Below, piece after piece: positions 1 to 64,000 of a stretch of DNA of 64,000 bases. The translations under genes and the position numbers were made by a program. Under the pieces are notes generated by a model. The model saw only the letters and a list, made by a program, of their open reading frames with translations, was not told where the DNA came from and ran no database searches. The stretch covers positions 138,186 through 202,185 of the forward strand of contig JAXMCE010000001.1 of the NCBI GenBank assembly GCA_046349515.1, in the 5' to 3' direction. This DNA is from Alphaproteobacteria bacterium. Lineage in GTDB: Bacteria > Pseudomonadota > Alphaproteobacteria > CADEGL01. The first letter of the stretch is position 1; every line of letters begins with the position of its first letter.

Positions 1-925
1 GGGCGGCTTCGTCATGGTGCATGCGGAGAATTGGGAGGCCATCACCTGGCTCTCCCAGAAGCTCCTCGACTACGGCCACAGCGCGCCAAAATTCCACGCT
101 GTCTCGCGCCCCATGGCGGTCGAGCGCGAGGCGACCCACCGCGCGATCATGCTCTCGGAGCTGGTCGATGTGCCGATCCTCATCGTCCACGTCTCGGGCG
201 CGGAGGCCATCGAGCAGATCCGCTGGGCGCAGAGCAAGGGCCTCAAGATCTACGCCGAGACCTGCACGCAGTATCTGGCGCTCGCGGCCGAGGACCTCGA
301 CCAGCCGGGCCTCGAAGGGGCGCGCCACATGTGCAGCCCGCCGCCGCGCGAGCGCTCAAACCAGCCGGCCGTTTGGAACGGGCTCAAGACAGGCGTGTTC
401 CAGGTGCTCTCGAGCGACCACGCGCCCTTTCGCTACGACTCGTCAGGCAAGCTGGCGGGCGGCCCCAAGACCAATTTCAAGAAGATCGCGAACGGCGTGC
501 CGGGCTTGGAGGTGCGCCTCCCCATCCTCTTCAGCGAGGGCGTCGGCAAGGGCCGCATCGACATCCACCAGTTCGTCGCGGTGAGCTCGACCAATCCCGC
601 GCGGCTCTACGGCTTGGCGCCGCGGAAGGGCTCGATCGCCGTCGGCGGCGATGCCGACATCGCGATCTGGGATCCGAACAAGGAAGTCACGATCAGCCAG
701 GACATCCTTCACGACAACATGGACTACACGCCCTATGCGGGGATCAAGGTGACGGGCTGGCCGGTCATCACCTTGAGCCGCGGCGAGGTCGTCTGCCGCG
801 ACATGGAGTTCCTGGGCAAGAAAGGCCGCGGCCAGTACCTGCCGCGCGAGCTCTCGCCCATGGCGCAACCCTTGGGCCGCCTCCCCACCGGCTTCGATCC
901 GCATACGGGGGTCTACAAGGGGTAG
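1..925 (+). CDS. Dihydropyrimidinase / D-hydantoinase, C-terminal ~300 aa (5' end lies upstream of the window)
   Basis: The ORF is open from the window edge. The translation (...VLSSDHAPF..., GGDADIAIWDP...) matches the C-terminal half of cyclic amidohydrolases (dihydropyrimidinase/hydantoinase), including the metal-binding Asp region. Confidence 0.75.
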   Translation, partial: GGFVMVHAENWEAITWLSQKLLDYGHSAPKFHAVSRPMAVEREATHRAIMLSELVDVPILIVHVSGAEAIEQIRWAQSKGLKIYAETCTQYLALAAEDLDQPGLEGARHMCSPPPRERSNQPAVWNGLKTGVFQVLSSDHAPFRYDSSGKLAGGPKTNFKKIANGVPGLEVRLPILFSEGVGKGRIDIHQFVAVSSTNPARLYGLAPRKGSIAVGGDADIAIWDPNKEVTISQDILHDNMDYTPYAGIKVTGWPVITLSRGEVVCRDMEFLGKKGRGQYLPRELSPMAQPLGRLPTGFDPHTGVYKG

Positions 926-1040
926 GACGAAACGCCCTTGGGCGGCCCGCTCTCCGTCGAGAGCGAGAGACCGCCCTTCCTTTGATCCCGTCGCCCGAAC
1001 GTGCGACGATGGCGCCTCACGGACATCGCGGGAGGGCGCC

Positions 1041-1733
1041 ATGGCGAAATACCGGCTGGTCAGCTTCAAGACATGCCCCTGGGTGCAGCGCGCCGCGATC
1101 GTGCTGCGCGAGAAGTCGATCGACTTCGAGTTCCAGCACATCGAGGCCAACAACCGGCCCGACTGGTTCCGCGCCATCTCGCCGCACAACAAGGTGCCGG
1201 TGCTGCGCATCGACGACCGGATCTCTCTCTTCGAATCGGCGGCGATCGCCGAATACCTGGACGACGTGCACGCGCCGCGTCTCCATCCCGAGGATCCGGT
1301 CGAGCGCGCGATCAACCGCGCCTGGATCGAATACCTGCCGAGCTTTGTCGACCTGTCCTCGGGCCATGCCTACGCCGCGAGCGAGGCCGCCTATGCCAAG
1401 GCGGCCGCGGACGTCCCGTCAGCGCTCGGGAAGCTCGAGACGGCGCTCGAGCGCCAGGGCCGCGGTCCCTATTTCAACGGCGCGCGCTATTCGCTCGTCG
1501 ATGCGGCCTACGCGCCTTTCCTCCAGCGGCATCTCTTCCTCGAGCGCATCAGGAAGCTCGGCCATATCGACAAGTTCCCGCGGGTCAAGGCCTGGGCGGA
1601 GGCGCTCTCGGCCCGCCCCTCGACCCACAGCTTCCCGCCCGCCGAGTTCGAGGCCATGTACCGCGACGGGGTGAAACGGCGGAACGTGTGGATCTCGCAG
1701 TTCATCGAGGGACCCAAGGCCGCGGCAGAGTAG
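1041..1733 (+). CDS. Glutathione S-transferase family protein
   Basis: 230 aa. The N-terminal thioredoxin-like GST fold (YRLVSFKTCPWVQRAAIVL...NKVPVL...ESAAIAEYL) and a C-terminal helical domain are present. An RBS-like GGGAGGG lies upstream. Confidence 0.8.
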   Translation: MAKYRLVSFKTCPWVQRAAIVLREKSIDFEFQHIEANNRPDWFRAISPHNKVPVLRIDDRISLFESAAIAEYLDDVHAPRLHPEDPVERAINRAWIEYLPSFVDLSSGHAYAASEAAYAKAAADVPSALGKLETALERQGRGPYFNGARYSLVDAAYAPFLQRHLFLERIRKLGHIDKFPRVKAWAEALSARPSTHSFPPAEFEAMYRDGVKRRNVWISQFIEGPKAAAE

Positions 1734-1900
1734 CGGGCGCCTACGCCGAACGGCCTACGTCCCTTACCGCTCGCAATATGTGCGCACGCTCACTGTCGAT
1801 CGTCGGACGCGGCTGATAATTTGAGCCGCTGAAGGGCACGCAAGATCGCGGGCGCGGCAGCCCCTTGCCGGCGGCCCGCCGCACAATGGGGAGAGGCGCC

Positions 1901-2953
1901 ATGGCCATCGATCCGAACAAGCTCCAGGCCTTCCTCGGCAAGGCCGTGGGCGACCTCGGCGCCGCGGTGAGCGCGGCGCTGATCGCCATCGGCGACGAGC
2001 TCGGCCTCTACCGCGCGCTCGCGGACGGGCGCCTGACGCCGGCCGAGCTCGCCACGCGCACGAATACCAGCGAGCGCTACGTCCGCGAGTGGCTCGGCAA
2101 CCAGGCCGCCGGCGGCTACGTCGAATACGACGCCGCCGAAGGCAAATACTTTTTGACCGATGAGCAGGCCGCCTGCCTCGCCGATCCCAACGGCCCCGTC
2201 GACCTGCCCGGCGCCTATGCCCTCGTTCAGGACCTGTTCCACGTGTTCCCCCGCGCGCTCGAGAATTTCCGCACCGGCAAGGGCATGGAATGGGGCGAGC
2301 ACCATCCGTGCCTCTTCCACGGCACGGAGCGATTCTTCCGCGCGAGCTACAACATGCATCTCCTCGGCGACTGGCTGCCCAAGCTCGACGGTGTCGTCGC
2401 GAAGCTCGAACGCGGCGGACGCGGCGCCGACATCGGCTGCGGGCACGGGGCCAGCACCATCCTCATGGCCAAGGCCTTCCCGCGCTCGGAGTTCATCGGC
2501 TACGACTACCACGCGCCCTCGATCGAGGTCGCGCGCCGGCGCGCGGCCGAAGCGGGCGTCGCCAACGCGCGGTTCGAGGCGGCGGACGCGACGAGCTACG
2601 CGGAACGGGGTTTCGACCTCATCGCCTTCTTCGATTGCCTCCACGACATGGCGAATCCCGTCGGCACGGCCGCGCATGCGCGCCGCGCGCTCAAGTCAGA
2701 CGGGCACTGCATGATCGTCGAGCCCTTCGCGGGCGACAGGGTCGAAGACAACTTGAACCCCGTGGGGAGAGTCTTCTACGGCGCCTCATCGCTCATCTGC
2801 GTGCCGGTCTCGCTCGCCCAGAACGGCCCGGCGCTCGGCGCCCAGGCCGGCGAGGCGCGCTTGCGCGAGGTCGTCGTCACCGGCGGCGGATTCTCATCCT
2901 TCCGGCGCGCGACGGAAACGCCCTTCAACCTCATCCTCGAAGCGCGGCCCTGA
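1901..2953 (+). CDS. Class I SAM-dependent methyltransferase with N-terminal winged-helix (Rv2258c-like)
   Basis: Motif I DIGCGHGAS is present with an acidic motif II. The N-terminal LGLYRAL...TSERYVREWL region is a winged-helix dimerisation domain. ATG 1901 is chosen because of a strong RBS GGGGAGAGG 5 nt upstream. The track ORF begins at TTG 1865. Confidence 0.75.
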   Translation: MAIDPNKLQAFLGKAVGDLGAAVSAALIAIGDELGLYRALADGRLTPAELATRTNTSERYVREWLGNQAAGGYVEYDAAEGKYFLTDEQAACLADPNGPVDLPGAYALVQDLFHVFPRALENFRTGKGMEWGEHHPCLFHGTERFFRASYNMHLLGDWLPKLDGVVAKLERGGRGADIGCGHGASTILMAKAFPRSEFIGYDYHAPSIEVARRRAAEAGVANARFEAADATSYAERGFDLIAFFDCLHDMANPVGTAAHARRALKSDGHCMIVEPFAGDRVEDNLNPVGRVFYGASSLICVPVSLAQNGPALGAQAGEARLREVVVTGGGFSSFRRATETPFNLILEARP

Positions 2954-3003
2954 TCCGAAGCGCGCGCGGAGAACGACGCGCCGCCTTTCCCAGGCCACGC
3001 CCC

Positions 3004-4470
3004 TCACTCGAAGGCGGCCGTGAGGTCGCCCGCATTCGCGCGCACGCCCGCGAGCGGCTCGAGCGCGAAGCGCCGCGTGATGAACTTGATGATCGAGGTC
3101 GTGTCGTATTGCGTGTGGTCAACGTGGCGCTTCTTCGCGAACGGCGAGACGATGATGAGCGGCACGCGATTCCCCGGCCCCCAGCGGTCGCCCGCCGGCG
3201 GCGGCACGTGGTCCCAGAATCCGCCGTTCTCGTCATAGGCGACGATGATCGCCGTCTTGCGCCAGAGCGCCGTGTTGGCCTGGATGCGCTGGATGAGCGA
3301 GACGATGTGCCGGTCGCCCGAGAGCACCTCGGCGTAGCCCGGATGCTCGTTGAGGTTGCCCTGAGGCTTGTAGAAGGCGACCTGGGGCAAGGTGCCGGCG
3401 TCGATGTCGCGGAGAAATTCGCCGCCGTCCTTCAGATGCTCGGCCCGGTCGGCCGTGCCCGGCGCGAAGCGGAGGAAATAGTTGAAGGGCTGGTGGTGCG
3501 GCTGGAAGTTGACCTTGCCGTTGTCGTAGATGATCGCGCGGTCGGCCAGCGCCTGGTTCCACGCACCCGCATACCAGGCCCAGCTGACGCCTTTTTCCGA
3601 GAGCGCGTCGCCGATGGTGCGCGCTGTCTGCGGCGGCATTCGCATCTTCGCCGCGGGATCCGCCAGCAACGGATCGCCGTCCGCGGCGGGCTTGATTCCG
3701 CTCGGCTGGTAGGGAGGCTGGAGCGTGTTGACGCCGTAGCCGTCCGGCGTCACGGCACCGTCGGCCAAGGCCGGCGGCCCGTCCATCGCGGATGCGGGTG
3801 AATCGGCCTTGCGTGCAAGCCGCCCCTCGCCGTCGAGCGTCGCGCGGATCGAGGCGTCCGCGTCCTTGAACTCGGGCGTGCAGGCGCAGACGAGCCAAAA
3901 GTGGTTGAGCATGGAGCCGCCGAAGGCGCCCATGAAGGCGTGGTCGGCGAGCGTGTAGCGCCGCGCGATCGACCACATCGGCAGTTTCGATCCGTCGTAG
4001 TAGCCCATGACGAGGCCGCCCGCATCCGAGACGGCGGCGAAGCGGTCGTTCCGCCCGCCATCGATCTGCTCCTGGTTCTGGTAGAAGCGGTGGACGAGGT
4101 CGCGCGTCGGCACGCTCAACGGCTTGGCGACGGGCTTCCGGTCGATGCGGAACGGCCGGTTGGGAAGGCCCGTGGGATAGCTCGGATCGGCCGTGCCGCC
4201 GGCATCCTTCTTGTCCGACCAGACCGGCGGCAGGGCGCTCAAGACCGCGCCGTTGCGGTCGACCTGCGGCACGTCATGCGCGAGCGCATCCTTGATGCCG
4301 CGAGCTCCGGGATAAAGGCCGTAGAGGTTGTCGAAGCTCCGATTCTCCGCGTAGATCACGATGATGTGCTCGATGCGGTCGATCGACGCGGCGCTTGCCG
4401 CCGACGCGCACGCGGCGCTTGCCGCGGCCAAGACCGAGACGACGCATCGGATCAATCGCCCTACGTCCAT
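3004..4470 (-). CDS. Secreted phosphoesterase / acid phosphatase (AcpA / phospholipase C family)
   Basis: The translation has the phosphoesterase-family signature (IVIYAENRSFDNLYG...; ...VAYDENGGFWDHV...). An N-terminal signal peptide (VLAAASAACASAASAAS) is present. The second ATG (4470) carries a GGAGGG RBS 4 nt upstream, so start 4470 is preferred over 4482. Confidence 0.75.
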   Translation of the reverse strand: MDVGRLIRCVVSVLAAASAACASAASAASIDRIEHIIVIYAENRSFDNLYGLYPGARGIKDALAHDVPQVDRNGAVLSALPPVWSDKKDAGGTADPSYPTGLPNRPFRIDRKPVAKPLSVPTRDLVHRFYQNQEQIDGGRNDRFAAVSDAGGLVMGYYDGSKLPMWSIARRYTLADHAFMGAFGGSMLNHFWLVCACTPEFKDADASIRATLDGEGRLARKADSPASAMDGPPALADGAVTPDGYGVNTLQPPYQPSGIKPAADGDPLLADPAAKMRMPPQTARTIGDALSEKGVSWAWYAGAWNQALADRAIIYDNGKVNFQPHHQPFNYFLRFAPGTADRAEHLKDGGEFLRDIDAGTLPQVAFYKPQGNLNEHPGYAEVLSGDRHIVSLIQRIQANTALWRKTAIIVAYDENGGFWDHVPPPAGDRWGPGNRVPLIIVSPFAKKRHVDHTQYDTTSIIKFITRRFALEPLAGVRANAGDLTAAFE

Positions 4471-4653
4471 GAGTCCCTCCATTGCTTATTCCCGGTCACG
4501 CCCGACCGCGAAAGCGCCCCGCCGATCGACGAGACAGTATGGCGTCTCCGTGACCGTTTCGTTGCAGGCAGGCCCGCGACATGGCGCCTCGGCAACGGCC
4601 ACCCCCTTCGACGCCAAATCGGCGGCACTGTCAACCGAAGAGGCCAGCGGCGG

Positions 4654-5652
4654 CTAGGACCGCGTCGTCTCCATGAAGAACCGCGCGATGGCGCGGTCAT
4701 GCCAGGGCGCCTTGTGGCCCCGCGCGTGGAAGCCGACATGGCCGCCCGATTCCGTGAGCACCGGCCGCAGCATGGCGTTTCTCGGCCAATCGTACGCAAG
4801 GTACGGGCGCGGCGGAATCCACGGATCGTCGAGCGCATGGATGACGAGCGTCGGCACCCGCACGCCGTCGAGATAGGCCTTGGCCGAGCAATGGGCGTAG
4901 TAATCGTCGGCGCCCGTGAATCCGTTGCGCGGGGCAACGAAGGTGTCATCGAACGCATAGACGCTCCGCGCGCGCCGGATCGCGATCCGCTCCGCATCCG
5001 AGAGCGCCGCCGGCGCCGCGAGCGCTTCCTGCTTCATCGCGAGGATCATGTAGAGGTGATAGAGCGTGTTGCGCCACGCCATGAGGCGCTGGCCAGCCTC
5101 CGCAAGGTCGATCGGCGCCGAGATGACCGCGGCCGCGCGGAAGGGTGCCGCCGCCCCTTCCTCGCCGAGATATTTGAGCAGCATGGAGCCGCCGAGCGAG
5201 AAGCCGACCGCGACGATGCCGTTCGCCGTCACATGGCGCGGCAGCGATGCGAGAGCGCGCCGCAGATCGTCCGAGCGCCCCGCATGGTACTGGTCGCGGC
5301 AGAAGGCGCGGCTCGGCCCTGCGCCCCGGAGGTTCAAGCGCAGCACGGGGAAGCCCTCGCCGAGGAACCACGCGGCCGAGGCGCGCACATAGGCGCTGTC
5401 CTCGCAACCCGCGAGGCCGTGGATGATGACGACCAACGGCCGCACTGGCGCCCGCTCGACCGCCGCGCCATTCGCGTGGTAGGCGGCGGCCAGCGAATCG
5501 CCGTCGCCGAGCGGCAGGAGAATTCGCACGGCCGGCCACCGGTCGAGATTCGCGCTCGGCCGCACGAGGAAGTTGCGCACCGTCTGGAGATCGCCGCCCC
5601 ACCACGGCCCGCGCGGCCCGAATCGCTCTGCTGAATCGCCGATCCCGTGCAT
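4654..5652 (-). CDS. Alpha/beta hydrolase, YheT/ABHD-type
   Basis: PWWGGDLQT near the N-terminus, HGLAG...GFSLGG nucleophile elbow, and a C-terminal D...H. Start is set at MHGIGD (5652) by analogy with YheT N-termini. The track ORF extends to 5775 through the repeat region. Confidence 0.7.
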   Translation of the reverse strand: MHGIGDSAERFGPRGPWWGGDLQTVRNFLVRPSANLDRWPAVRILLPLGDGDSLAAAYHANGAAVERAPVRPLVVIIHGLAGCEDSAYVRASAAWFLGEGFPVLRLNLRGAGPSRAFCRDQYHAGRSDDLRRALASLPRHVTANGIVAVGFSLGGSMLLKYLGEEGAAAPFRAAAVISAPIDLAEAGQRLMAWRNTLYHLYMILAMKQEALAAPAALSDAERIAIRRARSVYAFDDTFVAPRNGFTGADDYYAHCSAKAYLDGVRVPTLVIHALDDPWIPPRPYLAYDWPRNAMLRPVLTESGGHVGFHARGHKAPWHDRAIARFFMETTRS

Positions 5653-5663
5653 CGGTCTCATTC

Positions 5664-5707
5664 TAATCTGCGCGCTCAATTTTAATCTGGGCGCATAGTT
5701 TAATCTG
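5664..5707. promoter_or_regulatory. Three direct repeats TTNTAATCTGNNCGC spaced 18-19 bp, immediately upstream of the YheT-like hydrolase start
   Basis: taatctg occurs at 5664-5670, 5683-5689 and 5701-5707 with conserved flanks (ttctaatctgcgcgc / ttttaatctgggcgc / gtttaatctggacga). The repeats sit in the divergent intergenic region 5653-5844. Confidence 0.4.
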
Positions 5708-5844
5708 GACGAACAGGGCGCCAAATCAATTGCCGCGCCCGCCCCCACGCGGCACACTCCGCGGCACCGCAACACGCTTGGTCACAGTTTCGCCACACGA
5801 ATGATGACCGTGTCCCTCATGCGCACCAATACGAGCGCCGTCTC

Positions 5845-6990
5845 TTGAGACGAGCCCTGAGGCTCCTCGTTCCTCTGGCCTTCCTCCTCGTCCTCCCGTT
5901 TGCCGCGGGAGCGGAGTTCGAGGCGGGACAGCGTGCCTACGACCAGGGCGATTTCGCGATGGCCTTGCGCGAGTGGCGGCCGGCGGCCGATGCGGGCCAT
6001 GCGGGCGCGCGGAACGGTCTCGGCCTTCTCTATCGCGACGGCAAGGGCGTGGCGCCGAGCGATGCGGAGGCCGTCGCCTGGTTCCGCCTCGCGGCCCAAC
6101 AGGGCTCGGCCGAGGCCGAGAACAATTTGGGCGTCATGGCCGAGGAAGGGCGCGGCGTCGCCCAGAACGATGCTGAGGCCGTGCGCCTCTACCGGAGCGC
6201 CGCGGAGAAGAAGCTGCCGGCGGCCGCAAGCAATCTCGGCCTCATGTATGCGAGGGGCCGCGGCGTGCCTCGCGACGACCAGGCGGCCGTGCGCTGGTTC
6301 CAGCTCGCGGCCGCGCAAGGCTATGCGCCGGCGCAGCACAATCTGGCCTTCATGTATGTCGAGGGGCGCGGCGTCGCGCAGAATTTCGCCGAAGCCGTGC
6401 GCTGGTACCGCCAGGCCGCGGCGCAGGGCCACGCGGCGGCGCAGAACAACCTCGGACGGCGCTACGAGCTTGGCCAGGGAGTCGCGACCGACGAGGCCGA
6501 GGCCGCGCACTGGTACCAGCTCGCAGCCGCTCAGGGGCGCACGGAGGCACAGTTCAACCTGGGGCAGCTCTACGAGGATGGGCGCGGCGTGCCACGCGAC
6601 CTGGCCGAGGCGCGCCGCCTCTACGAGCAGGCGGCGGCGAAATACCCGCCGGGGCGCGAGCGCGACGACGCGATCAAGGCGCGCGACCGCGTGAACGCCA
6701 AGCTCGCGGCCGCGATCGGCGAGCCGGCACTCGCCGGCGCGTGGCGAAGCACGACCGGCGCCCGCCAGTCGCTCACCATCAGGGACACGGGCGACTATCT
6801 TCTTCTCACGACGACCGCCGCGGGCGGCGAGACGCGCGAGACGGGCCGCTGGTTCGCCAAGGACGGGCGCGCCACGCGCATGGCCCAGGGCCGCACGGTC
6901 GAGCTTCGCTACCGTCTCATCGACCCCCAGAGCTTCGAGACTGCCCCGTCGGGCGGGGCCTGGACGCGCTGGGTCCGCGCCGGAACCTGA
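5845..6990 (+). CDS. Secreted Sel1-repeat (TPR-like) protein
   Basis: Signal peptide LLVPLAFLLVLPFAAGA. At least 7 tandem ~36-aa Sel1 repeats (AEAVRWYRLAAQQGxAxAQNNLGxMYxxGRGVxxD...). Confidence 0.8.
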   Translation: MRRALRLLVPLAFLLVLPFAAGAEFEAGQRAYDQGDFAMALREWRPAADAGHAGARNGLGLLYRDGKGVAPSDAEAVAWFRLAAQQGSAEAENNLGVMAEEGRGVAQNDAEAVRLYRSAAEKKLPAAASNLGLMYARGRGVPRDDQAAVRWFQLAAAQGYAPAQHNLAFMYVEGRGVAQNFAEAVRWYRQAAAQGHAAAQNNLGRRYELGQGVATDEAEAAHWYQLAAAQGRTEAQFNLGQLYEDGRGVPRDLAEARRLYEQAAAKYPPGRERDDAIKARDRVNAKLAAAIGEPALAGAWRSTTGARQSLTIRDTGDYLLLTTTAAGGETRETGRWFAKDGRATRMAQGRTVELRYRLIDPQSFETAPSGGAWTRWVRAGT

Positions 6991-7099
6991 GTCGCGCCGA
7001 AGAGCGCGATTGCCGCAGGCGAGACCAAGGCCCACACTCGGATGCGCGCTTCGTCCGGCTCCGACGCCGGATGGCGTCGCGCGCTCGAGAGGAGGCTCC

Positions 7100-7861
7100 A
7101 TGGAACTCAACGGCAAGACGGCCCTCATCACCGGCGGGACCTCCGGCATCGGCGCCGCGACGGTCGCGGCCTTCGCCCGCGAGGGCGCGCGCGTGCTCTT
7201 CACGGGCCGCGACCGCGCACGCGGCGCGCGCGTCCAGGCGGCCTGCGCAAGTGATCAGGTCACATTCCTGCCCGGCGACCTGAAGGATACCGAGTTCACC
7301 CACGGCCTCGTCTCCCAAGCGATCCGCCAACTCGGCTCGCTCGACATCCTTGTCAACAATGCGGGCCTTCTCTATCGCACGGCCCCCATCGACACGAGCG
7401 ACGCCCATTGGCGCGAGATGTTCCAGGTCAACGTCGATTCGGTGTTCGTGCTCTCGCGCGCGGCCGTCGAGGCCATGCGGGCCGCGAAGACGCGCGGCGC
7501 GATCGTGAACGTGGGCTCCGAGACGAGTCTCGTCGGCGCCAAGGGCCTCGGCGCCTATGCCGCGACCAAGGGAGCGGTCGCGCTCCTCACGCGCTCCATG
7601 GCGCTCGACCATGCCGAGGAGGGCATCCGCATCAACGCCGTCTGCCCCGGCGAGGTGCACACGGCGATGCTCGAATCGGCGATCACCCAGCGCGGCATGA
7701 AGGTGCCCGAGGGCCTCGGCGTTCTCGCGAGCCACGTGCCTATGAAGCGCGTATCCCAGCCCGAGGAGATCGCGGAGACAATCCTGTTCCTCGCCTCCCA
7801 ACGCGCGAGCTACATCACCGGCGCGCTTCTCTCGGTGGACGGCGGCACGACCGCGCGCTAG
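7100..7861 (+). CDS. Short-chain dehydrogenase/reductase (SDR)
   Basis: TGGTSGIGAA Rossmann motif, NNAG, and a catalytic YxxxK (YAATKGAV). [12 protein letters not shown] is 3 nt upstream of the ATG. Confidence 0.85.
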   Translation: MELNGKTALITGGTSGIGAATVAAFAREGARVLFTGRDRARGARVQAACASDQVTFLPGDLKDTEFTHGLVSQAIRQLGSLDILVNNAGLLYRTAPIDTSDAHWREMFQVNVDSVFVLSRAAVEAMRAAKTRGAIVNVGSETSLVGAKGLGAYAATKGAVALLTRSMALDHAEEGIRINAVCPGEVHTAMLESAITQRGMKVPEGLGVLASHVPMKRVSQPEEIAETILFLASQRASYITGALLSVDGGTTAR

Positions 7862-7948
7862 ACCCGTCGATATCGGGCAGATCGCGCTTCAGCCGGTGGC
7901 TCGTCGTGATGCAAGATCCGTATCGGCCGCGAAGGAAGGAGATGTCTC

Positions 7949-8959
7949 GTGACAGCCATCGTCCTCGCTGGTGAGGCGCGCGATCCATCTCGCTTCACCG
8001 CGCTTCGGCGCGCAGCCGCCGCGACCACGGCGCGCCACCCGTTCTTTTGGGGCGTCGTTCTCATGGTCCTGACCACGAGTCTGTGGGGCTTGACCTTCCT
8101 GCCGCCGATCGCCATCCCCGACGCCACAGCCACCGAAGTCGCGTTTGGCCGCTTCCTCGTGTACGGCCTCATTTCGTCTCTCACGCTCGATCTCGGCCGC
8201 CTCTTGCGCCTGCCCGCAGGGATCCTCGTGCGCGCCCTCCTCTTCGCCCTGGCCGGCAACGTCGTCTATTACGTCGTGCTCATGGTGGGCATGCGGCTCG
8301 CCGGCGCCACGATGGGCGTGCTGATCATCGGCTTGCTTCCCGTGACGGTCTCGGTCGTCGGGCAATTGCACGCCGATGCCCGCGCGCTCAAGGGTCTCGC
8401 CGTTCCCTTCTTGCTGTTCGGGGCCGGCGTGATCTTTTTCAATGCGGCACGGACCGATTTCTTCCGCGACGTCTCCCATCTCTCGTTCGTCGGCCTTCTC
8501 TGCATCACGGCGAGCCTCGCGATGTGGACCTGGTACGCCATTGCCAACGCCCGCTTTCTCAAGGCGACGACCGTGGTTTCCGCGAAGGAATGGAGCTCCA
8601 TCATCGGAATCCTCTCGCTCATCGTGTCCCTCGCCGGCCTTCCCGTCAGTTGGTCGCTCGGCCTTGCGCGCGATCCGAGCACCCTGAGTGTCCCGGATTT
8701 GTCCCAGCTCGCGCTCTGGAGTGTCCTTCTCGGCGCGGGAACGACCTGGCTCGGCACGGTCCTTTTCAACATGGCGTCCAAGCTTCTTGAGGTTTCGGTG
8801 CTCGGCCAACTCATCGTCTTCGACGTGATTTTCGGCACGATCTATGTATTGATGGTGATGGATACGGCACCTTCGATTTTCGAGCTGGCAGGCTTGGCGG
8901 TAGCCCTGTTCGCAATCTGGCTGTCAGTCCATCGGCTTCAGCGCCTTGGGCAACCGTAA
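7949..8959 (+). CDS. DMT-superfamily (EamA-like) transporter
   Basis: About 10 predicted TM helices across two EamA-like halves. GTG 7949 has an AGGAAGGAG RBS. An alternative ATG lies at 8066. Confidence 0.65.
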   Translation: MTAIVLAGEARDPSRFTALRRAAAATTARHPFFWGVVLMVLTTSLWGLTFLPPIAIPDATATEVAFGRFLVYGLISSLTLDLGRLLRLPAGILVRALLFALAGNVVYYVVLMVGMRLAGATMGVLIIGLLPVTVSVVGQLHADARALKGLAVPFLLFGAGVIFFNAARTDFFRDVSHLSFVGLLCITASLAMWTWYAIANARFLKATTVVSAKEWSSIIGILSLIVSLAGLPVSWSLGLARDPSTLSVPDLSQLALWSVLLGAGTTWLGTVLFNMASKLLEVSVLGQLIVFDVIFGTIYVLMVMDTAPSIFELAGLAVALFAIWLSVHRLQRLGQP

Positions 8960-9064
8960 GTTGTCCGAGTGTCGGGGCTGTCGCCGACGCACGGCTAGGC
9001 GCGGCAACCGCCCATGGGACACGCGGCAAAGCATCTCTAAGGCATCTCCAGGGAGTCTGACGCC

Positions 9065-10285
9065 GTGCCTCCTCGAACATTGACTGCCCAGTGCTGCGTC
9101 GTGGGCGGAGGCCCCGCGGGGCTCGTCGCGGGCCTCTTGCTCGCGCGCGCCGGCGTCGAGGTCGTCGTCCTCGAGAAGCACGCGGATTTCCTCCGCGACT
9201 TCCGCGGCGACACGATCCACCCCTCGACGCTCGAGGTCATGGCCGAGATCGGCCTCCTCGACGGGCTCCTCACGCTGCCGCACCAGAAGGTGCCGCGCCT
9301 CGCGGCGCAATTCGGCGACCAGCTCGTGCAGATGGCCGATTTCGGCTCCCTTCCCACGCGCTGCAAGTTCATCGCCATGATGCCGCAATGGGACTTCCTC
9401 GACTTCCTCGCGGCGGAAGGGCGGCGCTATCCCGCCTTCAGGCTTTTCAATTCGGCCGCGGTGACCGAGCTCATCGAGACGGGCGAGCGCATCGAGGGTG
9501 TGCGCGCCGCGACGGCCGAAGGACCGCTCGAGGTACGGGCGAATCTCGTCCTCGCCGCCGACGGCCGGCACTCGACGGTGCGCGCGGCGGCGGGCTTCAC
9601 GGTCGAGGAACTGGGCGCGCCCATGGACGTGCTGTGGTTCCGCCTGTCGCGCGCGGCGAGCGATCCCGCCGACACGATGGGCCGCTTCGATCCCGGCCGC
9701 ATCTTCATCATGATCAACCGCGGCAGCTACTGGCAGTGCGCCTATGTGATCCCCAAGGGCGATCATGAGCGCGTGAAGGCGCTGGGGTTGGATGCGTTCC
9801 GGCGGGGTGTCGCCGCGGCCGCACCCTTCGTCCGCGACCGGACGGGCGAGATCGCGAGCCTCGATGATGCGAAGCTGCTGACTGTGCGAGTCGATTTCCT
9901 GCCGCGCTGGTACAGGACAGGGCTTCTCTGCATCGGCGACGCGGCGCACGCCATGTCGCCCGTCGGCGGCGTCGGCATCAACCTCGCGATCCAGGACGCC
10001 GTCGCCGCGGCGAACATCCTGGCCGAGCCGCTCAAGGCCGGACGGCTCACCCTCGATCATCTGCGACGCGTGCAGGCGCGGCGCGAATGGCCGGTGCGCA
10101 TGACCCAGCGCGTCCAGGTCTTCGTCCAGAACCGCGTGATCCGCCCGGTCCTCGGCGAGGGCGAGGCGGTGCGCCCGCCGCTCATCCTCCGCCTGATGCA
10201 GCGCCTGCCGGTCTTGCAGCGCATCCCGTCGCGCCTGATCGGCATGGGCTTCCGCCCGGAGCACGTGCGGACGACGGTCGCCTGA
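9065..10285 (+). CDS. FAD-dependent monooxygenase (UbiH/salicylate hydroxylase family)
   Basis: GGGPAGL dinucleotide motif, DGRHSTVR and GDAAHAMSPVGGVGINLAIQDA FAD-binding fingerprints. GTG start. Confidence 0.8.
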   Translation: MPPRTLTAQCCVVGGGPAGLVAGLLLARAGVEVVVLEKHADFLRDFRGDTIHPSTLEVMAEIGLLDGLLTLPHQKVPRLAAQFGDQLVQMADFGSLPTRCKFIAMMPQWDFLDFLAAEGRRYPAFRLFNSAAVTELIETGERIEGVRAATAEGPLEVRANLVLAADGRHSTVRAAAGFTVEELGAPMDVLWFRLSRAASDPADTMGRFDPGRIFIMINRGSYWQCAYVIPKGDHERVKALGLDAFRRGVAAAAPFVRDRTGEIASLDDAKLLTVRVDFLPRWYRTGLLCIGDAAHAMSPVGGVGINLAIQDAVAAANILAEPLKAGRLTLDHLRRVQARREWPVRMTQRVQVFVQNRVIRPVLGEGEAVRPPLILRLMQRLPVLQRIPSRLIGMGFRPEHVRTTVA

Positions 10286-10320
10286 GTCCCCTGCCGACTC
10301 GCGCGCGAGGCGGCGGCGTC

Positions 10321-10989
10321 TCAGCCCTTTCCCACCTTGTCCACCGACGGCAGGCCGATGAGGTCGACCGTGCGGGCACCGGCCTCGATCTTCGCGACCA
10401 TCTCCACTTCCTTCGCCATCCGCGCGCGGCAGCGTTCGAGCAGCCCGGCCATCTGGTCGGGGCGGACCACGGCGATGCCGTCATCGTCGCCGACGAGGAG
10501 GTCGCCCGGCGCGACCGGCACGCCGCCGCACTGGATCGGCGCGTTGATCGCCCCGCCCCAGCCCTTGTGCGGTCCCGCCGGCACGCCGCCCCGCGCGTAG
10601 ACCGGCACGCGCGAGCGGCGGAGCTCCGCGAGGTCGCGCACCGCGCCGTCGACGACGACCGCGGCAAGACCCTTCAACTCGCCCGCACGGTGGAGGATCG
10701 AGCCCCACACGGCGGTCCTGAGGAATCCGCCGGCGTTGACCACGAGCACCGCCGCGGGCCAGGCGATGGTGAGCGCGTAGTGAAGCGCGCTGTTGTCAGC
10801 GACCATGCATTCGACGGTCAGGGCCTGGCCGACGAAGCTCGAGCCTGTCGCCACGGGCTTGATCGCCGCGTCCATGGCACCCGCGCGATTGAGCTCGTCG
10901 GTCACGATCGCGGCGGGGACGCCCTGCCAGGACGCGATGACACGCGCATCGAGGAGCGGTTTCGGGGCGGGGTTGAGCGTGAGCGCCAT
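10321..10989 (-). CDS. RraA-family protein (4-hydroxy-4-methyl-2-oxoglutarate aldolase / oxaloacetate decarboxylase-like)
   Basis: About 222 aa from ATG 10989 (MALTLNPAPK...). The conserved RraA core is GDLLVGDDDGIAVV...P. The track ORF begins further upstream (11202) in Arg/Ser-rich sequence judged non-coding. Confidence 0.75.
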   Translation of the reverse strand: MALTLNPAPKPLLDARVIASWQGVPAAIVTDELNRAGAMDAAIKPVATGSSFVGQALTVECMVADNSALHYALTIAWPAAVLVVNAGGFLRTAVWGSILHRAGELKGLAAVVVDGAVRDLAELRRSRVPVYARGGVPAGPHKGWGGAINAPIQCGGVPVAPGDLLVGDDDGIAVVRPDQMAGLLERCRARMAKEVEMVAKIEAGARTVDLIGLPSVDKVGKG

Positions 10990-11035
10990 GGCGTTTCCTC
11001 CGGTTGGGTGGGTGCGGTCGCGGAACGGTCTCAGC

Positions 11036-12217
11036 TCAATACACGCCGGTCTCGCGGATGGCCGCGCCCGTGAAGATGCGCTCGATGCCGAAGCGCGTGA
11101 GATCGAGCGTGCGGTATTTGCCATGGACGATGAGCTCGGTGATCGCGCGGCCCGCCGCCGGCGCCTGCATGATCCCATGGCCCGAGAATCCCGTGACGAC
11201 ATAAAAATTCTCGATACCCGGATAAAGGCCGATGAGCGCGTTCTGGTCGAGCGTGTTGTAGTCGTAGTGGCAGCAATAGGCGCGGACGAGCTTCAGGGCC
11301 TCGAAGACCGAGCTGCGTTCCGCGAGCTCGGGCCAGATGCGCTCCTCGAAGAGAGCGTAGTCGACGTCGAAATCCTCGGTCGCGGGATCGGCGTCCTCGG
11401 GCGGCGAGATGACGCAGAGAAGGTGCTTGCCCTCTGGCCGGCAGCCGGCACCGTTGGTGTGAAGGATCAGCGGACTCGGCGGAATGGGCACGGACGCGCT
11501 CACGATGAAGCCGCAGCGCTTCCTCGGCTCGACCGGGAGATCGACGCCCGCCATGCGCGCGACTTTGGCCGCATCGCGCGCGCCCGCGGCGTTGACGACC
11601 GCGCCCGCCTCGATGCGCGCGCCTGACTTGAGCGTGACCCCGGTGAGGCGCCCGCCGGTGCGCGCGATCCCCGTCACCTCGTCGGCGATGTATTCAACGC
11701 CGAGCGAACGCGCCTTCCTGCGAAGAGCCATGACCAGCCCGTGCGGGTCGAACCACCCCTCGTTCCGCTCGCCGAGGAAACCGCCGGCGAGGTCGTCGAC
11801 GTTGAGCCACGGAAATTTCGCCGTGAGGCGATCCGGCGGCAGGAAGGTGATCTCCGCGCCATTGGCGCGCTGCACCTTGTGGTTCTCGGCCAGGATGGGA
11901 AGCTGGGCCTCTTTCGCGAGAAGGAGGTAGCCGTTCTCGCGGAAGCCGATATCCGGCGCCTCTCCGTCAACCGCCAAGAGGCGCCCCGCTTCCTTCATGA
12001 ACGTGGCGCCGAAGAGCGTCATGCCGATATTCTCGGGCGTCGAGAACTGTTGGCGGATACCGCCCGTCGCGCGGGAGCTCGAGCAGGTTTCGTAGCTCGG
12101 ATCACGCTCGACGACGAGGATCGAGCCCTTGAAGGAAGGGTCCGAGGCCAGGAAATAGGCCGTGGCGCTGCCCATGCCGGCGCCGCCGGCGATCACGATG
12201 TCGTAGCGTTTGGCCAT
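11036..12217 (-). CDS. FAD-dependent oxidoreductase (DAO / D-amino-acid or sarcosine oxidase family)
   Basis: N-terminal DIVIAGGAGMGSATAYFLAS (GxGxxG). 393 aa with typical DAO-family length and C-terminal motifs. Confidence 0.8.
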   Translation of the reverse strand: MAKRYDIVIAGGAGMGSATAYFLASDPSFKGSILVVERDPSYETCSSSRATGGIRQQFSTPENIGMTLFGATFMKEAGRLLAVDGEAPDIGFRENGYLLLAKEAQLPILAENHKVQRANGAEITFLPPDRLTAKFPWLNVDDLAGGFLGERNEGWFDPHGLVMALRRKARSLGVEYIADEVTGIARTGGRLTGVTLKSGARIEAGAVVNAAGARDAAKVARMAGVDLPVEPRKRCGFIVSASVPIPPSPLILHTNGAGCRPEGKHLLCVISPPEDADPATEDFDVDYALFEERIWPELAERSSVFEALKLVRAYCCHYDYNTLDQNALIGLYPGIENFYVVTGFSGHGIMQAPAAGRAITELIVHGKYRTLDLTRFGIERIFTGAAIRETGVY

Positions 12218-12227
12218 GATGGTCCCG

Positions 12228-13055
12228 TCACTCCCCGATGAGCCATTCCGCCACCGTCTTGATCTGCGTCTCGTCCATGAGCGCGGGGGCGTGGCCCGTC
12301 CCTGGGATCTCGCGCAGTGCCGCGCGCGGGCCGCGTCGCATCATCTCCTCCGCCGTCCGCGCGAGCAATAGGTCGGATTCGGCCCCCCGTATGACGAGGG
12401 TCGGACAACGGATCGCGTCCCACACCGACCACAGATTGACGTCCTGGAAGATGCCTCCGCGAAACGGATCGCCGATCGCGGGATCGTAGCGGAGACGCCA
12501 CCGCCCTCCCCCGTCCGGCTCGACGCCGTGCGCAACGACGTGCCGCCACTGCGCATCGGTGAGCGCGCCGAACGGCGCCATCACGCGGCGGAAATAGATT
12601 TCGGCTTCTCCTTCGTCGGCGAATCGCGGATCCTTGCCGACATAGGTGCCGAGCCGCTGAAGCGCGGCCCTCGGAATGAACGGCCCCACGTCGTTGAGCA
12701 CGAGGCGCCGGATGGGCGCGCCCGCGCGAGCGGCGAGCAGCATGCCGATGAGCCCGCCCATGGAGGTCCCCAACCAGTCGACCTCGCTCGCGCCGAGTCG
12801 CGCGATCAGCGCCGCCATGTCGGCGCAGTATTGTGGGTAACCATACTGGGTCTTGTCGGCGAGACGGTCGCTCGCCCCGCGCCCCACCACGTCCGGGCAG
12901 ATGACGCGGTAGCGGCGCGAGAGTGCCGCCGCGATCGCATCGAAATCGCGGCCGTTCCGCGTCAGGCCGTGGACGCAGACGAGCACGCGCGGGTTGTCCC
13001 GCTCGCCCCACTCGGTGTAAGCGATCCGATGGAAGCCGCCGGCGCTGAGCGCCAT
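12228..13055 (-). CDS. Alpha/beta hydrolase
   Basis: VLVCVHGLTRN, a GTSMGG nucleophile elbow, and C-terminal GTGHAP. Start is set at MALSAGG (13055), which leaves a 91-bp divergent intergenic region. The longest ORF begins at 13148, whose ATG overlaps the divergent GNAT ATG within a CATG. Confidence 0.7.
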   Translation of the reverse strand: MALSAGGFHRIAYTEWGERDNPRVLVCVHGLTRNGRDFDAIAAALSRRYRVICPDVVGRGASDRLADKTQYGYPQYCADMAALIARLGASEVDWLGTSMGGLIGMLLAARAGAPIRRLVLNDVGPFIPRAALQRLGTYVGKDPRFADEGEAEIYFRRVMAPFGALTDAQWRHVVAHGVEPDGGGRWRLRYDPAIGDPFRGGIFQDVNLWSVWDAIRCPTLVIRGAESDLLLARTAEEMMRRGPRAALREIPGTGHAPALMDETQIKTVAEWLIGE

Positions 13056-13146
13056 GAGGCTGCGTGACTCGACCGGGGCTTCCGGATATACCCGTCCGAA
13101 CACCGACGCCCCGCGACGGAGGGCGTCCTTCCAATGCGAGAGCGGC

Positions 13147-13608
13147 ATGAAATCTCCTCCGCGCGGCCTCGTGATCGCGGCACCCGGACAGGCCGACAAG
13201 GCCGGCTGGCGTGTGCTCTATAACGGGTATGCGGCGTTTTACAAGGTCCCCATGACGGACGCGATCGCAGACACGGTCTGGGGCTGGATCCACGACCCCG
13301 ACCACGAAGTCGAAGCGCTGGTCGCGAAGGACGCGGACGGACAGCTCGTCGGCCTCGCGCATTTCCGCGCGATGGCGCGTCCCTTGGCCGGCGCAGTCGG
13401 CGCCTTCCTCGACGATCTCTTCGTGGCGCCCGAGGCGCGCGGCACGGGCGTCGCGGATGCGCTGACGGCGCGCCTCACCGAGATCGCGCGCGAGCGGCGC
13501 TGGCAGGTCATTCGCTGGATCACGGCCGAGACCAACTACCGTGGCCGGGCCTTCTATGACCGCATCGCAACCAAGACCCAGTGGCTGACCTACGAAATCC
13601 GCCCATGA
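13147..13608 (+). CDS. GNAT family N-acetyltransferase
   Basis: 153 aa. The GNAT core is LVGLAHFR...FLDDLFVAPEARGTGVADAL (motif A, R/Q-x-x-G-x-G/A). Its stop overlaps the matB-like start within ATGA. Confidence 0.7.
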   Translation: MKSPPRGLVIAAPGQADKAGWRVLYNGYAAFYKVPMTDAIADTVWGWIHDPDHEVEALVAKDADGQLVGLAHFRAMARPLAGAVGAFLDDLFVAPEARGTGVADALTARLTEIARERRWQVIRWITAETNYRGRAFYDRIATKTQWLTYEIRP

Positions 13609-15137
13609 CGGCTGCCGACGGCAATCTCTACGCCCTCTTCCGGTCGCGCTTTCCCGCCGATCGGCGCGAGACCGTCATCGAAACGGAGACGGGCCGGCGA
13701 TACAGCTACGCGGATCTCGAGACCATCTCCGGCCGCTACGCGCGCCTCCTGCGCGAAACGGGCATAGCACCCGGCGACCGCGTGCTCGTGCAGACGGAGA
13801 AATCGCCCGAAGCCTTGTTCCTCTATCTCGCGTGCTTGCGCGCGGGCGCCATCTACGTACCGCTCAACATCGCCTACCGGGCGGCGGAGCTCGCCTATTT
13901 CATCGGCGACGCCGAGCCGCGCGTCATCGTGTGCGATCCCGCGGCACGCGCCGCCATCGAGGAGCCCGCGCGCGCGGCCCGCGTCGCGCGCCTCTTCACG
14001 CTCGATGCGTCGGGCGCCGGCACGCTCGTCGACGAGAGCGGGAGTCTGCCGCCGCTCGATGCGGATGCCGCCCTGCACACGGACGACACGGCCGCCATCC
14101 TCTACACCTCCGGCACCACGGGGCGGTCCAAGGGCGCCATGCTCACGCACGGCAACCTGTCCTCGAACGCGCTGACCTTGCATCGCGCGTGGGGATTCCG
14201 TCCGGGCGACGTGCTCCTCCACGCCCTGCCGATCTTCCACACCCATGGCCTGTTCGTCGCGAGCAACTGCGTCCTCCTCAACGGCACCGGCATGCTGTTC
14301 CTCGCCAAGTTCGACGCGGCGACGGTGATGCGCCTCCTGCCACGCGCGACCGTGTTCATGGGCGTGCCCACCTTCTATACGCGCCTTCTTGCCGAGAGCC
14401 GCTTCGACCGCGAGACCTGCCGGACCATCCGCCTCTTCATCTCGGGCTCGGCGCCACTGCTCGATGAGACCTTCCACGCCTTCCGCGCGCGCACGGGCCA
14501 CACGATCCTCGAACGCTACGGCATGACCGAGGCCGGGATGATCACCTCGAACCCGCTCGACGGCGCGCGCATCGCCGGCAGCGTGGGCCCGCCCCTCCCC
14601 GGCATCGAGGTGCGCGTCGCGGCCGATGACGGTCGCCTTCTGCCCCAGGGCGAGACCGGCGTCCTCGAGATCCGCGGCCCCAACCTGTTCAAGGGCTACT
14701 GGCGGATGCCGGAGAAGACGAAGGAGGAGTTCCGCGCGGACGGCTTCTTCATCACCGGCGACGTCGCGCGGATCGATCAAGAGGGCTACGTCTCGATCGT
14801 CGGCCGCGCCAAGGACCTCATCATCTCCGGCGGGTTCAACGTCTACCCGAAGGAAGTCGAGATGCAGATCGACGCGATCGCCGGCATCGCCGAATCGGCG
14901 GTGATCGGCGTGCCGCACCCCGATTTCGGCGAGGCCGTTGCGGCCGTCGTCACGACAAAGCCCGGTGTCGCAGCACCTTCGGCCGAGTCCATCATCGCCA
15001 CGCTCAAGGGCGAGCTTGCCAACTTCAAGGTGCCAAAACAGGTATTCTTCACCGACGACCTGCCGCGCAACGCCATGGGCAAGGTCCAGAAAAACGTGCT
15101 CCGCGACCGCTACAAGGATACGTTCCGACCCGCATGA
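13605..15137 (+). CDS. matB: Malonyl-CoA synthetase-like acyl-CoA ligase (MatB family, AMP-binding)
   Basis: YTSGTTGRSKGAM (AMP motif), PIFHTHGL, GYWRMPEKT and PRNAMGKVQKN motifs, with close overall resemblance to Rhizobium MatB throughout its length. Start 13605 overlaps the GNAT stop (ATGA). Confidence 0.85.
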   Translation: MTAADGNLYALFRSRFPADRRETVIETETGRRYSYADLETISGRYARLLRETGIAPGDRVLVQTEKSPEALFLYLACLRAGAIYVPLNIAYRAAELAYFIGDAEPRVIVCDPAARAAIEEPARAARVARLFTLDASGAGTLVDESGSLPPLDADAALHTDDTAAILYTSGTTGRSKGAMLTHGNLSSNALTLHRAWGFRPGDVLLHALPIFHTHGLFVASNCVLLNGTGMLFLAKFDAATVMRLLPRATVFMGVPTFYTRLLAESRFDRETCRTIRLFISGSAPLLDETFHAFRARTGHTILERYGMTEAGMITSNPLDGARIAGSVGPPLPGIEVRVAADDGRLLPQGETGVLEIRGPNLFKGYWRMPEKTKEEFRADGFFITGDVARIDQEGYVSIVGRAKDLIISGGFNVYPKEVEMQIDAIAGIAESAVIGVPHPDFGEAVAAVVTTKPGVAAPSAESIIATLKGELANFKVPKQVFFTDDLPRNAMGKVQKNVLRDRYKDTFRPA

Positions 15138-15166
15138 CCGCCCGCGACGAGTGAAGGTGCAAGGCC

Positions 15167-15886
15167 GTGGATCTGACCGCCTTTGGAGCCCTGACCTTCG
15201 ACTGCTACGGAACGCTCATCGACTGGGAGACGACGATCCGCCTCGATCTCGCGACCTGGGCGATCGAGGCGGGGCTCGATGTCGATGAGGACGAGATGCT
15301 GGCGGCCTTCGCCGCGGCGCAGCGCGAGCATCAAGCTCTCCGGCCGATGAAGCCCTATCCGATCATCCTCCGCGACGCCTTCATCGACGCGGCGCGGCAA
15401 TGGAGCGGCCGGCCGGCGCCCGAGATCGCCGCGCAGTTCTCCCGCTCCATTTCCCGGTGGCGCCCCTTCTACGACACGGTGCCGGCCCTGGCCTACCTGA
15501 AGACGCGCTACCGTTTGGGCGTGCTCTCGAACGTCGACCGGATCTCCTTCGCCGAGACGGCCTCGAAGCTCGCGGTGCCGCTCGACTGCACCGTGACGGC
15601 GGACGACGTCGACGCCTACAAGCCCGACCCCGCCCACTTCCGGCGCGCGATCGAGATGTTCCAGCGCCAGGGCATCGCCGCAGCGCGCATCCTGCACGTG
15701 GCCCAAAGCCGGTTCCACGACATCCAGCCCGCGCAGACGCTCGGCCTTGCGACCGTGCGCATCAACCGGCGGCATGACCGCGAGGGGCGCGGCCTCGTCA
15801 TCGATGCGCCGGTCGAGGCGGACCTCACGCTCCGCTCGCTGGCCGAGCTCGCGGAGCAGGCGCGCGCCGCCTGGGGAGATCGCTAA
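15167..15886 (+). CDS. HAD-superfamily hydrolase (haloacid dehalogenase-like / phosphatase)
   Basis: N-terminal DxYGT (FDCYGTLIDW) motif I, a S/T motif II, and K...D motif III/IV (AYKPDP...). The stop overlaps the next gene's ATG by 1 nt (TAATG). Confidence 0.75.
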   Translation: MDLTAFGALTFDCYGTLIDWETTIRLDLATWAIEAGLDVDEDEMLAAFAAAQREHQALRPMKPYPIILRDAFIDAARQWSGRPAPEIAAQFSRSISRWRPFYDTVPALAYLKTRYRLGVLSNVDRISFAETASKLAVPLDCTVTADDVDAYKPDPAHFRRAIEMFQRQGIAAARILHVAQSRFHDIQPAQTLGLATVRINRRHDREGRGLVIDAPVEADLTLRSLAELAEQARAAWGDR

Positions 15887-18270
15887 TGTTCAGGCGCCGA
15901 CGCTCGCCCTCGCGGCACATCCTGCGCGTCTTCGCGGTCCTGGCGCTCATCCTGCTCATGGGCGCCGGTGCGATCTTCCTCTGGTTGCGGAGCGGCCTGC
16001 CCCAGATGGAGGGGACGATCGAGACCGAGGACGTGGATGATCCGGTCACGATCGTGCGCGATGCCCACGCCATTCCCCACATCCGCGCCGAATCGGCGAG
16101 CGACGCCTATTTCGCCCTCGGCTTCGTTCATGCGCAGGACCGGCTGTGGCAGATGGAGGCCATGCGGCGGGTCGGCGCGGGCCGGCTTTCGGAAGTGGTC
16201 GGCGCGCGCGCCATCGAGCTCGACCGCATGATGCGCACCCTCGGCCTCTATCGCCTCGCCGAAGAGAGTTACGCGACCCTGCCGCCCGACGTGCGGGACG
16301 CGCTCGATTCCTATGCCGACGGCGTCAATGCGTTCCTCGAGACGCGCCGCGGCGCGCTTCCGCCCGAGTTCCTTCTCCTCGGCTACACGCCGGAGCCCTG
16401 GCAGCCCGCCGATTCGCTCGTCTGGGGCAAGCTCATGGAGATGCAGCTTTCGGTCGACTGGCGGAGCGAGCTCCTGCGCGCCCGGCTCCTGCCCAAGCTC
16501 GGGCGCGAACGGATCGATGCGCTGTGGCCCGCCGATGCCGACAGCGCGCCGACAACGCTGGCCGCGTCCGACCGCGGCCCCGCGCTCGCATTGCCCTGGT
16601 CGATCCCGAAAGGGCTCGACGGCATGTTCGGCGGCGGCGCCTCCAATGCCTGGGTCGTCGACGGGCGCCACACCGCGACGGCGAAGCCCATTCTCGCGAA
16701 CGATCCGCACCTCGATCCATCGCTGCCGAACCAGTGGTACCTCGTCCACATGTCCGCGCCCGATCTCGAAGTCACCGGCGCCTCGGCCCCCGGCGTCCCC
16801 TTCGTCATCCTCGGCCACAATGGACGCATCGCCTGGGGCATGACCTCGAGCCAAAGCGACGTCGAGGATCTCTTCATCGAGCACCTGTCGCCCGACGACC
16901 CCGAGATGTACATGACGCCGGACGGCCCCCGCCTCTTCGAGACGCGCGAGGAACGCATCCGCGTGAAGGACGGCGACGACATCGTCATCACGGTCCGCTC
17001 GACGCGCCATGGGCCGGTCATTTCGGACGCGCTCACGCCGCAGCGGCGCCCGTCCCCGGACGTCATCCTCTCCCTCGCGACGTCCTACCTCGCGCCCGAA
17101 GACACGACGGCGACCGCCATCTATCGCTTGAACCGCGCGCGGAATTGGCAGGACTTCACCGACGCGCTGCGCTCCTTCAACGCGCTGCAGCAGTTCATCA
17201 TGTACGGTGACGTGGAGGGCAACATCGGCTTCTATGCGCCGGGCCACGTTCCGATCCGGCGCGCGTCCGACGGATTCCTCCCGGGCGACGGATCGGGCGA
17301 CGCCGCGGACTGGACCGGCTTCATTCCCTTCGACGCCCTGCCCCACGACCTCAACCCGGCAAGCGGGCGCCTCATCAACGCCAACAACCGGCCGGTCGGC
17401 CGCGGGTATCCCTACTATCTTGCGCGTTTCTGGGAGGATCCCTACCGCGCGCGTCGCATCGAGCAGCGCCTGGCCGCATCCGCTTCCCACACGCTCGACG
17501 AATCGGCAGCGCTCCAGGGCGACACGCTCTCCCTCATGGCGCAAGACGTGCTGCCGGCGCTCCTCGCCCTGCTCGACCCGAACGACGAGGCGGTGCGCGC
17601 GGTGGGCGAACGTCTCAGAGCGTGGGACGGCACCATGGCGGAGGACCGGCCCGAGCCTCTCCTCTTCGCCGCGTGGATCCGCGCGCTCAACCGCCGGTTG
17701 CTGGGGGATGCTCTCGCGAGCGACCTGCCCCACTACGGCGTCATGGGCGGCGATGCCCTGACGATCGCACTTGGCCCCGCATCGCCCTGGTGTGGCGCCA
17801 ATCGCATGAGCTGCGCCGACCAGGTGACGGTGTCCCTCAAGGAGGCGCTCGCGGGGCTTGCCGCGCGCTTCGGCGCCGATATCGATCGCTGGCAATGGGG
17901 CGCGGCGCATACGGTGCGCTTCCGCCATCGCCTCTTCGAGCACATCCCGCCCCTCGGCCGCTGGCTGGGAATCGAGCTGCCGCTCGCCGGCGACACCTAC
18001 ACGCTCCTCCGTGCCGTGCCGACGCTCATGGCCGAGGAGGATCCCTACCGCGCGATCCACATCGCAAGCATGCGCGCGATCTACGACCTGGCGGACCTCA
18101 ACCGCTCGCGCTTCATCCTGCCAACGGGACAGTCGGGCCACCCCTTCTCGCGCCACTACCGCGACATGGCGCCGCTCTGGCACGGGCTCGACTACGTCAC
18201 CATTCCGCGGAGCGCTGGCGAAAGCGAGGGCGGGCGCGTGCTCACGCTCAAGCCCACCCCCACGCCCTGA
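15886..18270 (+). CDS. Penicillin amidase / acyl-homoserine-lactone acylase family Ntn-hydrolase
   Basis: 794 aa. Signal/TM N-terminus, alpha subunit (FALGFVHAQDRLWQME), and a beta-subunit N-terminal nucleophile region (GGGASNAWVV, Ser after spacer). The size is typical of AiiD/PvdQ-like acylases. Confidence 0.85.
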   Translation: MFRRRRSPSRHILRVFAVLALILLMGAGAIFLWLRSGLPQMEGTIETEDVDDPVTIVRDAHAIPHIRAESASDAYFALGFVHAQDRLWQMEAMRRVGAGRLSEVVGARAIELDRMMRTLGLYRLAEESYATLPPDVRDALDSYADGVNAFLETRRGALPPEFLLLGYTPEPWQPADSLVWGKLMEMQLSVDWRSELLRARLLPKLGRERIDALWPADADSAPTTLAASDRGPALALPWSIPKGLDGMFGGGASNAWVVDGRHTATAKPILANDPHLDPSLPNQWYLVHMSAPDLEVTGASAPGVPFVILGHNGRIAWGMTSSQSDVEDLFIEHLSPDDPEMYMTPDGPRLFETREERIRVKDGDDIVITVRSTRHGPVISDALTPQRRPSPDVILSLATSYLAPEDTTATAIYRLNRARNWQDFTDALRSFNALQQFIMYGDVEGNIGFYAPGHVPIRRASDGFLPGDGSGDAADWTGFIPFDALPHDLNPASGRLINANNRPVGRGYPYYLARFWEDPYRARRIEQRLAASASHTLDESAALQGDTLSLMAQDVLPALLALLDPNDEAVRAVGERLRAWDGTMAEDRPEPLLFAAWIRALNRRLLGDALASDLPHYGVMGGDALTIALGPASPWCGANRMSCADQVTVSLKEALAGLAARFGADIDRWQWGAAHTVRFRHRLFEHIPPLGRWLGIELPLAGDTYTLLRAVPTLMAEEDPYRAIHIASMRAIYDLADLNRSRFILPTGQSGHPFSRHYRDMAPLWHGLDYVTIPRSAGESEGGRVLTLKPTPTP

Positions 18271-18337
18271 CGCTCCGGGCAGGCACCGCTTGACGGACGA
18301 CGCGGTCTCGTCCCGAATGCGTCTTGAGGAGATGACG

Positions 18338-19567
18338 ATGCCCGTGACGATCGAGGCCATACGCGCCGCCGCGCGGACGATCGAAGGTGCGGCGATCCGC
18401 ACGCCCATCGTCCATTCGCGGACGCTGTCCGACATCACGGGCGCCGAGATCCATCTCAAGCTCGAGAACCTTCAATACACCGCCTCGTTCAAGGATCGCG
18501 GCGCCTTCGTCAAGCTCTCGAGCTTGAGCGCCGAAGAGCGACGCGCAGGCGTGCTCGCGGTCTCGGCCGGCAACCACGCGCAGGGCGTCGCCTACCACGC
18601 GCAGCGCCTCGGAATCCCGGCGACGATCGTGATGCCCAAGGGCACGCCGTTCATCAAGGTGATCCACACCCAGAATTTCGGCGCGGAGGTCATCCAGCAT
18701 GGCGACGACCTCGCCGGCGCCGCGGAGCACGCCGAGGCGATTCGGCGCGAGCGCAAGCTCACCCTCGTCCACCCCTATGACGACGACCGCATCATCGCGG
18801 GCCAGGGCACGGTCGCGCTCGAGATGCTCGCGGACCGGCCGGACCTCGACTGCCTGGTCGTGCCCATCGGCGGCGGCGGCCTCATCGCCGGCATGGCGAT
18901 CGCGGCCAAGGCCCTCAAGCCGTCGATCGAGATCCACGGCGTGCAGGCCGCACTCTACCCGTCCATGATCCAGGCGCTCCGCGGCGAGGCGCCCCGCGTC
19001 GGCGGCCAAACGATCGCTGAAGGCATCGCGGTGAAGCACCCGGGAGAGCGCACGCGTCCCGTGGTGGCGGCACTCGTCGACAGGCTCCACGCCGTCGAGG
19101 AGGCGGACATCGAGCGCGCGGTGCTGCTGCTACTCGAGATCGAAAAGACCATCGCCGAGGGCGCCGGCGCCGCGGCACTCGCGGCCGTCATCGAGAACCG
19201 CGCTCTCTTCGCCAAGCGCCGTGTCGGTCTCGTCGTCTCAGGCGGCAACATCGACACGCGCCTTCTCGCCTCGATCCTCATGCGCGGTCTCGTCCGGGAA
19301 GGACGGCTCGTGCGCCTCCGCCTCGAGATCAGCGACCGGCCGGGGGTGCTCGCCCGCGTCGCCGAGGCGATAGGCGCCGGCGGGGGCAACATCGTCGAGA
19401 TCTACCACCACCGCCTGTTCTACGACGTGCCGGTCAAGCAGGCCGAGCTCGACGTCGTGCTCGAGACCCGCGACCAGGCCCATGCCGAGGAAATCTGCCA
19501 ACGCCTCAAAAATGCTGGGTTTCCCGCCCGCCAGCTGGGCGGCACGGCCCGGGCGGAAGTGCCCTAA
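18338..19567 (+). CDS. ilvA: Threonine ammonia-lyase (threonine dehydratase), single-regulatory-domain form
   Basis: PLP-lysine motif SFKDRGA, the glycine loop GGGGL, and a C-terminal ACT-like domain. The ATG at 18338 has a GAGGAG RBS 6 nt upstream. In-frame ATGs also occur at 18317 and 18332. Confidence 0.85.
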   Translation: MPVTIEAIRAAARTIEGAAIRTPIVHSRTLSDITGAEIHLKLENLQYTASFKDRGAFVKLSSLSAEERRAGVLAVSAGNHAQGVAYHAQRLGIPATIVMPKGTPFIKVIHTQNFGAEVIQHGDDLAGAAEHAEAIRRERKLTLVHPYDDDRIIAGQGTVALEMLADRPDLDCLVVPIGGGGLIAGMAIAAKALKPSIEIHGVQAALYPSMIQALRGEAPRVGGQTIAEGIAVKHPGERTRPVVAALVDRLHAVEEADIERAVLLLLEIEKTIAEGAGAAALAAVIENRALFAKRRVGLVVSGGNIDTRLLASILMRGLVREGRLVRLRLEISDRPGVLARVAEAIGAGGGNIVEIYHHRLFYDVPVKQAELDVVLETRDQAHAEEICQRLKNAGFPARQLGGTARAEVP

Positions 19568-19650
19568 GCCTCTGACTAAACGGCTTTTTAACCTAAACCC
19601 GGCAGTCTCGCCCCAAGAAAGCCGTTCCCGGACGGGTGCGAGGCCAAGGC

Positions 19651-20517
19651 ATGTTCGTCATCGTTGGGCTGCTGATCGTCATAGGCTGCGTGTTGGGCGG
19701 CTATCTTGGCGCCGGCGGCAAATTCGGAATCCTGATCCAGCCGCTCGAGCTCGTCATCATCGGCGGCTCGGCCCTCGGTGCCTTCGTCGCCGGCAATCCC
19801 AAGGTCGTCGTGACGCGCGCCTTCAGCGCGTTCGGCGCGCTCCTCAAGGGCTCGCGCTACGGCAAGGAAAGCTATCTCGAGCTCATGAGCTTGCTCTTCG
19901 TGATCTTCAAGCTCCTCCGCACCAAGGGCCCGCTCGCGCTCGAGCCCCACATCGAGAAGCCGGAAGAGAGCTCCATCTTCCAACAGTTCCCGATCTTCCA
20001 TAAGGACCATCACGCGGTCGATTTTCTCTGCGACTACCTGCGCCTCCTCACGCTCGGCACCGATTCGCCGCACATCATGGAAGATCTGATGAACGAGGAG
20101 ATCGAGACGCATCACCTCGAACAGCAGCAAATCACCAAGGCGGTCCAGAACGTGGCCGACGGCTTGCCCGCGCTCGGCATCGTCGCCGCGGTGCTCGGCG
20201 TCATCAAGACGATGACCCACATCAGCGAGCCGCCGGAAGTGCTGGGCGGCCTCATCGCCATGGCGCTCGTCGGCACTTTCCTCGGCGTGTTCATGGCCTA
20301 CGGGTTCGTGGCACCGACGGCGAACGCGCTCAAGAGCACCTACGAGGCGGAGGGCCGCTACCTTGCCTGCATCAAGGCGGGGCTTCTCGCGCACATGCAC
20401 GGCTACGCGCCCGCTGTCGCCGTCGAGTTCGCGCGCAAGGCGCTCCTCTCGAACGTGCGGCCGAGCTTCCTCGAGGTCGAACAGACCTGCTCTGAACTCC
20501 CGCCGATCTCCGCCTGA
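19651..20517 (+). CDS. motA: Flagellar motor stator protein MotA
   Basis: Collinear with E. coli MotA: four TM helices, a conserved cytoplasmic loop (EIETH...), PALGIVAAV, YGF...P and AVEFARK segments. Confidence 0.85.
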   Translation: MFVIVGLLIVIGCVLGGYLGAGGKFGILIQPLELVIIGGSALGAFVAGNPKVVVTRAFSAFGALLKGSRYGKESYLELMSLLFVIFKLLRTKGPLALEPHIEKPEESSIFQQFPIFHKDHHAVDFLCDYLRLLTLGTDSPHIMEDLMNEEIETHHLEQQQITKAVQNVADGLPALGIVAAVLGVIKTMTHISEPPEVLGGLIAMALVGTFLGVFMAYGFVAPTANALKSTYEAEGRYLACIKAGLLAHMHGYAPAVAVEFARKALLSNVRPSFLEVEQTCSELPPISA

Positions 20518-20519
20518 CC

Positions 20520-21470
20520 ATGGCCGACAACCAGCAGCCCATCATCATCAAGAAGGGCGGCGGCGGTCATCACGACGACCACCACGGCGGCGCCTGGAAA
20601 GTCGCCTATGCCGACTTCGTCACGGCCATGATGGCGTTCTTCCTCCTTCTGTGGCTCCTCAACGTCACGACGGAAGAGCAGAAGAAAGGCATCGCCGACT
20701 ACTTCACGCCAGCCAGCGTCTCGCACAACAACAGTGGCGGCGGCGGCATCCTCGGCGGCCAGGCCATGGATACGAAGCAGGTCAAGGTCGGCGAGATGAG
20801 CGGCGTGCTGGTCAAGCTGCAGAGCGTGGAGCCGAAACCGGTCTCCGATTCCTCCGAAGGCGAGGAGCGTGAGGTCGGCAAGGAACAGACCGTTTCCGAC
20901 GCGGACATGAAGAAGCAGCTTGCCGAGCGCGAAGAGCAGCAGTTCGCCGCCGCCGAGCGCGACCTGAAGCAGGCCATCCAGTCGTCGCCGGAGCTGAAGA
21001 AGCTCGCTGAGAGCATGATCATCGACCGCACGCCCGAGGGCCTGCGCATCCAGGTCGTCGACCAGGACGGCCTCTCGATGTTCGCGGTCGGGTCGAGCGA
21101 CCTCTTGCCGCACACGCGCAACCTCATGACCCAGATCGGCCGCGTCGTCCAGAAGCTGCCGAACAAGATCGCGGTGTCCGGCCACACGGATGCGCGCCCC
21201 TACGCGAACGACAAGGGCTACAGCAACTGGGAACTCTCCGCCGACCGCGCGAATGCGAGCCGGCGCGCGCTGCTCGATTCGGGCCTGCCGGCCGCGCGCA
21301 TCTCGCGGGTCATGGGCAAGGCCGAAACCGAGCCGCTCGTGGGCAACGAGCCCCTCAACCCCCGCAACCGGCGGATCAGCATCATCCTCCTTCGCGAAAA
21401 CCACACGGACGTCCCGTCCGAGCCCGACGTCAAGGCCGACTTGGGCAAGCCGCACGCGGCGGCCAACTAG
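20520..21470 (+). CDS. motB: Flagellar motor stator protein MotB (OmpA-like C-terminus)
   Basis: N-terminal WKVAYADFVTAMMAFFLLLW plug/TM with the conserved Asp. C-terminal OmpA-like peptidoglycan-binding domain (VSGHTD...YSNWELSADRANASRRAL...NRRISI). It lies 2 nt downstream of motA. Confidence 0.85.
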   Translation: MADNQQPIIIKKGGGGHHDDHHGGAWKVAYADFVTAMMAFFLLLWLLNVTTEEQKKGIADYFTPASVSHNNSGGGGILGGQAMDTKQVKVGEMSGVLVKLQSVEPKPVSDSSEGEEREVGKEQTVSDADMKKQLAEREEQQFAAAERDLKQAIQSSPELKKLAESMIIDRTPEGLRIQVVDQDGLSMFAVGSSDLLPHTRNLMTQIGRVVQKLPNKIAVSGHTDARPYANDKGYSNWELSADRANASRRALLDSGLPAARISRVMGKAETEPLVGNEPLNPRNRRISIILLRENHTDVPSEPDVKADLGKPHAAAN

Positions 21471-21557
21471 GCCCTCTCCGGCCGAACCCGCCGAGACAGT
21501 GGTGCCGGGCGCAGGCCCGGCGTATTCTGGTCCTTTCGGATCGGGAGCGCCGCCGCG

Positions 21558-22280
21558 ATGACGCAGCAGTCAAGCCGACTGCCACGGTTCTTCTTCCGCA
21601 CCTCTCCCCAGCCCTGCCCCTATCTTCCGGGGCGGGTCGAGCGGAACATCTTCGCCGAACTCGGCAGCCCCGAGGGTGCGGCCGTCTACGGCGTGCTCGT
21701 GCGGCACGGATTCCGGCGCAGTCACCGCATCGTCTACCGACCGGACTGCCCGGGCTGCAATGCGTGCACGCCCGTTCGCGTCGTGGTCCCGGAATTTTCA
21801 GCCAGCGAATCGCAGCGCCGCGTCGTGAGACGGAACGCGGATCTCTTCGTTAGTGAGCGCCCGCCCGTGGCGACCGAGGAGCAATACCGCCTCTTCCGTC
21901 GCTATGTCGAAGCGCGGCACGGCGAAGGCGAGATGTCGACCATGGACTACGAGGATTTCCGCGGCATGATCGAGGATACGCCCGTGCCGAGCATGGTCGT
22001 CGAGTTCCGGGATCCCGCGGGCGCGCTCCAGGGCACGTGCCTCATCGACCGCCTCGAGGACGGCCTCTCGGCGGTCTACAGTTTTTTCGAGCCCACGCTC
22101 GGCTCGGCCAGCCTCGGCACGTTCATGGTGCTCTGGCTGATCGAGCGCGTCCGCCGCGAAGGACAGCGCTACGCCTATCTCGGCTATTGGATCGAATCGA
22201 GCCGCAAAATGTCCTACAAGGCGCGCTTCCAGCCCCTCGAGGCGCTGGGCACCGACGGCTGGGCCCGATTGGCCGTTTGA
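21558..22280 (+). CDS. bpt: Arginyl-tRNA-protein transferase family (bacterial Bpt; aspartate/glutamate leucyltransferase)
   Basis: ATE_N Cys cluster (CPYLPG...CPGCNAC) and the ATE_C region (YAYLGYWI). About 240 aa, typical for Bpt. Confidence 0.8.
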   Translation: MTQQSSRLPRFFFRTSPQPCPYLPGRVERNIFAELGSPEGAAVYGVLVRHGFRRSHRIVYRPDCPGCNACTPVRVVVPEFSASESQRRVVRRNADLFVSERPPVATEEQYRLFRRYVEARHGEGEMSTMDYEDFRGMIEDTPVPSMVVEFRDPAGALQGTCLIDRLEDGLSAVYSFFEPTLGSASLGTFMVLWLIERVRREGQRYAYLGYWIESSRKMSYKARFQPLEALGTDGWARLAV

Positions 22281-22417
22281 GACTCCTCGCGATTGCCCCG
22301 GCACGAGCCGGATTGTAAGGTCAGGCCGTTACGCGCGGGCCGGTGCCGCGCCGGTGCGAGCGCACATGGCGGCCGCGCGCCCAGGGCGGGGGAGCAGTTG
22401 ATTCGGGCGATCGAGCG

Positions 22418-23539
22418 ATGAACCGTCGCGACTTCCTGGGCGGCGCAAGCGCCGGTGTCGTGATCGGGACCGTGGCCGGTTACGGTCTCGCAACGAACAA
22501 CAAGAGAATCGTCATGCCCGCGGCCAAGCCCGCGGTGCGGGAGCTGCGCCTCATCACATCCTGGGCCAAGGAGACGCCGGGGGTTGGCCCCGCGAGCGAG
22601 CGCCTGGCCAAACGCATCACCGACGCGGCAGCGGGCCAGCTCGTGGTCAAGGTCCTCGCGCCCGGCGAGGTCGCGCCGGCGACCGGGTCCTTCGATGCCG
22701 TGTCGAGCGGCGCGGCCGAGATGTACTTCGGCCCGGAGTATTACTGGCAGGCCAAGTCGAAGGCGTACAACTTCTTCGCCTCCATCCCGCTCGGCCTGAC
22801 GGCGGTCGAGCTCGGCGCGTGGATTCGCTTCGGCGGCGGGCAGGCGCTCTGGGACGAATTGTCGGCGGGGTTCAACATCAAGCCGATCCTCGCGGGCAAC
22901 TCCGGCGCGCAAATGGGTGGCTGGTACACGAAGGAGATACACTCGGTCGAGGATCTCCGCGGCCTTCGGATCCGCATGCAGGGAATCGGTGGCGAGGTCA
23001 TGCGACGCCTTGGCGCCGTCGTCGCGGCACTGCCCGGCGGCGAGATTCTCGGCGCGCTCGAGTCCGGTTCGATCGACGCGGCGGAATGGATCGGCCCCTG
23101 GGGCGACCTCACCTTCGGCTTCTACAAGGTCGCGAAGAATTACTACTTCCCCGGATTCCACGAGCCGTGCACGGCGGTGACGCTCGGCATCAACAAGAAA
23201 CTGTGGGACGAGCTCACGCCCGAGCAGCGCAATGTCATCGAACTCTCGGCTACTGCCGAGAACGACACGCTTCACGCCGAATTCACCGCCAACAACGCGG
23301 ACGCGCTCGAGACTCTCGTCGGCCAGCACCAGGTGCAGCTGCGCCGATTCCCCGATTCCGTCCTGTCCGCGATCGTCAAGGTCTCCGAGGAGGTCCTGGC
23401 CGAGCTCGCGGCGGGCGACGACATCACGAAGCGGATCCATGAGAGCTACGCGGCCTTCCGCCGGAAAGCCGCCGCCTGGTCGCAAGTCTCCGACCGGGCC
23501 TATCTCGATTTCCGGGGCGGCACGCTCCCGTCCGGCTGA
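22418..23539 (+). CDS. TRAP transporter solute-binding protein (DctP/COG4663-type), paralog 1
   Basis: Tat-like signal MNRRDFLGGASAG. Conserved WRMxTSWxK...GGW(Y/F)xKE...AAEW(I/V)GPxxD...GFYKVAKxYY framework shared with the next gene. Confidence 0.8.
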   Translation: MNRRDFLGGASAGVVIGTVAGYGLATNNKRIVMPAAKPAVRELRLITSWAKETPGVGPASERLAKRITDAAAGQLVVKVLAPGEVAPATGSFDAVSSGAAEMYFGPEYYWQAKSKAYNFFASIPLGLTAVELGAWIRFGGGQALWDELSAGFNIKPILAGNSGAQMGGWYTKEIHSVEDLRGLRIRMQGIGGEVMRRLGAVVAALPGGEILGALESGSIDAAEWIGPWGDLTFGFYKVAKNYYFPGFHEPCTAVTLGINKKLWDELTPEQRNVIELSATAENDTLHAEFTANNADALETLVGQHQVQLRRFPDSVLSAIVKVSEEVLAELAAGDDITKRIHESYAAFRRKAAAWSQVSDRAYLDFRGGTLPSG

Positions 23540-23661
23540 GACCGGCCAAGGCCCCTACCCCTTCGCGCCATGCCGTCTCCATAGTGTAATATCCGCGCCT
23601 TGCGGGCCGGCCGCTGATCGGAACGATCGCGCGCGGCCGCTCGAATCGAAATGGAGGGGTC

Positions 23662-24762
<1,101 letters not shown>

Positions 24763-24785
24763 CGGCGGGCGAACCATCGTCCAGC

Positions 24786-24814
24786 GAAAAACCCCGCGAA
24801 CGCGGGGTTTTTTG
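24786..24814. terminator. Bidirectional rho-independent terminator between convergent TRAP SBP genes (+) and dctM (-)
   Basis: aaaaaCCCCGCGaacGCGGGGtttttt is a perfect 7-bp GC stem with a 3-nt loop, flanked by an A-run 5' and a T-run 3', so it is functional on both strands. Confidence 0.65.
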
Positions 24815-24841
24815 TTGGACCGAGGACGGGACGGCGCGGAC

Positions 24842-26359
24842 TCAACCGCCTCCGCCTTTCAAGGAACGCTCGATGGCCTTCGCGGGATCCTCCTCCTCGC
24901 CGTCGGACGGCGGCGTCACGTCGCCCTCGGGCGCGCCCAACTCCGGCGTCGGCACCTCGATGTTGATCTGCGAGGGCTCTGCGGCCGGGCGGCGCACGGC
25001 GTCGAGCACGAGGGAGGGGAAGGCAATGACGAGCACCACCATGACGAGCTGGATGCAGACGAAAGGCACCGAGCCCCAGTAGATCTGCCCCGTCGTGACT
25101 TTCGCGGTCAGCCGTCCCGTCACCTTGTCGATGAAGTCGGATTGGGGCGCCACGCTCCGCAGGTAGAACAGCGCGAAGCCGAACGGCGGGTGCATGAACG
25201 ATGTCTGCATGTTCACGCCCAAGAGCACGCCGAACCAGATGAGGTCGATGCCGAGCTTCTCCGCGACCGGACCCAGGAGCGGCACCACGATGAAGGACAG
25301 CTCGAAGAAATCGAGGAAGAAGGCCAGCACGAAGACCAGGATGTTGACGACGATGAGGAAGCCGACCGGCCCGCCGGGCAGCCCGATCAGCAGGCGCTCG
25401 ACCCACAGATCGCCGTTCACGCCGCGGAAGACGAGGCTGAACACGGTCGAGCCCACGAGGATGAACAGAACGAAGGAGGAGATCTTGGCCGTGGTGTCGA
25501 CGGCCTGGCGGAGAAGGGTCCAGCCGAGCTTGCGGCGGGCGACGGCGAGAATCAGCGCGCCGGTCGCCCCCATGGCGCCGCCCTCGGTCGGCGTCGCCAC
25601 GCCGAGGAAGATGGTCCCGAGCACGAGGAAAATGAGGAGAAGCGGCGGGATTAGCGAGAAGACGACGCGGCGCACGAGCGTGAAGCCGCGGAGGCTCCGC
25701 GCCTCGGGCGGCAAGGCCGGCGCCGCATCCGGGCGGAGGATCGTCGTCCCCAGCACGAAAAGGGCGTAGAGCCCGGTCAGCACGAGGCCGGGCGTGAAGG
25801 CGCCCTGGTACATGTCGCCGACCGAGCGGCCGAGCTGGTCCGCCATGACGATGAGGACGAGGCTCGGCGGGATGATCTGGGCGAGCGTGCCCGAAGCCGC
25901 GATGACGCCCGACGCCAGGCGCCGGTCGTAGCCGTAGCGCAGCATGATCGGCAACGAGATGAGCCCCATCGAGATCACGGAGGCCGCGACGACTCCCGTC
26001 GTCGCCGCGAGCAGCGCGCCCACGAAGATGACCGCATAGGCGAGACCGCCTCGAAGCGGGCCGAAGAGCTGGCCGACCGTGTCGAGGAGATCCTCGGCCA
26101 TGCCGCTTCGCTCGAGGATGAGGCCCATGAAGGTGAAGAACGGAATCGCGAGGAGCGTGTCGTTGCGCATGATGCCGAAGATGCGCTCCGGCAGGGCCTG
26201 GAGAAGCTCGGGCGTGAGAAGCCCGAGCTCGATGCCCAAGAGGCCGAAGGCGAGCCCGTTCGCGGCCAGCGCGAAGGCGACCGGATAGCCGCAGAGAAGG
26301 AAGACGACGAGGGCCGCGAACATGAGCGGTGCTATCTCGGCGATGATGAACGAGGTCAT
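24842..26359 (-). CDS. dctM: TRAP transporter large permease subunit DctM
   Basis: 505 aa, about 12 or more TM helices, with DctM-family conserved segments (GxxAxxGALxxxIPPS, PFGFALFYL). The start overlaps the dctQ stop (ATGA). Confidence 0.85.
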   Translation of the reverse strand: MTSFIIAEIAPLMFAALVVFLLCGYPVAFALAANGLAFGLLGIELGLLTPELLQALPERIFGIMRNDTLLAIPFFTFMGLILERSGMAEDLLDTVGQLFGPLRGGLAYAVIFVGALLAATTGVVAASVISMGLISLPIMLRYGYDRRLASGVIAASGTLAQIIPPSLVLIVMADQLGRSVGDMYQGAFTPGLVLTGLYALFVLGTTILRPDAAPALPPEARSLRGFTLVRRVVFSLIPPLLLIFLVLGTIFLGVATPTEGGAMGATGALILAVARRKLGWTLLRQAVDTTAKISSFVLFILVGSTVFSLVFRGVNGDLWVERLLIGLPGGPVGFLIVVNILVFVLAFFLDFFELSFIVVPLLGPVAEKLGIDLIWFGVLLGVNMQTSFMHPPFGFALFYLRSVAPQSDFIDKVTGRLTAKVTTGQIYWGSVPFVCIQLVMVVLVIAFPSLVLDAVRRPAAEPSQINIEVPTPELGAPEGDVTPPSDGEEEDPAKAIERSLKGGGG

Positions 26360-26919
26360 GGCCCGTCCGTCGCGGATTCGGCGTGGAGACTCGGCGGCTT
26401 CGCGGCCGGGTCTTCGATGAGGCCCATGAGGAACGCCACGCGCTTGACGATCTCGGAGACGCCCTGGAGGGCGAGAAGCGAGAACCCGACGGGAATCAGC
26501 AGCTTCACCGGCCAGCGGAGAAGGCCCCCCGCGTCGCCCGAAATCTCATGGCGCGTGAAGGATTCGACGAAAACCGGCCAGGACAGGCGGATGACGATGA
26601 TCGAAATCGGCAGGAGGAAGAACAGTCCGCCCAGGATGTCGATCCAAGTCTGCACGCGGCGCGAGAAGCGGCCGCTCACGATGTCGATCCGCACATGCTG
26701 GTTGCGCAGGAGCGTGTAGCCGGCGCAGAGGAGGAACACGGCCGCGAAGAGATACCACTGCACTTCGAGCCAGGCGTTCGAGCTGGTGTTGAGCGCGTAG
26801 CGGACGGTGGCATTCCCGGCGCTGACCAGCACGGCGATGAGGATGAGCCATGCGACGATCCGGCCGACGCCGGCGTTCAGCCGGTCGATGAGGCCGCTCA
26901 AGGCGAGGAGCGCTTTCAC
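26356..26919 (-). CDS. dctQ: TRAP transporter small permease subunit DctQ
   Basis: 187 aa, 4 TM helices, located immediately upstream of dctM and translationally coupled to it. Confidence 0.8.
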   Translation of the reverse strand: MKALLALSGLIDRLNAGVGRIVAWLILIAVLVSAGNATVRYALNTSSNAWLEVQWYLFAAVFLLCAGYTLLRNQHVRIDIVSGRFSRRVQTWIDILGGLFFLLPISIIVIRLSWPVFVESFTRHEISGDAGGLLRWPVKLLIPVGFSLLALQGVSEIVKRVAFLMGLIEDPAAKPPSLHAESATDGP

Positions 26920-26997
26920 GCCGCTCCCTCCGCGATCCCGCCAGCGCGCGAGGGGCGCATGCGGATCGACACGGTGACCATCACATGCGGCGATGCG

Positions 26998-27573
26998 TCA
27001 GGGGCGAAGGCGCCGGACCAGTTTCCAGGCGAGCGGCATGGCGCAAGCGGCGAGCGCGATCTTCAAGGCATCGCCGAGCAGGAACGGCAAGAGCCCCTTC
27101 ACGACGGCGGCGCCGAGCGCTGTCTCGGCACCCGTCGCCGCCACATGGGCCGCACCGGGTCCGGCAAAGAAGTTTGTGAGCCAGGAGAGACCGCAGGCGT
27201 AAATCACCAGATTGCCCGCGACCATCGCGCCGATGGTCGAAAGGACCGTGCGGCTCCAGCCGCGCTCGGCGAGCCAGCCGACGGCGGCCGCGGCGAAGAT
27301 GAAGCCGACGAGATAGCCACCCGTCGGACCGATGATGGCCGCGGGACCTGAGGCCCATTTCGCGAACACGGGAAGGCCGACGGCCCCTTCGCCGAGATAG
27401 AGCGCCAAGGTGGCGGCACCGAGGCGCGAGCCGTAGGCCATGCCGACGATGAGCACGGCGAAGGTTTGGCCCGTGATCGGCACCGGCCAGAGCGGCACCT
27501 GGATCTGGGCCGACGCCGCGACGAAGACGCTGCCGAGAACGGCAAGCAAGACATTGCGGAGCACCGCCGGCAT
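26998..27573 (-). CDS. bioY: BioY-family biotin transporter (ECF S-component-like)
   Basis: VPITGQTFAVLIVGMAYG...GPTGGYLVGF are conserved BioY motifs. Start is set at MPAVLRNVLL. The track ORF starts 18 codons upstream (27627). Confidence 0.75.
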   Translation of the reverse strand: MPAVLRNVLLAVLGSVFVAASAQIQVPLWPVPITGQTFAVLIVGMAYGSRLGAATLALYLGEGAVGLPVFAKWASGPAAIIGPTGGYLVGFIFAAAAVGWLAERGWSRTVLSTIGAMVAGNLVIYACGLSWLTNFFAGPGAAHVAATGAETALGAAVVKGLLPFLLGDALKIALAACAMPLAWKLVRRLRP

Positions 27574-27684
27574 GTCCCGTGCCGGCGCAAGAGCGCCGAT
27601 GAGCGTCGCGTGAGACGGTGCGCGCATGGAAGTCTCCCTGGTTCGATACCTTCCCCTGCCCGCCCTTATAGCGTGGGGCCTGCC

Positions 27685-29907
27685 TCAGGCAAACCGATTC
27701 GAGCGGGGGAAGCCCGTGGGCGGCAGGCGGCCGGCCTGGGCGCGCTTGCCGATCCAGTCGCCGAGCTCGGTGAAGGAGCGGCTCCGCTCGCCCGCCTGGC
27801 AGGTGAGGCCGGCCGACAGCGTGAACACGATCGCATCGGCCAAGCCGCCGCTCGCGTATTTCTGCAGGATCACGCCGCGCCCGCGCGCCATCTCGGGCAC
27901 CTCTTCGAGGGGGAAGATGAGGAGCTTGCGGTTCTCGCCGATGACCGCGACCGAATCGCCCTCGGCCGGTACCGCCACGATCGCGCGCCCCTCATCGCGC
28001 AGGTTCATCACCTGGCGACCCGCGCGCGTCTGGGCGATCACCTCGTCGCCCGCGGCGAGGAAGCCGCGCCCGTCGCTCGAGGCCAGGAGATACTTGGCGC
28101 CCGGCCGGTGCACGTGGATCGCGCTCACCTCGTGCTCGTTCTCGAGATCGACCATGAGCCGGATGGGCTCGCCCATGCCGCGCCCGCCGGGAAGCCGGTC
28201 GGCGCCGATCGTGTAGATGCGGCCGTTCGTCGCGAAGACGAGGAGCTTGTCCGTCGTCTGGGCGTGGAGCACGAACTTGCCCTGGTCGCCTTCCTTGTAG
28301 CGAAGCTCGGATGCATCCGCGAGGTGCCCCTTCTGCGCACGGATCCAGCCCTTCTCCGAGCACACGACGGTGATCGGCTCGCGCTCGATCATGACTTCAA
28401 TCGGCACGATCTCGGCCGTCGGCGCCTCGGCGAAGCCCGTGCGCCGCTTGCCGAGCTCGGTCTTGGGGCCGAAACGTTCGCGGATCTCCTTGATCTGCTC
28501 GGCGATGACGCTCCACCGCCGTCCCTCGTCTTTCAAGAGCCGCGCGAGGTCTCGCTTCTCGGCCGTGAGCGCTTCATGCTCGCGCTTGATCTCGATCTCC
28601 TCGAGTTTGCGGAGAGCGCGGAGACGCATGTTGAGGATGGCTTCGGCCTGGATTTCGGTGAGCTTCCACCGCTTCATCATCTTGGTCTTGGGATCGTCCT
28701 CGGTGCGGATGATCTTGATGACCGCGTCGATGTTGAGATAGGCGATGAGATAGCCGCCCAAGACCTCGAGCCGGTGGTCGATCTCCTTCAGGCGATGGCG
28801 CGTGCGGCGCAGCAGCACCTCGTGGCGGTGGTCGAGGAAGGCCTTGAGCGCCTCGCGCAAGTTCATCACGCGCGGCGTGTTGTCGCTGTCGAGCACGTTC
28901 AAGTTGAGCGGCACGCGCACTTCGAGGTCGGTCTGGCGGAAGAGAGTCTCCATCAAAGTCTCGGGCGCGATCGCGCGGCTGCGCGGCTCGAGCACGATGC
29001 GGAGATCCGCGGCCGACTCGTCGCGGATGTCGGCCAGGGCCGCGAGCTTCTTCTCCGCGAGCAACTCCGCGATCCGTTCGATGAGCCGCGACTTCGGCAC
29101 CTGGTAGGGAATCTCGGTCACGATGACGCGATAGGTCCCGCCCTTCTGGCGATCGACCTCGTAGCGCGCGCGCACCCGGAATCCACCCCGGCCCGTGTTG
29201 TAGGCCTCGCGGATCGCGTCACGCGGCTCGACGATGATGCCGCCGGTCGGAAAATCCGGCCCCGGCACCATCTCGACGAGCTTCGCCACCGTCGCGTTGG
29301 GGAACTTGATGAGGTGGAGCAGCGCATCGCACAGCTCGGCCGCGTTGTGCGGCGGGATGCTCGTCGCCATGCCGACGGCGATGCCCGTCGCCCCATTGGC
29401 GAGGAGATTGGGGAAATTGGCCGGCAGCACCACCGGCTCCTCGCCCTCGCCGTCATAGGTCGTGCGGAGGTCGACCGTGTCCTCGTCGAGCCCGTCGAGG
29501 AGCGCCTGGGCCACGGCCGTCAGGCGCGCCTCGGTGTAGCGCATGGCGGCGGCGTTATCGCCGTCGATGTTGCCGAAATTGCCGTGCCCCTCGACGAGGG
29601 GATAGCGCTGCGCGAAATCCTGGGCGAGGCGGACGAGCGCGTCATAGACCGCGACGTCGCCGTGGGGGTGATACTTGCCGATGACCTCGCCCACGACGCG
29701 CGCGCACTTCTTGAAGCCGGCCTCGGGGTCGAGGCGCATCAGGCGCATGGCGTAGAGAAGCCGCCGGTGGACGGGCTTCAAGCCATCGCGCACATCGGGG
29801 AGCGAGCGCGCCATGATGGTCGAGAGCGCATAGGACAGGTACCGCTCGCCCAAAGCCTGAGCGAGCGGCGTCGGGCGGATCTCACCGGCGGTCGCCGCTT
29901 TGGCCAT
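27685..29907 (-). CDS. parC: DNA topoisomerase IV subunit A
   Basis: GyrA/ParC N-terminal domain with the active-site region (YAMRLM...HPHGD...[10 protein letters not shown]). About 740 aa without a GyrA-box, consistent with ParC. Start is at ATG 29907 (MAKAATAGE...). Confidence 0.85.
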
Positions 29908-30039
29908 GGCGCACCTTATGCCCAAGCCCTTGGGGGCTGGCAAGGAAAACAGTCAAAATGTTGCGTCTGATGCGGTTCCGATGGCGAACGCGAGAGGCGG
30001 GAGTCGGCGCGGGTAATTGCAGCCGGGCCGCGGCAAAAC

Positions 30040-30225
30040 TAAGATCGCCGGCGATGGCTCCCCTCTTCGGGGATTAAAAGGGAACGCCGGTCGGGCCCCT
30101 AGGGCCCAAGCCGCGGCTGCCCCCGCAACTGTGAGCGGCGAGCCGATCGCCAATACGCCACTGGGACACCGGGAAGGCGGCGATCGGTGACGACCCGCAA
30201 GCCAGGAGACCTGCCATCGCAAGGG
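30040..30225 (+). promoter_or_regulatory. Cobalamin (B12) riboswitch
   Basis: Conserved elements appear in canonical order: AAAAGGGAACGCCGGT (30075-30090), GCTGCCCCCGCAACTGTGAGCGG (30117-30139), GCCACTGGGACACCGGGAAGGC, and the B12 box CAAGCCAGGAGACCTGCC (30199-30216). It lies 5' of the porin gene on the same strand. Confidence 0.8.
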
Positions 30226-30343
30226 GTCACGTGCGAGCGCGCTGGGCGGGGTGCACCGGCGGGAATCGACGCCCCCCGCCGGGGGGGCAACGTCGGATCC
30301 GGTTCGCGGGTGACGTGGAATGTCTTCCGCAACCGAGGTCCGC

Positions 30344-31822
30344 ATGAACGCCTTGCCTTCCGATGGGAACTCCCGTGCTCTTCGCCCGACATCGGTCTCA
30401 AGCGGCGGCGCGAACGCACGCGCACCGCTTGGCACTATCTGGCTCACTGTCGCGCTCATGACGGTGTGCGCCGTGTCTTCGCGTGCCGATGAAACGGAAT
30501 CGGCTCCCATGACAGATGGGCCCGACAAGGCGGACGACGCGGCGGCGCCCGACGGCCTCACCGGCGACTGGGGCGGTCTCCGCACGAGTCTCCGCGATGC
30601 GGGGCTCGAGCTCGGCGTCACCTATATCGGCGAGGGCCTGGGCAATCCCGCGGGCGGCGTCAAGCGCGGCGCCATCTACGAAGGCCGGCTCGAGATGAGC
30701 CTCGACATCGACCTGGCCAAGGCCATCGGGTGGGACGGCGCGCTCATCCACGCTAACGCGTACCAGATCCACGGCCGCGGCCTGTCGGCCAAGGATCTGG
30801 GCAACAACTTCCTCGTCGCGAGCAGCATCGAGGCGCTCCGTTCAAGCCGCCTCTTCGATTTGTGGTTCCAGCAGGAGCTGTTCGACCGGCGCGTGTCGGT
30901 CCGCGCGGGGCAGATCGCCGCGGACGACGAGTTCTTCATCAGCGACTACGGCGCGACCTTCGTCAATTCGACCTTCGGCTGGCCGGGCATCCTCGCGGCC
31001 GATCTGCCGAGCGGCGGCCCCGCCTATCCGCTCGCGACACCCGGCTTCCGCATCAAGCTCCAGCCGGCGAAGTCCCTCACCCTCTCGGCGGCGCTCTTCG
31101 ACGGCGATCCCGCGGGACCCGGCCAAGGCGACCCGCAGGCGCGCGACCGAAGCGGCACCAACTTCCGCACGAGCGACGCGCCCTTCACGATCGGCGAGCT
31201 GGCCTATGCGGTGAAGCCCGACAAGAGCGACGATCGCCTGCCCGCCACCTACAAGCTCGGCGCCTGGTATCACGCCGGACGCTTCGACGATGTGCGCTTC
31301 GACAACACCAGCCGCTCCCTCGCCGATCCTGCGAGCACCGGGATCGCCGCGACGCACCGCGGCAACTATGGCGGCTATGTCGTGCTCGACCAGATGATCT
31401 GGCGGCGTCCCGACACGGAGGATGAGGGGCTCGGCGCGTTCTTGCGCCTCTCCGGGAGCCCGTCGAACCGGAACGTGATCGATCTCTACGCCGATGGAGG
31501 TCTTACCTTCAAAGGCATCGTGCCGAGCCGCAGCGACGACATCCTCGGCCTCGGTATCGCCTTCGCGCGCGTGAGCAGTGCCGCACGCAATCTCGATTCG
31601 GACACCAACGCCTTCACCGGCTCGGACGCGCCGCGGCGCGTCTTCGAAGCCGCACTCGAACTCACCTACAAGGCGCAGGTCACGCCGTGGTGGTCGATCC
31701 AGCCGGACCTGCAATTCATCATCCATCCGGCTGGCAATGCCGCCAATCCCGCGAGCGCGTCAGGCACCGAGCCGATCCCCAACGCCTTCATCATCGGCCT
31801 CCGGAGCACGATCAAGTTTTAG
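30344..31822 (+). CDS. Carbohydrate-selective (OprB-family) outer-membrane porin
   Basis: Signal peptide (LTVALMTVCAVSSRA). Beta-rich sequence with OprB-family features (GDWGGLR, LGAWYHAG) and a C-terminal aromatic residue (…TIKF). Start is at the ATG with a GAGG RBS. An in-frame ATG also lies at 30320. Confidence 0.7.
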   Translation: MNALPSDGNSRALRPTSVSSGGANARAPLGTIWLTVALMTVCAVSSRADETESAPMTDGPDKADDAAAPDGLTGDWGGLRTSLRDAGLELGVTYIGEGLGNPAGGVKRGAIYEGRLEMSLDIDLAKAIGWDGALIHANAYQIHGRGLSAKDLGNNFLVASSIEALRSSRLFDLWFQQELFDRRVSVRAGQIAADDEFFISDYGATFVNSTFGWPGILAADLPSGGPAYPLATPGFRIKLQPAKSLTLSAALFDGDPAGPGQGDPQARDRSGTNFRTSDAPFTIGELAYAVKPDKSDDRLPATYKLGAWYHAGRFDDVRFDNTSRSLADPASTGIAATHRGNYGGYVVLDQMIWRRPDTEDEGLGAFLRLSGSPSNRNVIDLYADGGLTFKGIVPSRSDDILGLGIAFARVSSAARNLDSDTNAFTGSDAPRRVFEAALELTYKAQVTPWWSIQPDLQFIIHPAGNAANPASASGTEPIPNAFIIGLRSTIKF

Positions 31823-31850
31823 GCGAGCCGCGCCTCAAGGATGGCGGCGA

Positions 31851-32570
31851 TCAGAGGCGCGCGATCCGCTCGGCAAGGCGGAAGCGCGCATCGGGCAACG
31901 TGCGGCCGTGGGGCGCCAACACGTGCTGGGCGAGGAAATGCGCGGTCAGGCCGAGCCCAGCCGATAGCGCCGCCGGCTCGGCCACGCCTCCCTCCTCGAG
32001 AAGGAAGCCCGGAAGGGCGAGCAGACGGTCCTTGTAGGGCTCGCCCGCCGCGAGCGACACGGCGCGCCCGGTCCGCGGCGAGACATAGGCAAGCGACTCG
32101 GTCTCACCCGTGGCCGCGCACGCGCCGAGGTCGAGGCCGAAGCCGAGGTCGCCCAAGAGCGCGAGTTCCCACCGCACATAGGTCTCGCCCCACGCATCGC
32201 CCTCGAGCGAGTCGAGCACGCGCGCGAGGCCGGCATAGACGAGCGGATGCGGCTCGCGCTCGGGCAGCGCCGCCTCGGCCACGGCGCAGGCCGAGCTCAA
32301 GACCGCGAGGCGCAGCGGATCGTCGAGCATGCCCGCGGCCGTGCTCTGGACGAGCTCGCAGCGGAACGTGCCGAGATGCTCCTCGAGCCGCGCGTGCCAG
32401 GACGCATGGACGCGGTTGCCGCGTTCGAGCACGCCCCGCGCGCGCTTCCCGCTCCCGCCGCGGACGAGCCCCGCGTGCCGTCCGTGCGCCTCCGTCAGCA
32501 GCACGGCGATGGCGGCCGATTCGCCGTGCCGCCGCGCCGAGAGAACGATCCCTTCGTCCGACCAGTCCAT
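31851..32570 (-). CDS. recO: DNA repair protein RecO
   Basis: 239 aa. N-terminal OB-fold (DEGIVLSARRHGESAAIAVLLT) followed by a C-terminal helical domain. Conserved position downstream of era. Confidence 0.85.
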   Translation of the reverse strand: MDWSDEGIVLSARRHGESAAIAVLLTEAHGRHAGLVRGGSGKRARGVLERGNRVHASWHARLEEHLGTFRCELVQSTAAGMLDDPLRLAVLSSACAVAEAALPEREPHPLVYAGLARVLDSLEGDAWGETYVRWELALLGDLGFGLDLGACAATGETESLAYVSPRTGRAVSLAAGEPYKDRLLALPGFLLEEGGVAEPAALSAGLGLTAHFLAQHVLAPHGRTLPDARFRLAERIARL

Positions 32571-32610
32571 GGCTCACATCCGCGCACGCGATGCGCGAAT
32601 GCCCGCGGCA

Positions 32611-33519
32611 CTAAACATCGAAGTCGAGGCCGATCGCGCGGTAGCGCGCGGGATCGTCGTGCCAGCCGGAGCGCACCTTGACCGTGAGGAAGAGATGCAC
32701 GCGCCGGTCGAGGAAGCGTTCGAGCGAGGCACGCGCGGCGGCGCCCACGGTCTTGATACGCTGGCCGCGTTCGCCGAGGACAATTCCCTTCTGGCTTTCG
32801 CGCTCGACGTAGACGGTCTGCTCGATGCGCACGCTGCCGTCGCCCCGCTCCTCCCAGGACTCGGTCTCGACCGTCAAGGCGTAGGGCACCTCCTGGCGAA
32901 GCTGGAGGAAGAGCTGTTCGCGCGTGGCCTCGGCGGCGAGCTGGCGCAGCGGCAGATCGGTCACCTGGTCTTCCGGATAGAGGAACGGCCCCTCGGGCAG
33001 GAGCGAAACGATCCTGTCCTCGAGATCGGCGACGCCGTCGCGCGTCAGCGCCGAGATCATAAAGGTCTCGCTGAAGACGCCCGTGCGGTTGAGCCGGTCG
33101 GCCAGTCCGAGAAGCACGGGCGGCGCCACGAGATCGATCTTGTTCAAGGCCAGGATCGCCGAGAGGCCCGCCTCCTTGAGCCCCGCGACGATGGCATCCG
33201 TGTCGGCCTCGCGATTCTCGTCGCTCGCGGCCGCATCGACGAGGAGCACGATGACGTCCGCGTCGCGCGCGCCCTGCCAGGCGGCCTCGACCATGGCGCG
33301 CTCGAGCCGGCGCTTGGGTGCGAAGATCCCGGGCGTATCGACATAGACGATCTGCGCCGCGCCCTTGATGGCAATGCCGATGATGCGCGCGCGCGTCGTC
33401 TGCACCTTGGGCGTGACGATCGAGACCTTGGCGCCGACGAGGGCGTTGAGCAACGTCGACTTGCCCGCATTGGGCGCGCCGAGAAGGGCCACATAGCCGC
33501 AGCGTGTGGGCTCCGCCAT
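32611..33519 (-). CDS. era: GTPase Era
   Basis: G1 GAPNAGKST, G3 DTPG, G4 NKID, and a C-terminal KH domain. Start MAEPTRCGY (33519) overlaps the rnc stop by 1 nt. The track ORF starts at 33540. Confidence 0.85.
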   Translation of the reverse strand: MAEPTRCGYVALLGAPNAGKSTLLNALVGAKVSIVTPKVQTTRARIIGIAIKGAAQIVYVDTPGIFAPKRRLERAMVEAAWQGARDADVIVLLVDAAASDENREADTDAIVAGLKEAGLSAILALNKIDLVAPPVLLGLADRLNRTGVFSETFMISALTRDGVADLEDRIVSLLPEGPFLYPEDQVTDLPLRQLAAEATREQLFLQLRQEVPYALTVETESWEERGDGSVRIEQTVYVERESQKGIVLGERGQRIKTVGAAARASLERFLDRRVHLFLTVKVRSGWHDDPARYRAIGLDFDV

Positions 33520-34277
33520 CAGATCTCCCCAACGAGCCAATGGAGCATGGCCTTGGCCGCGGCCTCGCTGGCCGCCTGCTTGGTCGGCCCCTCCCCCTCC
33601 GCCGGCGGCGCGCCTGCGACCGAGACACGGATGCGGAACCGCGGCGCGTGGTCGGGCCCTTCGACCTTGACCGTCTCATAGGCCGGCAGCGGCTTGCCCA
33701 TCGACTGCACCCGCTCCTGGAGGGCGGTTCGCGAATCCTTGGGCGGCCGGCTGGCCTCGTCGAGCAGCGAGTCCCAGGCGCCGCGGATGAACGAAGCGGC
33801 GGTGGCGATCCCGCCGTCGAGATAGAGCGCGCCGATCACGGCCTCGCACGCATCGGCGAGACGGTTCGCACGGCCGCGCGCATCCTCGGGCGAGGAGCCG
33901 GCCGGCAGCGCGTCGTCGAGGGCAATCCCCTCCGCCACGCTCACGAGCGAATCGCGCCGGACGAGGGAGGCCAGACGCCGGCTGAGCGCCCCTTCATTCT
34001 CATCGGGAAAACGCTCCATCAGCCATTCCGCGATCACGAGCGCCAGGACCCGGTCGCCGAGGAATTCGAGCCGCTCGTTGGTGACGGCGCGACCGTCGCG
34101 CACGCGGCCCGCACTGCGCGGTGCGAGCGCCTCCTCGAGCAACGCCTTTCGACGGAAGCGATGGGAAAGACGCGCTTCGAGCGCGTCGAGACCATCAAGA
34201 CGCGCCGCGCCCCTCAATCCACCGGCCGGAAGAGGCGCCCGAAGCGGATCGCCATCGGCCACTTCCAGACCTCCCAC
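33519..34277 (-). CDS. rnc: Ribonuclease III
   Basis: RNase III signature ERLEFLGD and a C-terminal dsRBD (…PRFRIRVSVAG…). The exact start is uncertain because it overlaps the lepB 3' end. Confidence 0.8.
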   Translation of the reverse strand: MGGLEVADGDPLRAPLPAGGLRGAARLDGLDALEARLSHRFRRKALLEEALAPRSAGRVRDGRAVTNERLEFLGDRVLALVIAEWLMERFPDENEGALSRRLASLVRRDSLVSVAEGIALDDALPAGSSPEDARGRANRLADACEAVIGALYLDGGIATAASFIRGAWDSLLDEASRPPKDSRTALQERVQSMGKPLPAYETVKVEGPDHAPRFRIRVSVAGAPPAEGEGPTKQAASEAAAKAMLHWLVGEI

Positions 34278-34978
34278 AGCCGCGCCTCGCCGTTGGTCGA
34301 GAAGAACAGGAACTCCGCGCGGCCGATCAGGTTCTCGCTCGGGATGTAGCCGACGCCGCCAGACGCCCGGCTGTCGAGCGAATTGTCGCGGTTGTCGCCA
34401 AGCGCGAAGAAGTGCCCGGCGGGGACATGGAAGACGGGCGTGTCGTCGAGCGGACCGTCCTCGGTGATCTTCAAGATGCGGTAGCTCTTGCCGCTCGGCA
34501 GCGTCTCGATGAACTGAGGGATCGCCTGGCCGCTGAGGCCCCGCACCGAGCCCGTGTAGTCCTCGACGCGCTCGCGCGGCACGGGCTTGTCGTTGAGGTA
34601 GAGGATGCCGTGCTGCATCTGCACGGTGTCGCCCGGCAGGCCGATGATTCGTTTGATGTAGTCGGTCTTGCCGTCGCGCGGCAGCTTGAAGACGACGACG
34701 TCGCCGCGCTCCGGATTGCCGCCGAGGATGCGGCCCGAGAAGAGCGGCAGGCTGAAGGGCAGCGAGTGCTTGCTGTAGCCGTAGGAGAATTTCGAGACGA
34801 AGAGATAGTCGCCGACGAGAAGCGTCGGAATCATCGAGCCCGACGGAATATTGAAGGGCTCGAAGAAGAAGGTGCGGATGCCGAGCGCGATGAGGACCGC
34901 ATAGACGACGGTCTTGATCGTCTCGCCAAGGCCGCCGGATTTCTTCTGGGCCACCCGGTCCTCTCTTAACGCATTCAT
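34214..34978 (-). CDS. lepB: Signal peptidase I
   Basis: N-terminal TM, catalytic Ser box (IPSGSMIPTL), Lys box (YIKRIIGLPGD) and GDNRDNSxDSR box. Confidence 0.85.
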   Translation of the reverse strand: MNALREDRVAQKKSGGLGETIKTVVYAVLIALGIRTFFFEPFNIPSGSMIPTLLVGDYLFVSKFSYGYSKHSLPFSLPLFSGRILGGNPERGDVVVFKLPRDGKTDYIKRIIGLPGDTVQMQHGILYLNDKPVPRERVEDYTGSVRGLSGQAIPQFIETLPSGKSYRILKITEDGPLDDTPVFHVPAGHFFALGDNRDNSLDSRASGGVGYIPSENLIGRAEFLFFSTNGEARLWEVWKWPMAIRFGRLFRPVD

Positions 34979-35083
34979 TTATTTATCGAATTTGAGATAT
35001 GGGGTGCGTCGGAGGCTGGATCAAGCCAAGGCTTCGTGCCCCTGTCAAGGAGAGATGCCCGAAGAGCCCCTGGGATGATCCTT

Positions 35084-35503
35084 TCATGGGACCTTGCGAT
35101 CAAGCCGGTCGTGGAACCACATGCCCGCCGCCATTGCGGCCAGGAAGATGAACGAGCCGGGTCGAAGGAAGGCAAGCGACGCGATCGCAGGCCCCGGGCA
35201 GAAGCCTGCAAGGCCCCAGCCAATGCCAAAGCCGAGAGCGCCCAAGACGAGCGAGCGGTCGATCGCGCGGTCCGTCGGCAATGCGAAGGAGCCGCCGAGG
35301 AGCGGCGCCAGCCGGCGGAGAACGATTCGATACCCGAGCACCGTTGTCACGAGCGCGCCGCCCATCACGAACGCCAAGGTCGGATCCCATGCGCCGGCGA
35401 GATCGAGGAAACCCTGAACCTTGGCCGGATTGATCATCCCCGAGATCGCGAGCCCAAGGCCGAAGATGACGCCCGCCAACAGCGCCGCAGCGATCTCTCG
35501 CAT
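35084..35503 (-). CDS. YeeE/YedE-family (DUF395) membrane protein, second of a pair
   Basis: About 139 aa from MREIAAALLAG with 4 TM helices. The start overlaps the upstream partner's stop (TGATG). Confidence 0.65.
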   Translation of the reverse strand: MREIAAALLAGVIFGLGLAISGMINPAKVQGFLDLAGAWDPTLAFVMGGALVTTVLGYRIVLRRLAPLLGGSFALPTDRAIDRSLVLGALGFGIGWGLAGFCPGPAIASLAFLRPGSFIFLAAMAAGMWFHDRLDRKVP

Positions 35504-35958
35504 CAGGAACCGCCCACCACGTGCCGCACGATGAAGACGGTAAGGAAGCCCGAGACCATGAACACCGTGACGGCCACCATCGAGCGGCGCGAGAAGCGGG
35601 CGAGGCCGCAGACCCCATGCCCGCTCGTGCAACCGCGTCCAAGCCGCGTGCCGAAACCGACGAGCAATCCCCCGATGACGAGAAGCACCGGCGATGCGCC
35701 GATGTCGATGAGGATTCGTGTTCCGTCCAACAGGGGCGCGAGCACGGCGCCAAAGATCGCTGCGCCGAGAATCAGGCCCAGGATGAAGGCGAGCCGCCAG
35801 CCGACATCACCCTTGAGAGGACGAAGGAGGCCGCCGGCGATGCCGCTCACCCCCGCGATGCGGCCTTGAAGCGCCATCATGAGCACGGCCGCGACGCCGA
35901 TCATCACGCCGCCCGCCAATCCGCGCCACGGCGTGAAATGCGCGACGTCGATGAGCAC
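35503..35958 (-). CDS. YeeE/YedE-family (DUF395) membrane protein, first of a pair
   Basis: 151 aa with 4 TM helices and the conserved GRGCTSGHGVCG motif typical of thiosulfate/sulfur-transport YeeE/YedE proteins. Confidence 0.7.
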   Translation of the reverse strand: MLIDVAHFTPWRGLAGGVMIGVAAVLMMALQGRIAGVSGIAGGLLRPLKGDVGWRLAFILGLILGAAIFGAVLAPLLDGTRILIDIGASPVLLVIGGLLVGFGTRLGRGCTSGHGVCGLARFSRRSMVAVTVFMVSGFLTVFIVRHVVGGS

Positions 35959-35973
35959 CGCTTCTCTCCGCCC

Positions 35974-36390
35974 CTACCGAGAGCGCGGTGCGCCCTCGGC
36001 CACGGCCGAGATGATGACGATGGCCTGGGCGATGGGCGGGTCGTCGGTGAGCGAGAGATCGATCTGCGCGACCATGCCGTCGGGGACGAGCTCCCGAAGG
36101 CGCGCGGCCGCGCCGTTCGTCAGCCGGAGCGACGGCTTGCCCGAGGGAAGGTTGATGACGCCCATGTCGCGCCAGAACACGCCGCGCCGGAAGCCGGTGC
36201 CGAGCGCCTTCGAGCATGCCTCCTTGGCCGCGAACCGCCGGGCGTAGCTCGCGCCGCGATCGGCGCGCCGCTCGGAGCGCCGCCGCTCCTCCTCGGTGAA
36301 GATGCGCGAGAGAAAACGCTCGCCGAACCGCTCGAGCGTCTGCTCGATGCGCCGGATGTCGACGAGATCGCTGCCGATACCGAGGATCAC
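35974..36390 (-). CDS. acpS: Holo-[acyl-carrier-protein] synthase
   Basis: [16 protein letters not shown]...[14 protein letters not shown] is the canonical AcpS sequence, about 130 aa. Confidence 0.85.
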
Positions 36391-36409
36391 GGTCGCACGG
36401 GTCGCGGAA

Positions 36410-37153
36410 TCATGCCGGCACGTCGGGGCGCGCCTTGTCCATGAGCGCGCGCATGCGCCGGATCGAATGGTCGAGACCGCTGAAGATCGCCTCGCCCACG
36501 AGGAAGTGGCCGATGTTGAGCTCGACGATGGTCGGGATCGCGGCGATGGGAACGACCGTGTCGTAGCTCAGACCGTGGCCGGCGTGGCATTCGAGCCCGA
36601 TCGCCTCGGCATGGGCCGCGGCACTCTGGATCTTCACGAGCAGCTCGTCCCGCGCGCGCCCGGCGGCCTCGCAGTAGGCCCCGGTGTGGAGCTCGACGAC
36701 CGGCGCCCCCAGCGCCCGCGCCGCATCGAGCTGCTTCGGATCGGGCTCGATGAACAGCGAGACGCGGATGCCCGCATCGCCGAGCGCCCTCACGAAGGGC
36801 TGGAGATGGTTGTGGCCGCGCGCGGCGTCGAGGCCGCCCTCGGTCGTCCGCTCCTCGCGCTTCTCGGGCACGATGCAGGCCGCGTGCGGGCGATGGCGCA
36901 GCGCGATCTTGAGCATCTCCTCGGTCGCCGCCATCTCGAAGTTGAGCGGCAGCTCGATCTCGGTCGCGAGGCGCTCGATGTCGCGGTCGGAGATGTGGCG
37001 GCGGTCCTCGCGAAGATGCGCCGTGATGCCGTCGGCGCCGGCATCGGACGCAAGGCGCGCCGCGCGCACGGGATCGGGATGGAGCCCGCCGCGCGCGTTC
37101 CGGATCGTCGCCACGTGGTCGATGTTGACGCCCAGGCGCAGCTTTCGGCTCAT
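36410..37153 (-). CDS. pdxJ: Pyridoxine 5'-phosphate synthase
   Basis: [16 protein letters not shown]...HLREDRRHI...ELNIGH show full-length PdxJ conservation. Confidence 0.9.
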
Positions 37154-37172
37154 GGCCTCTCTCCCTTACAAA

Positions 37173-39314
37173 TCATCCGCGCGCACGCTCGACCGAGCTC
37201 ACCGCCGGCATCGCGCGCAGCGCCGCCATGATATAGGCCAGCTGCCTCACGTCGCGCACGTCGATATCGATGCTCATCTCGAAGAAATCGGGCGCCCGGT
37301 TGACGAAACGCAGATTGTTGATGTTGCCGTCGTTGTTGCCGATGGCGGTGCAGATGGTGCCGAGGCTCCCGGGCTTGTTCTCGACCACGACGTTGATGCG
37401 GACGAGATGCGCCGCGGTCCCGCTCGCCGTGGCGTCCCAGGTGAGCTCGAGCCAACGCTCCGGCACGCTCGAGAAATTCTCGAGCGTGCTGCACTCGGTC
37501 GTGTGGACGGTGACGCCCTTGCCCGGCGTCAGGATCCCGACGATGCGGTCGCCCGGCACGGGCGTGCAGCAGCCGGCGTAGTGGAGCGCCATGCCGGGGA
37601 TGAGGCCGCGGATCGGGATGCCGGAGGCCTTCTCCTTCTCCCGCCGCGTGGCGAACCGCAACGGCACGATGTTGGCCCAGACGCTGTCGCTCTTGGCCTT
37701 GGGATAGGCCGCATCCACCACCTCCTGGACCGGCCGGCGGGCCGAGCCCAGTTGCTCGTAGAGGTCCTCGACCGTGTCGCAGCCGAAGCGCCCGAGCACT
37801 GTTTGAAGCACGGGCTCCGACGGCTCGAGGCCGATCTGGCGCACCTCGCGCTCGATGATCGAGCGACCGAGCGCCACGTACTGCTCGCGCTGCTGCGTCC
37901 GCACGATGCGGCGGATGCGCGCGCGGGCCTTGCCCGTCACGACGAAGCCGTCCCAGGTGGGCGACGGCGCCGCCGAGGCGGAGGTGACGATCTCCACCTG
38001 GTCGCCGTTCTGGAGCACGGTCTTGAGCGGCACCAAGCGTCCGTTGACCTTGGCGCCGACACAGCTGTCGCCCACCTCCGAATGGATCGCGTAGGCGAAA
38101 TCGACCGGCGTCGCTCCTTGCGGCATGGTGACGAGATCGCCCTTGGGCGAGAAGCAGAACACCTGGTCCTGAAACATCTCGAGCTTGGTGTGCTCGAGGA
38201 ACTCCTCGGGTCCCGCGGCCTGCTCCAGGATGTCGAGAAGCTCGCGCAGCCACCGGTACTGGCGCGGATCGGCCTTGGGGTTGCCTTGCTTGAAGTTCCA
38301 GTGCGCCGCGACGCCGAGCTCGGCGATCTCGTGCATCTCCTTGGTGCGAATCTGGATCTCGACCCTCTGGCGCTCGGGCCCGATCACGACCGTGTGGAGC
38401 GAGCGGTAGCCGTTGGGCTTGGGCGTCGAGATGTAGTCCTTGAAACGCTCCGGCACCACCCGGTAGGCCTGGTGGATCACGCCCAAGGCCGTGTAGCACT
38501 CGGGAAGCGAGTTCACCAGCACGCGGAACGCCATGATGTCGGAGAGCTGCTCGAAGCTCACATTCTTCCGCTGCATCTTGCCCCAGACGGAGAAGGGCGC
38601 CTTCTCGCGGCCCGAGACGTCGGCCTCGACCGCGCCGGCGGCGAGCGTCGCCTTGAGCTCCTCGATGATGCGCGGCACGAGGGCGCCGCCCTGCTCGCGC
38701 AGGAACTCGAGCCGCTTCAAAATCGAGGCCCGCGCCTCGGGATTGAGCTCGCGGAACGCCAGGTCCTGGAGCTCGTCCTTGATCTCATGCATGCCGATGC
38801 GCTCGGCGAGCGGCGCGTAGATGTCCATGGTCTCGCGCGCGATGCGGCGGCGCTTCTCGGCGCTCGCGATGAAGGACAGGGTGCGCATGTTGTGGACCCT
38901 GTCCGCGAGCTTCACGAGGAGCACGCGAAGGTCCTCCGACATGGCCAGGACCAGCTTGCGGAAGTTCTCCGCGTCCTTCGTCTTGTCCGACTGCAGCTCG
39001 ATGCGCGAGAGCTTGGTGACGCCGTCGACGAGGCGCGCGATCTCGTCGCCGAACTGCCCCTCGATCTCATCGAGCGTCGCGACCGTGTCCTCGACCGTGT
39101 CGTGGAGGAGCGCCGTCGCGATGGACGCCGAATCGAGCTTGTAGCGGGTGAGGATGCCCGCGACTTCGAGCGGATGGGAGAAGTAGAGATCGCCCGATTC
39201 GCGGCGCTGAGTCCCGTGCGCCTTCATCGAGAAGTCGTAGGCGCGGTTCAGCAGATCGACGTCGACCGTGGGATCGTAGGCCCTGACCTGCTCGACGAGA
39301 TCATTCTGACGCAT
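37173..39314 (-). CDS. spoT: Bifunctional (p)ppGpp synthetase/hydrolase (Rel/SpoT)
   Basis: HD hydrolase domain (HPLEVAGIL...LHDTVEDT), synthetase domain (YRSLHTVV...), and TGS and ACT domains. 713 aa. Confidence 0.9.
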   Translation of the reverse strand: MRQNDLVEQVRAYDPTVDVDLLNRAYDFSMKAHGTQRRESGDLYFSHPLEVAGILTRYKLDSASIATALLHDTVEDTVATLDEIEGQFGDEIARLVDGVTKLSRIELQSDKTKDAENFRKLVLAMSEDLRVLLVKLADRVHNMRTLSFIASAEKRRRIARETMDIYAPLAERIGMHEIKDELQDLAFRELNPEARASILKRLEFLREQGGALVPRIIEELKATLAAGAVEADVSGREKAPFSVWGKMQRKNVSFEQLSDIMAFRVLVNSLPECYTALGVIHQAYRVVPERFKDYISTPKPNGYRSLHTVVIGPERQRVEIQIRTKEMHEIAELGVAAHWNFKQGNPKADPRQYRWLRELLDILEQAAGPEEFLEHTKLEMFQDQVFCFSPKGDLVTMPQGATPVDFAYAIHSEVGDSCVGAKVNGRLVPLKTVLQNGDQVEIVTSASAAPSPTWDGFVVTGKARARIRRIVRTQQREQYVALGRSIIEREVRQIGLEPSEPVLQTVLGRFGCDTVEDLYEQLGSARRPVQEVVDAAYPKAKSDSVWANIVPLRFATRREKEKASGIPIRGLIPGMALHYAGCCTPVPGDRIVGILTPGKGVTVHTTECSTLENFSSVPERWLELTWDATASGTAAHLVRINVVVENKPGSLGTICTAIGNNDGNINNLRFVNRAPDFFEMSIDIDVRDVRQLAYIMAALRAMPAVSSVERARG

Positions 39315-39419
39315 CTTCGGCCCATCTGGCCGGGGGTCGCGCGCCCCGCCGCGGGTCCGGACCGGATGTCCGCGGGCCGCCGTCCCGATCGTTCTGCGCG
39401 CCGGCCCGCGCGCCTCGCA

Positions 39420-39944
39420 TTACTCTTCCGGCGGCTGGTCGACGTCGCCCTCTTCGCCGATCTCGAGCTCGACCGCGCCCGCGCCCTCTTCGCCCGATTC
39501 CTCATCGGCCGATTCTTCCTCGCCGAGGCCTTCCTCCCCAAGACTGCCCTCACCGAGCCCTTCTTCACCCGCTTCGACTTCTCTCGGCTCGACCTCGCTG
39601 CCCTCGATCCCTTCTTCGCCCTCTTCGACGATCTGGCCGAGATCCTCGCTCACCGCCTCGGCGATCCCGCCGGCGGTCAGCATCTCCATCTCGTCCTCTG
39701 GCTCGGGCTCGTCGATCTCGACGACCTTCTGCAGGCCCTTGACCACGTTTTCTTCGAGCTCGGCGATGTCGACCGTCGATTCGGCGATCTCGCGAAGGGC
39801 GACGACCGGGTTCTTGTCGTTGTCGCGCTCGACGGTGAGGCTCGCTCCCGCCGCGATGCCGCGCGCGCGCTGGGCCGCCACGATGACGAGATCAAAGCGG
39901 TTGGGGATCTTGAGAACGCAGTCCTCGACAGTCACACGCGCCAT
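39420..39944 (-). CDS. rpoZ: DNA-directed RNA polymerase subunit omega, with an extended acidic C-terminal tail
   Basis: The N-terminal ~70 aa are canonical RpoZ ([30 protein letters not shown]...). The C-terminal ~100 aa are low-complexity E/G-rich. Confidence 0.8.
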
Positions 39945-40083
39945 GAGAAAAATCCTCTAAGAGATTGAAAAAGGAAATTTTTTCCTTGAATGCACCACGC
40001 TGACCCCGCCCCGGGCCGGATCACATTTATATAGGGGAGAGGCGCGCGGGCGCAAGCCGCAGCGCTCTCGCGCCAAGGGACGA

Positions 40084-40587
40084 TCAGGCCGGCTCCTCGC
40101 CGAGGGGCCGGACGACCTGGCCAGCGGGCAGGTCCGCGATGAGCTCGTCGAGCGAGCGGCCCGAACGGGGATCGCGCCAGAAGGGAGCCACCTCGCGCAT
40201 GGGCAGGAGGACAAAGGCCCGGCTCGCGAGCCGCGGATGGGGCACGGAGAGCCCCTGCTCCTCGATCACGCGGTCATCATAGGCCAGGAGATCGAGGTCG
40301 ATCACGCGGGGGCCATTGGCCTCGGCGCGGACGCGGCCGAAGCGCACCTCGACCGCCTGGAGCGCCTCGAGAAGCGCGCGCGGCGCTCGCGCGGTCTCGA
40401 CCGCCGCGACGCCATTGACGAACCACGGCTGGTCCGAGAGCGGGACGGGCGCGCTTTCGTACCAGCGCGAGCGGCGAATCACGCGCACGCCGCATGCGCC
40501 GAGCTCGGCGAGCGCCGCTTCGCATCCCGCGCGCGGCGGGCCGTAGCGCACCGTCGGAAGATTGGCGCCGATGCCGATGAGAATCAT
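40084..40587 (-). CDS. folK: 2-amino-4-hydroxy-6-hydroxymethyldihydropteridine pyrophosphokinase
   Basis: MILIGIGANL...WYESAPVP...IDLDLLAYDD...PHPR are HPPK signatures. Confidence 0.85.
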   Translation of the reverse strand: MILIGIGANLPTVRYGPPRAGCEAALAELGACGVRVIRRSRWYESAPVPLSDQPWFVNGVAAVETARAPRALLEALQAVEVRFGRVRAEANGPRVIDLDLLAYDDRVIEEQGLSVPHPRLASRAFVLLPMREVAPFWRDPRSGRSLDELIADLPAGQVVRPLGEEPA

Positions 40588-40761
40588 GGAACGATCACGA
40601 ACCCGCCGCTCTCGGCCCCATACGGTTCAGCTTGCCATACCCGGCCGTTGCGGCAAGTATCGTCTCCTTCGCATCGAACGGCACGATTACCAAGCCGGCC
40701 AAGCGCGAGCGCATGACCGGCGACCCAAAGGCATTTTTTCGGCAACGAATAGGACCCGACC

Positions 40762-41337
40762 ATGATTTTCTATCCCGAAGAACGCATCGCTTTGTTCATT
40801 GACGGCTCGAACCTCTACTCCGCCGCGCGGGCGCTCGCGTTCGACATCGACTACCGGCGGCTTCTCACCCTCTTCCAGGGCAAGGGCCGGCTCCTCCGCG
40901 CCTTCTACTACACCGCCCTCCTCGAGGATCAGGAATATTCGTCGATCCGACCGCTCATCGACTGGCTCGACTACAACGGCTACACGCTCGTGACCAAGCC
41001 CGCCAAGGAATTCACCGACTCCCAAGGCCGGCGCCGCATCAAGGGCAACATGGACATCGAGATCGCCGTCGACGTGATGGAGATGGCCGACCGGCTCGAC
41101 CATGTGGTCCTGTTCTCTGGCGACGGCGATTTCCGCTTCCTGGTCGAGGCCGTGCAGAGAAAGGGCGTGCGCGTGAGCGTCGTCAGCACGGTCCGGTCGC
41201 AACCGCCCATGGTCGCGGACGAGCTGCGGCGCCAGGCCGACATCTTCATCGAACTCCAGGACCTCATCCCCGAGATCCAGCGCAGCCACGCACCGCGTTC
41301 GGAATCGCAGAACCGGAACATGTACGAGGACGCCTAG
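40762..41337 (+). CDS. NYN-domain (LabA/DUF88-like) protein, putative RNase
   Basis: IALFIDGSNLY...HVVLFSGDGDFRFLVE shows the PIN-like NYN acidic residues. Confidence 0.7.
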   Translation: MIFYPEERIALFIDGSNLYSAARALAFDIDYRRLLTLFQGKGRLLRAFYYTALLEDQEYSSIRPLIDWLDYNGYTLVTKPAKEFTDSQGRRRIKGNMDIEIAVDVMEMADRLDHVVLFSGDGDFRFLVEAVQRKGVRVSVVSTVRSQPPMVADELRRQADIFIELQDLIPEIQRSHAPRSESQNRNMYEDA

Positions 41338-41341
41338 GCCC

Positions 41342-41995
41342 GTGGGCGCGAGGCAGGCGGCCCTCGACCCGCCGAGGGATTGCGCGCTCTGTCCGCGCCT
41401 CGTCCAGTTCCGCAGTCAGCATCGGCAGGCGCAACCTCAGTGGCACAACGCCCCGGTGCCGGCCTTCGGCGCGCTCGAGGCGCGCCTTCTCATCGTGGGA
41501 TTGGCGCCCGGCCTCAAGGGCGCCAACCGCACCGGCCGGCCCTTCACCGGCGACTATGCCGGGCGGCTCCTCTATCCCTCGCTGCTCAAGGTCGGGTTCG
41601 CTCGGGGCCGCTATGACGAGAGCGCAGCCGACGAACTCCGCCTGCAGGACTGCCGCGTAACAAACGCCGTGCGCTGCGTGCCGCCGGAGAACAAGCCGAC
41701 GCCGGCGGAGTTCACGCACTGCCGCCCCTATCTCGAACGCGAGATCCGCGCCATGGGCCGCCTTCGCTGCATCTTGGCACTCGGGACAGGTGCGCATGCC
41801 CAGTGCCTGACCGTCCTGGGGCTCGCGCCGCGCACGCGCTGGCCCTTCGCGCACGGGGCGGTCCATGAACTCGACAGTGGCCTCGTGCTCATCGACAGCT
41901 ATCACTGCTCGCGCCAGAACACGAACACCGGCCGGCTCACGGAGGCCATGTTCGAGCGCGTGCTTGGCGAAGCCAAGCGCCGTCTCGGTTCCTAG
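41342..41995 (+). CDS. Uracil-DNA glycosylase, family 4-type (Fe-S)
   Basis: CALCPRL Cys motif, [22 protein letters not shown] (the GEAPG-like motif), and HCS...N. It lies 4 nt downstream of the NYN gene. Confidence 0.75.
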
Positions 41996-42468
41996 CCTTT
42001 CGCCCGCAACAGGCGCTCGCGCTGGCGCTGCCAGTCGCGGGTCTTGGTGGCCTCGCGCTTGTCGTGCTTCTGCTTGCCGGTCGCGAGCGCGAGCTCGACC
42101 TTCGCCCGGCCCCGCTTGTTGAAATAGATCGTGAGCGGCACCAGCGTGACGCCCTTCTTCTTCACCGCGCCCATGAGGCGCGCGGCCTCGCGCTTGTGGA
42201 GGAGGAGCTTCCTCGGCCGGCGCGGCTCGTGGTTGAAGCGCGCGGCCGCGCTGTACTCGGGGATATAGGCGTTGAAGAGGAACAGCTCGCCTTTCGACGG
42301 TCCGGCGTAGGACTCGGCGATGTTGCCGCGCCCCTCGCGGAGCGCCTTGACCTCGGAGCCCGCGAGAACGATCCCCGCCTCGAGGCGGTCCTCGATGAAG
42401 TATTCGTGCCGAGCCTTGCGGTTCTGCGCCGCGATCCGTTGAGGAGGCTCTACTCCGCCGCGCGCCAC
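41992..42468 (-). CDS. smpB: SsrA-binding protein SmpB
   Basis: [33 protein letters not shown]...LLLHKRE is the canonical SmpB sequence. The start is uncertain: the proposed GTG at 42468 overlaps the dapA 3' end by about 18 nt. Confidence 0.7.
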
Positions 42469-43352
42469 TGCCCTTCTTTCTCGAGGAGACCCGCGCCGAT
42501 GAGCGCCTGGCGCATCCGCTTCTGCGTGGCCTCCGTGGTCCCGACGAGCGGCAGACGCACATCGGCGGTGCAGAGGCCAAGAAGGCTTGCGCCGTACTTC
42601 ACGGGTGCCGGGCTCGTCTCGGCGAAGAGCGCCGTCGACACGGGCATCAAGCGATCGCGGATTTCGGCGAAGGTCTTGAGGTCGCCCTTCCACCAAGCCT
42701 CGTGGAGCTGCGCGTTCAACTTCGGCGCGAGGTTCGAGCAGACGGAGATGATGCCGTGGCCGCCCTGGCCGAGGAACGCGCCGATCGTCGGATCCTCGCC
42801 CGAAAGCAGGCAGAACTTGTCGTCGATCGCGAGGCGGGTGAGGACAGGCCGCGCGAGATCGTTGGTCGCGTCCTTGACGCCCACGATGCGCGGCAGCTTG
42901 CCGAGGCGCGCCATGGTGTCGACGCTCATGTCCACGACCGAGCGGCCGGGGATGTTGTAGATGATGATCGGCAGATCGGTCGCGTCGTGGATCGCCTTGT
43001 AATGCTGGTAGAGGCCTTCCTGCGTCGGCTTGTTGTAATAGGGAGTCACGTGGAGCGCCGCGTCGGCCCCGACCTTCTCCGCGTGCTTGGTGAGGCGGAT
43101 CGCCTCCTCGGTCGAGTTCGAGCCCGTGCCGGCGATGACGGGCACCTTGCCCTTCGCGACCTCGACGCAGAGCTCGATGACCCGGTCGTGTTCGGGATGG
43201 CTCAAGGTCGGCGACTCGCCGGTCGTGCCGCAGGGCACGACACCGTGAATTCCTTCCTTGATCTGCCACGCAACGAATTTCTGGAACGCCTTCTCGTCGA
43301 CCTTGCCGTCGCGGAACGGGGTGATCAGTGCGGTGTAGCATCCCCTGAACAT
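42450..43352 (-). CDS. dapA: 4-hydroxy-tetrahydrodipicolinate synthase
   Basis: Start is at [13 protein letters not shown]. Conserved GTTGES, the Schiff-base Lys region (…GVKDAT…), and YNIPGRS. Confidence 0.9.
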
Positions 43353-43540
43353 GGCGCCCTCACTTCTTGCTGGCCAGGAACGCGCGCGAGTCACCTTTCA
43401 TTAACCATGGCAGCGCTATCGTTCCATCGTGGAAGGACGATAGACCTCCGGACCTGCGGCGGCAAGCGCCCGAAAGGGAGGGTCTAGCGTCTCCACGCGG
43501 TATCCCCATACAATAGTAGCCGCCGCCCCGTACGCAGCGC

Positions 43541-45724
43541 ATGACGCCAGGGATCCGATCGTTGACGAAACGCCTGCTTCGATTGACATCGGTCGTTGGC
43601 CTGCTGCTCCTCGCGGCGGCGTTCGCGGCCGTGGACACCGCGGCCCAAGCGGCCACGCCGAGCGCGCGCGCCAATCAGGCCAGCGTGCGGGGCAAGCACG
43701 CACAGAAGCGCGCGGGACGCCAGCCAGCGAAGTCGGCGAAGCCCACGAAACAGGCCGCCCGCGCCGCAAAGCCCGCCCCCATCGAGGCCGATAGCGGGCT
43801 CAGGGGTGCGCTCGCGTCCGCCGAGAAAGGCGACTGGATCACCGCCCGCCGCATGGCGGCCCCCTCGCCGCCCCTTTTCAAGATGGTCCGCTGGATGGAA
43901 ATCAAGCAGACCGGCTCCGGCGCCTTCTTCGAGGAGATCGCGCGGTTCATCGATGAAAATCCGGACTGGCCGTCGCTCGACACGCTCCGCCGGCGGGCCG
44001 AGGAGACCATGGCCCCGGCGACCCCGGATGCGTCCGTGCGCGCCTGGTTCGAACGCGGCCCCCCGCGCACGGTCGAGGGCGCCTCGCGCTACATCGATCT
44101 GCTCGCCTCGGCCGGCGACGAGCAAGGGGCGACGGCGCAGGCGAGGCGCGCCTGGACGAACATCACCCTCACGCCCCGCCAGGAGCAGGATTTCTACGGC
44201 CGGTACGGCGCGCGCCTCAGGCCCGAGGACCACGTCGCGCGGCTCGACCGGCTTCTCTGGGACGGCCAGGAAGCGGGCGCCCGCTCCGCCATGGCCTATG
44301 TCGATGCCGACCAGCAGGCTTTGGCCGAGGCGCGCTTGAAGCTACGGCGCGAGGACAAGGGTGCGGAGCACGCCATCGACCGGGTGCCACAGGCGCTCCG
44401 ATCCCATCCGGGCCTTCTCTATGAACGCGTGCGGGCGCTGCGCCAGAAGGGCATGGACGACGAGGCGCGCGCCATCCTCCTCAGCCTGCCGCGGGACAGC
44501 GGCCGTCCCGATCTCTGGTGGAGCGAACGCAGCACCCAAACGCGCCGCGCGCTCGCCCTCGGCCTCTATTCCGACGCCTATAAGATCGCGAGCGAAAACG
44601 GCCTGAGCGAAGGCTCCGCCTTTGCGGAGGCCGAATGGCTCTCGGGCTGGATCGCGCTCCGCCATCTGAACAACCCTGGCCAGGCCCGCCAGCACTTCGA
44701 TGCCATGGCCGCCAAAGTCGCGAGCAAGGTCAGCAAGGCGCGCGGCGGCTATTGGACCGGACGGGCCTATGAGGCGATGGGCAATGCCGAGCAGGCGCGC
44801 CACAGCTACAGCCAGGCCGCGCGCCACGGCATGACGTTCTACGGACAGCTCGCGGCCGCGCGCCTCGGCAATACACGGCCGCGCCTCGTCGAGCCCGCGC
44901 CCACGGCCGAGGACGAAGCGGCATTCCGCGGCAAGGAAGTCGTGCAGCTCGTCCGGGTTCTCAATAGCCTCGGCCGCGCGGACCTCGCCGATCCCTTCCT
45001 CGAGCGGCTCGTCGAGACGTCGCCGACCGTGGGGCAGGAGGCTCTCGTCGTCGCGCTCGCCCATGAGATCAAGCGGCCCGACATCGCCGTTCGCCTCACG
45101 CGCCGTGCGCGCCGCGACGACGCGAATTTCGTGACGCTCGGCTATCCGGTGGTCACGCTGCCGCACGGCGATGCGCCCGAGCGCGCCCTCACCTACGCCA
45201 TGATCCGCCAGGAAAGCGCCTTCAACACCAACGCGGTCAGCCGCGCCGGCGCCCGCGGCCTTCTCCAGCTCATGCCGCAGACGGCCAAAGTGGTGGCCAA
45301 GACCTTGAAGGTGAAGTACACGGCCGATCGCTTGAACAACGATCCGGCCTTCAACCTCGAGCTCGGCCGCAGCTACATGGACCGGCAGATCTCGGACTTC
45401 CGCGGCTCCTACGTGCTCGCGATCGCGGCCTACAACGCGGGGCCCGGCCGCGTGCGCTATTGGATGCGCACGCTCGGCGATCCGCGCCGCCACGACATCG
45501 ACGTCATCGATTGGATCGAATCGATTCCCATCAGCGAGACGCGCGACTACGTGCAGCGCGTGCTCGAAGGCGTCCAGGTCTATCGCCTGCGCCTCGGCGA
45601 AAAGACGGAGACGGCCCTCATCGAGCAGGACCTCATGCGCGGCCGCGGCCAGGCCGAGGCGCCCGTGGACGTGATCTGCGCGCCCGACAGCGACGATGAC
45701 GACTCGCAGAACAAGTCGTGCTGA
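43541..45724 (+). CDS. slt: Soluble lytic murein transglycosylase (Slt70-like)
   Basis: Signal peptide, a long superhelical N-terminal domain, and a C-terminal SLT catalytic domain (IRQESAFN...GLLQLMP...AYNAGPGRV). Confidence 0.8.
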   Translation: MTPGIRSLTKRLLRLTSVVGLLLLAAAFAAVDTAAQAATPSARANQASVRGKHAQKRAGRQPAKSAKPTKQAARAAKPAPIEADSGLRGALASAEKGDWITARRMAAPSPPLFKMVRWMEIKQTGSGAFFEEIARFIDENPDWPSLDTLRRRAEETMAPATPDASVRAWFERGPPRTVEGASRYIDLLASAGDEQGATAQARRAWTNITLTPRQEQDFYGRYGARLRPEDHVARLDRLLWDGQEAGARSAMAYVDADQQALAEARLKLRREDKGAEHAIDRVPQALRSHPGLLYERVRALRQKGMDDEARAILLSLPRDSGRPDLWWSERSTQTRRALALGLYSDAYKIASENGLSEGSAFAEAEWLSGWIALRHLNNPGQARQHFDAMAAKVASKVSKARGGYWTGRAYEAMGNAEQARHSYSQAARHGMTFYGQLAAARLGNTRPRLVEPAPTAEDEAAFRGKEVVQLVRVLNSLGRADLADPFLERLVETSPTVGQEALVVALAHEIKRPDIAVRLTRRARRDDANFVTLGYPVVTLPHGDAPERALTYAMIRQESAFNTNAVSRAGARGLLQLMPQTAKVVAKTLKVKYTADRLNNDPAFNLELGRSYMDRQISDFRGSYVLAIAAYNAGPGRVRYWMRTLGDPRRHDIDVIDWIESIPISETRDYVQRVLEGVQVYRLRLGEKTETALIEQDLMRGRGQAEAPVDVICAPDSDDDDSQNKSC

Positions 45725-45751
45725 GCGCGCGGCGCCGTCCCAGCCAGTGAC

Positions 45752-46438
45752 ATGACGGGCTCAGCGCGCCCGGCGGGGTGCGTGTTCGACGCTTACGGCA
45801 CGGTGTTCGACGTCACCAGCGCGGCCGCGCGCTGCCAGGAGGTGCTCGGCGAGCGGGCGGAAGCGCTGAGCGCGCTCTGGCGCACAAAACAGCTCCAATA
45901 CACCTGGTTGCGAAGCCTCATGGGGGTGCATGCCGATTTCTGGCAGGTCACCGGGGATGCGCTCGACGCGGCGCTCGAGGCGCTGGATATCGCGGACCCG
46001 GCACTTCGCGTGCGCCTCATGGAATGCTATCTCACGCTCGATGCCTATGGTGACGTAGCGCCGGCCGTCGAGCGTTTGAAGCGCGCCGGGTTGAGGACCG
46101 TCATTCTCTCGAACGGATCGCCCACCATGCTGGCTTCGGCCGTCGACACGGCAGCGCTCGGACGCCATTTCGACGCCGTTCTTTCCATCGAAGAGGTGGG
46201 AGTCTACAAGCCGCACCGCGCGGTCTATCAACTGGCGTCCGATCGCGTGGGAGCCGCGCCCGCGACCATCGCCTTCGTGTCGGCCAATGGCTGGGATGCG
46301 CATGGCGCGGCGGTCTTCGGCTTCCGCTCCCTCTGGCTCAACCGGACGGGACAGCCGGCCGAACGGCTGCCCGGCGTGATCGCGGAGGAGATCACGAGTC
46401 TCTCCGCGCTGCCGCGCCTCTTGGGGATCGAATCATGA
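45752..46438 (+). CDS. Haloacid dehalogenase, type II (HAD family)
   Basis: N-terminal nucleophile motif FDAYGTVFDV, then SNG and K-x18-25-D motifs. 228 aa. Confidence 0.75.
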   Translation: MTGSARPAGCVFDAYGTVFDVTSAAARCQEVLGERAEALSALWRTKQLQYTWLRSLMGVHADFWQVTGDALDAALEALDIADPALRVRLMECYLTLDAYGDVAPAVERLKRAGLRTVILSNGSPTMLASAVDTAALGRHFDAVLSIEEVGVYKPHRAVYQLASDRVGAAPATIAFVSANGWDAHGAAVFGFRSLWLNRTGQPAERLPGVIAEEITSLSALPRLLGIES

Positions 46439-47301
46439 GCGAAGAGACGAATTTCCGCGAGCGGCGCTACCGCAGCCAGGACGACCTCGCCCTTTACGTT
46501 CGCGAGTATGGCGATGCGCTCTCGCCCGGTATCCCCGTGGTCTGCCTCGGCGGCCTCACGCGCAACTCGAAGGACTTCCACCTGCTCGCAACGCACCTCT
46601 CGACGAAGCGCCGTGTCGTGTGTCCCGACTACCGCGGGCGGGGCCAGTCAGCCTACGATCCCGATTGGCGCCATTACGCGCCTGCGACCTATCTCAGCGA
46701 TATCCGCGACCTTCTGGCGCTCGCGCAGATCCACCGCGCGGTCTTCATCGGCACCTCGATGGGCGGTCTTCTTGCGGCCGCGATGGCGATTGCGGCGCCC
46801 GCCGCCGTCGCGGGCGTCGTCCTCAACGACACGGGACCGGAACTCGACCGCGAAGGAATCGGGCGCATCATGCGCTACATCGCGGTCGATCGGCCGCAGC
46901 CCGGTTGGGAGGAGGCCAAGAGCCACCTGCGCACGCTCCTGCCGAACCTCTCGCTGTCGAGCGACGCCGATTGGCAGCGCATGGCGGAGAACACCTACCG
47001 CATGGGCAGCGACGGGATGCTCCATTTCGACTGGGACGTCCGCATCGCGAAGCCGCTCGTCGAGGGTCCCGCCCTTCCCGATCTCTGGCCCGTGTTCCGC
47101 GCCTTGAAGCGCACGCCGACGGTCGCGATCCGGGGCGGGGCCTCGGACGTCCTATCGGCCGCCGCCTTCGACCGCATGGCGCAGGAAAAGCCGGACCTCG
47201 TGCGCCTCACGCTTCCCGGAATCGGGCACGCGCCATCGCTCGACGAGCCCGCCTCGCGGGCCGTCATCGACGCCTTTCTCTCCGGCCTCGATCCCGCTTA
47301 G
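46435..47301 (+). CDS. Alpha/beta hydrolase
   Basis: VVCLGGLTRN, a GTSMGG nucleophile elbow, and C-terminal GIGHAP. The start overlaps the upstream stop (ATGA). Confidence 0.75.
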   Translation: MSEETNFRERRYRSQDDLALYVREYGDALSPGIPVVCLGGLTRNSKDFHLLATHLSTKRRVVCPDYRGRGQSAYDPDWRHYAPATYLSDIRDLLALAQIHRAVFIGTSMGGLLAAAMAIAAPAAVAGVVLNDTGPELDREGIGRIMRYIAVDRPQPGWEEAKSHLRTLLPNLSLSSDADWQRMAENTYRMGSDGMLHFDWDVRIAKPLVEGPALPDLWPVFRALKRTPTVAIRGGASDVLSAAAFDRMAQEKPDLVRLTLPGIGHAPSLDEPASRAVIDAFLSGLDPA

Positions 47302-47702
47302 GCCGGCTTGACGGCGACCACGCTGGGCTTCGGCATCTCGGGGCGCAGCGCCTTGTCGGCCTGGTCGAGGCGACTCACCTGTCCCTCGAATTGCGCGCCC
47401 GCCTCGATCGAGAGGCTGTCGTGGGCGATGTCGCCTTTCACGCGCGCGGACTTCGTGAGCGTGACGGTCTTCGCGCGAATCTTGCCCGTGACCGAACCGC
47501 TCACATGAACCGTCTCGGCGCTGATCTCGCCGTTGACGGTCCCCGCATTGCCGACCGTGACATTGCCGCACTTCACATTGCCTTCGACCGTGCCTTCGAG
47601 CTGCGTCTCTCCCTGGCTGATCACTTCACCGACGATTCGCATGTCGGATCCGATGATCGACGGCATCGTTTGCGCCCCCACCGGGCGCGGCGTGGCAACC
47701 AT
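47298..47702 (-). CDS. Bactofilin (DUF583) cytoskeletal protein
   Basis: Repetitive beta-helical G/V/E-rich core (VEGNVKCGNVTVGNAGTVNGEISAETVHVSGSVTGKI). Start is set at MVATPRP (47702), downstream of the M23 gene stop. The longest ORF (start 47756) would overlap the M23 gene by 32 nt. Confidence 0.65.
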   Translation of the reverse strand: MVATPRPVGAQTMPSIIGSDMRIVGEVISQGETQLEGTVEGNVKCGNVTVGNAGTVNGEISAETVHVSGSVTGKIRAKTVTLTKSARVKGDIAHDSLSIEAGAQFEGQVSRLDQADKALRPEMPKPSVVAVKPA

Positions 47703-47724
47703 CTTTTCCACCTTGTCGTTCTTC

Positions 47725-48891
47725 TCAGTTTTTGTGAACACGAACACCTGCCTCAATGAACTTCATAGGGTCTTGTGGTTCGTCGTTCAGCAGCACTTCG
47801 TAGTGGAGGTGCGGACCCGTACTGCGCCCCGTGCTGCCCATCTCGCCCACGACATCGCCCGGGCCGACCCATTGTCCGGGCCCCACGCCGATCTGGCGAA
47901 GGTGGCCATATCGCGTGCGAACGCCCAGGCCATGGTCGATCTCGACCATCTTCCCGAAGCGGTCCCGCCAGCCTGCAAAGCTGACGAGCCCAGGCGCCGT
48001 GGCATAGATTGGCGATCCGAGCGGCCCGGTCAAGTCAAGACCGTTGTGAATGGCCAGCCCCCCGTTGAAGGGGTCCTGGCGCTGGCCAAAACCGCTGGCG
48101 ACCTCGTACTCCGGCATGGGCGCGGTGAGCGGGAGGGCGCGAAGCAGCGTCCGCAGCTCGTTCCAGCGGCCGAGACTGTAATCGAGCTGGACCCGTCCCG
48201 TGTCCTCGGACACGCGGCGCAGCATCTCGGGGCGGAACGCGACGAAGGGACCGCCGAGGCCACCGCGGCCCTTCGCCGAATCGATGAGCCGATCGGCATC
48301 GAGCCCGGCCGAACGGATGGCGCGCTCCGCTTCGCCGATATTGGCCGCGGTGCTCTCCGTCAGCTTCTTGATGAGGTCGGCCTCGCTGGCTTGGAGGCTC
48401 GCCACGCGCCGCTCCAACGACTTGATGCGCGTGACGAGGGCGCTGTCCGGCTCGCTCGAGTCGGGCGCCGGGCCGGGCTCGAGCGCGAGCCGGCTTTCGA
48501 CGGCCGCGATCTCCGTCCGCACGAGCGCGTCGCGGCCGCTGAGCGCCCGCAGCGCCGCCTCGAGCGCGTCCAGCTGGCGCGCCACCGGTTCCGGAACGCC
48601 AGCCTGCTTCACCGGCTCGCCATCCGAATCGACGGCTTTCGTCTTGAGAGACGTCAGACTTTGCCGGAGCGCGCGGCTCCGCTCGATCACCGTGGCAAGA
48701 TCCCTGCCGCCGTCATCGAGCTCGCGACCGATCGCCGTGAAACGGTCGCGGTAGTCTCCGAGCGAACCGAGGAGGATTTGATGCGAGGCCCGCGTATCGG
48801 CGAGGGCGTCGGTCGTCTTGGAGAGATAATGTCCGCGGACGATGAAGGTGGTGACACCGGCGACGACGACGGCAAATCCGGCCAGTGCCAT
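47725..48891 (-). CDS. M23-family (LytM) peptidoglycan metalloendopeptidase with N-terminal TM and coiled-coil region
   Basis: C-terminal LytM domain (HNGLDL...GxxVxAxAxGxV...IDHG...YGHL...GSTGRSTGPHLHYE). N-terminal TM helix and a long coiled-coil, as in EnvC-like activator/peptidase proteins. Confidence 0.8.
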   Translation of the reverse strand: MALAGFAVVVAGVTTFIVRGHYLSKTTDALADTRASHQILLGSLGDYRDRFTAIGRELDDGGRDLATVIERSRALRQSLTSLKTKAVDSDGEPVKQAGVPEPVARQLDALEAALRALSGRDALVRTEIAAVESRLALEPGPAPDSSEPDSALVTRIKSLERRVASLQASEADLIKKLTESTAANIGEAERAIRSAGLDADRLIDSAKGRGGLGGPFVAFRPEMLRRVSEDTGRVQLDYSLGRWNELRTLLRALPLTAPMPEYEVASGFGQRQDPFNGGLAIHNGLDLTGPLGSPIYATAPGLVSFAGWRDRFGKMVEIDHGLGVRTRYGHLRQIGVGPGQWVGPGDVVGEMGSTGRSTGPHLHYEVLLNDEPQDPMKFIEAGVRVHKN

Positions 48892-49572
48892 GGCCGCGCC
48901 CAGGAGCTGCCGCGTCGGCGACAGGCGGATGTAGCGGAGCTCGCCCCGCTCGCGGATGATCAGCTGGCGCTCCGGCGGACGTTGGGCAGCCAGCCATTTG
49001 ATCCAGCCGATGCAGCGATCGGCTGCGCTTGCGCCTCTCGCGACGGCATCCCGCCAGCGCGAGCCACGCCACCTCTCATTTATCCCATTACGTCGCTATC
49101 CCCCCGTCCCACGTCTCGAATATCGAGGCCCTCCCTGAAAAGGCCGTCCCCCCGGTGCCCCGTTGCGGGGCCCAGGATGTGTATTTCGGTTCGAAACTCG
49201 GGCGAACCTAACGAGCGGTTTCCGCGATTTCAATCATCGATCGCCGAGCTCGTTCTATCCGTTCGACATACGCCAGGAACAGTAAGAGTTATCCACAAAC
49301 TTATGCACACGTTGAGTTTGCGTGAGCGCGAACGCCGCGATCCGGCGCGCAGAATCGCGTCGCACATCGAGTCTCGCAGTCCGTGACTCCCTCGCATCAT
49401 CGGCTCGAGGTTCGCCCGCCGCCACCCGCGACAACCACATCGTCGGCCCTGTCATCGAAATGCCACGGCATGCACGCCAAGATGCCATCGCCGCACGCGA
49501 GGGCGCGCGAATTTCTCGTGAAATTCCGGCGGGAATGGGCAATAGAAAGCGACGCTAGCGAAGGACGCATCG

Positions 49573-50436
49573 ATGCCAAAACCGTTCGCGGAAAAGCTCT
49601 ACAAGGGCTATGCCCAGACCTTCGACATCGTCGGCGAGATGATCGCGGACGAACAGACTCCCTTCCAACGCTTGCATGTCTTCGACACGCCCTTGAACGG
49701 CCGCGTGCTCGCGCTCGACGGCATCGTCCAGCTCTCCGATCGCGACGAGTGCGTCTATTCCGAGATGCTCTCCCATCTTCCGATTCTGGAATTGGGCGAT
49801 GTGCGGCGCGTGCTGATTGCCGGCGGCGGCGACGGCGCCATCGCGGAAGAGGTGCTGAAGCACAAGACGGTCGAGGCCGTCGATCTCGTCGAGATCGACT
49901 CGCACGTGGTCGAAGCCTCGAAGAGGCATTTCGCCCATGTGAGCGGCGCCGCCTTCTCGGATCCGCGCCTCACCGTGCGCATCGAGGACGCCTTCGAGTT
50001 CTTGAAGGAGCCCGGCGCCGCCGGCCGCTACGACCTCGTCGTGACCGACCGCCCGGACCCGGTGGGCCCGGCGCAGGTCCTTTTCGCGACCGAGTTCTAT
50101 GCGCTCGTGAAGCGCGCGCTCAGCCCCCGCGGCATCGCTGTGTTCCAGAACGGCGTGCCGTTCTACCAGGACGACGAGCTCGCGGAGGCGCATCGGCAAT
50201 TGGGCAGCGTGTTCCGGCACCACGGCCTCTACCTCATCGTCGTCCCCACCTATGTCGGCGGATTCCTGGCCGTGACCTGGGCCAGCGAGGGGACGGTTCT
50301 CGGAACGGGAGTCACGCGCGAGACGCTCGCCGAACGCCTCGCGGGCGCGAGAATCGCGACAGAGTACTACACGCCCGAGGTGCATCTTGCCTCCTTCGCG
50401 CTTCCGGCCTGGGTCAAGCGCAAATTGGGAGCGTGA
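49573..50436 (+). CDS. speE: Spermidine synthase-like polyamine aminopropyltransferase
   Basis: VLIAGGGDGAIAEEVLKH (the GGGDG motif), DLVEID, and DRPDPVGPA are SpeE-family signatures. RBS GAAGGA is 6 nt upstream. Confidence 0.75.
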   Translation: MPKPFAEKLYKGYAQTFDIVGEMIADEQTPFQRLHVFDTPLNGRVLALDGIVQLSDRDECVYSEMLSHLPILELGDVRRVLIAGGGDGAIAEEVLKHKTVEAVDLVEIDSHVVEASKRHFAHVSGAAFSDPRLTVRIEDAFEFLKEPGAAGRYDLVVTDRPDPVGPAQVLFATEFYALVKRALSPRGIAVFQNGVPFYQDDELAEAHRQLGSVFRHHGLYLIVVPTYVGGFLAVTWASEGTVLGTGVTRETLAERLAGARIATEYYTPEVHLASFALPAWVKRKLGA

Positions 50437-50604
50437 GAAGCGCGCATCTCTCGCGCCCGGCGCGGCGTCTTTTCTTCCGCACGCATTCCGCGCACACTCT
50501 CACCCATCGACGCACCACGGCGATCGGTGCGGTCCGGATCGCGACATGTAAGAGCCGACAGACCAACGGTCGGCCGGTCGCATCCGCGAGCGCTGGAGGG
50601 GACG

Positions 50605-53505
50605 ATGGGGCGGTTCGCGCGGTGGCTCGCCTTGGCCTGCCTTCTTGCGGCGTTGGATGCGCACGCGGCCGAGATCTATGTCACGTCGCGCGCGGCTCCC
50701 ACGATGCCCGTCTTGCTCGATCCCGCCAATCTCGGCCAGCCCGAGCGCCGGCTGCCGGTGCTCTTCATCCACGGCCACAACCCGGATTCGGCCGACGACA
50801 CGGCCGCGGCGGGCCCCAACTACCAGCAGAATTTCTGGAATCCCCTGGGCGCGCTGACCTCGTTCAAGCGCACGCTCGACCACGGAGACAACGCGGGCCT
50901 CGGCATCGAGCCCTACTTCATTCGCTTCCAGGATCAGAACCGCTCGATCACCGAGGACGCGCGCGACATCGGCGAGGCGATCGACCTCATCGTTCAACGC
51001 CACAACCCGGGATTTGCCACGGCCAGCGCCACGACCAGTCCGCCCGTTCAGGTCGTCATCGTGGCCTACAGCAAGGGCACGATCAGCGCGCGACAATATC
51101 TCAAGAGCCTCACGACGGCCGTGCAGGACGCCGGCGGCACGCCGCTGCCCGCGCCGCGCCCGGCCTACCGCCCTGTCTCGGAGTTCATCGCCCTCTCTCC
51201 GCCCAATCATGCGATCAACCTTCCGATCCTCGGCCAGAGCCTGAACAGCCTGTCGCGGCAGCAGCTCAACAACGGCTATGGCGGCGTGCTCTGCAACGCT
51301 CTCGGCGCGCCCGCGGCCAGCGACTACATCCAGATCCTCAACGGCCACCCGATCGCCGACACACAAAGCGCGCCCTTCGGGTCCTTCGCGTCCGAAGCGC
51401 CGGGCAGCCGACCGCCCCTCGCCTCGTCCCCGCCCGGCGCGCCTCCGACGCCACCCTCGGCCGGCACGCTCTACACGACGATCTATGCGACCAACGACGC
51501 CGATCTCGTGGGCGGGGACAATCCTTCGAGCGACTGCCAGGGACGAAAGGTCGCGCGCAACCTCGCGCCCGACGCCGTCAACATCCCGCTCGGCGGGATC
51601 GGCGGCGCCAATGAGGGCGAGGTCCATGCGAACACCGTGCACACCGCGTCCGCGATCTGCCTCGCCCTCCTCACCGCCGTCCATCACCGGGCGCCGCCCA
51701 CCGGCCAGAGCTGCCCGACCAATGCCGATGGCGTGCCCGTCGTGCCGCTCCCGCCGCAAGCCGCGGCCATGCTGACGCTCGACATCTCCGGCAGCATGAA
51801 CCTGCCGGCCTGCCCCGGCTGTCCCACGCGGCTCGCCGTCCTCAAGGATGCGGTCGAGATCTTCGCGCGCCTGTGGTCCGTCATGGGGCGCGATGAAGAC
51901 GCGCTCGGCGTCACCTATTTCCGCACGAGCGTCGATCCGTTCGCGATCAACGGCAACGTGCTGCCCTCGATCGGTTTCGTCGACGCGCTGATCGCCGACA
52001 TCCGCGCCCAGGACATCCAGCCGCAGAACCTCATGACTGCGATGGGCGGCGGACTGCAGAGCGCGGTCGACGCGCTCCGCGCGGCGCCTGCAACCACGGG
52101 CCCCCGCCACGTCATTCTCTTCACGGACGGCATGCAGAACGTGAACCCCATGGTGCTGCCCAATCCGGCGGATCCCGCGCACCTCGTGATCGACAACGAT
52201 GCGACTCCGGGCCGCACCGCCTCGAACGTCGCGCCGACGGTACCGCCGATGACGCTCAACGCGCTTGGCGGCATCTCGATTGACACCATCGGAATCGGCA
52301 CGGGTCAGGCCTTCCTCGACCTGCTCGCCGATATCGCGGGCGAGACCGGCGGCGACACCAAGGCGACCGTAGCAGCGAACGACGATTTGCGCCGCTTCTT
52401 CGTCGAGGAGCTTGTCAACGCCTTGAGGGGATTCAGCCCGCAGCTCGTCGGCTATCGGCGCGGCACGCTTGGGGATTCGCGCGCGAACGAAGAGTTCATC
52501 GTGAACCGGGGCGTACGCAAAATCGCCTTCATGCTCAACTGGCCGCATGGCAAACCGCTCGACCTCCGCATTCTCAAGGACGGAACCGACGTGACGGGTG
52601 CGGCTCGCGTCGTCACGGGTGAATTCTTCCGCATCTACAGCTTCGCATTTCCGGGCACGGGGGGCGTCGCCGCGCCGGACGGACGCTGGCGGATGACGAT
52701 CGGCGGCAAGCCCAAGACAGCCTACGAAGCGGCGGCCCTCGCGGACGATTCGACGCTCGCCTACAGGGTCCGGTTGGGCGCGCGGCGCGAGAAAGTCGAC
52801 CAGCCAATCGCGCTCGACGTCCAAGTCTTGGGCGACAAGCAGCCCATCGACGGCACCGTGACAGTGACGGCCACGATCGAGCGGCCTCAACGGGCCGCCG
52901 GCAACATTCTCGGCCCCGTCGCGTTGTTCGAGGGGACGAAAACGGCGGGCGAGCCGGGCCAATCCTTCGCCGAACGGCGGCATCTGGCTCTTCCCGGCGA
53001 TTCGTCGCGGTGGGCGATGCTCGCCAATCCGCTCCGATCGACCATCAGACTCGAGCCCGACGGCAAAGGCAATTTTCATGCGACGATCGGCGATGTGACG
53101 ACACCCGGCCTGTATCGCGCGATCGTTCACATCAAGGGGGAGGACAGCCGCCTCGGCGCCTTCGAGCGCACGGAAACGGCGACGACCGTCGTGCGCTTCA
53201 ATGAAGCCGATCTCAACCGATCGCAGATCCTCCTCCGGCCTCTCCCGAACAAAAGCGTGATCGAATTGACGCTTCGGCCCCGCGACGCGCATGGCAACCT
53301 TCTGGGTCCCGGCCTGCCGAGGGAGGTCGTGGTCGCGCTCGCGGGCGGCCGCAGGGTCGACGGCCCCGCCGATCTCGGCGACGGGCGCTATCGCTTCGCC
53401 CTCTTCGCCGCCAAGGGCGAGGACGCGGCCATCGCGATCGAGGTCGCGGGCCGGTCACTCTTCAAGGGCACGCTCAAGGAACTGCGCAAGCGCTCGGGCG
53501 GATAG
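50605..53505 (+). CDS. Large secreted multidomain protein: N-terminal lipase-like alpha/beta hydrolase + Cys-rich linker + von Willebrand factor A domain + C-terminal beta-rich region
   Basis: Signal peptide MGRFARWLALACLLAALDAHA with RBS GGAGGGGA. VLFIHGHN plus nucleophile elbow AYSKGT (AxSxG). The vWA MIDAS motif LTLDISGSMN is followed by ...ILFTDGMQN. The C-terminal ~330 aa have no recognisable motif. Confidence 0.7.
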   Translation: MGRFARWLALACLLAALDAHAAEIYVTSRAAPTMPVLLDPANLGQPERRLPVLFIHGHNPDSADDTAAAGPNYQQNFWNPLGALTSFKRTLDHGDNAGLGIEPYFIRFQDQNRSITEDARDIGEAIDLIVQRHNPGFATASATTSPPVQVVIVAYSKGTISARQYLKSLTTAVQDAGGTPLPAPRPAYRPVSEFIALSPPNHAINLPILGQSLNSLSRQQLNNGYGGVLCNALGAPAASDYIQILNGHPIADTQSAPFGSFASEAPGSRPPLASSPPGAPPTPPSAGTLYTTIYATNDADLVGGDNPSSDCQGRKVARNLAPDAVNIPLGGIGGANEGEVHANTVHTASAICLALLTAVHHRAPPTGQSCPTNADGVPVVPLPPQAAAMLTLDISGSMNLPACPGCPTRLAVLKDAVEIFARLWSVMGRDEDALGVTYFRTSVDPFAINGNVLPSIGFVDALIADIRAQDIQPQNLMTAMGGGLQSAVDALRAAPATTGPRHVILFTDGMQNVNPMVLPNPADPAHLVIDNDATPGRTASNVAPTVPPMTLNALGGISIDTIGIGTGQAFLDLLADIAGETGGDTKATVAANDDLRRFFVEELVNALRGFSPQLVGYRRGTLGDSRANEEFIVNRGVRKIAFMLNWPHGKPLDLRILKDGTDVTGAARVVTGEFFRIYSFAFPGTGGVAAPDGRWRMTIGGKPKTAYEAAALADDSTLAYRVRLGARREKVDQPIALDVQVLGDKQPIDGTVTVTATIERPQRAAGNILGPVALFEGTKTAGEPGQSFAERRHLALPGDSSRWAMLANPLRSTIRLEPDGKGNFHATIGDVTTPGLYRAIVHIKGEDSRLGAFERTETATTVVRFNEADLNRSQILLRPLPNKSVIELTLRPRDAHGNLLGPGLPREVVVALAGGRRVDGPADLGDGRYRFALFAAKGEDAAIAIEVAGRSLFKGTLKELRKRSGG

Positions 53506-53594
53506 CCGGCCCGGCCGATTCGGCCCATGGCGCGAAATGCGCCGCCATTGTATTGCTCTCGCCCGATGGGTGATCCAAGCGAGAGGAGGCCGTG

Positions 53595-54758
53595 ATGGCC
53601 GAAAAGAGAAACCGCCCCGGCTTCGCGACCCGGTCGATCCACGCGGGACAGCACCACGATCCCACGACCGGCGCCGTCATCACGCCCATCTACGCCACCT
53701 CGACCTACGCGCAAGAATCACCGGGCGTGAACAAGGGATTTCTATACAGCCGCGCCCACAACCCCACGCGCTTCGCCTTCGAACGCTGCATCGCCGACCT
53801 CGAGGACGGGCAGGCCGGGTTCGCCTTCGCGAGCGGTCTCGCCGCGATCGCCGCCGTGCTCGAGACGCTCGACGCGGGCAGCCATCTCGTCACCGGCGAC
53901 GATCTCTATGGCGGCACGTATCGAATGCTGACCAAGGTCCGCAACCGCTCCCAAGGGCTCCAGGTGAGCTTCGTCGATCCGACCGATCTCGCCGCGCTCG
54001 AAGCCGCGCTCCGGCCCGAGACGCGCATGATCTACATCGAGACGCCGACCAATCCCTTCCTCAAGGTCGCCGACCTCGAAGCCATCGCGGCTCTCGGCCG
54101 GCGACGCGGCATCACGACCGTCTGCGACAACACCTTTGCCTCGCCTTGGGTGCAGCGCCCCCTCACCCATGGTTTCGACATCGTGCTCCACTCGGCGACC
54201 AAGTACATCAACGGCCATTCGGACATGTTGGGCGGCATCGTGGTCGTCGGCGCCAACACCGCGCTGGCCGACCAGTTGAAGTTCATCCAGATGTCGACCG
54301 GCGGCATTCTCTCGCCTTTCGACAGTTTTCTTGCGCTCCGCGGCGTCAAGACCCTGCCGATCCGCATGGAGCGGCATTGCGAAAACGCCGAGGCCATCGC
54401 GGCCTGGCTCGCGCGCCATCCCCGGGTCGAGCAGGTGTTCTTCCCCGGCCTTGCCAGCCATCCGCAGCACGCGCTGGCCAAGCGCCAGATGCGTGGCTTC
54501 GGTGGCATGATCAGCGCCACGCTCAAGGGCGACATCGCGGAAGTGCGGCGCGTGCTCGAGCGGTGCGAGCTCTTCGCGCTCGCCGTCAGCCTCGGCGGCG
54601 TCGAAAGCCTCATCGAGCACCCGGCGCTCATGACGCATGCGTCCCTGACGCCCGAGGCGCGCGCGGCGCTCGGCATCGGCGACAGCCTCATCCGCCTCTC
54701 GGTCGGGATCGAGGACGTCGACGACCTCATCGCGGATCTCGACCAGGCCATGAGGTAG
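53595..54758 (+). CDS. Cys/Met-metabolism PLP-dependent enzyme (cystathionine gamma-synthase / gamma-lyase / O-succinylhomoserine sulfhydrylase family)
   Basis: TPIYATSTY, and the PLP-lysine region SATKYINGHSD (Lys after T). Full-length fold-type I gamma-family conservation. ATG 53595 has [12 protein letters not shown]. The track start is GTG 53592. Confidence 0.8.
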   Translation: MAEKRNRPGFATRSIHAGQHHDPTTGAVITPIYATSTYAQESPGVNKGFLYSRAHNPTRFAFERCIADLEDGQAGFAFASGLAAIAAVLETLDAGSHLVTGDDLYGGTYRMLTKVRNRSQGLQVSFVDPTDLAALEAALRPETRMIYIETPTNPFLKVADLEAIAALGRRRGITTVCDNTFASPWVQRPLTHGFDIVLHSATKYINGHSDMLGGIVVVGANTALADQLKFIQMSTGGILSPFDSFLALRGVKTLPIRMERHCENAEAIAAWLARHPRVEQVFFPGLASHPQHALAKRQMRGFGGMISATLKGDIAEVRRVLERCELFALAVSLGGVESLIEHPALMTHASLTPEARAALGIGDSLIRLSVGIEDVDDLIADLDQAMR

Positions 54759-54795
54759 GAAACGCCTGTCCAACATCGAGGAGGGAGGCCAGTCC

Positions 54796-55254
54796 ATGCG
54801 CGTTGATCTGGCGACGATCGCGGACGTTCCGAGACTGGCCGAGCTTCTCGAGATTCTCTTCTCCCAGGAGGACGAATTCGTGCCGGACCGGCCGCGCCAG
54901 GAACGAGGCCTTCGCGCCATCGTGAGCGATCCGGAGATGGGAGAGATCCTCGTCCTTCGGGACGGCGGCGCCATCATCGGAATGGTCAGCCTTCTCTATC
55001 TCGTATCGACGGCACTCGGCGGCCGCGTCGCCCTTCTCGAGGACATGGTCGTCGAGCCGGAGAGACGCGGTAGCGGGGCGGGCTCGCTGCTCCTCACCGC
55101 CGCGATCGCGCATGCGCGCGATGCTGGCTGCCTGCGGATCACGCTCCTCACGGACCAGTCGAACGCGGCGGGCCAGCGATTCTACGGACGGCACGGCTTC
55201 ACGCGATCGACGATGGTGCCGATGCGGCTTCTCCTGGAGGCCGCGCGCGGCTGA
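54796..55254 (+). CDS. GNAT family N-acetyltransferase
   Basis: LLEDMVVEPERRGSGAGSLLL (motif A) and FYGRHGF (motif B). 152 aa. Confidence 0.75.
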   Translation: MRVDLATIADVPRLAELLEILFSQEDEFVPDRPRQERGLRAIVSDPEMGEILVLRDGGAIIGMVSLLYLVSTALGGRVALLEDMVVEPERRGSGAGSLLLTAAIAHARDAGCLRITLLTDQSNAAGQRFYGRHGFTRSTMVPMRLLLEAARG

Positions 55255-55256
55255 GC

Positions 55257-58214
55257 CTACATCAGCACCTCGACGCGGGGCGCGGCGCCGGCCTTGGTGT
55301 CGATCTTGGACGAGCAGATGAAGACGCGCTCATGGGACACATGGCGGGTCTCGACGAGGTGATCCTTGACGAGGCGCGCGCGGCGGTTCGCCAAGCGCAT
55401 GAGCCGCTCGTCGCTGATCCCGGCCGGCGCGGCCCCAGCGGGTGGCGTCGCACCCGGCGATGGCGCGGTCCCATCATCGCCATCTTCGCTTCGCGGCGCG
55501 GCTTCGACAGGCGTTCCCTGAGGCGGCGAAGCAGCGGCGGCCTCGGCTGCGCGCTTCGCGAGCGCGTCCCGGTCGCCGTCCGTCGCGCGCCCGCAGACCG
55601 ACAGCGTCACGCCCGGCCGCTCCGTGAGCATCTTGCCCAATTCCCCAAGATAGGTGATGCCGGCGGGACCGAGATCGGCCGACCCGGCCTCGAACGGCAC
55701 CGGATTGAACTGCAGCTTGGATTCGCCGGCATCGTGAAGGATGGAGATGAGGCCGACGATGGGGATCGCGAACTTGAAGGTCGTCAGAATCGTGTTCCGG
55801 ATCGCGTTTCCGACGGCCTGGTTGATCGCGTCGCTGAAATCGAACTGCGGATTGTCGATGTTGCCCGAGACCGGCAGCGAGAGGTGGATGACATCGTCCG
55901 AATCGCGCAAGAGCGAGAGACCCTTCTCGAGCGGCACATCGAGCTTCTCGCGGAGCGCGCGCGCATCCGCCGTGTCGGGTGCCTCCACCTGGAGCTTGCT
56001 CAAGACCAACTTGCTGCCGGCGTGAAGCTGGCCGTCGTTGACGCTCACGCGGACATCGGCGTCGAGCCGACCGCGCGTCAGCGCGTAGCCGAGATTCCGA
56101 GACACATAGGACGAGATGACCGGCAGATCGAAGGATTTGAGCGTGCCTTCCGCCTCGAGCGTCAGATGCGAGGCGAAGGGACGCACCGTGCCCTTGGCAT
56201 CGAGCTGGCCGTAGCCGCCGAAGGTCGCACTGAGCGCGAACGGCGAATCGGCGGCCGGCTCCGCCGAATCGACGGCCCCGATCCGGGCCGAGAACGGCGC
56301 GGCCGCCAGGCGCACGGGCGGCTCGACGCTCCGATCCTCGAAGACGAGACGGCTGCCCTCGCCGATGACGACCTCGCCGACGGCAAAGGTCGCGCTGCGT
56401 TCGTCAGGCGTCGCCGCTTGGCCTTGCCGCGCTTGTCCCTCGCCTTCGGCTCTGGAGGGCTTGCCGAGCGAAAGGACGGGTTCGACCAAATCGAAGCGGC
56501 CATCGGCATTGCGAACGATCCGGGTCGTGCTGCCATCGAACGCCACGCGCTTGGCGGTGATTCGCGCCGGCGTCGGCATCTCGACGCGCTCGACGGTCAG
56601 TTTCTTGAGAGCGAGCGCCGGCCGTGGTCCGCGCCGCCCACCCTCACCGGCATCGCCCTCCGCCTGAAGCGCACGAAGCTCGGTGGCCGTCATCTCATCG
56701 AAGGCCAGGACGACATTGGGTCCAAGCCGGAGGCGCTTCGCCTCGAGCGTGCCCAGGTCGATCACCCGCTGGCGAAGCCGCTTCGAATCGAGGCTCAAGC
56801 CGGTCACTTGCGAATCGGCTTCCATGACCAGTTTCGACGGCGCATTCGCGTTCGCGCGCGCGACGTCGACCTTGCCCGCCCACTGGACCGCCTCCTGGCG
56901 CAGCACCAGTCCCGCCGGCAGCCATTCGAGTATCGACTTCGCGTAGCGCGCCCGGCCGTCGGCCGACGCGCTCGTGCCGCCGTCTTCTCCTTCGGCGTAC
57001 GAGAGAGAGCCGTTCCACTCGACGAGCTCGCTGCTCCCATTGAACACGGGATCGCGCGACTGCAATGCCTTGATGCGCGCATTCCCGCCGAGCGTGGCGC
57101 GGATGTGCCCGGCAGCCCCCATCGCGAACTCGCCCCGTAGATCGTCGAGCGTCACGTTCTCCGCCGTCACTCTTTGCCGGCCGGGCGGATAAGGGCCCTC
57201 CCATTGCGCAACCTCGGCCGCAAGCGTGCCATCGATGCGGACGTTCTCAGCGGCCGCGCCTGCGCCCGCGCTGTCTTGGCTCGGCGGCGCGCTCTTCGCC
57301 TGCGCTGTCGTCGAGAATTTGACGTCGCCGGCCCAACGCGCCTTCTTGAAGCCGACGGACATGTCGCCGACGGCCGCCTCGACGTCGTCGAGCGACAACG
57401 GTCCCGACATGTGTCCTTCGAGGCCGCCATCGCGCGCGCGCCTCAGGTCCAGTTTCAGCTCCGCATGGACCATACCGCCCACACGGTCGACGCTCCCGGG
57501 CGAGGCGAGCGGTACCAAGGAATTCAGGCGGAGCGATGCCAGCCGGAACTCGCCCGCGATGCGAAGGATTTTCGCGAAGGGCGTCATCGTTCCCTTGGCC
57601 GCGATGTGTCCGCCTGCCGCGGTTCCTTTCATCTCGAAGGCACTCTCGCTCAAGGGTGTCCACGGGCGGACGTCCGACAGGCGCAGAAGTTCGATGTCGG
57701 CCGTCTCGGCCAGCTCCCCTTGGCGATAGCGGATGCGCGCCTTCCGAATCTCCATCGACTCGATGCCGACAATCCACCGGGACCCGGCGGACGGCGCCTT
57801 GGCGTCGCCGAGTGGCCCCCAGCCGGCCAGCACCCATCCGTTGTCGGCGCGCTCGAACTCGAAATGCGCATCGTCGATGCGCAGGTCCTGGAAGCGGACG
57901 CGGTGATTCACGAGATCCGAAACGTCGATGTCGAATTGCGCACGGGCGATGGACAGCTCTCCGCCCGACGGGGTCTTGATGCTGAGGTCCCTGAGGCTGC
58001 CGCGCCCCGTTACCGGGTTGAAGCGAATCGCCCCGAGATTGATCTCGTTCGCCGCGTCCGTGGTGAGCGCGTCCTTGACGACCTTCCCGACAAGGGCCGG
58101 CGAGCCGAGAAACGTGCCCGCCGCGAGGAGGGCCGCGACGATGCCGATCGCGAGCCCCCAGCGCCAGAGCCGGGCCCTGTCACGCCGCGACGATGCGGTC
58201 CCCCCGTCAGCCAT
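55257..58214 (-). CDS. AsmA-family / DUF748-like large envelope protein
   Basis: 985 aa. Single N-terminal TM (WGLAIGIVAALLAAGTFLG), a long beta-rich periplasmic region with repetitive amphipathic segments, and a C-terminal region resembling AsmA/TamB-like tails. The assignment is by architecture only. Confidence 0.55.
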   Translation of the reverse strand: MADGGTASSRRDRARLWRWGLAIGIVAALLAAGTFLGSPALVGKVVKDALTTDAANEINLGAIRFNPVTGRGSLRDLSIKTPSGGELSIARAQFDIDVSDLVNHRVRFQDLRIDDAHFEFERADNGWVLAGWGPLGDAKAPSAGSRWIVGIESMEIRKARIRYRQGELAETADIELLRLSDVRPWTPLSESAFEMKGTAAGGHIAAKGTMTPFAKILRIAGEFRLASLRLNSLVPLASPGSVDRVGGMVHAELKLDLRRARDGGLEGHMSGPLSLDDVEAAVGDMSVGFKKARWAGDVKFSTTAQAKSAPPSQDSAGAGAAAENVRIDGTLAAEVAQWEGPYPPGRQRVTAENVTLDDLRGEFAMGAAGHIRATLGGNARIKALQSRDPVFNGSSELVEWNGSLSYAEGEDGGTSASADGRARYAKSILEWLPAGLVLRQEAVQWAGKVDVARANANAPSKLVMEADSQVTGLSLDSKRLRQRVIDLGTLEAKRLRLGPNVVLAFDEMTATELRALQAEGDAGEGGRRGPRPALALKKLTVERVEMPTPARITAKRVAFDGSTTRIVRNADGRFDLVEPVLSLGKPSRAEGEGQARQGQAATPDERSATFAVGEVVIGEGSRLVFEDRSVEPPVRLAAAPFSARIGAVDSAEPAADSPFALSATFGGYGQLDAKGTVRPFASHLTLEAEGTLKSFDLPVISSYVSRNLGYALTRGRLDADVRVSVNDGQLHAGSKLVLSKLQVEAPDTADARALREKLDVPLEKGLSLLRDSDDVIHLSLPVSGNIDNPQFDFSDAINQAVGNAIRNTILTTFKFAIPIVGLISILHDAGESKLQFNPVPFEAGSADLGPAGITYLGELGKMLTERPGVTLSVCGRATDGDRDALAKRAAEAAAASPPQGTPVEAAPRSEDGDDGTAPSPGATPPAGAAPAGISDERLMRLANRRARLVKDHLVETRHVSHERVFICSSKIDTKAGAAPRVEVLM

Positions 58215-58687
58215 CGCATCCCGCCCGCATCAATGCGGCGGAAGCAGTCCGGCAAGCGTGTTCGGCACGAGGATCGAACATGCCAGCCAAGATAGCAGGC
58301 GCTCCCGATACGGCCAAAGCCGGGCCCGACCGCGAGAGCTGTCCCTGCCAACAGGCCGCGCCCGCCTATGGATGCTTTCCGGGCGGTCGCCGACCCTCGC
58401 GCTTCGGGACCGCCCCCAACCGCCGACCGCTCTCACGGCGCAAGACCCGCTGGGATTGACCTCTTCATGCCGTTCGGCACGCCAAGAGCGCGCGTTTTCG
58501 CAAGCGATACTTGCGCATTTATGGCTCGAACACACTTTCACATCAGCCAAATGGCGTAAGCCTTGGAAAACGTTGACCTCGCGATTCCGAGCACAGACCA
58601 TGGTACCGCAACGATGCGCGGCGACCGTACCGATGCGCATCCGCCGTCGCTCTCTCGAGCGGGACGCGTGGGACAAGGGGGGCACTC

Positions 58688-59131
58688 ATGTGGGCGCGAC
58701 TGACGAAGGCGGCGCCGATTCTGTTGGGGCTGTTCGTGCTCGCCGTGCCGCCGACGGCGGCGGTTTCAAACGAATGGCCGAAGATCGCCATCGGTGGCTA
58801 TGACCCCGTCGCCTACTTCACGAACGGCCGGGCCACGCACGGCAATCAGGAATACGTCCATGTCTGGCACGACGCGATGTATCTCTTCGCGACGCCCTCG
58901 CATCGCGAGGCCTTCATCAAAGACCCGGCGCGCTACGCGCCGCAATTCGACGGATTCTGCGTCTTCGGCATGACCGCGGGACAGAAGCTCGAGGCTGATC
59001 CCGAAGCTTGGGCCATCGTGAACGGCAAGCTCTACGTCACCTTCGACAAGGCCATGCAGGCGAAGCTCCTCGCCGACCCCCAGTCCGTCATCGCGAGCGC
59101 GGAGGCGCGCTGGGCGACCCTGTCGCACTAG
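58688..59131 (+). CDS. Periplasmic YHS-like domain protein
   Basis: Signal peptide. GYDPVAYF...G....G..YLFAT..HREAF..DPARYAPQFDGFCVFG resembles periplasmic YHS-domain proteins. Confidence 0.55.
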   Translation: MWARLTKAAPILLGLFVLAVPPTAAVSNEWPKIAIGGYDPVAYFTNGRATHGNQEYVHVWHDAMYLFATPSHREAFIKDPARYAPQFDGFCVFGMTAGQKLEADPEAWAIVNGKLYVTFDKAMQAKLLADPQSVIASAEARWATLSH

Positions 59132-59396
59132 CGCGACCCTGCCCGGCACGGTCAGCGCGACGGATTGCCGCGGGCGAAGCTCCGGCAGCCCCTATCGACA
59201 AAGCGAGATCGCAGCGACACTCTAGCCGGCGAGCGAAAAGGCCGCGGGGGGAGAGGATGCCAACGAGGAACGAGCCGCCGTTGAGCCGCGCGGAATTCGC
59301 CGGGCGTCGCCCCAAGGCCCAGCGCGGCATGGCGCGCGCCGTCACCGACACGGGCGACCGGCTGCGAACCGAAAATCCTCGGGACGCCACCGTCAC

Positions 59397-60977
59397 ATGA
59401 GCGGTCCAACCGAAAGCCGGAGCTTCGTCCATCGTCCCGTCGTGATGGGGCGGAAGGGCCTCATCGCCGCGGGCCACCACCGCGCCGCCGAAGCGGGCGC
59501 CGAAATCTTGCGCGCAGGCGGCAACGCGATGGACGCGGCGGTCACGGCAGCGGCCGTGCTCTCGGTCGCGATTCCGCACATGAACGGCCTCGGGGGCGAT
59601 GCCTTCGCGTTGTGGTTCGACGCCAAGTCGGGCGAGACGGTTGCGATCAACGGCAGCGGTGGCGCGCCCGCGCGCGCCACGATCGAGTCCTACCGCGCGG
59701 CCGGGCACGCAGCGATTCCCCAGCGCGGGCCTCTCTCGATCTCCGTACCGGGCGTGCTCGACGCGTGGGACGCATCGCTCAAGCGATTCGGCACGATCCC
59801 GCTCGCCCGCGCGCTCGAGCCCGCGATCGCGTTGGCCGAGGAGGGCCTGCCGCTCGACCGCCACCAGCGAGACCTGTTGAACGGCCAAGCCTACCGCGAT
59901 CTCGTGGCGGCGTGCCCTGCCCTCGGTGCGCTCTATGGGCCGACCGCGGGCCGGCGTCTCGGCGAGGTCGTGGCGCTCCCCGCCCTCGCCGCCACGCTCC
60001 GCCGGATCGCGAAAGAAGGCGCGGATTCCTTCTACCGCGGCGCGATCGGCGCCGCGATGACCGCCGATCTCAAAGCGGCGGGCGGCATCCTCGAGGCGAG
60101 CGATCTCGTGCCGCACCGGACGCTCATGGGCGCGCCGCTTTCGGTCGCCTTCCGCGGCCGGCGCGTCCATGCCAATCCGCCCAACACGCAAGGCCTGGCG
60201 CTCCTGGCCCTCCTCGGATTGCTCGATGCCGACGCGGCAACGGATGAGCCGTTCCTTGCCCGCTTCATGCGGGCGAAGGAGATCGCCTTCGCCGCGCGCG
60301 ACCGCTATCTCGGCGATCCCGATCACAGCCACGTGCCGGACGATCTCTTGACGCCCCAGGGCCTCGCGGCGTTCGCGCGGAACGAAGCCGGCGTAGGCGC
60401 ACGCGGGGGCGCACCCGCCGGCGGCGATACCTCGACGCTCGTCGTCGTCGACGGCGCCGGCAATGCCGTCAGCTGGGTGCAGAGTCTCTTCGAGGCTTTC
60501 GGCAGCGGCGTCGCCTCGCCCTCGACCGGCATCGTGTTCCACAACCGCCTGAGCCTCGCGAGCCTCACGCCCGGCGGCCCCAACAGCCTCGCGCCCGGCC
60601 GGCGGCCGTTCCACACGCTGTGCCCCGCGCTCGTGCTCAAGGACGGCGCATGCGAGTTCGCGCTGGCCACGCCCGGCGATCACGGCCAGCCCCAGACCCT
60701 CGCGCAGATCCTCGTCAACGTGCTCAACCGCGGCCTCGACATCCAGGAAGCGGTCGAAGCGCCGCGCATCCGCCACGATGCGGGAACGAAGGTCATGTAC
60801 GAGGACCGCCTCCCCGCCGATGCGGTGCGTCCCCTTTCGGCCGCGGGATACGTCCTCGAAAGCGTGGGCCCCTGGTCGCGCGTCATGGGCGGCGCCAATG
60901 CGATCCATTGTCTTGCCAACGGAACGCGCATGGCCGGCGCCGATCCACGGCGCGCAAGCTACGCCATCACCGCGTAG
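59397..60977 (+). CDS. ggt: Gamma-glutamyltranspeptidase family protein
   Basis: The GGT family fold is collinear: the N-terminal region NGLGGDAFAL, autoprocessing Thr (…GDTSTLVVVD…), and the GG motif near the C-terminus (MGGANAI). Confidence 0.8.
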   Translation: MSGPTESRSFVHRPVVMGRKGLIAAGHHRAAEAGAEILRAGGNAMDAAVTAAAVLSVAIPHMNGLGGDAFALWFDAKSGETVAINGSGGAPARATIESYRAAGHAAIPQRGPLSISVPGVLDAWDASLKRFGTIPLARALEPAIALAEEGLPLDRHQRDLLNGQAYRDLVAACPALGALYGPTAGRRLGEVVALPALAATLRRIAKEGADSFYRGAIGAAMTADLKAAGGILEASDLVPHRTLMGAPLSVAFRGRRVHANPPNTQGLALLALLGLLDADAATDEPFLARFMRAKEIAFAARDRYLGDPDHSHVPDDLLTPQGLAAFARNEAGVGARGGAPAGGDTSTLVVVDGAGNAVSWVQSLFEAFGSGVASPSTGIVFHNRLSLASLTPGGPNSLAPGRRPFHTLCPALVLKDGACEFALATPGDHGQPQTLAQILVNVLNRGLDIQEAVEAPRIRHDAGTKVMYEDRLPADAVRPLSAAGYVLESVGPWSRVMGGANAIHCLANGTRMAGADPRRASYAITA

Positions 60978-61036
60978 ATCGCGGGGCGAGGGCGCCGCCC
61001 ACCTTCCATCGCACACCGGGATATTGGAGTGCGGAC

Positions 61037-61064
61037 AAGCAAGGGGCGCACGCCCGAAGACGTG
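61037..61064. terminator. Perfect 10-bp GC-rich inverted repeat (possible ggt terminator or protein-binding site)
   Basis: GGGGCGCACGcccgaagaCGTGCGCCCC lies 60 nt downstream of the ggt stop. No U-tract follows on either strand. Confidence 0.35.
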
Positions 61065-61351
61065 CGCCCCGTACCCTCGGCAGCTCTTCACGAGGCTGAT
61101 CAGCCCAATGCAGCCGACGCGAAGAGGCCGAACCCCACCAAGGAGGAAGGCGTGTGCGCCACTTGGTGAGGGTGGGGAGCAACCCGCATGCCAAGGATGA
61201 GCAAGGTGAAGGTCGGCGGACAGGTGCCGGATTCGCCGCGTCTTTTCGAAATTGCCACGCGCGCGCGCATCAAGGCGTCCGGGTGATATGACCCTCGAAT
61301 GGGGCAACTGCCCCACCGCGGAATGCCGGTCCACTCGCCGCGATGGCGCGG

Positions 61352-62770
61352 TCAGGAGCGGAGGCGATACTTCTCGATGCGGTAGCGGAGCGTGTCGCGG
61401 GAGATGCCAAGAATGCGCGCGGCCTCGGTCACGTTGCCGCCCGAATCGGCAAGCGCCTTCTTGATGAGGTCGCGTTCGACGGCCGCAAGCCGTCCGCCTG
61501 GAGCCTCTTCACCGTCAGCCGATCCGGCCGTCGCCGGCGCGTCGGGCGAGGGCGCGCCCGGCGGCTCGAGGATCGATCCCCGTTGGAGCGCCAAGTCGGC
61601 CGCATCGATCTCCCGTCCTTGGGACAGGAGCGCCGCCTGCTCCATGACATTGCGCAGCTCGCGCACATTGCCGGGCCAGCCATGGCGGCGGAGCGCCGTC
61701 TCGGCCGCATCGCCGAGGCGCAGGCCGGGCCGGCCGTACCGGCGCCCGAGCTCGTCGAGAAAGTGCCGCGCCAGGAGAATCACGTCGTCGCCCCGCGCGC
61801 GCAGAGGCGGCAGTTCGATCGTCATGACGTTCAAGCGGTAGTAGAGATCGGAGCGGAACTTGCCGTCGCGCACCAGGGACTCGAGCGCGCGGTTCGTCGC
61901 GGCGATGAACCGCACGTCGACGGTGCGGTCGCGCACGCTGCCGACGCGGCGAACCGACTTGTCTTCGAGGAACTTGAGAAGCTTCGCCTGGACCGCGAGG
62001 TCGAGCTCGCCGATCTCGTCCAGGAAGAACGTGCCCGTGTCGGCCGCTTCGACGAGGCCGATCTTGCGCTCCTTGGCGCCCGTGAAGGCGCCCCGCTCAT
62101 GGCCGAAGAGTTCGGATTCGACGAGATCGGTCGGGATCGAGGCGCAATTGAGCTCGATGAAGGGCCGCGCCTTCCGCGCGCCCGCATAGTGAAGCGCGCG
62201 CGCGACGAGCTCCTTGCCGGTCCCCGTCTCGCCGGTGATGAGGACGTTGGGAGGCGACCCCTCCGCCAAGCGCCGCTCGGCCTCGAGCAGCTGCTCGACC
62301 CGCCGCTTGACCGCAAGGATGGGCGGCGAGGCGCCGAGGATCTTGTCGAGGCCGCTCGTCCCCGCCTCGCGGCCCCGGTAGTAGCTGAGCGCGCCCTCGA
62401 GCCGCCCTTCCCCCACGGCCTTGTCGATGAGCAGCTTCAACTCGCCCAGCACGACGGGCTTGCTGAGATAGTCGTAGGCGCCGGCCTTCATGGCATCGAC
62501 CGCCACCTGGACGCTGCCATGCGCCGTCATGAGGATCACCTTGACCTGGGAATCGAGCGCCTTCATGCGCTCGAGAAGATCGAGGCCGTTCAAGTCGCCC
62601 GGCAGGTTGTAGTCGAGAAGCACGAGGTCCGGCTTGAACGCGTCGAACGCCGCGAGCGCGGCCTCGCCGTTCGTCGCCACCTGAACGTCGTAGTCGTATT
62701 GCTCGAGGAAGCGCTTGACGTTCTTCCCCAGGATTTCCTCGTCCTCGACGACCAGGATGGCTTGCGTCAT
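61352..62770 (-). CDS. Sigma-54-dependent response regulator (NtrC/NtrX-like; REC + AAA+ + Fis HTH)
   Basis: REC domain (VVEDEE...D...K), Walker [15 protein letters not shown] sigma-54 contact motif, [15 protein letters not shown], and a C-terminal Fis-type HTH ([23 protein letters not shown]). Confidence 0.85.
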
Positions 62771-62771
62771 G

Positions 62772-64000
62772 TCAGGCGCTCGCGACCGGAAGCCTCAGGA
62801 TAGCCGTCGTCCCCCTACCAGTCGCGCTTGCGAGGTCAAGCGTGCCGCCATAGCGCGCGACGATCCGCCGCGAGAGCGCGAGGCCGACGCCAAGCCCGCC
62901 CTGCTTCGTCGTGAAGAAGGGACGAAAGGCCTTCCGTGCGGCTTCGGCCGTGAGGCCGGCCCCCGTGTCGCTCACGCGGATCTCGACGGACTTGGCTTGG
63001 CCGTCGTGGCTCGTCTCGAGCTTCAGCTCGCCGTCCTTGGGCATGGCTTCGAGCGCGTTGGCGATGAGACTGTTGAGCACCTGTCCGATCGGCGCAGGAT
63101 TGGCACCCGCCGACGGAAGCTTCTCGGCGAGCGCCAAGCGCGGCGTGATGCGCTGGCGCTCCAAGGCCTGCTGCCAGCCTGCGAGGCTCGTGCGCACGAC
63201 CGCATTGAGGTCGGTCGGCTCCGAGGTCGGCCCTTCGCTCCGCGCGTAGATGAGAAGCTCGCGCACCCAGCGGTCGAGGCGATCGGCCTCCCCGATGATG
63301 TCGCCGGCCGCTTCGCGCGCGAGGGCGAGATCCGCCGTCGCCGCGATCTCGGCCGAGGAGCGCATCGCGGCCAGGGGATTGCGGATGCTGTGGGCGACGG
63401 CCGAGGCCATCTCGCCCATCGCGGCAAGCGTTTCGCTCTCAACCAGGCGCTGCTGCTGCGCACGGATGACGGCGCCCGCGCGCCGCACGATCCAGAACAG
63501 GGTCACGTAGAGGAAGACGCCGCCGATGCCGGCGCTCGCCCACACCAGGCGATTGCCCCGGTCGATCGTCTCCTGGAGGACACGCGGAAACTTGTAGATC
63601 TCGACGACGCCGACGACGTTGCGCCTGTCCTTGTCCCAGATGGGAATGTAAGCCTCGATCAAGGTCGCGCGCGGATCCATGCCCTCGAAGAGGACATGCT
63701 CCGCCTTCTCCATCTCCTCCCTGTGCTCGGCCTTGACCTCGACATGGCCGGCGAAGGCGCGATCGAGATCCGGATTGCCCTCGAAGCGCTGGCCGGTGAG
63801 CTCGCTCTTGCTCGACCAGATGAGCCGCCGGTCGCGGCCGTAGACATTGGCGCGCACCACATCGGGAAGACGCGACAGCTCGGCGAAGAACGGCTCGACG
63901 ACCGGGCTGGCCTGGCTCAACTCTTCGCGCTCGGAGAAATAGGCGGCCGCGTTCTCGGCTTCGACGAAGCGCTCGATGAGCTGCATGCTCAGATTCGCCT
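62772..64000 (-). CDS. Sensor histidine kinase, 3'-truncated by the window edge in genomic order (N-terminus may lie beyond 64000)
   Basis: TM segment, H-box ([16 protein letters not shown]), N-box ([10 protein letters not shown]), G1/G2 (DTGAGL...[10 protein letters not shown]). The stop lies 1 nt from the response regulator start. Confidence 0.8.

Follow-up and report, generated by a model that had tools for sequence, protein, structure and literature searches.

B12 riboswitches very commonly govern genes for B12 uptake, such as btuB: in E. coli and Salmonella, the cobalamin riboswitch in the btuB leader acts on the translation of this outer-membrane protein by sequestering the ribosome-binding site (RBS). 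BtuB has 22 strands and a plug, depends on TonB and transports B12 itself. The same class of RNA (Rfam RF00174) is found in the 5′ leaders of proteobacterial cbtB-cbtA operons, which encode an inner-membrane transporter, and there the supply of cobalt is repressed when B12 is replete. How does cobalt cross the outer membrane? To our knowledge, its passage across this barrier in Gram-negative bacteria is essentially uncharacterised. Reviews speak merely of "porins or TonB-dependent transporters" (PMC7689651). One possible precedent for the locus described below, icuA/icuB of Methylobacterium, which serves cobalt uptake, was rejected because IcuA belongs to the TonB-dependent receptors rather than to the porins.

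Pseudomonas oprB, the namesake of the OprB family, sits in a glucose-uptake operon. The metal-specific passive outer-membrane channel found in the literature searched is MnoP (blr0095) of the alphaproteobacterium Bradyrhizobium japonicum. Its expression answers to a metal-sensing protein rather than to a riboswitch, and the channel is reported (Hohle 2011) to exclude Co2+; OprB-domain channels can thus be metal-selective. MnoP has an OprB-type barrel domain within a 675-aa fusion that also comprises an N-terminal Omp_b-brl/BRP domain (PMC4827864), and this outer-membrane Mn2+ channel is made solely under nutrient scarcity (PMC9334652). In Geobacter sulfurreducens, a Fur-regulated OprB-family porin is encoded upstream of feoAB as part of a metal-nutrient regulon and is predicted to admit divalent metal (PMC545781). 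Pairings of a cobalamin (B12) riboswitch with OprB or a porin, and of OprB with cobalt, are not described in the literature searched (full text). Here, we describe such a riboswitch-porin pair in a 64-kb stretch of alphaproteobacterial DNA (the window).

A cobalamin riboswitch in front of a stand-alone porin gene

The single Rfam match in the whole window is RF00174 (Cobalamin), located by cmscan at 30038-30232 on the plus strand: it spans the entire model (1-189 of 189) and scores 120.2 bits, far above the gathering score of 31.5 (E 1.4e-29). The match describes a full-length aptamer of the AdoCbl type, peripheral P6 extension included. Its core motifs, AGCCAGGAGACCUGCC, GGGAAC and GCCACUGG, all agree with the RF00174 consensus for the B12 box, GGGAA and GCCACUG elements, and the B12 box itself, CAAGCCAGGAGACCTGCC, read directly from the plus strand at 30198-30215, aligns with the conserved AGCCAGGAGACCuGCC of the Rfam consensus. 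An identical aptamer sequence is present on a contig from the same species (L148), where model R1 detects it too; this species occurs in samples ERZ773282 and SRR1772176. The initial annotation had listed the hallmarks of a B12 riboswitch, placed the box about 125 nt before the start of a porin gene and proposed the RF00174 scan; the scan bears out the former, and the distance agrees with the 129 nt that separate the box from the ATG at 30344 (105 nt from an alternative ATG at 30320). From the end of the aptamer to ATG 30344 there are 112 nt, and the porin gene lies on the same strand.

The open reading frame that follows (30320-31822) matches the Pfam OprB family (PF04966; TCDB 1.B.19) from one end of the profile to the other (1-372 of 372; 332.5 bits vs. 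a gathering score of 22.9; E 5.7e-99); this is the sole domain found, and the Pfam scan found no TonB-dependent-receptor domain in it. Translation probably starts at ATG 30344, which has GAGG before it at 30335-30338, rather than at ATG 30320; the gene then spans 30344-31822 (+) and encodes a protein of 492 aa. Judged by inspection, a 48-aa signal peptide contains the hydrophobic stretch LGTIWLTVALMTVCAV and ends in SSRA before DE, and the C-terminus, IKF, has a terminal Phe. Among solved structures, P. putida OprB comes nearest (4GEY/4GF4; E 3.5e-31); an AF2 model (pLDDT 78.5) forms 16 strands, and its top Foldseek match is again 4GEY (E 1.1e-33), with a TM-score of 0.86 at an identity of ~25%. 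The protein thus resembles Pseudomonas OprB in both domain and strand number, whereas it differs from BtuB: it is a passive barrel of 16 rather than 22 strands and has neither a plug domain nor a TonB box. Compared with the same-species contig, 13 of 18 substitutions in this frame fall at codon position 3. The earlier description of the product as a signal-peptide-bearing, OprB-like barrel, and not a TonB-dependent receptor, therefore stands.

Upstream, parC (topoisomerase IV subunit A; TIGR01062 parC_Gneg, 857.8 bits) occupies 27685-29907/29943 on the minus strand and is transcribed divergently, so the riboswitch, as already proposed, is not its regulator. Downstream, recO (31851-32570, minus strand; Pfam RecO_N/RecO_C, TIGR00613) converges on the porin gene from 28 nt past its stop codon, which makes the porin gene monocistronic. 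Unlike the cbtB-cbtA operons, this riboswitch-controlled gene stands alone among housekeeping genes: there are no cobalt or B12 genes (cbt, cob, BtuB) anywhere in the 64-kb window, and the link to cobalt consequently rests on relatives, the nearest of which does adjoin a cobalt transporter gene (see below). Here too the initial annotation was right that the riboswitch fronts a stand-alone OprB porin gene rather than BtuB or cob genes. Only in the window does the porin gene lie between parC and recO: neither of these adjoins the porin at any homologous locus, and orthology by position is therefore of no use.

A predicted expression platform

How might B12 control this gene? The Shine-Dalgarno (SD) sequence, GAGG, read directly at 30335-30338 (+) and 5 nt before the start codon, lies in the 3′ arm of a hairpin predicted by RNAfold at 30294-30342 (+), and the segment 30294-30346 folds at -29.0 kcal/mol. 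The hairpin recurs in both the MFE and the centroid folds of the leader, and at three of the four SD positions the pairing probability in the ensemble is 0.88 or more. No U-tract terminator is present in 29850-32000, and a scan for sigma-70 promoters and terminators detected nothing. The initial annotation had suggested folding the leader in search of RBS sequestration; the SD buried in a -29 kcal/mol hairpin, together with the lack of a U-tract terminator, points to translational repression by B12, and the hairpin would act as an OFF-switch expression platform.

Besides its sequestor pairing (-24.6 kcal/mol), the 5′ arm of the hairpin has a second possible partner in the B12-box region (-23.5 kcal/mol). 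This alternation is statistically not distinctive: in sliding-window controls, coding segments elsewhere reach -24.1 when paired with the B12 box; other coding 19-mers match the 5′ arm in the strength of this pairing; at L048, one of the homologous loci described below, the equivalent segment is not the best-pairing one; and the z-score of the platform fold is just -1.5. We infer the sequestor/anti-sequestor model, and retain it purely on that footing. Conservation of the leader was considered as a further argument: when the window is compared with same-species contigs, the leader is free of substitutions and the coding sequence has 18. This argument was rejected because 16 of these fall close together in 31330-31654, a segment that looks like a recombination patch, and constraint on the leader is thus unsupported.

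The riboswitch was captured more than once

Is the porin always accompanied by a riboswitch, a question that the initial annotation had raised? It is not: besides the window, a riboswitch precedes the porin gene in just 2 of ~155 homologous loci, L150 (100.3 bits) and L048 (134.7 bits). All three aptamers of this kind are intact and full length (100-135 bits). L151, the closest relative of the L150 porin (77% identity), lacks a riboswitch, as do L044 and L039, the closest relatives of the L048 porin; since both riboswitch-bearing genes have close relatives without one, the riboswitch was gained at least three times. Its pairing with a porin gene is rare, yet it recurs. Comparison of L048 with L044/L039 reveals the event itself, with the riboswitch and the signal-peptide leader visibly swapped onto a pre-existing porin gene; the L048 porin gene carries a 1-nt insertion (frameshift). 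In the neighbor-joining (NJ) tree and its subclades, the L150 porin falls within an Nramp/MgtC-type subclade and the L048 porin within an imelysin-type one.

The loci were also scanned by nhmmer with a single sequence and by a regular expression for the B12 box. Several near-matches to this expression on the minus strand, ~2 kb upstream of the porins at L014, L017, L019, L097 and L109, are not riboswitches according to the Rfam scan. Other riboswitches (such as the Mn, Mg and NiCo types) were not found upstream of the long-leader homologs.

Cobalt and other neighbors of the porin family

The nearest non-self homolog (P0002 at L155; 68% identity), which the NJ tree groups with the window porin, is encoded 71 nt downstream of cbtA (PF09490, 76.4 bits) on the same strand. 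A riboswitch ahead of this pair is assumed, as the contig breaks off within cbtA, and the 71-nt spacer holds a small hairpin, which makes co-transcription of cbtA and the porin gene less than certain. Three other loci (L156, L157 and L160) have cbtB-cbtA operons whose CbtA proteins are 55-59% identical to that of L155: RF00174 (96-119 bits) lies directly upstream of cbtB in all three examined, and the operons adjoin cob genes. A porin gene follows the CbtA homolog in none of the three looked up. Two further loci place the porin next to other transporters: CbiM-PDGLE ends 40 nt upstream of it at L128, and CorA ends 12 nt upstream in Bradyrhizobium (L033).

Elsewhere the neighbors are heterogeneous, and the metal-related ones mostly suggest Mn, Fe or Mg, not Co specifically. 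Nramp is encoded upstream of the porin in eight loci, and MgtC downstream in L070 and L151; divergent regulator genes are of the MntR/DtxR type (five times) or Fur (once); EfeB lies beside the porin in L118, L119 and L028; imelysin-OprB-DHOR-imelysin-DUF1513 clusters occur at L044, L039, L152 and L154; and L161 has a heavy-metal P-type ATPase and an LTXXQ protein upstream. Sugar-type neighbors are seen too: AP_endonuc_2 (xylose-isomerase-like TIM-barrel) proteins 11 times and MFS transporters four times. Pseudomonas oprB, in its glucose-uptake operon, differs in this respect from the clade of the window porin, which lies beside metal transporters and regulators.

What does the porin let in?

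The cbtA-linked closest relative and the metal genes around other homologs together point to passage of a divalent metal, here Co2+, and we consider it probable, if only moderately so, that the porin is an outer-membrane channel for Co2+, repressed by B12 and comparable to MnoP. The AdoCbl-class riboswitch would serve as the 5′ leader to a transcript that carries just one gene, that of the 16-stranded OprB-family porin. When coenzyme B12 is plentiful, it would bind the aptamer, and the hairpin at 30294-30342 would keep the RBS shut; the porin would go untranslated, and Rho-dependent termination may ensue. When B12 is scarce, the RBS would open and the porin would be made. The clade would then comprise OprB-type channels for divalent metal cations, not sugars, and this member would most likely admit Co2+ across the outer membrane for corrin synthesis, as the outer-membrane counterpart of inner-membrane cobalt importers under B12-riboswitch control (CbtAB, CbiMNQO). 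MnoP, an OprB-type barrel from the same bacterial class, serves as the functional model, with some differences: the window porin is a single 492-aa OprB domain, not a fusion, and its proposed substrate is Co2+ instead of Mn2+. The Geobacter porin offers a parallel in regulation by a metal nutrient, but there Fur and iron are in charge and the gene is co-operonic with an inner-membrane transporter, whereas here a riboswitch would control a stand-alone gene.

Much of the family context would fit other metals as well. Low B12 could raise the demand for Mn2+ or Fe2+ (or Zn2+) through B12-independent substitute enzymes, such as Fe/Mn ribonucleotide reductases in place of NrdJ or Zn-MetE in place of MetH, and B12 riboswitches do control B12-independent isoenzymes; most metal neighbors (Nramp, MntR, Fur, EfeB and imelysin/DHOR) are of the Mn/Fe type, and the two other riboswitch-bearing porins belong to the Nramp/MgtC-type and imelysin-type subclades. 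We nevertheless consider a Mn2+/Fe2+ channel rather unlikely, given that the sister of the window porin is the cbtA-linked one, that CbtA, CbiM and CorA neighbors indicate Co and that Nramp transporters carry Co2+ too. Nor need the substrate be a metal: an ordinary porin for carbohydrates or for small solutes in general might have come under B12 control through a metal-unrelated metabolic link, its cargo being, for instance, methionine, a small precursor of B12 (such as dimethylbenzimidazole) or a compound that is degraded without B12 enzymes. The family name, the glucose selectivity of its sole solved member and the 11 xylose-isomerase-like and four MFS neighbors speak for this idea, yet the window porin is merely 25% identical to OprB (4GEY), its closest relatives adjoin metal, not sugar, genes, and sugar uptake hardly explains three independent captures of a B12 riboswitch; an explanation of this sort is unlikely, and gene context appears to argue against carbohydrate selectivity in particular.

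Since btuB is the classic target of this riboswitch, could the porin be a passive, TonB-independent entry for corrinoids or their precursors (B12, cobinamide), de-repressed at low B12 as an alternative to BtuB? A porin gene that stands alone with its own riboswitch, in a window that lacks BtuB, would be compatible with such a role; however, a 16-stranded OprB-type barrel has neither plug domain nor TonB box, porins of this size exclude solutes well under the mass of B12 (~1.35 kDa), and many homologs adjoin metal-ion transporters or regulators while btuFCD or btuB lies beside none at the ~155 homologous loci, all of which makes corrinoid entry quite improbable. Of the earlier proposals, the structural one has thus held up, whereas corrinoid uptake or a general B12-dependent remodelling of permeability gives way to Co2+, a cargo that was absent from those proposals and that the comparative contexts favor. 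The pair could, finally, be a recent rearrangement of no adaptive meaning, with the riboswitch a relic or non-functional in its present place, and the rarity of the pairing, the unique parC-recO position and the L048 frameshift would all be in keeping with this. We regard it as very improbable: the aptamer is intact and high-scoring, an SD-sequestering platform is correctly placed, substitutions in the porin gene fall mostly at third codon positions, and the pairing arose at least three times, each time with an intact, full-length aptamer.

Implications

The L048 gene, set against L044 and L039, offers a clean natural example of how a leader composed of a riboswitch and a signal peptide is swapped onto an existing gene. 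For the family, the "carbohydrate porin" label probably misleads when it is given to this large OprB clade of alphaproteobacteria. With at least three riboswitch captures and a sister gene located behind cbtA, the porin is a concrete candidate, open to testing, for a channel through which cobalt enters; if it proves to be one, the B12 regulon would extend to the permeability of the outer membrane.

A cobalamin riboswitch precedes an OprB-type porin gene

The sole Rfam match in the whole 64-kb window is a cobalamin riboswitch (RF00174; + strand, 30038-30232) with a score of 120.2 bits and an E value of 1.4e-29; the gathering score is 31.5. In the Rfam scan the aptamer spans the full model (189 positions) and has the peripheral extension, a feature typical of adenosylcobalamin-class aptamers. 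The B12 box, read from the sequence, is CAAGCCAGGAGACCTGCC (30198-30215, + strand); the RNA is an ordinary RF00174 member. The next same-strand gene, ORF 30320-31822, fits the whole length of the Pfam OprB profile (PF04966; E 5.7e-99), and the Pfam scan matched no TonB-receptor domain in it. The factual parts of the initial annotation, a cobalamin riboswitch upstream of an OprB-type porin that is not a TonB-dependent receptor, are all borne out. The protein is an ordinary PF04966 member, unlike BtuB-type receptors, and its Pfam domains also distinguish it from fusions of the type of MnoP, the Mn2+ outer-membrane channel of Bradyrhizobium japonicum (PMC4827864).

The most plausible start codon is ATG 30344, which stands 5 nt after GAGG (30335-30338) and gives a product of 492 aa, with a C-terminal Phe and a long signal peptide whose last residues are SSRA, ahead of DE. 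Public gene calls on two near-identical contigs (L148 4997-6310 and L149 321-1634, both corresponding to window 30509-31822) begin at Met64, giving 437 aa and losing the signal peptide; because ATG 30344 has its GAGG Shine-Dalgarno (SD) sequence, the Met64 start is probably a mis-call. These same-species contigs, from ENA ERZ773282 and SRR1772176, respectively, share 99% identity with the window. Of 18 differences in the coding sequence, 13 fall at codon position 3, supporting the reading frame, and 16 lie within a 325-nt stretch (31330-31654), suggesting either a patch acquired by recombination or surface loops that diversify locally. The leader has no changes, but with the differences so clustered this carries no information. 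The closest solved structure by sequence is P. putida OprB (4GEY/4GF4; E 3.5e-31). An AlphaFold model built from 48 homologs has 16 strands (mean pLDDT 78.5; barrel mostly >90) and superposes on 4GEY with a TM score of 0.86.

Upstream of the porin lies divergent parC and downstream convergent recO, followed by era, lepB, acpS, pdxJ, spoT and rpoZ; the porin is therefore a stand-alone insertion in a housekeeping region. No cobalt or B12 genes were found in the 64-kb window. Just beyond parC (22343-27627) lie genes for the biotin transporter BioY (26998-27627) and for the TRAP transporter components DctQ and DctM, all on the minus strand, and two DctP genes on the plus strand, without a link to the riboswitch.

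Mode of control

How might the aptamer act on the porin? Neither an intrinsic terminator nor a sigma-70 promoter consensus was found in 29850-32000. In both the MFE and centroid leader folds, the SD lies within the 3' arm of a hairpin (30294-30342; -29.0 kcal/mol alone), with three of its four bases paired at a probability of at least 0.88. The 5' arm has an alternative partner in the B12-box region (-23.5 kcal/mol, vs -24.6 for the sequestor pairing), which fits the classical anti-sequestor picture. We infer translational OFF-switching only as the likely mechanism because, in a sliding-window control, partners inside the coding sequence pair equally well.

Riboswitch capture by separate porin lineages

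The porin is not always riboswitch-associated in its relatives: among the homolog loci examined, only L048 and L150 carry one. The first set of loci, encoding homologs 29-68% identical, comprised 67 taken from GTDB genomes and 80 taken from metagenomes. Rfam at the gathering threshold on 52 of these loci, and a covariance model made from the aptamers of the window and L048 on all 147, each returned one cobalamin riboswitch, that of L048; the home-made model is sensitive and also detected three unrelated cbtB riboswitches (35-96 bits). The porin gene was callable in 115 loci, with >350 nt of upstream sequence in 98, and neither parC nor recO adjoined the porin in any homolog locus. Exact-protein look-ups added eight distinct loci, among them the third case: L150, a 1.13-Mb contig in which RF00174 (5419-5620; 100.3 bits) is followed by an 84-aa ORF (5750-6004) whose stop overlaps the porin start (ATGA). 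This porin (P0011) is 59% identical to that of the window; the 84-aa ORF has no recorded Pfam match and no homolog in the other fetched loci or the window.

In a distance tree, the window, L150 and L048 porins sit in separate subclades. The closest relative of the L150 porin, in L151 (77% identity), has an Nramp ... porin-MgtC arrangement without a riboswitch. L048 is a natural leader swap, directly visible against its sister genomes L044 and L039, whose flanks are 87-92% nucleotide-identical and which share its imelysin-OprB-di-haem-oxidoreductase cluster. In L048, 611 nt (5332-5942) replace a 173-nt segment (5794-5966 of L044/L039): a short intergenic spacer and signal peptide give way to a riboswitch, an expression platform and a different signal peptide, with the junction exactly at the mature N-terminus of the porin, DCDVTDNG. 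The same cluster lacks a riboswitch in L152 and L154. Relative to L044, the L048 porin has a 1-nt insertion (A) at 6167, outside a homopolymer, that shifts the frame; it may be an assembly or sequencing error in a long-read MAG, or mark a real pseudogene.

Neighbours of related porins

Relatives provide direct links to cobalt. The nearest non-self homolog of the window porin, P0002 (68% identity), groups with it in the tree; its gene, in L155, lies 71 nt downstream of a gene matching CbtA (PF09490, 76.4 bits, E 3.9e-21, over 124 visible residues, the contig breaking off within cbtA). In each of three operons examined, with CbtA 55-59% identical to that of L155, cbtB and cbtA form a pair next to cob genes (cobS, cobT, cbiA, cobD-type aminotransferase), and RF00174 (96.5-118.8 bits) directly precedes cbtB. 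The L155 porin gene, by analogy, probably comes last in a cobalt-uptake operon under riboswitch control. The cbtA-porin spacer (376-446) holds a 7-bp GC-rich hairpin (GCCTCGC ttccat GCGAGGC) with no clear U tract, which could attenuate read-through into the porin.

Elsewhere in the family, other neighbours also relate to metals. The porin follows the end of CbiM-PDGLE after 40 nt in L128 and that of CorA after 12 nt in L033 (Bradyrhizobium sp. ORS 375); Nramp lies upstream in eight loci, a heavy-metal P-type ATPase with an LTXXQ protein upstream in L161, and MgtC downstream in L070 and L151. Five loci have a divergent MntR/DtxR regulator and one has Fur, and EfeB-type peroxidases occur in L118, L119 and L028. 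Non-metal neighbours include xylose-isomerase-like TIM barrels (11), PurU-like genes (seven), MFS transporters (four) and a conserved secreted protein (~175 aa, without a Pfam match) that is absent from the window. The last lies directly upstream of the porin in ~25 homolog loci, often overlapping its start (for example L014 5376-5906; L017 5492-6016; L004 5264-5797; L003 5380-5946; L090 3358-3936; L006 5276-5914), carries the motifs PNRIEW, PYAGG.VR.F and GEYQT, and is probably a dedicated partner of its porin subgroup. Separately, a fluoride riboswitch (RF01734, 54.2 bits; L053 3495-3561) sits just after a gammaproteobacterial homolog of the porin, with an equivalent region in L140; it precedes a 132-aa gene, probably crcB, and the CRCB family turned up twice in the neighbourhoods.

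A candidate channel for cobalt

We lean towards reading the window porin as a B12-repressed outer-membrane channel for Co2+: at low B12, it would supply Co2+ for corrin synthesis. Its proposed control is analogous in logic to that of riboswitch-controlled cbtAB, and its protein type to MnoP, which has an OprB-type domain (PMC4827864, PMC9334652); in Geobacter, a Fur-controlled OprB porin precedes feoAB (PMC545781). A channel for Mn/Fe whose induction would supply metalloenzymes that work without B12 seems unlikely, and a sugar or general small-solute porin whose B12 link is unrelated is equally unlikely or slightly more so. Corrinoid passage through the porin, as originally proposed, is improbable: the barrel is 16-stranded and OprB-sized, and btu neighbours are wholly absent among the homolog loci examined. 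A recent, meaningless juxtaposition is highly improbable given that porins captured the riboswitch three times independently, each time with an intact aptamer.

The novelty lies in the riboswitch-porin pairing and its implications. Full-text searches, mostly of literature outside subscription journals, turned up no paper that connects a cobalamin riboswitch with an OprB or other porin; an earlier mention in comparative-genomics tables is possible. The arrangement is rare, and the porin function proposed here derives from context. The one lead from experiments on cobalt uptake, icuAB, relies on a TonB receptor and hence offers no porin precedent. For outer-membrane cobalt entry, reviews give only “porins or TonB-dependent transporters” (PMC7689651); the window porin is a concrete, easily testable candidate for this missing route.

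Follow-up and report, generated by a model that had tools for sequence, protein, structure and literature searches.

Complement factor B and C2 combine a vWA domain with a serine protease, and the vWA domain has been proposed to act as a switch. Envelope-tethered lipolytic enzymes are represented by EstA, a GDSL autotransporter with a 12-strand barrel, and by PlpD, a patatin with a POTRA domain and a 16-strand barrel. Bacterial MIDAS adhesins include Mfa5, PilB, RrgA, SpaC, PitA, the vWFA domain of LapA and 4fx5 from Catenulispora, and these are pilus-tip or giant surface adhesins. For CLCA1, a cryo-EM preprint describes a compact body of hydrolase, vWA and beta-rich domains and proposes allosteric regulation via the vWA domain (doi 10.1101/2025.10.18.683246).

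We analyzed a gene encoding a 966-residue protein within a 64,000-nucleotide stretch of DNA, hereafter the window (Table 1). The initial annotation had read the product as a secreted lipase-like alpha/beta-hydrolase fused to a vWA domain, and had not recognized the combination as a described family. Our searches agree with this assessment: the protein is not a named family in Pfam, NCBIfam, PDB sequences or the full-text literature, where we found no paper on a fusion of a lipase or esterase with a vWA or MIDAS domain, and no bacterial description of a complete MIDAS domain in one chain with a head of the serine esterase type. The protein resembles CLCA in its predicted secretion and in the order of a hydrolase head, a MIDAS vWA domain, which is the proposed regulator of the head, and beta-rich or FnIII-like domains. 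In contrast, CLCA proteins are eukaryotic and carry a zinc metallohydrolase head, whereas the head described here is an alpha/beta-hydrolase, and the query has no CLCA Pfam match. We regard the resemblance as an analogy of design in domain order rather than as membership, with no homology found beyond the vWA domain. The bacterial MIDAS adhesins likewise have a complete MIDAS and are exported proteins in which the vWA domain is combined with Ig-like domains, but they have no enzyme head, and the query contains no pilin, sortase or type I secretion signals. The likeness to EstA and PlpD lies in the idea of an envelope-tethered lipolytic enzyme and in the outer-membrane barrel at the end of some family relatives, but the query lacks a barrel, and its catalytic fold is neither GDSL nor patatin. 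A type V autotransporter esterase was rejected because the query lacks a C-terminal translocator barrel.

Table 1. Features of the gene, its product and its flanks, with positions in the window
Feature	Residues	Position	Strand	Basis or remark
Terminator-like hairpin after speE, between speE and the gene		50451..50475 (hairpin 50451-50465)	+	consensus match only
Ribosome-binding site, GGAGGGGA		50595..50602	+	read from sequence; GGAGG core ends 5 nt before ATG
Whole gene	1-966	50605..53505	+	ORF translation; identical 966-aa product called in two public metagenome assemblies
Signal peptide, MGRFARWLALACLLAALDAHA then AEIYV	1-21	50605..50667	+	n-h-c pattern, AHA then AE; signal-peptidase-I type, without usable lipobox
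Alpha/beta-hydrolase domain, lipase-like	22-365	50668..51699	+	cap (about residues 200-287) inserted between strands beta6 and beta7
HGHN, oxyanion-hole HG motif, after strand beta3	56-59	50770..50781	+	invariance and model
Nucleophile elbow AYSKGT; Ser156 proposed nucleophile	154-159	51064..51081	+	model, conservation, hhalign
Asp300, following strand beta7 (residues 288-295); candidate acid of the triad	300	51502..51504	+	invariant
His341, following strand beta8 (residues 325-329); candidate base of the triad	341	51625..51627	+	invariant in all sets
vWA domain	about 385-610	51757..52434	+	
MIDAS loop 1, DISGS (D393, S395, S397)		51781..51795	+	invariant 43/43
CPGC (C403, C406), immediately after the MIDAS loop		51811..51822	+	both Cys 41/43, neither in 2/43
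MIDAS Thr478 (TAMGGG)	478	52036..52038	+	invariant 43/43
MIDAS Asp508 (FTDGMQNV)	508	52126..52128	+	invariant 43/43
Ig-like beta-sandwich stalk	611-966	52435..53502	+	last domain (about 872-956) of invasin-D3/filamin type
Terminator-like hairpin and T-rich tail, 23 nt past the stop		53528..53554 (hairpin 53528-53544)	+	consensus match only

Hydrolase head, MIDAS domain and Ig-like stalk

The full-length structure model had a pLDDT of 89.9 and a pTM of 0.83, and a model of the head by itself had a pLDDT of 93.4. The head has a central beta-sheet flanked by helices that matches solved members of the alpha/beta-hydrolase superfamily. In the model, HGHN lies at the end of strand 50-56, and the elbow AYSKGT lies between strand 150-155 and helix 157-168. 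Conservation was counted in 43 aligned sequences, consisting of the query and 42 full-length homologs, and in a wider set of 28. H56, G57, H58, S156, C311, C370, D393, S395, S397, T478 and D508 were invariant in the 43 sequences, and C403 and C406 were present in 41/43. H56, G57 and H58 were invariant in both sets (43/43 and 28/28), and Ser156 was kept in 43/43 and 26/28. Asp300 and His341 were invariant and occur in the canonical order, as judged from the alignments and the secondary structure of the model. His346 is not the catalytic histidine because 3 of the 28 sequences have a lysine there. When the head family was compared by hhalign with B. subtilis LipA, Ser156 was placed on Ser77, in an alignment that covered a 29-residue elbow and not the Asp or His. 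The head also has invariant motifs of its own, namely SPPNHG, EAPGSR and GRxxAxNL. Taken together, we infer a catalytically active head with a Ser156-Asp300-His341 triad, which most likely hydrolyzes acyl esters in lipid, lipid-modified or polyester substrates.

These residues are not retained in every relative. A minority subclade loses Ser156; Asp300 is also gone in three members, two of which lose HGH too. Such joint decay of Ser, Asp and HGH is expected if the residues form one catalytic unit. A few relatives (L030, L032, P0143, P0150, P0153, P0173, P0195 and P0200), a minority, have Gly at the nucleophile position, so that some family members function without catalysis.

No Pfam or NCBIfam hydrolase model matched the query head, and a phmmer search with the protein found nothing among PDB sequences. 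Pfam Lipase_2 (PF01674, cut-off 20.3 bits) did not match the query; it gave weak matches in 3 of the 43 family members (best E 3.4e-4), and its cut-off was passed only by the distant relatives P0197 (24.8 bits) and P0198 (24.3 bits). By sequence, the head adjoins the Lipase_2 family without being a member of it. The nearest sequence families are Palm_thioest (PF02089), PGAP1 (PF07819) and DUF676 (PF05057), which, unlike the query, are eukaryote-centred deacylases without a vWA partner. The query fell below detection for all three, and the matches came from distant relatives: P0206 and P0204 to Palm_thioest (30.3 and 28.3 bits, cut-off 26.8), P0197 to DUF676 (25.1 bits, cut-off 20.3), and P0226 to PGAP1, just short of the cut-off (24.1 against 24.3 bits). 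The best structural matches of the head were secreted lipases and an extracellular PHB depolymerase. We compared the head with the secreted minimal lipases Streptomyces MAS1 (5h6g), lipase B of Candida antarctica / Lasiodiplodia (3w9b, 7v6d), Bacillus BlEst2 (6wpx) and LipA (Pfam Lipase_2). The minimal lipases share the Sm-x-Ser-x-Sm elbow, the HG oxyanion motif, the Ser-Asp-His order and export with the query, but identity to them is only 13-19%, and the query head carries a fused vWA domain and Ig-like stalk; in BlEst2, 207 residues of the 450-residue chain align with the query head. We conclude that the head is a rare alpha/beta-hydrolase family that is presently filed in no database, with only 123 clusters at 50% identity among 1.84 billion representatives. 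The family is well delimited, with clear candidate catalytic residues and a confident structural model.

The second module has a Rossmann-like vWA fold. The vWA profile score of the query (25.5 bits) is below the Pfam cut-off of 27 (PF13519 / PF00092). VWA_2 matched 35 of the 43 family members and VWA 17 of the 43 at E <= 0.01, and the family profile matched PDB vWA chains at 5e-7 and 4e-6. All five MIDAS residues (D393, S395, S397, T478 and D508) were invariant in the 43 sequences, and the domain most likely binds a metal ion and, through it, a ligand. Both the AxSxG elbow and the intact DxSGS and TDG motifs of the initial annotation held up, the elbow being in the canonical strand-helix position with Ser156 in 43/43. 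The closest structural matches of the vWA domain include the adhesins Mfa5, PilB, PitA, SpaC, RrgA and LapA, with complement C2 also present. The only NCBIfam match was to VWA_BatA_Lepto, at 15.9 bits against a cut-off of 380, and a BatA/BatB-type vWA protein was rejected. A MoxR-vWA or defence system was also rejected on two grounds, the predicted export of the protein and the lack of a neighboring ATPase; no gene for a MoxR-type AAA+ ATPase was found adjoining the gene, in the window or in homolog loci.

The C-terminal third had been described as beta-rich and without a recognizable motif. The first part of this description stands, since residues 611-966 are all-beta in the model. The second part does not, because the family profile matched the FdeC structure 4e9l (E=1.1e-5) and the filamin domain 2ds4 (0.0099), identifying the region as Ig-like sandwiches. 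Pfam assigned Invasin_D3 to 10 and Filamin to 5 of the 43 aligned family members, and the stalk region of the query alone had no Pfam match.

The leader is the sole hydrophobic window in the 966-aa protein, and every homolog starts with a similar leader, after which comes a conserved EVYL strand. A lipoprotein was rejected because Cys12 is too early in the leader and unconserved. The mature protein has six cysteines in three conserved or co-varying pairs. Together with the leader, these pairs support the proposed secretion and suggest export via Sec with disulfide bond formation. A Cys-rich linker proposed between hydrolase and vWA is not a separate module: C230/C311 and C352/C370 fall in the hydrolase domain, with C311 in SDCQGR and C370 in SCPT, and C403/C406 fall in the CPGC of the vWA domain. 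The C-terminal tail of the query is soluble, neither Pfam nor hydrophobicity revealing a barrel or a hydrophobic stretch in it, and the query copy should be periplasm-soluble or released because it has no anchor.

Distribution of the fusion and of its scaffold

We found 211 homologs, of which more than 100 are full length at 40-53% identity, and the full hydrolase-vWA-stalk fusion is conserved across many phyla. The best genome match of the protein is 53% identical. Every genome copy found is a MAG, and record titles and assembly labels suggest that these copies come mostly from soil, groundwater and sediment. The vWA and C-terminal region is 47-55% identical in proteins with other heads, which are Peptidase_S8 (subtilase), BNR_2, a Sortilin-like propeller or SprB repeats. 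Across bacteria, the vWA-stalk has three kinds of ending. It may lack an anchor; it may run into a transmembrane helix, as in many hydrolase-bearing relatives, where a basic tail follows; or it may lead to an outer-membrane barrel, which is of the OMP_b-brl type (PF13505) and not an autotransporter domain. A Desulfobacterales clade has the hydrolase, vWA and stalk with a different vWA subtype that still bears a MIDAS, and some relatives consist of the hydrolase with no more than a membrane anchor. DxSGSM is retained in the other-head architectures and in the divergent-vWA clade, whereas CPGC is conserved in query-type and other-head architectures and absent from that clade. We read the query fusion as a single example of the heads that can be mounted on the vWA-stalk, which serves as a reusable scaffold.

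No neighbor genes are conserved among query-type loci, the two largest neighbor clusters are generic large families, and syntenic blocks occur only among related Desulfobacterales. The initial annotation had suggested that the protein could be an adhesin-enzyme, an envelope-modifying enzyme or an effector. Nothing supports the effector role, as the surroundings of the gene showed no sign of a secretion system or of toxins.

Proposed function and competing explanations

We favor, with a probability of about 55%, a Sec-exported, disulfide-bonded protein of three modules, in which a hydrolase head is mounted on a reusable scaffold of MIDAS vWA domain and Ig-like stalk. The protein is most likely an acyl-ester hydrolase that is exported and that a MIDAS-dependent scaffold holds or positions. 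The head would hydrolyze acyl esters through Ser156, Asp300 and His341 with the HG oxyanion motif, while the MIDAS would hold a divalent cation that in turn binds an acidic group of a partner or of a surface. Such binding would tether or orient the enzyme, with the Ig-like sandwiches as a spacer, and elsewhere the same scaffold would carry other heads and membrane-helix or outer-membrane-barrel endings. This division of labor between head and scaffold is our inference. Adhesion to targets outside the cell is uncertain, because a basic-tailed C-terminal helix or a small C-terminal barrel would, in a diderm, put the protein in the periplasm and not on the cell surface. With known folds throughout and a design that has precedents, the protein is useful rather than startling pending a substrate and a MIDAS ligand. 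Such proteins may matter for lipid or polymer processing, or for envelope remodeling, in uncultured bacteria.

The vWA domain could instead regulate the enzyme, with ligand or metal binding at the MIDAS shifting the vWA conformation and turning the hydrolase on or off. The pTM of the 966-residue model suggests a compact multi-domain body with fixed inter-domain packing, which a regulatory vWA domain fits equally with a tethering one. The hydrolase also stays joined to a MIDAS-bearing vWA domain even when the subtype differs, as in the Desulfobacterales clade; complement C2 is among the vWA structural matches; and the CLCA1 preprint combines a compact body with proposed vWA allostery (doi 10.1101/2025.10.18.683246). 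However, the vWA-stalk carries unrelated heads, including the non-enzymatic SprB repeats, which generic holding explains more easily, and the hydrolase-only, membrane-anchored relatives indicate that the head needs no vWA domain. We consider regulation unlikely.

We give the same low weight to a periplasmic envelope enzyme that deacylates a lipoprotein, phospholipid, lipid A or lipid-linked intermediate, with the vWA-stalk docking to an envelope partner. Relatives that have a signal peptide and close with a helix plus Arg/Lys would be anchored in the inner membrane on its periplasmic side, and other relatives end in the small OMP_b-brl barrel rather than an autotransporter-type one. By established annotation, Palm_thioest, PGAP1 and DUF676 deacylate lipid-modified molecules, and the window is rich in envelope genes (an M23 peptidase, an SLT transglycosylase and a DUF748/YhdP-like protein). 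Those surroundings may be coincidence, however, because the neighbors are unconserved in other genomes. In structure, the head comes closest to secreted lipases and to an extracellular PHB depolymerase, and subtilase, BNR and SprB heads are, from established annotation, probably more typical of extracellular or surface proteins.

A broader version of the favored reading seems rather improbable to us: the vWA-Ig-stalk would be a general chassis, found in many phyla, on which uncultured bacteria mount interchangeable envelope or secreted heads, and the head would be switched or aimed by ligand binding at the invariant MIDAS with its neighboring CxxC. If true, bacteria would have a counterpart of the CLCA and complement factor B design, with an alpha/beta-hydrolase family not filed before at its core.

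It is very unlikely that the hydrolase fold only binds and that the protein is a pure MIDAS adhesin. The Gly-nucleophile relatives, some of which lose Asp300 and HGH too, and the pilus-tip and surface adhesins among the vWA structural matches are consistent with this idea. Against it, Ser156, Asp300, His341 and HGH are invariant in the query and all 42 aligned full-length homologs, and the decay is confined to a minority subclade, indicating that the residues are under selection elsewhere.

The gene and its flanks

The reading frame consists of 966 codons and a stop, uninterrupted by internal stops. An artefact, that is two genes, a pseudogene or the wrong strand or frame, is refuted by the absent internal stops, by more than 100 homologs spanning 95-100% of the length, and by the lack of any family match for the 930-aa reverse-strand ORF (50500..53292), which we treat as a high-GC by-product, even though that ORF exists and a GTG upstream would lengthen the frame. 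This GTG, at 50527, opens the longest ORF in the frame, 26 codons upstream of ATG 50605. We prefer the ATG because it has a ribosome-binding site, agrees with the identical 966-aa public call P0001, and is where the signal peptides of the homologs begin. The motifs quoted in the initial annotation (VLFIHGHN, AYSKGT, SDCQGR, SCPT, DISGSM, CPGC and FTDG) are all present in the translation, and its view of one gene rather than two is borne out.

No tRNA or rRNA genes were found within the 64-kb window. Recent horizontal transfer into the genome was rejected because the GC content of the gene equals that of the window (67.9%). The flanking genes are speE (49573-50436) and a gene for a Cys/Met-metabolism PLP enzyme (53592-54758). 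As proposed, the gene stands alone between speE and this metB-like gene, with its own ribosome-binding site; terminator-like hairpins lie on both sides.

Architecture of the protein

The target gene encodes one exported-looking protein, in which a lipase-type head with a conserved putative triad is followed by a vWA domain with a complete MIDAS and by an Ig-like stalk. The translation ran uninterrupted for 966 residues to its terminal stop codon and contained every motif quoted in the initial annotation. We preferred the ATG start over the upstream GTG because GGAGGGGA lies 5' of the ATG, the public gene call P0001 (966 aa, 100% identical) uses the same start, and the signal peptides of homologs begin at the matching position in A1, an alignment of the query with 42 relatives. 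Among 5.8 billion protein clusters we found 211 relatives, which their sources name only "hypothetical" or "VWA domain-containing"; over 100 of these align with 95-100% of the protein at 40-53% identity. Residues invariant in A1 (43/43) run from the head (H56, G57, H58, S156, N201, H202, C230, E264, R269, D300) through its C-terminal part (C311, R314, N319, H341, C352, C370) into the vWA domain (D393, S395, S397, T478, D508). The uninterrupted frame and the full-length homologs with invariant residues throughout rule out two genes or a frameshift, and the proposed single gene holds. The leader is the sole hydrophobic window, ends AHA-AE, is alike in homologs and has no usable lipobox, consistent with the signal peptide predicted earlier.

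Residues 1-380 matched no Pfam or NCBIfam family, and the query matched no PDB sequence. AlphaFold modeled the full-length protein with a pLDDT of 89.9 and a pTM of 0.83, and the head alone with values of 93.4 and 0.93. Structural matches to the head were Streptomyces MAS1 lipase (5h6g, score 20.1), lipase B from Lasiodiplodia (7v6d, 19.8) and from Candida antarctica (3w9b, 19.2), BlEst2 (6wpx, 18.0), the PHB depolymerase PhaZ7 (5mlx, 17.3), and the phospholipase PlaB (6zth, 16.3); no solved structure covered more than about one quarter of the target protein in alignment. In the model, HGHN (oxyanion "HG") caps strand 50-56, Ser156 within A-Y-S-K-G forms a nucleophile elbow between strand 150-155 and helix 157-168, Asp300 follows strand 288-295, and His341 follows strand 325-329. 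Judged by secondary-structure order, each putative catalytic element of the modeled head is in its canonical position, which supports the alpha/beta-hydrolase core that had been proposed. In a profile-sequence comparison with B. subtilis LipA, the elbow fell on Ser77 (29 columns, E = 1.7e-4).

Among 28 heads drawn from all architectures (alignment A3), Asp300 and His341 were invariant. The neighboring His346 is replaced by lysine in 3 of the 28, and we therefore assign His341 as the putative triad base. Ser156 is glycine in 2/28. Glycine at this position defines a small subclade of distant representatives (proteins P0143, P0150, P0153, P0173, P0195, and P0200, and also loci L030 and L032); P0153, P0173, and P0195 additionally lack Asp300, and P0173 and P0195 the HGH motif as well. 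The members of this subclade are probably pseudoenzymes. If these residues form a genuine catalytic unit that a few lineages have come to do without, they should decay jointly in a minority and be strictly conserved in the rest, as is seen here. Several members of the subclade end in an aromatic outer-membrane-barrel-like tail, and Pfam confirms a barrel only in P0150.

The query scored 25.5 bits on VWA_2, slightly below the cut-off of 27; VWA_2 matched 35 and VWA 17 of the 43 A1 sequences. The family profile matched solved vWA domains (4rck at 5e-7, PilB at 4e-6), and all five MIDAS residues were among the invariant positions, in agreement with the intact MIDAS described earlier. From residue 611 onward the AlphaFold model is all-beta. 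For this region the family profile matched Ig-like FdeC domains (4e9l, 1.1e-5) and a repeat from filamin, and Invasin_D3 and Filamin matched 10/43 and 5/43 family members, respectively. We conclude that the C-terminal third is a stalk of Ig-like sandwiches and no unknown fold, which refines the initial annotation of ~330 beta-rich residues with no recognized motif. In Acidobacteriota, shorter forms of about 826-865 aa (L003/L015, L011, L016, and L022) terminate at "...TVVRS", without the final invasin-D3-like domain, which is therefore dispensable.

The six cysteines of the mature protein sit inside the hydrolase and vWA domains, and the Cys-rich linker proposed between them is not a separate module. 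C230 and C311 are invariant in all heads examined, C352 and C370 are jointly present in 16 and jointly absent in 7 of the 28 heads, and C403 and C406 form a CxxC in the vWA domain directly after the first MIDAS loop (both present in 41/43, neither in 2/43). The six look like three disulfides within two domains, with the CxxC possibly a metal site instead; three predicted disulfides would fit an oxidizing, exported location.

Relatives of the head and exchange of modules

The head's hydrolase family is rare and sharply bounded: of 1.84 billion representatives, phmmer with the head as query matched only 123 at E <= 1e-3 and 69 at E <= 1e-30. The most distant are 520-690 aa long and carry a WD40/PD40 propeller N-terminal to the hydrolase. 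Distant relatives matched Palm_thioest (30.3 and 28.3, cut-off 26.8), Lipase_2 (24.8 and 24.3, cut-off 20.3), and DUF676 (25.1, cut-off 20.3), and one reached 24.1 on PGAP1, under the cut-off of 24.3. Because the propeller-bearing relatives bridge to curated families, we place the head, on sequence grounds, as a new neighbor of the small-lipase/protein-deacylase corner of the fold, outside those families. The query itself lies under the profile cut-offs of Lipase_2, PPT, PGAP1, and DUF676 and so is not a member; nor does it belong to CLCA, whose head is different, to BatA/BatB (15.9 versus 380 bits), to MoxR-vWA systems, or to autotransporters. A search of the full-text literature found no paper on a hydrolase-vWA fusion, and the suggestion that this fusion falls outside described families stands.

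Scanning 185,579 species genomes gave 80 loci, all in MAGs and none in cultured isolates, from Acidobacteriota, Alpha-, Beta-, and Gammaproteobacteria, Planctomycetota, Verrucomicrobiota, Desulfobacterota, Rokubacteria/Methylomirabilota, Bacteroidota, and Gemmatimonadota; the best match was 53% identical to the query. By domain-wise tblastn and ORF extraction, we defined four arrangements. Type A, that of the query, joins hydrolase, vWA, and stalk in many phyla and ends in nothing or in a transmembrane helix followed by basic residues. Type B carries another head on the same vWA-stalk (vWA 47-55% identical) in Bacteroidota, Gammaproteobacteria, Gemmatimonadota, and others, and ends in about 150 residues with a terminal Phe; its heads are, by Pfam, Peptidase_S8, BNR_2, a Sortilin-like propeller, or SprB repeats (for example L037, L038, L043, L044, L046, and L080). 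Type C, in Desulfobacterales and Scalindua, combines the hydrolase with a stalk and a divergent vWA keeping DxSGSM, and ends in a transmembrane helix, which the Scalindua copy lacks. Type D, in NC10 and Nitrosomonadaceae, is the hydrolase alone (410-445 aa) with a C-terminal transmembrane helix or aromatic tail. Pfam found an OMP_b-brl ending in type B L044 and also in the hydrolase-headed L073, P0150, and P0156.

Since other heads and other anchors occur on the same module, the vWA-stalk is an independent evolutionary unit that accepts both. By a simple pattern match, 38 of 44 head-family representatives of at least 800 aa contain DxSGS; the hydrolase prefers a MIDAS-bearing partner without requiring one. 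The family is clean and well supported; built from familiar folds, it neatly illustrates how heads are exchanged on a vWA-stalk scaffold. One full-length copy (L028, DASRWT010000085.1, 102,670 bp) lies in a bin labeled as the archaeon Candidatus Nitrosocosmicus; its closest relatives in the alignments, L027 and L036, come from Rokubacteria and Methylomirabilota bins, which suggests binning contamination or transfer.

The fusion is conserved at full length across many phyla, and its neighbors are not. In all the long contigs inspected, type A genes had unrelated neighbors, and when all flanking ORFs were clustered, no type A neighbor proved common across phyla. Neither a MoxR ATPase nor a secretion system or immunity-like gene lay beside the type A genes in these contigs. 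A 320-360-aa protein adjoins vWA-stalk genes without the hydrolase head at nine loci in several phyla, propeller-headed where checked (L038, L046), and is absent near hydrolase-headed genes. Its copies are 29-36% identical to one another, with a leader-like N-terminus and only a faint BamB/PQQ_2 signal in Pfam. It could be a partner of the hydrolase-less sub-architecture.

Possible modes of action

We favor, with a probability of roughly 0.55, a reading in which the head would hydrolyze acyl esters and the MIDAS would hold a divalent cation and capture an acidic group on a partner or surface, thereby holding or aiming the enzyme; the stalk would space the head from an anchor. As the query has no anchor, this copy would be soluble in the periplasm or released. 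The mode of action of such a protein would resemble that of a small secreted lipase or deacylase with a MIDAS adhesion module attached; envelope-tethered esterases are a looser likeness in design.

A strictly periplasmic envelope deacylase is an unlikely alternative, and one toward which the anchored relatives lean: their signal peptide and C-terminal helix with a basic tail would, in a diderm, place them in the periplasm, as would the small non-autotransporter barrel of other relatives. This topology weakens the picture of a surface adhesin-enzyme. Intramolecular switches through a vWA are known from factor B/C2, and by analogy the vWA might instead switch its own head, which we consider equally doubtful. 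A switch of this kind was proposed for CLCA1 (doi 10.1101/2025.10.18.683246), which shares the target's design of hydrolase, vWA, and beta-rich domains. A non-catalytic adhesin is very improbable, given the strict conservation of the triad outside the minority glycine subclade.

Genomic surroundings

Terminator-like hairpins follow both speE and the target gene, which therefore looks monocistronic. Together with GGAGGGGA and the unshared type A neighbors, they bear out the RBS and stand-alone position first described. GC content is 67.9% for the gene and the same for the window.

Positions of the target gene, its surroundings, and the 320-360-aa neighbor in other genomes
Feature	Position	Strand	Remark
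Cobalamin riboswitch	30038-30232	+	120 bits, cut-off 31.5
ORF after riboswitch	from 30320	+	
SLT lytic transglycosylase	43541-45724	+	
Alpha/beta-hydrolase	46435-47301	+	288 aa, Abhydrolase_6/Abhydrolase_1
M23 peptidase	47725-48891	-	
speE	49573-50436		upstream flank
Hairpin after speE	50451-50465		consensus match only
Antisense ORF	50500-53292	-	930 aa
GTG	50527	+	mechanical start of ORF
GGAGGGGA	50595-50602		
Target gene	50605-53505	+	ATG 50605
Hairpin after target gene	53528-53544		consensus match only
Cys/Met-metabolism PLP enzyme	53592-54758		downstream flank
DUF748/YhdP-like	55257-58214	-	985 aa
Neighbor, L038	10185-11198		
Neighbor, L041	1721-2797		
Neighbor, L046	4588-5574		
Neighbor, L047	4075-5037		
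Neighbor, L048	5037-6071		
Neighbor, L050	4594-5595		
Neighbor, L055	3645-4619		
Neighbor, L078	3865-4899		
Neighbor, L086	4659-5639		

We rejected the antisense ORF as a real gene: a search found no family match, and such frames are a usual by-product of 68% GC. Typical of GC-rich DNA, it could mislead ORF-based annotation. The window also holds envelope genes (lytic transglycosylase, M23 peptidase, DUF748/YhdP-like), surroundings not kept beside the homologs in other genomes. An ordinary alpha/beta-hydrolase lies 3.3 kb upstream of the target gene; the scan that matched it matched no hydrolase model to the target head, and nothing connects the two. The cobalamin riboswitch, unrelated to the target gene, stands directly upstream of an ORF.
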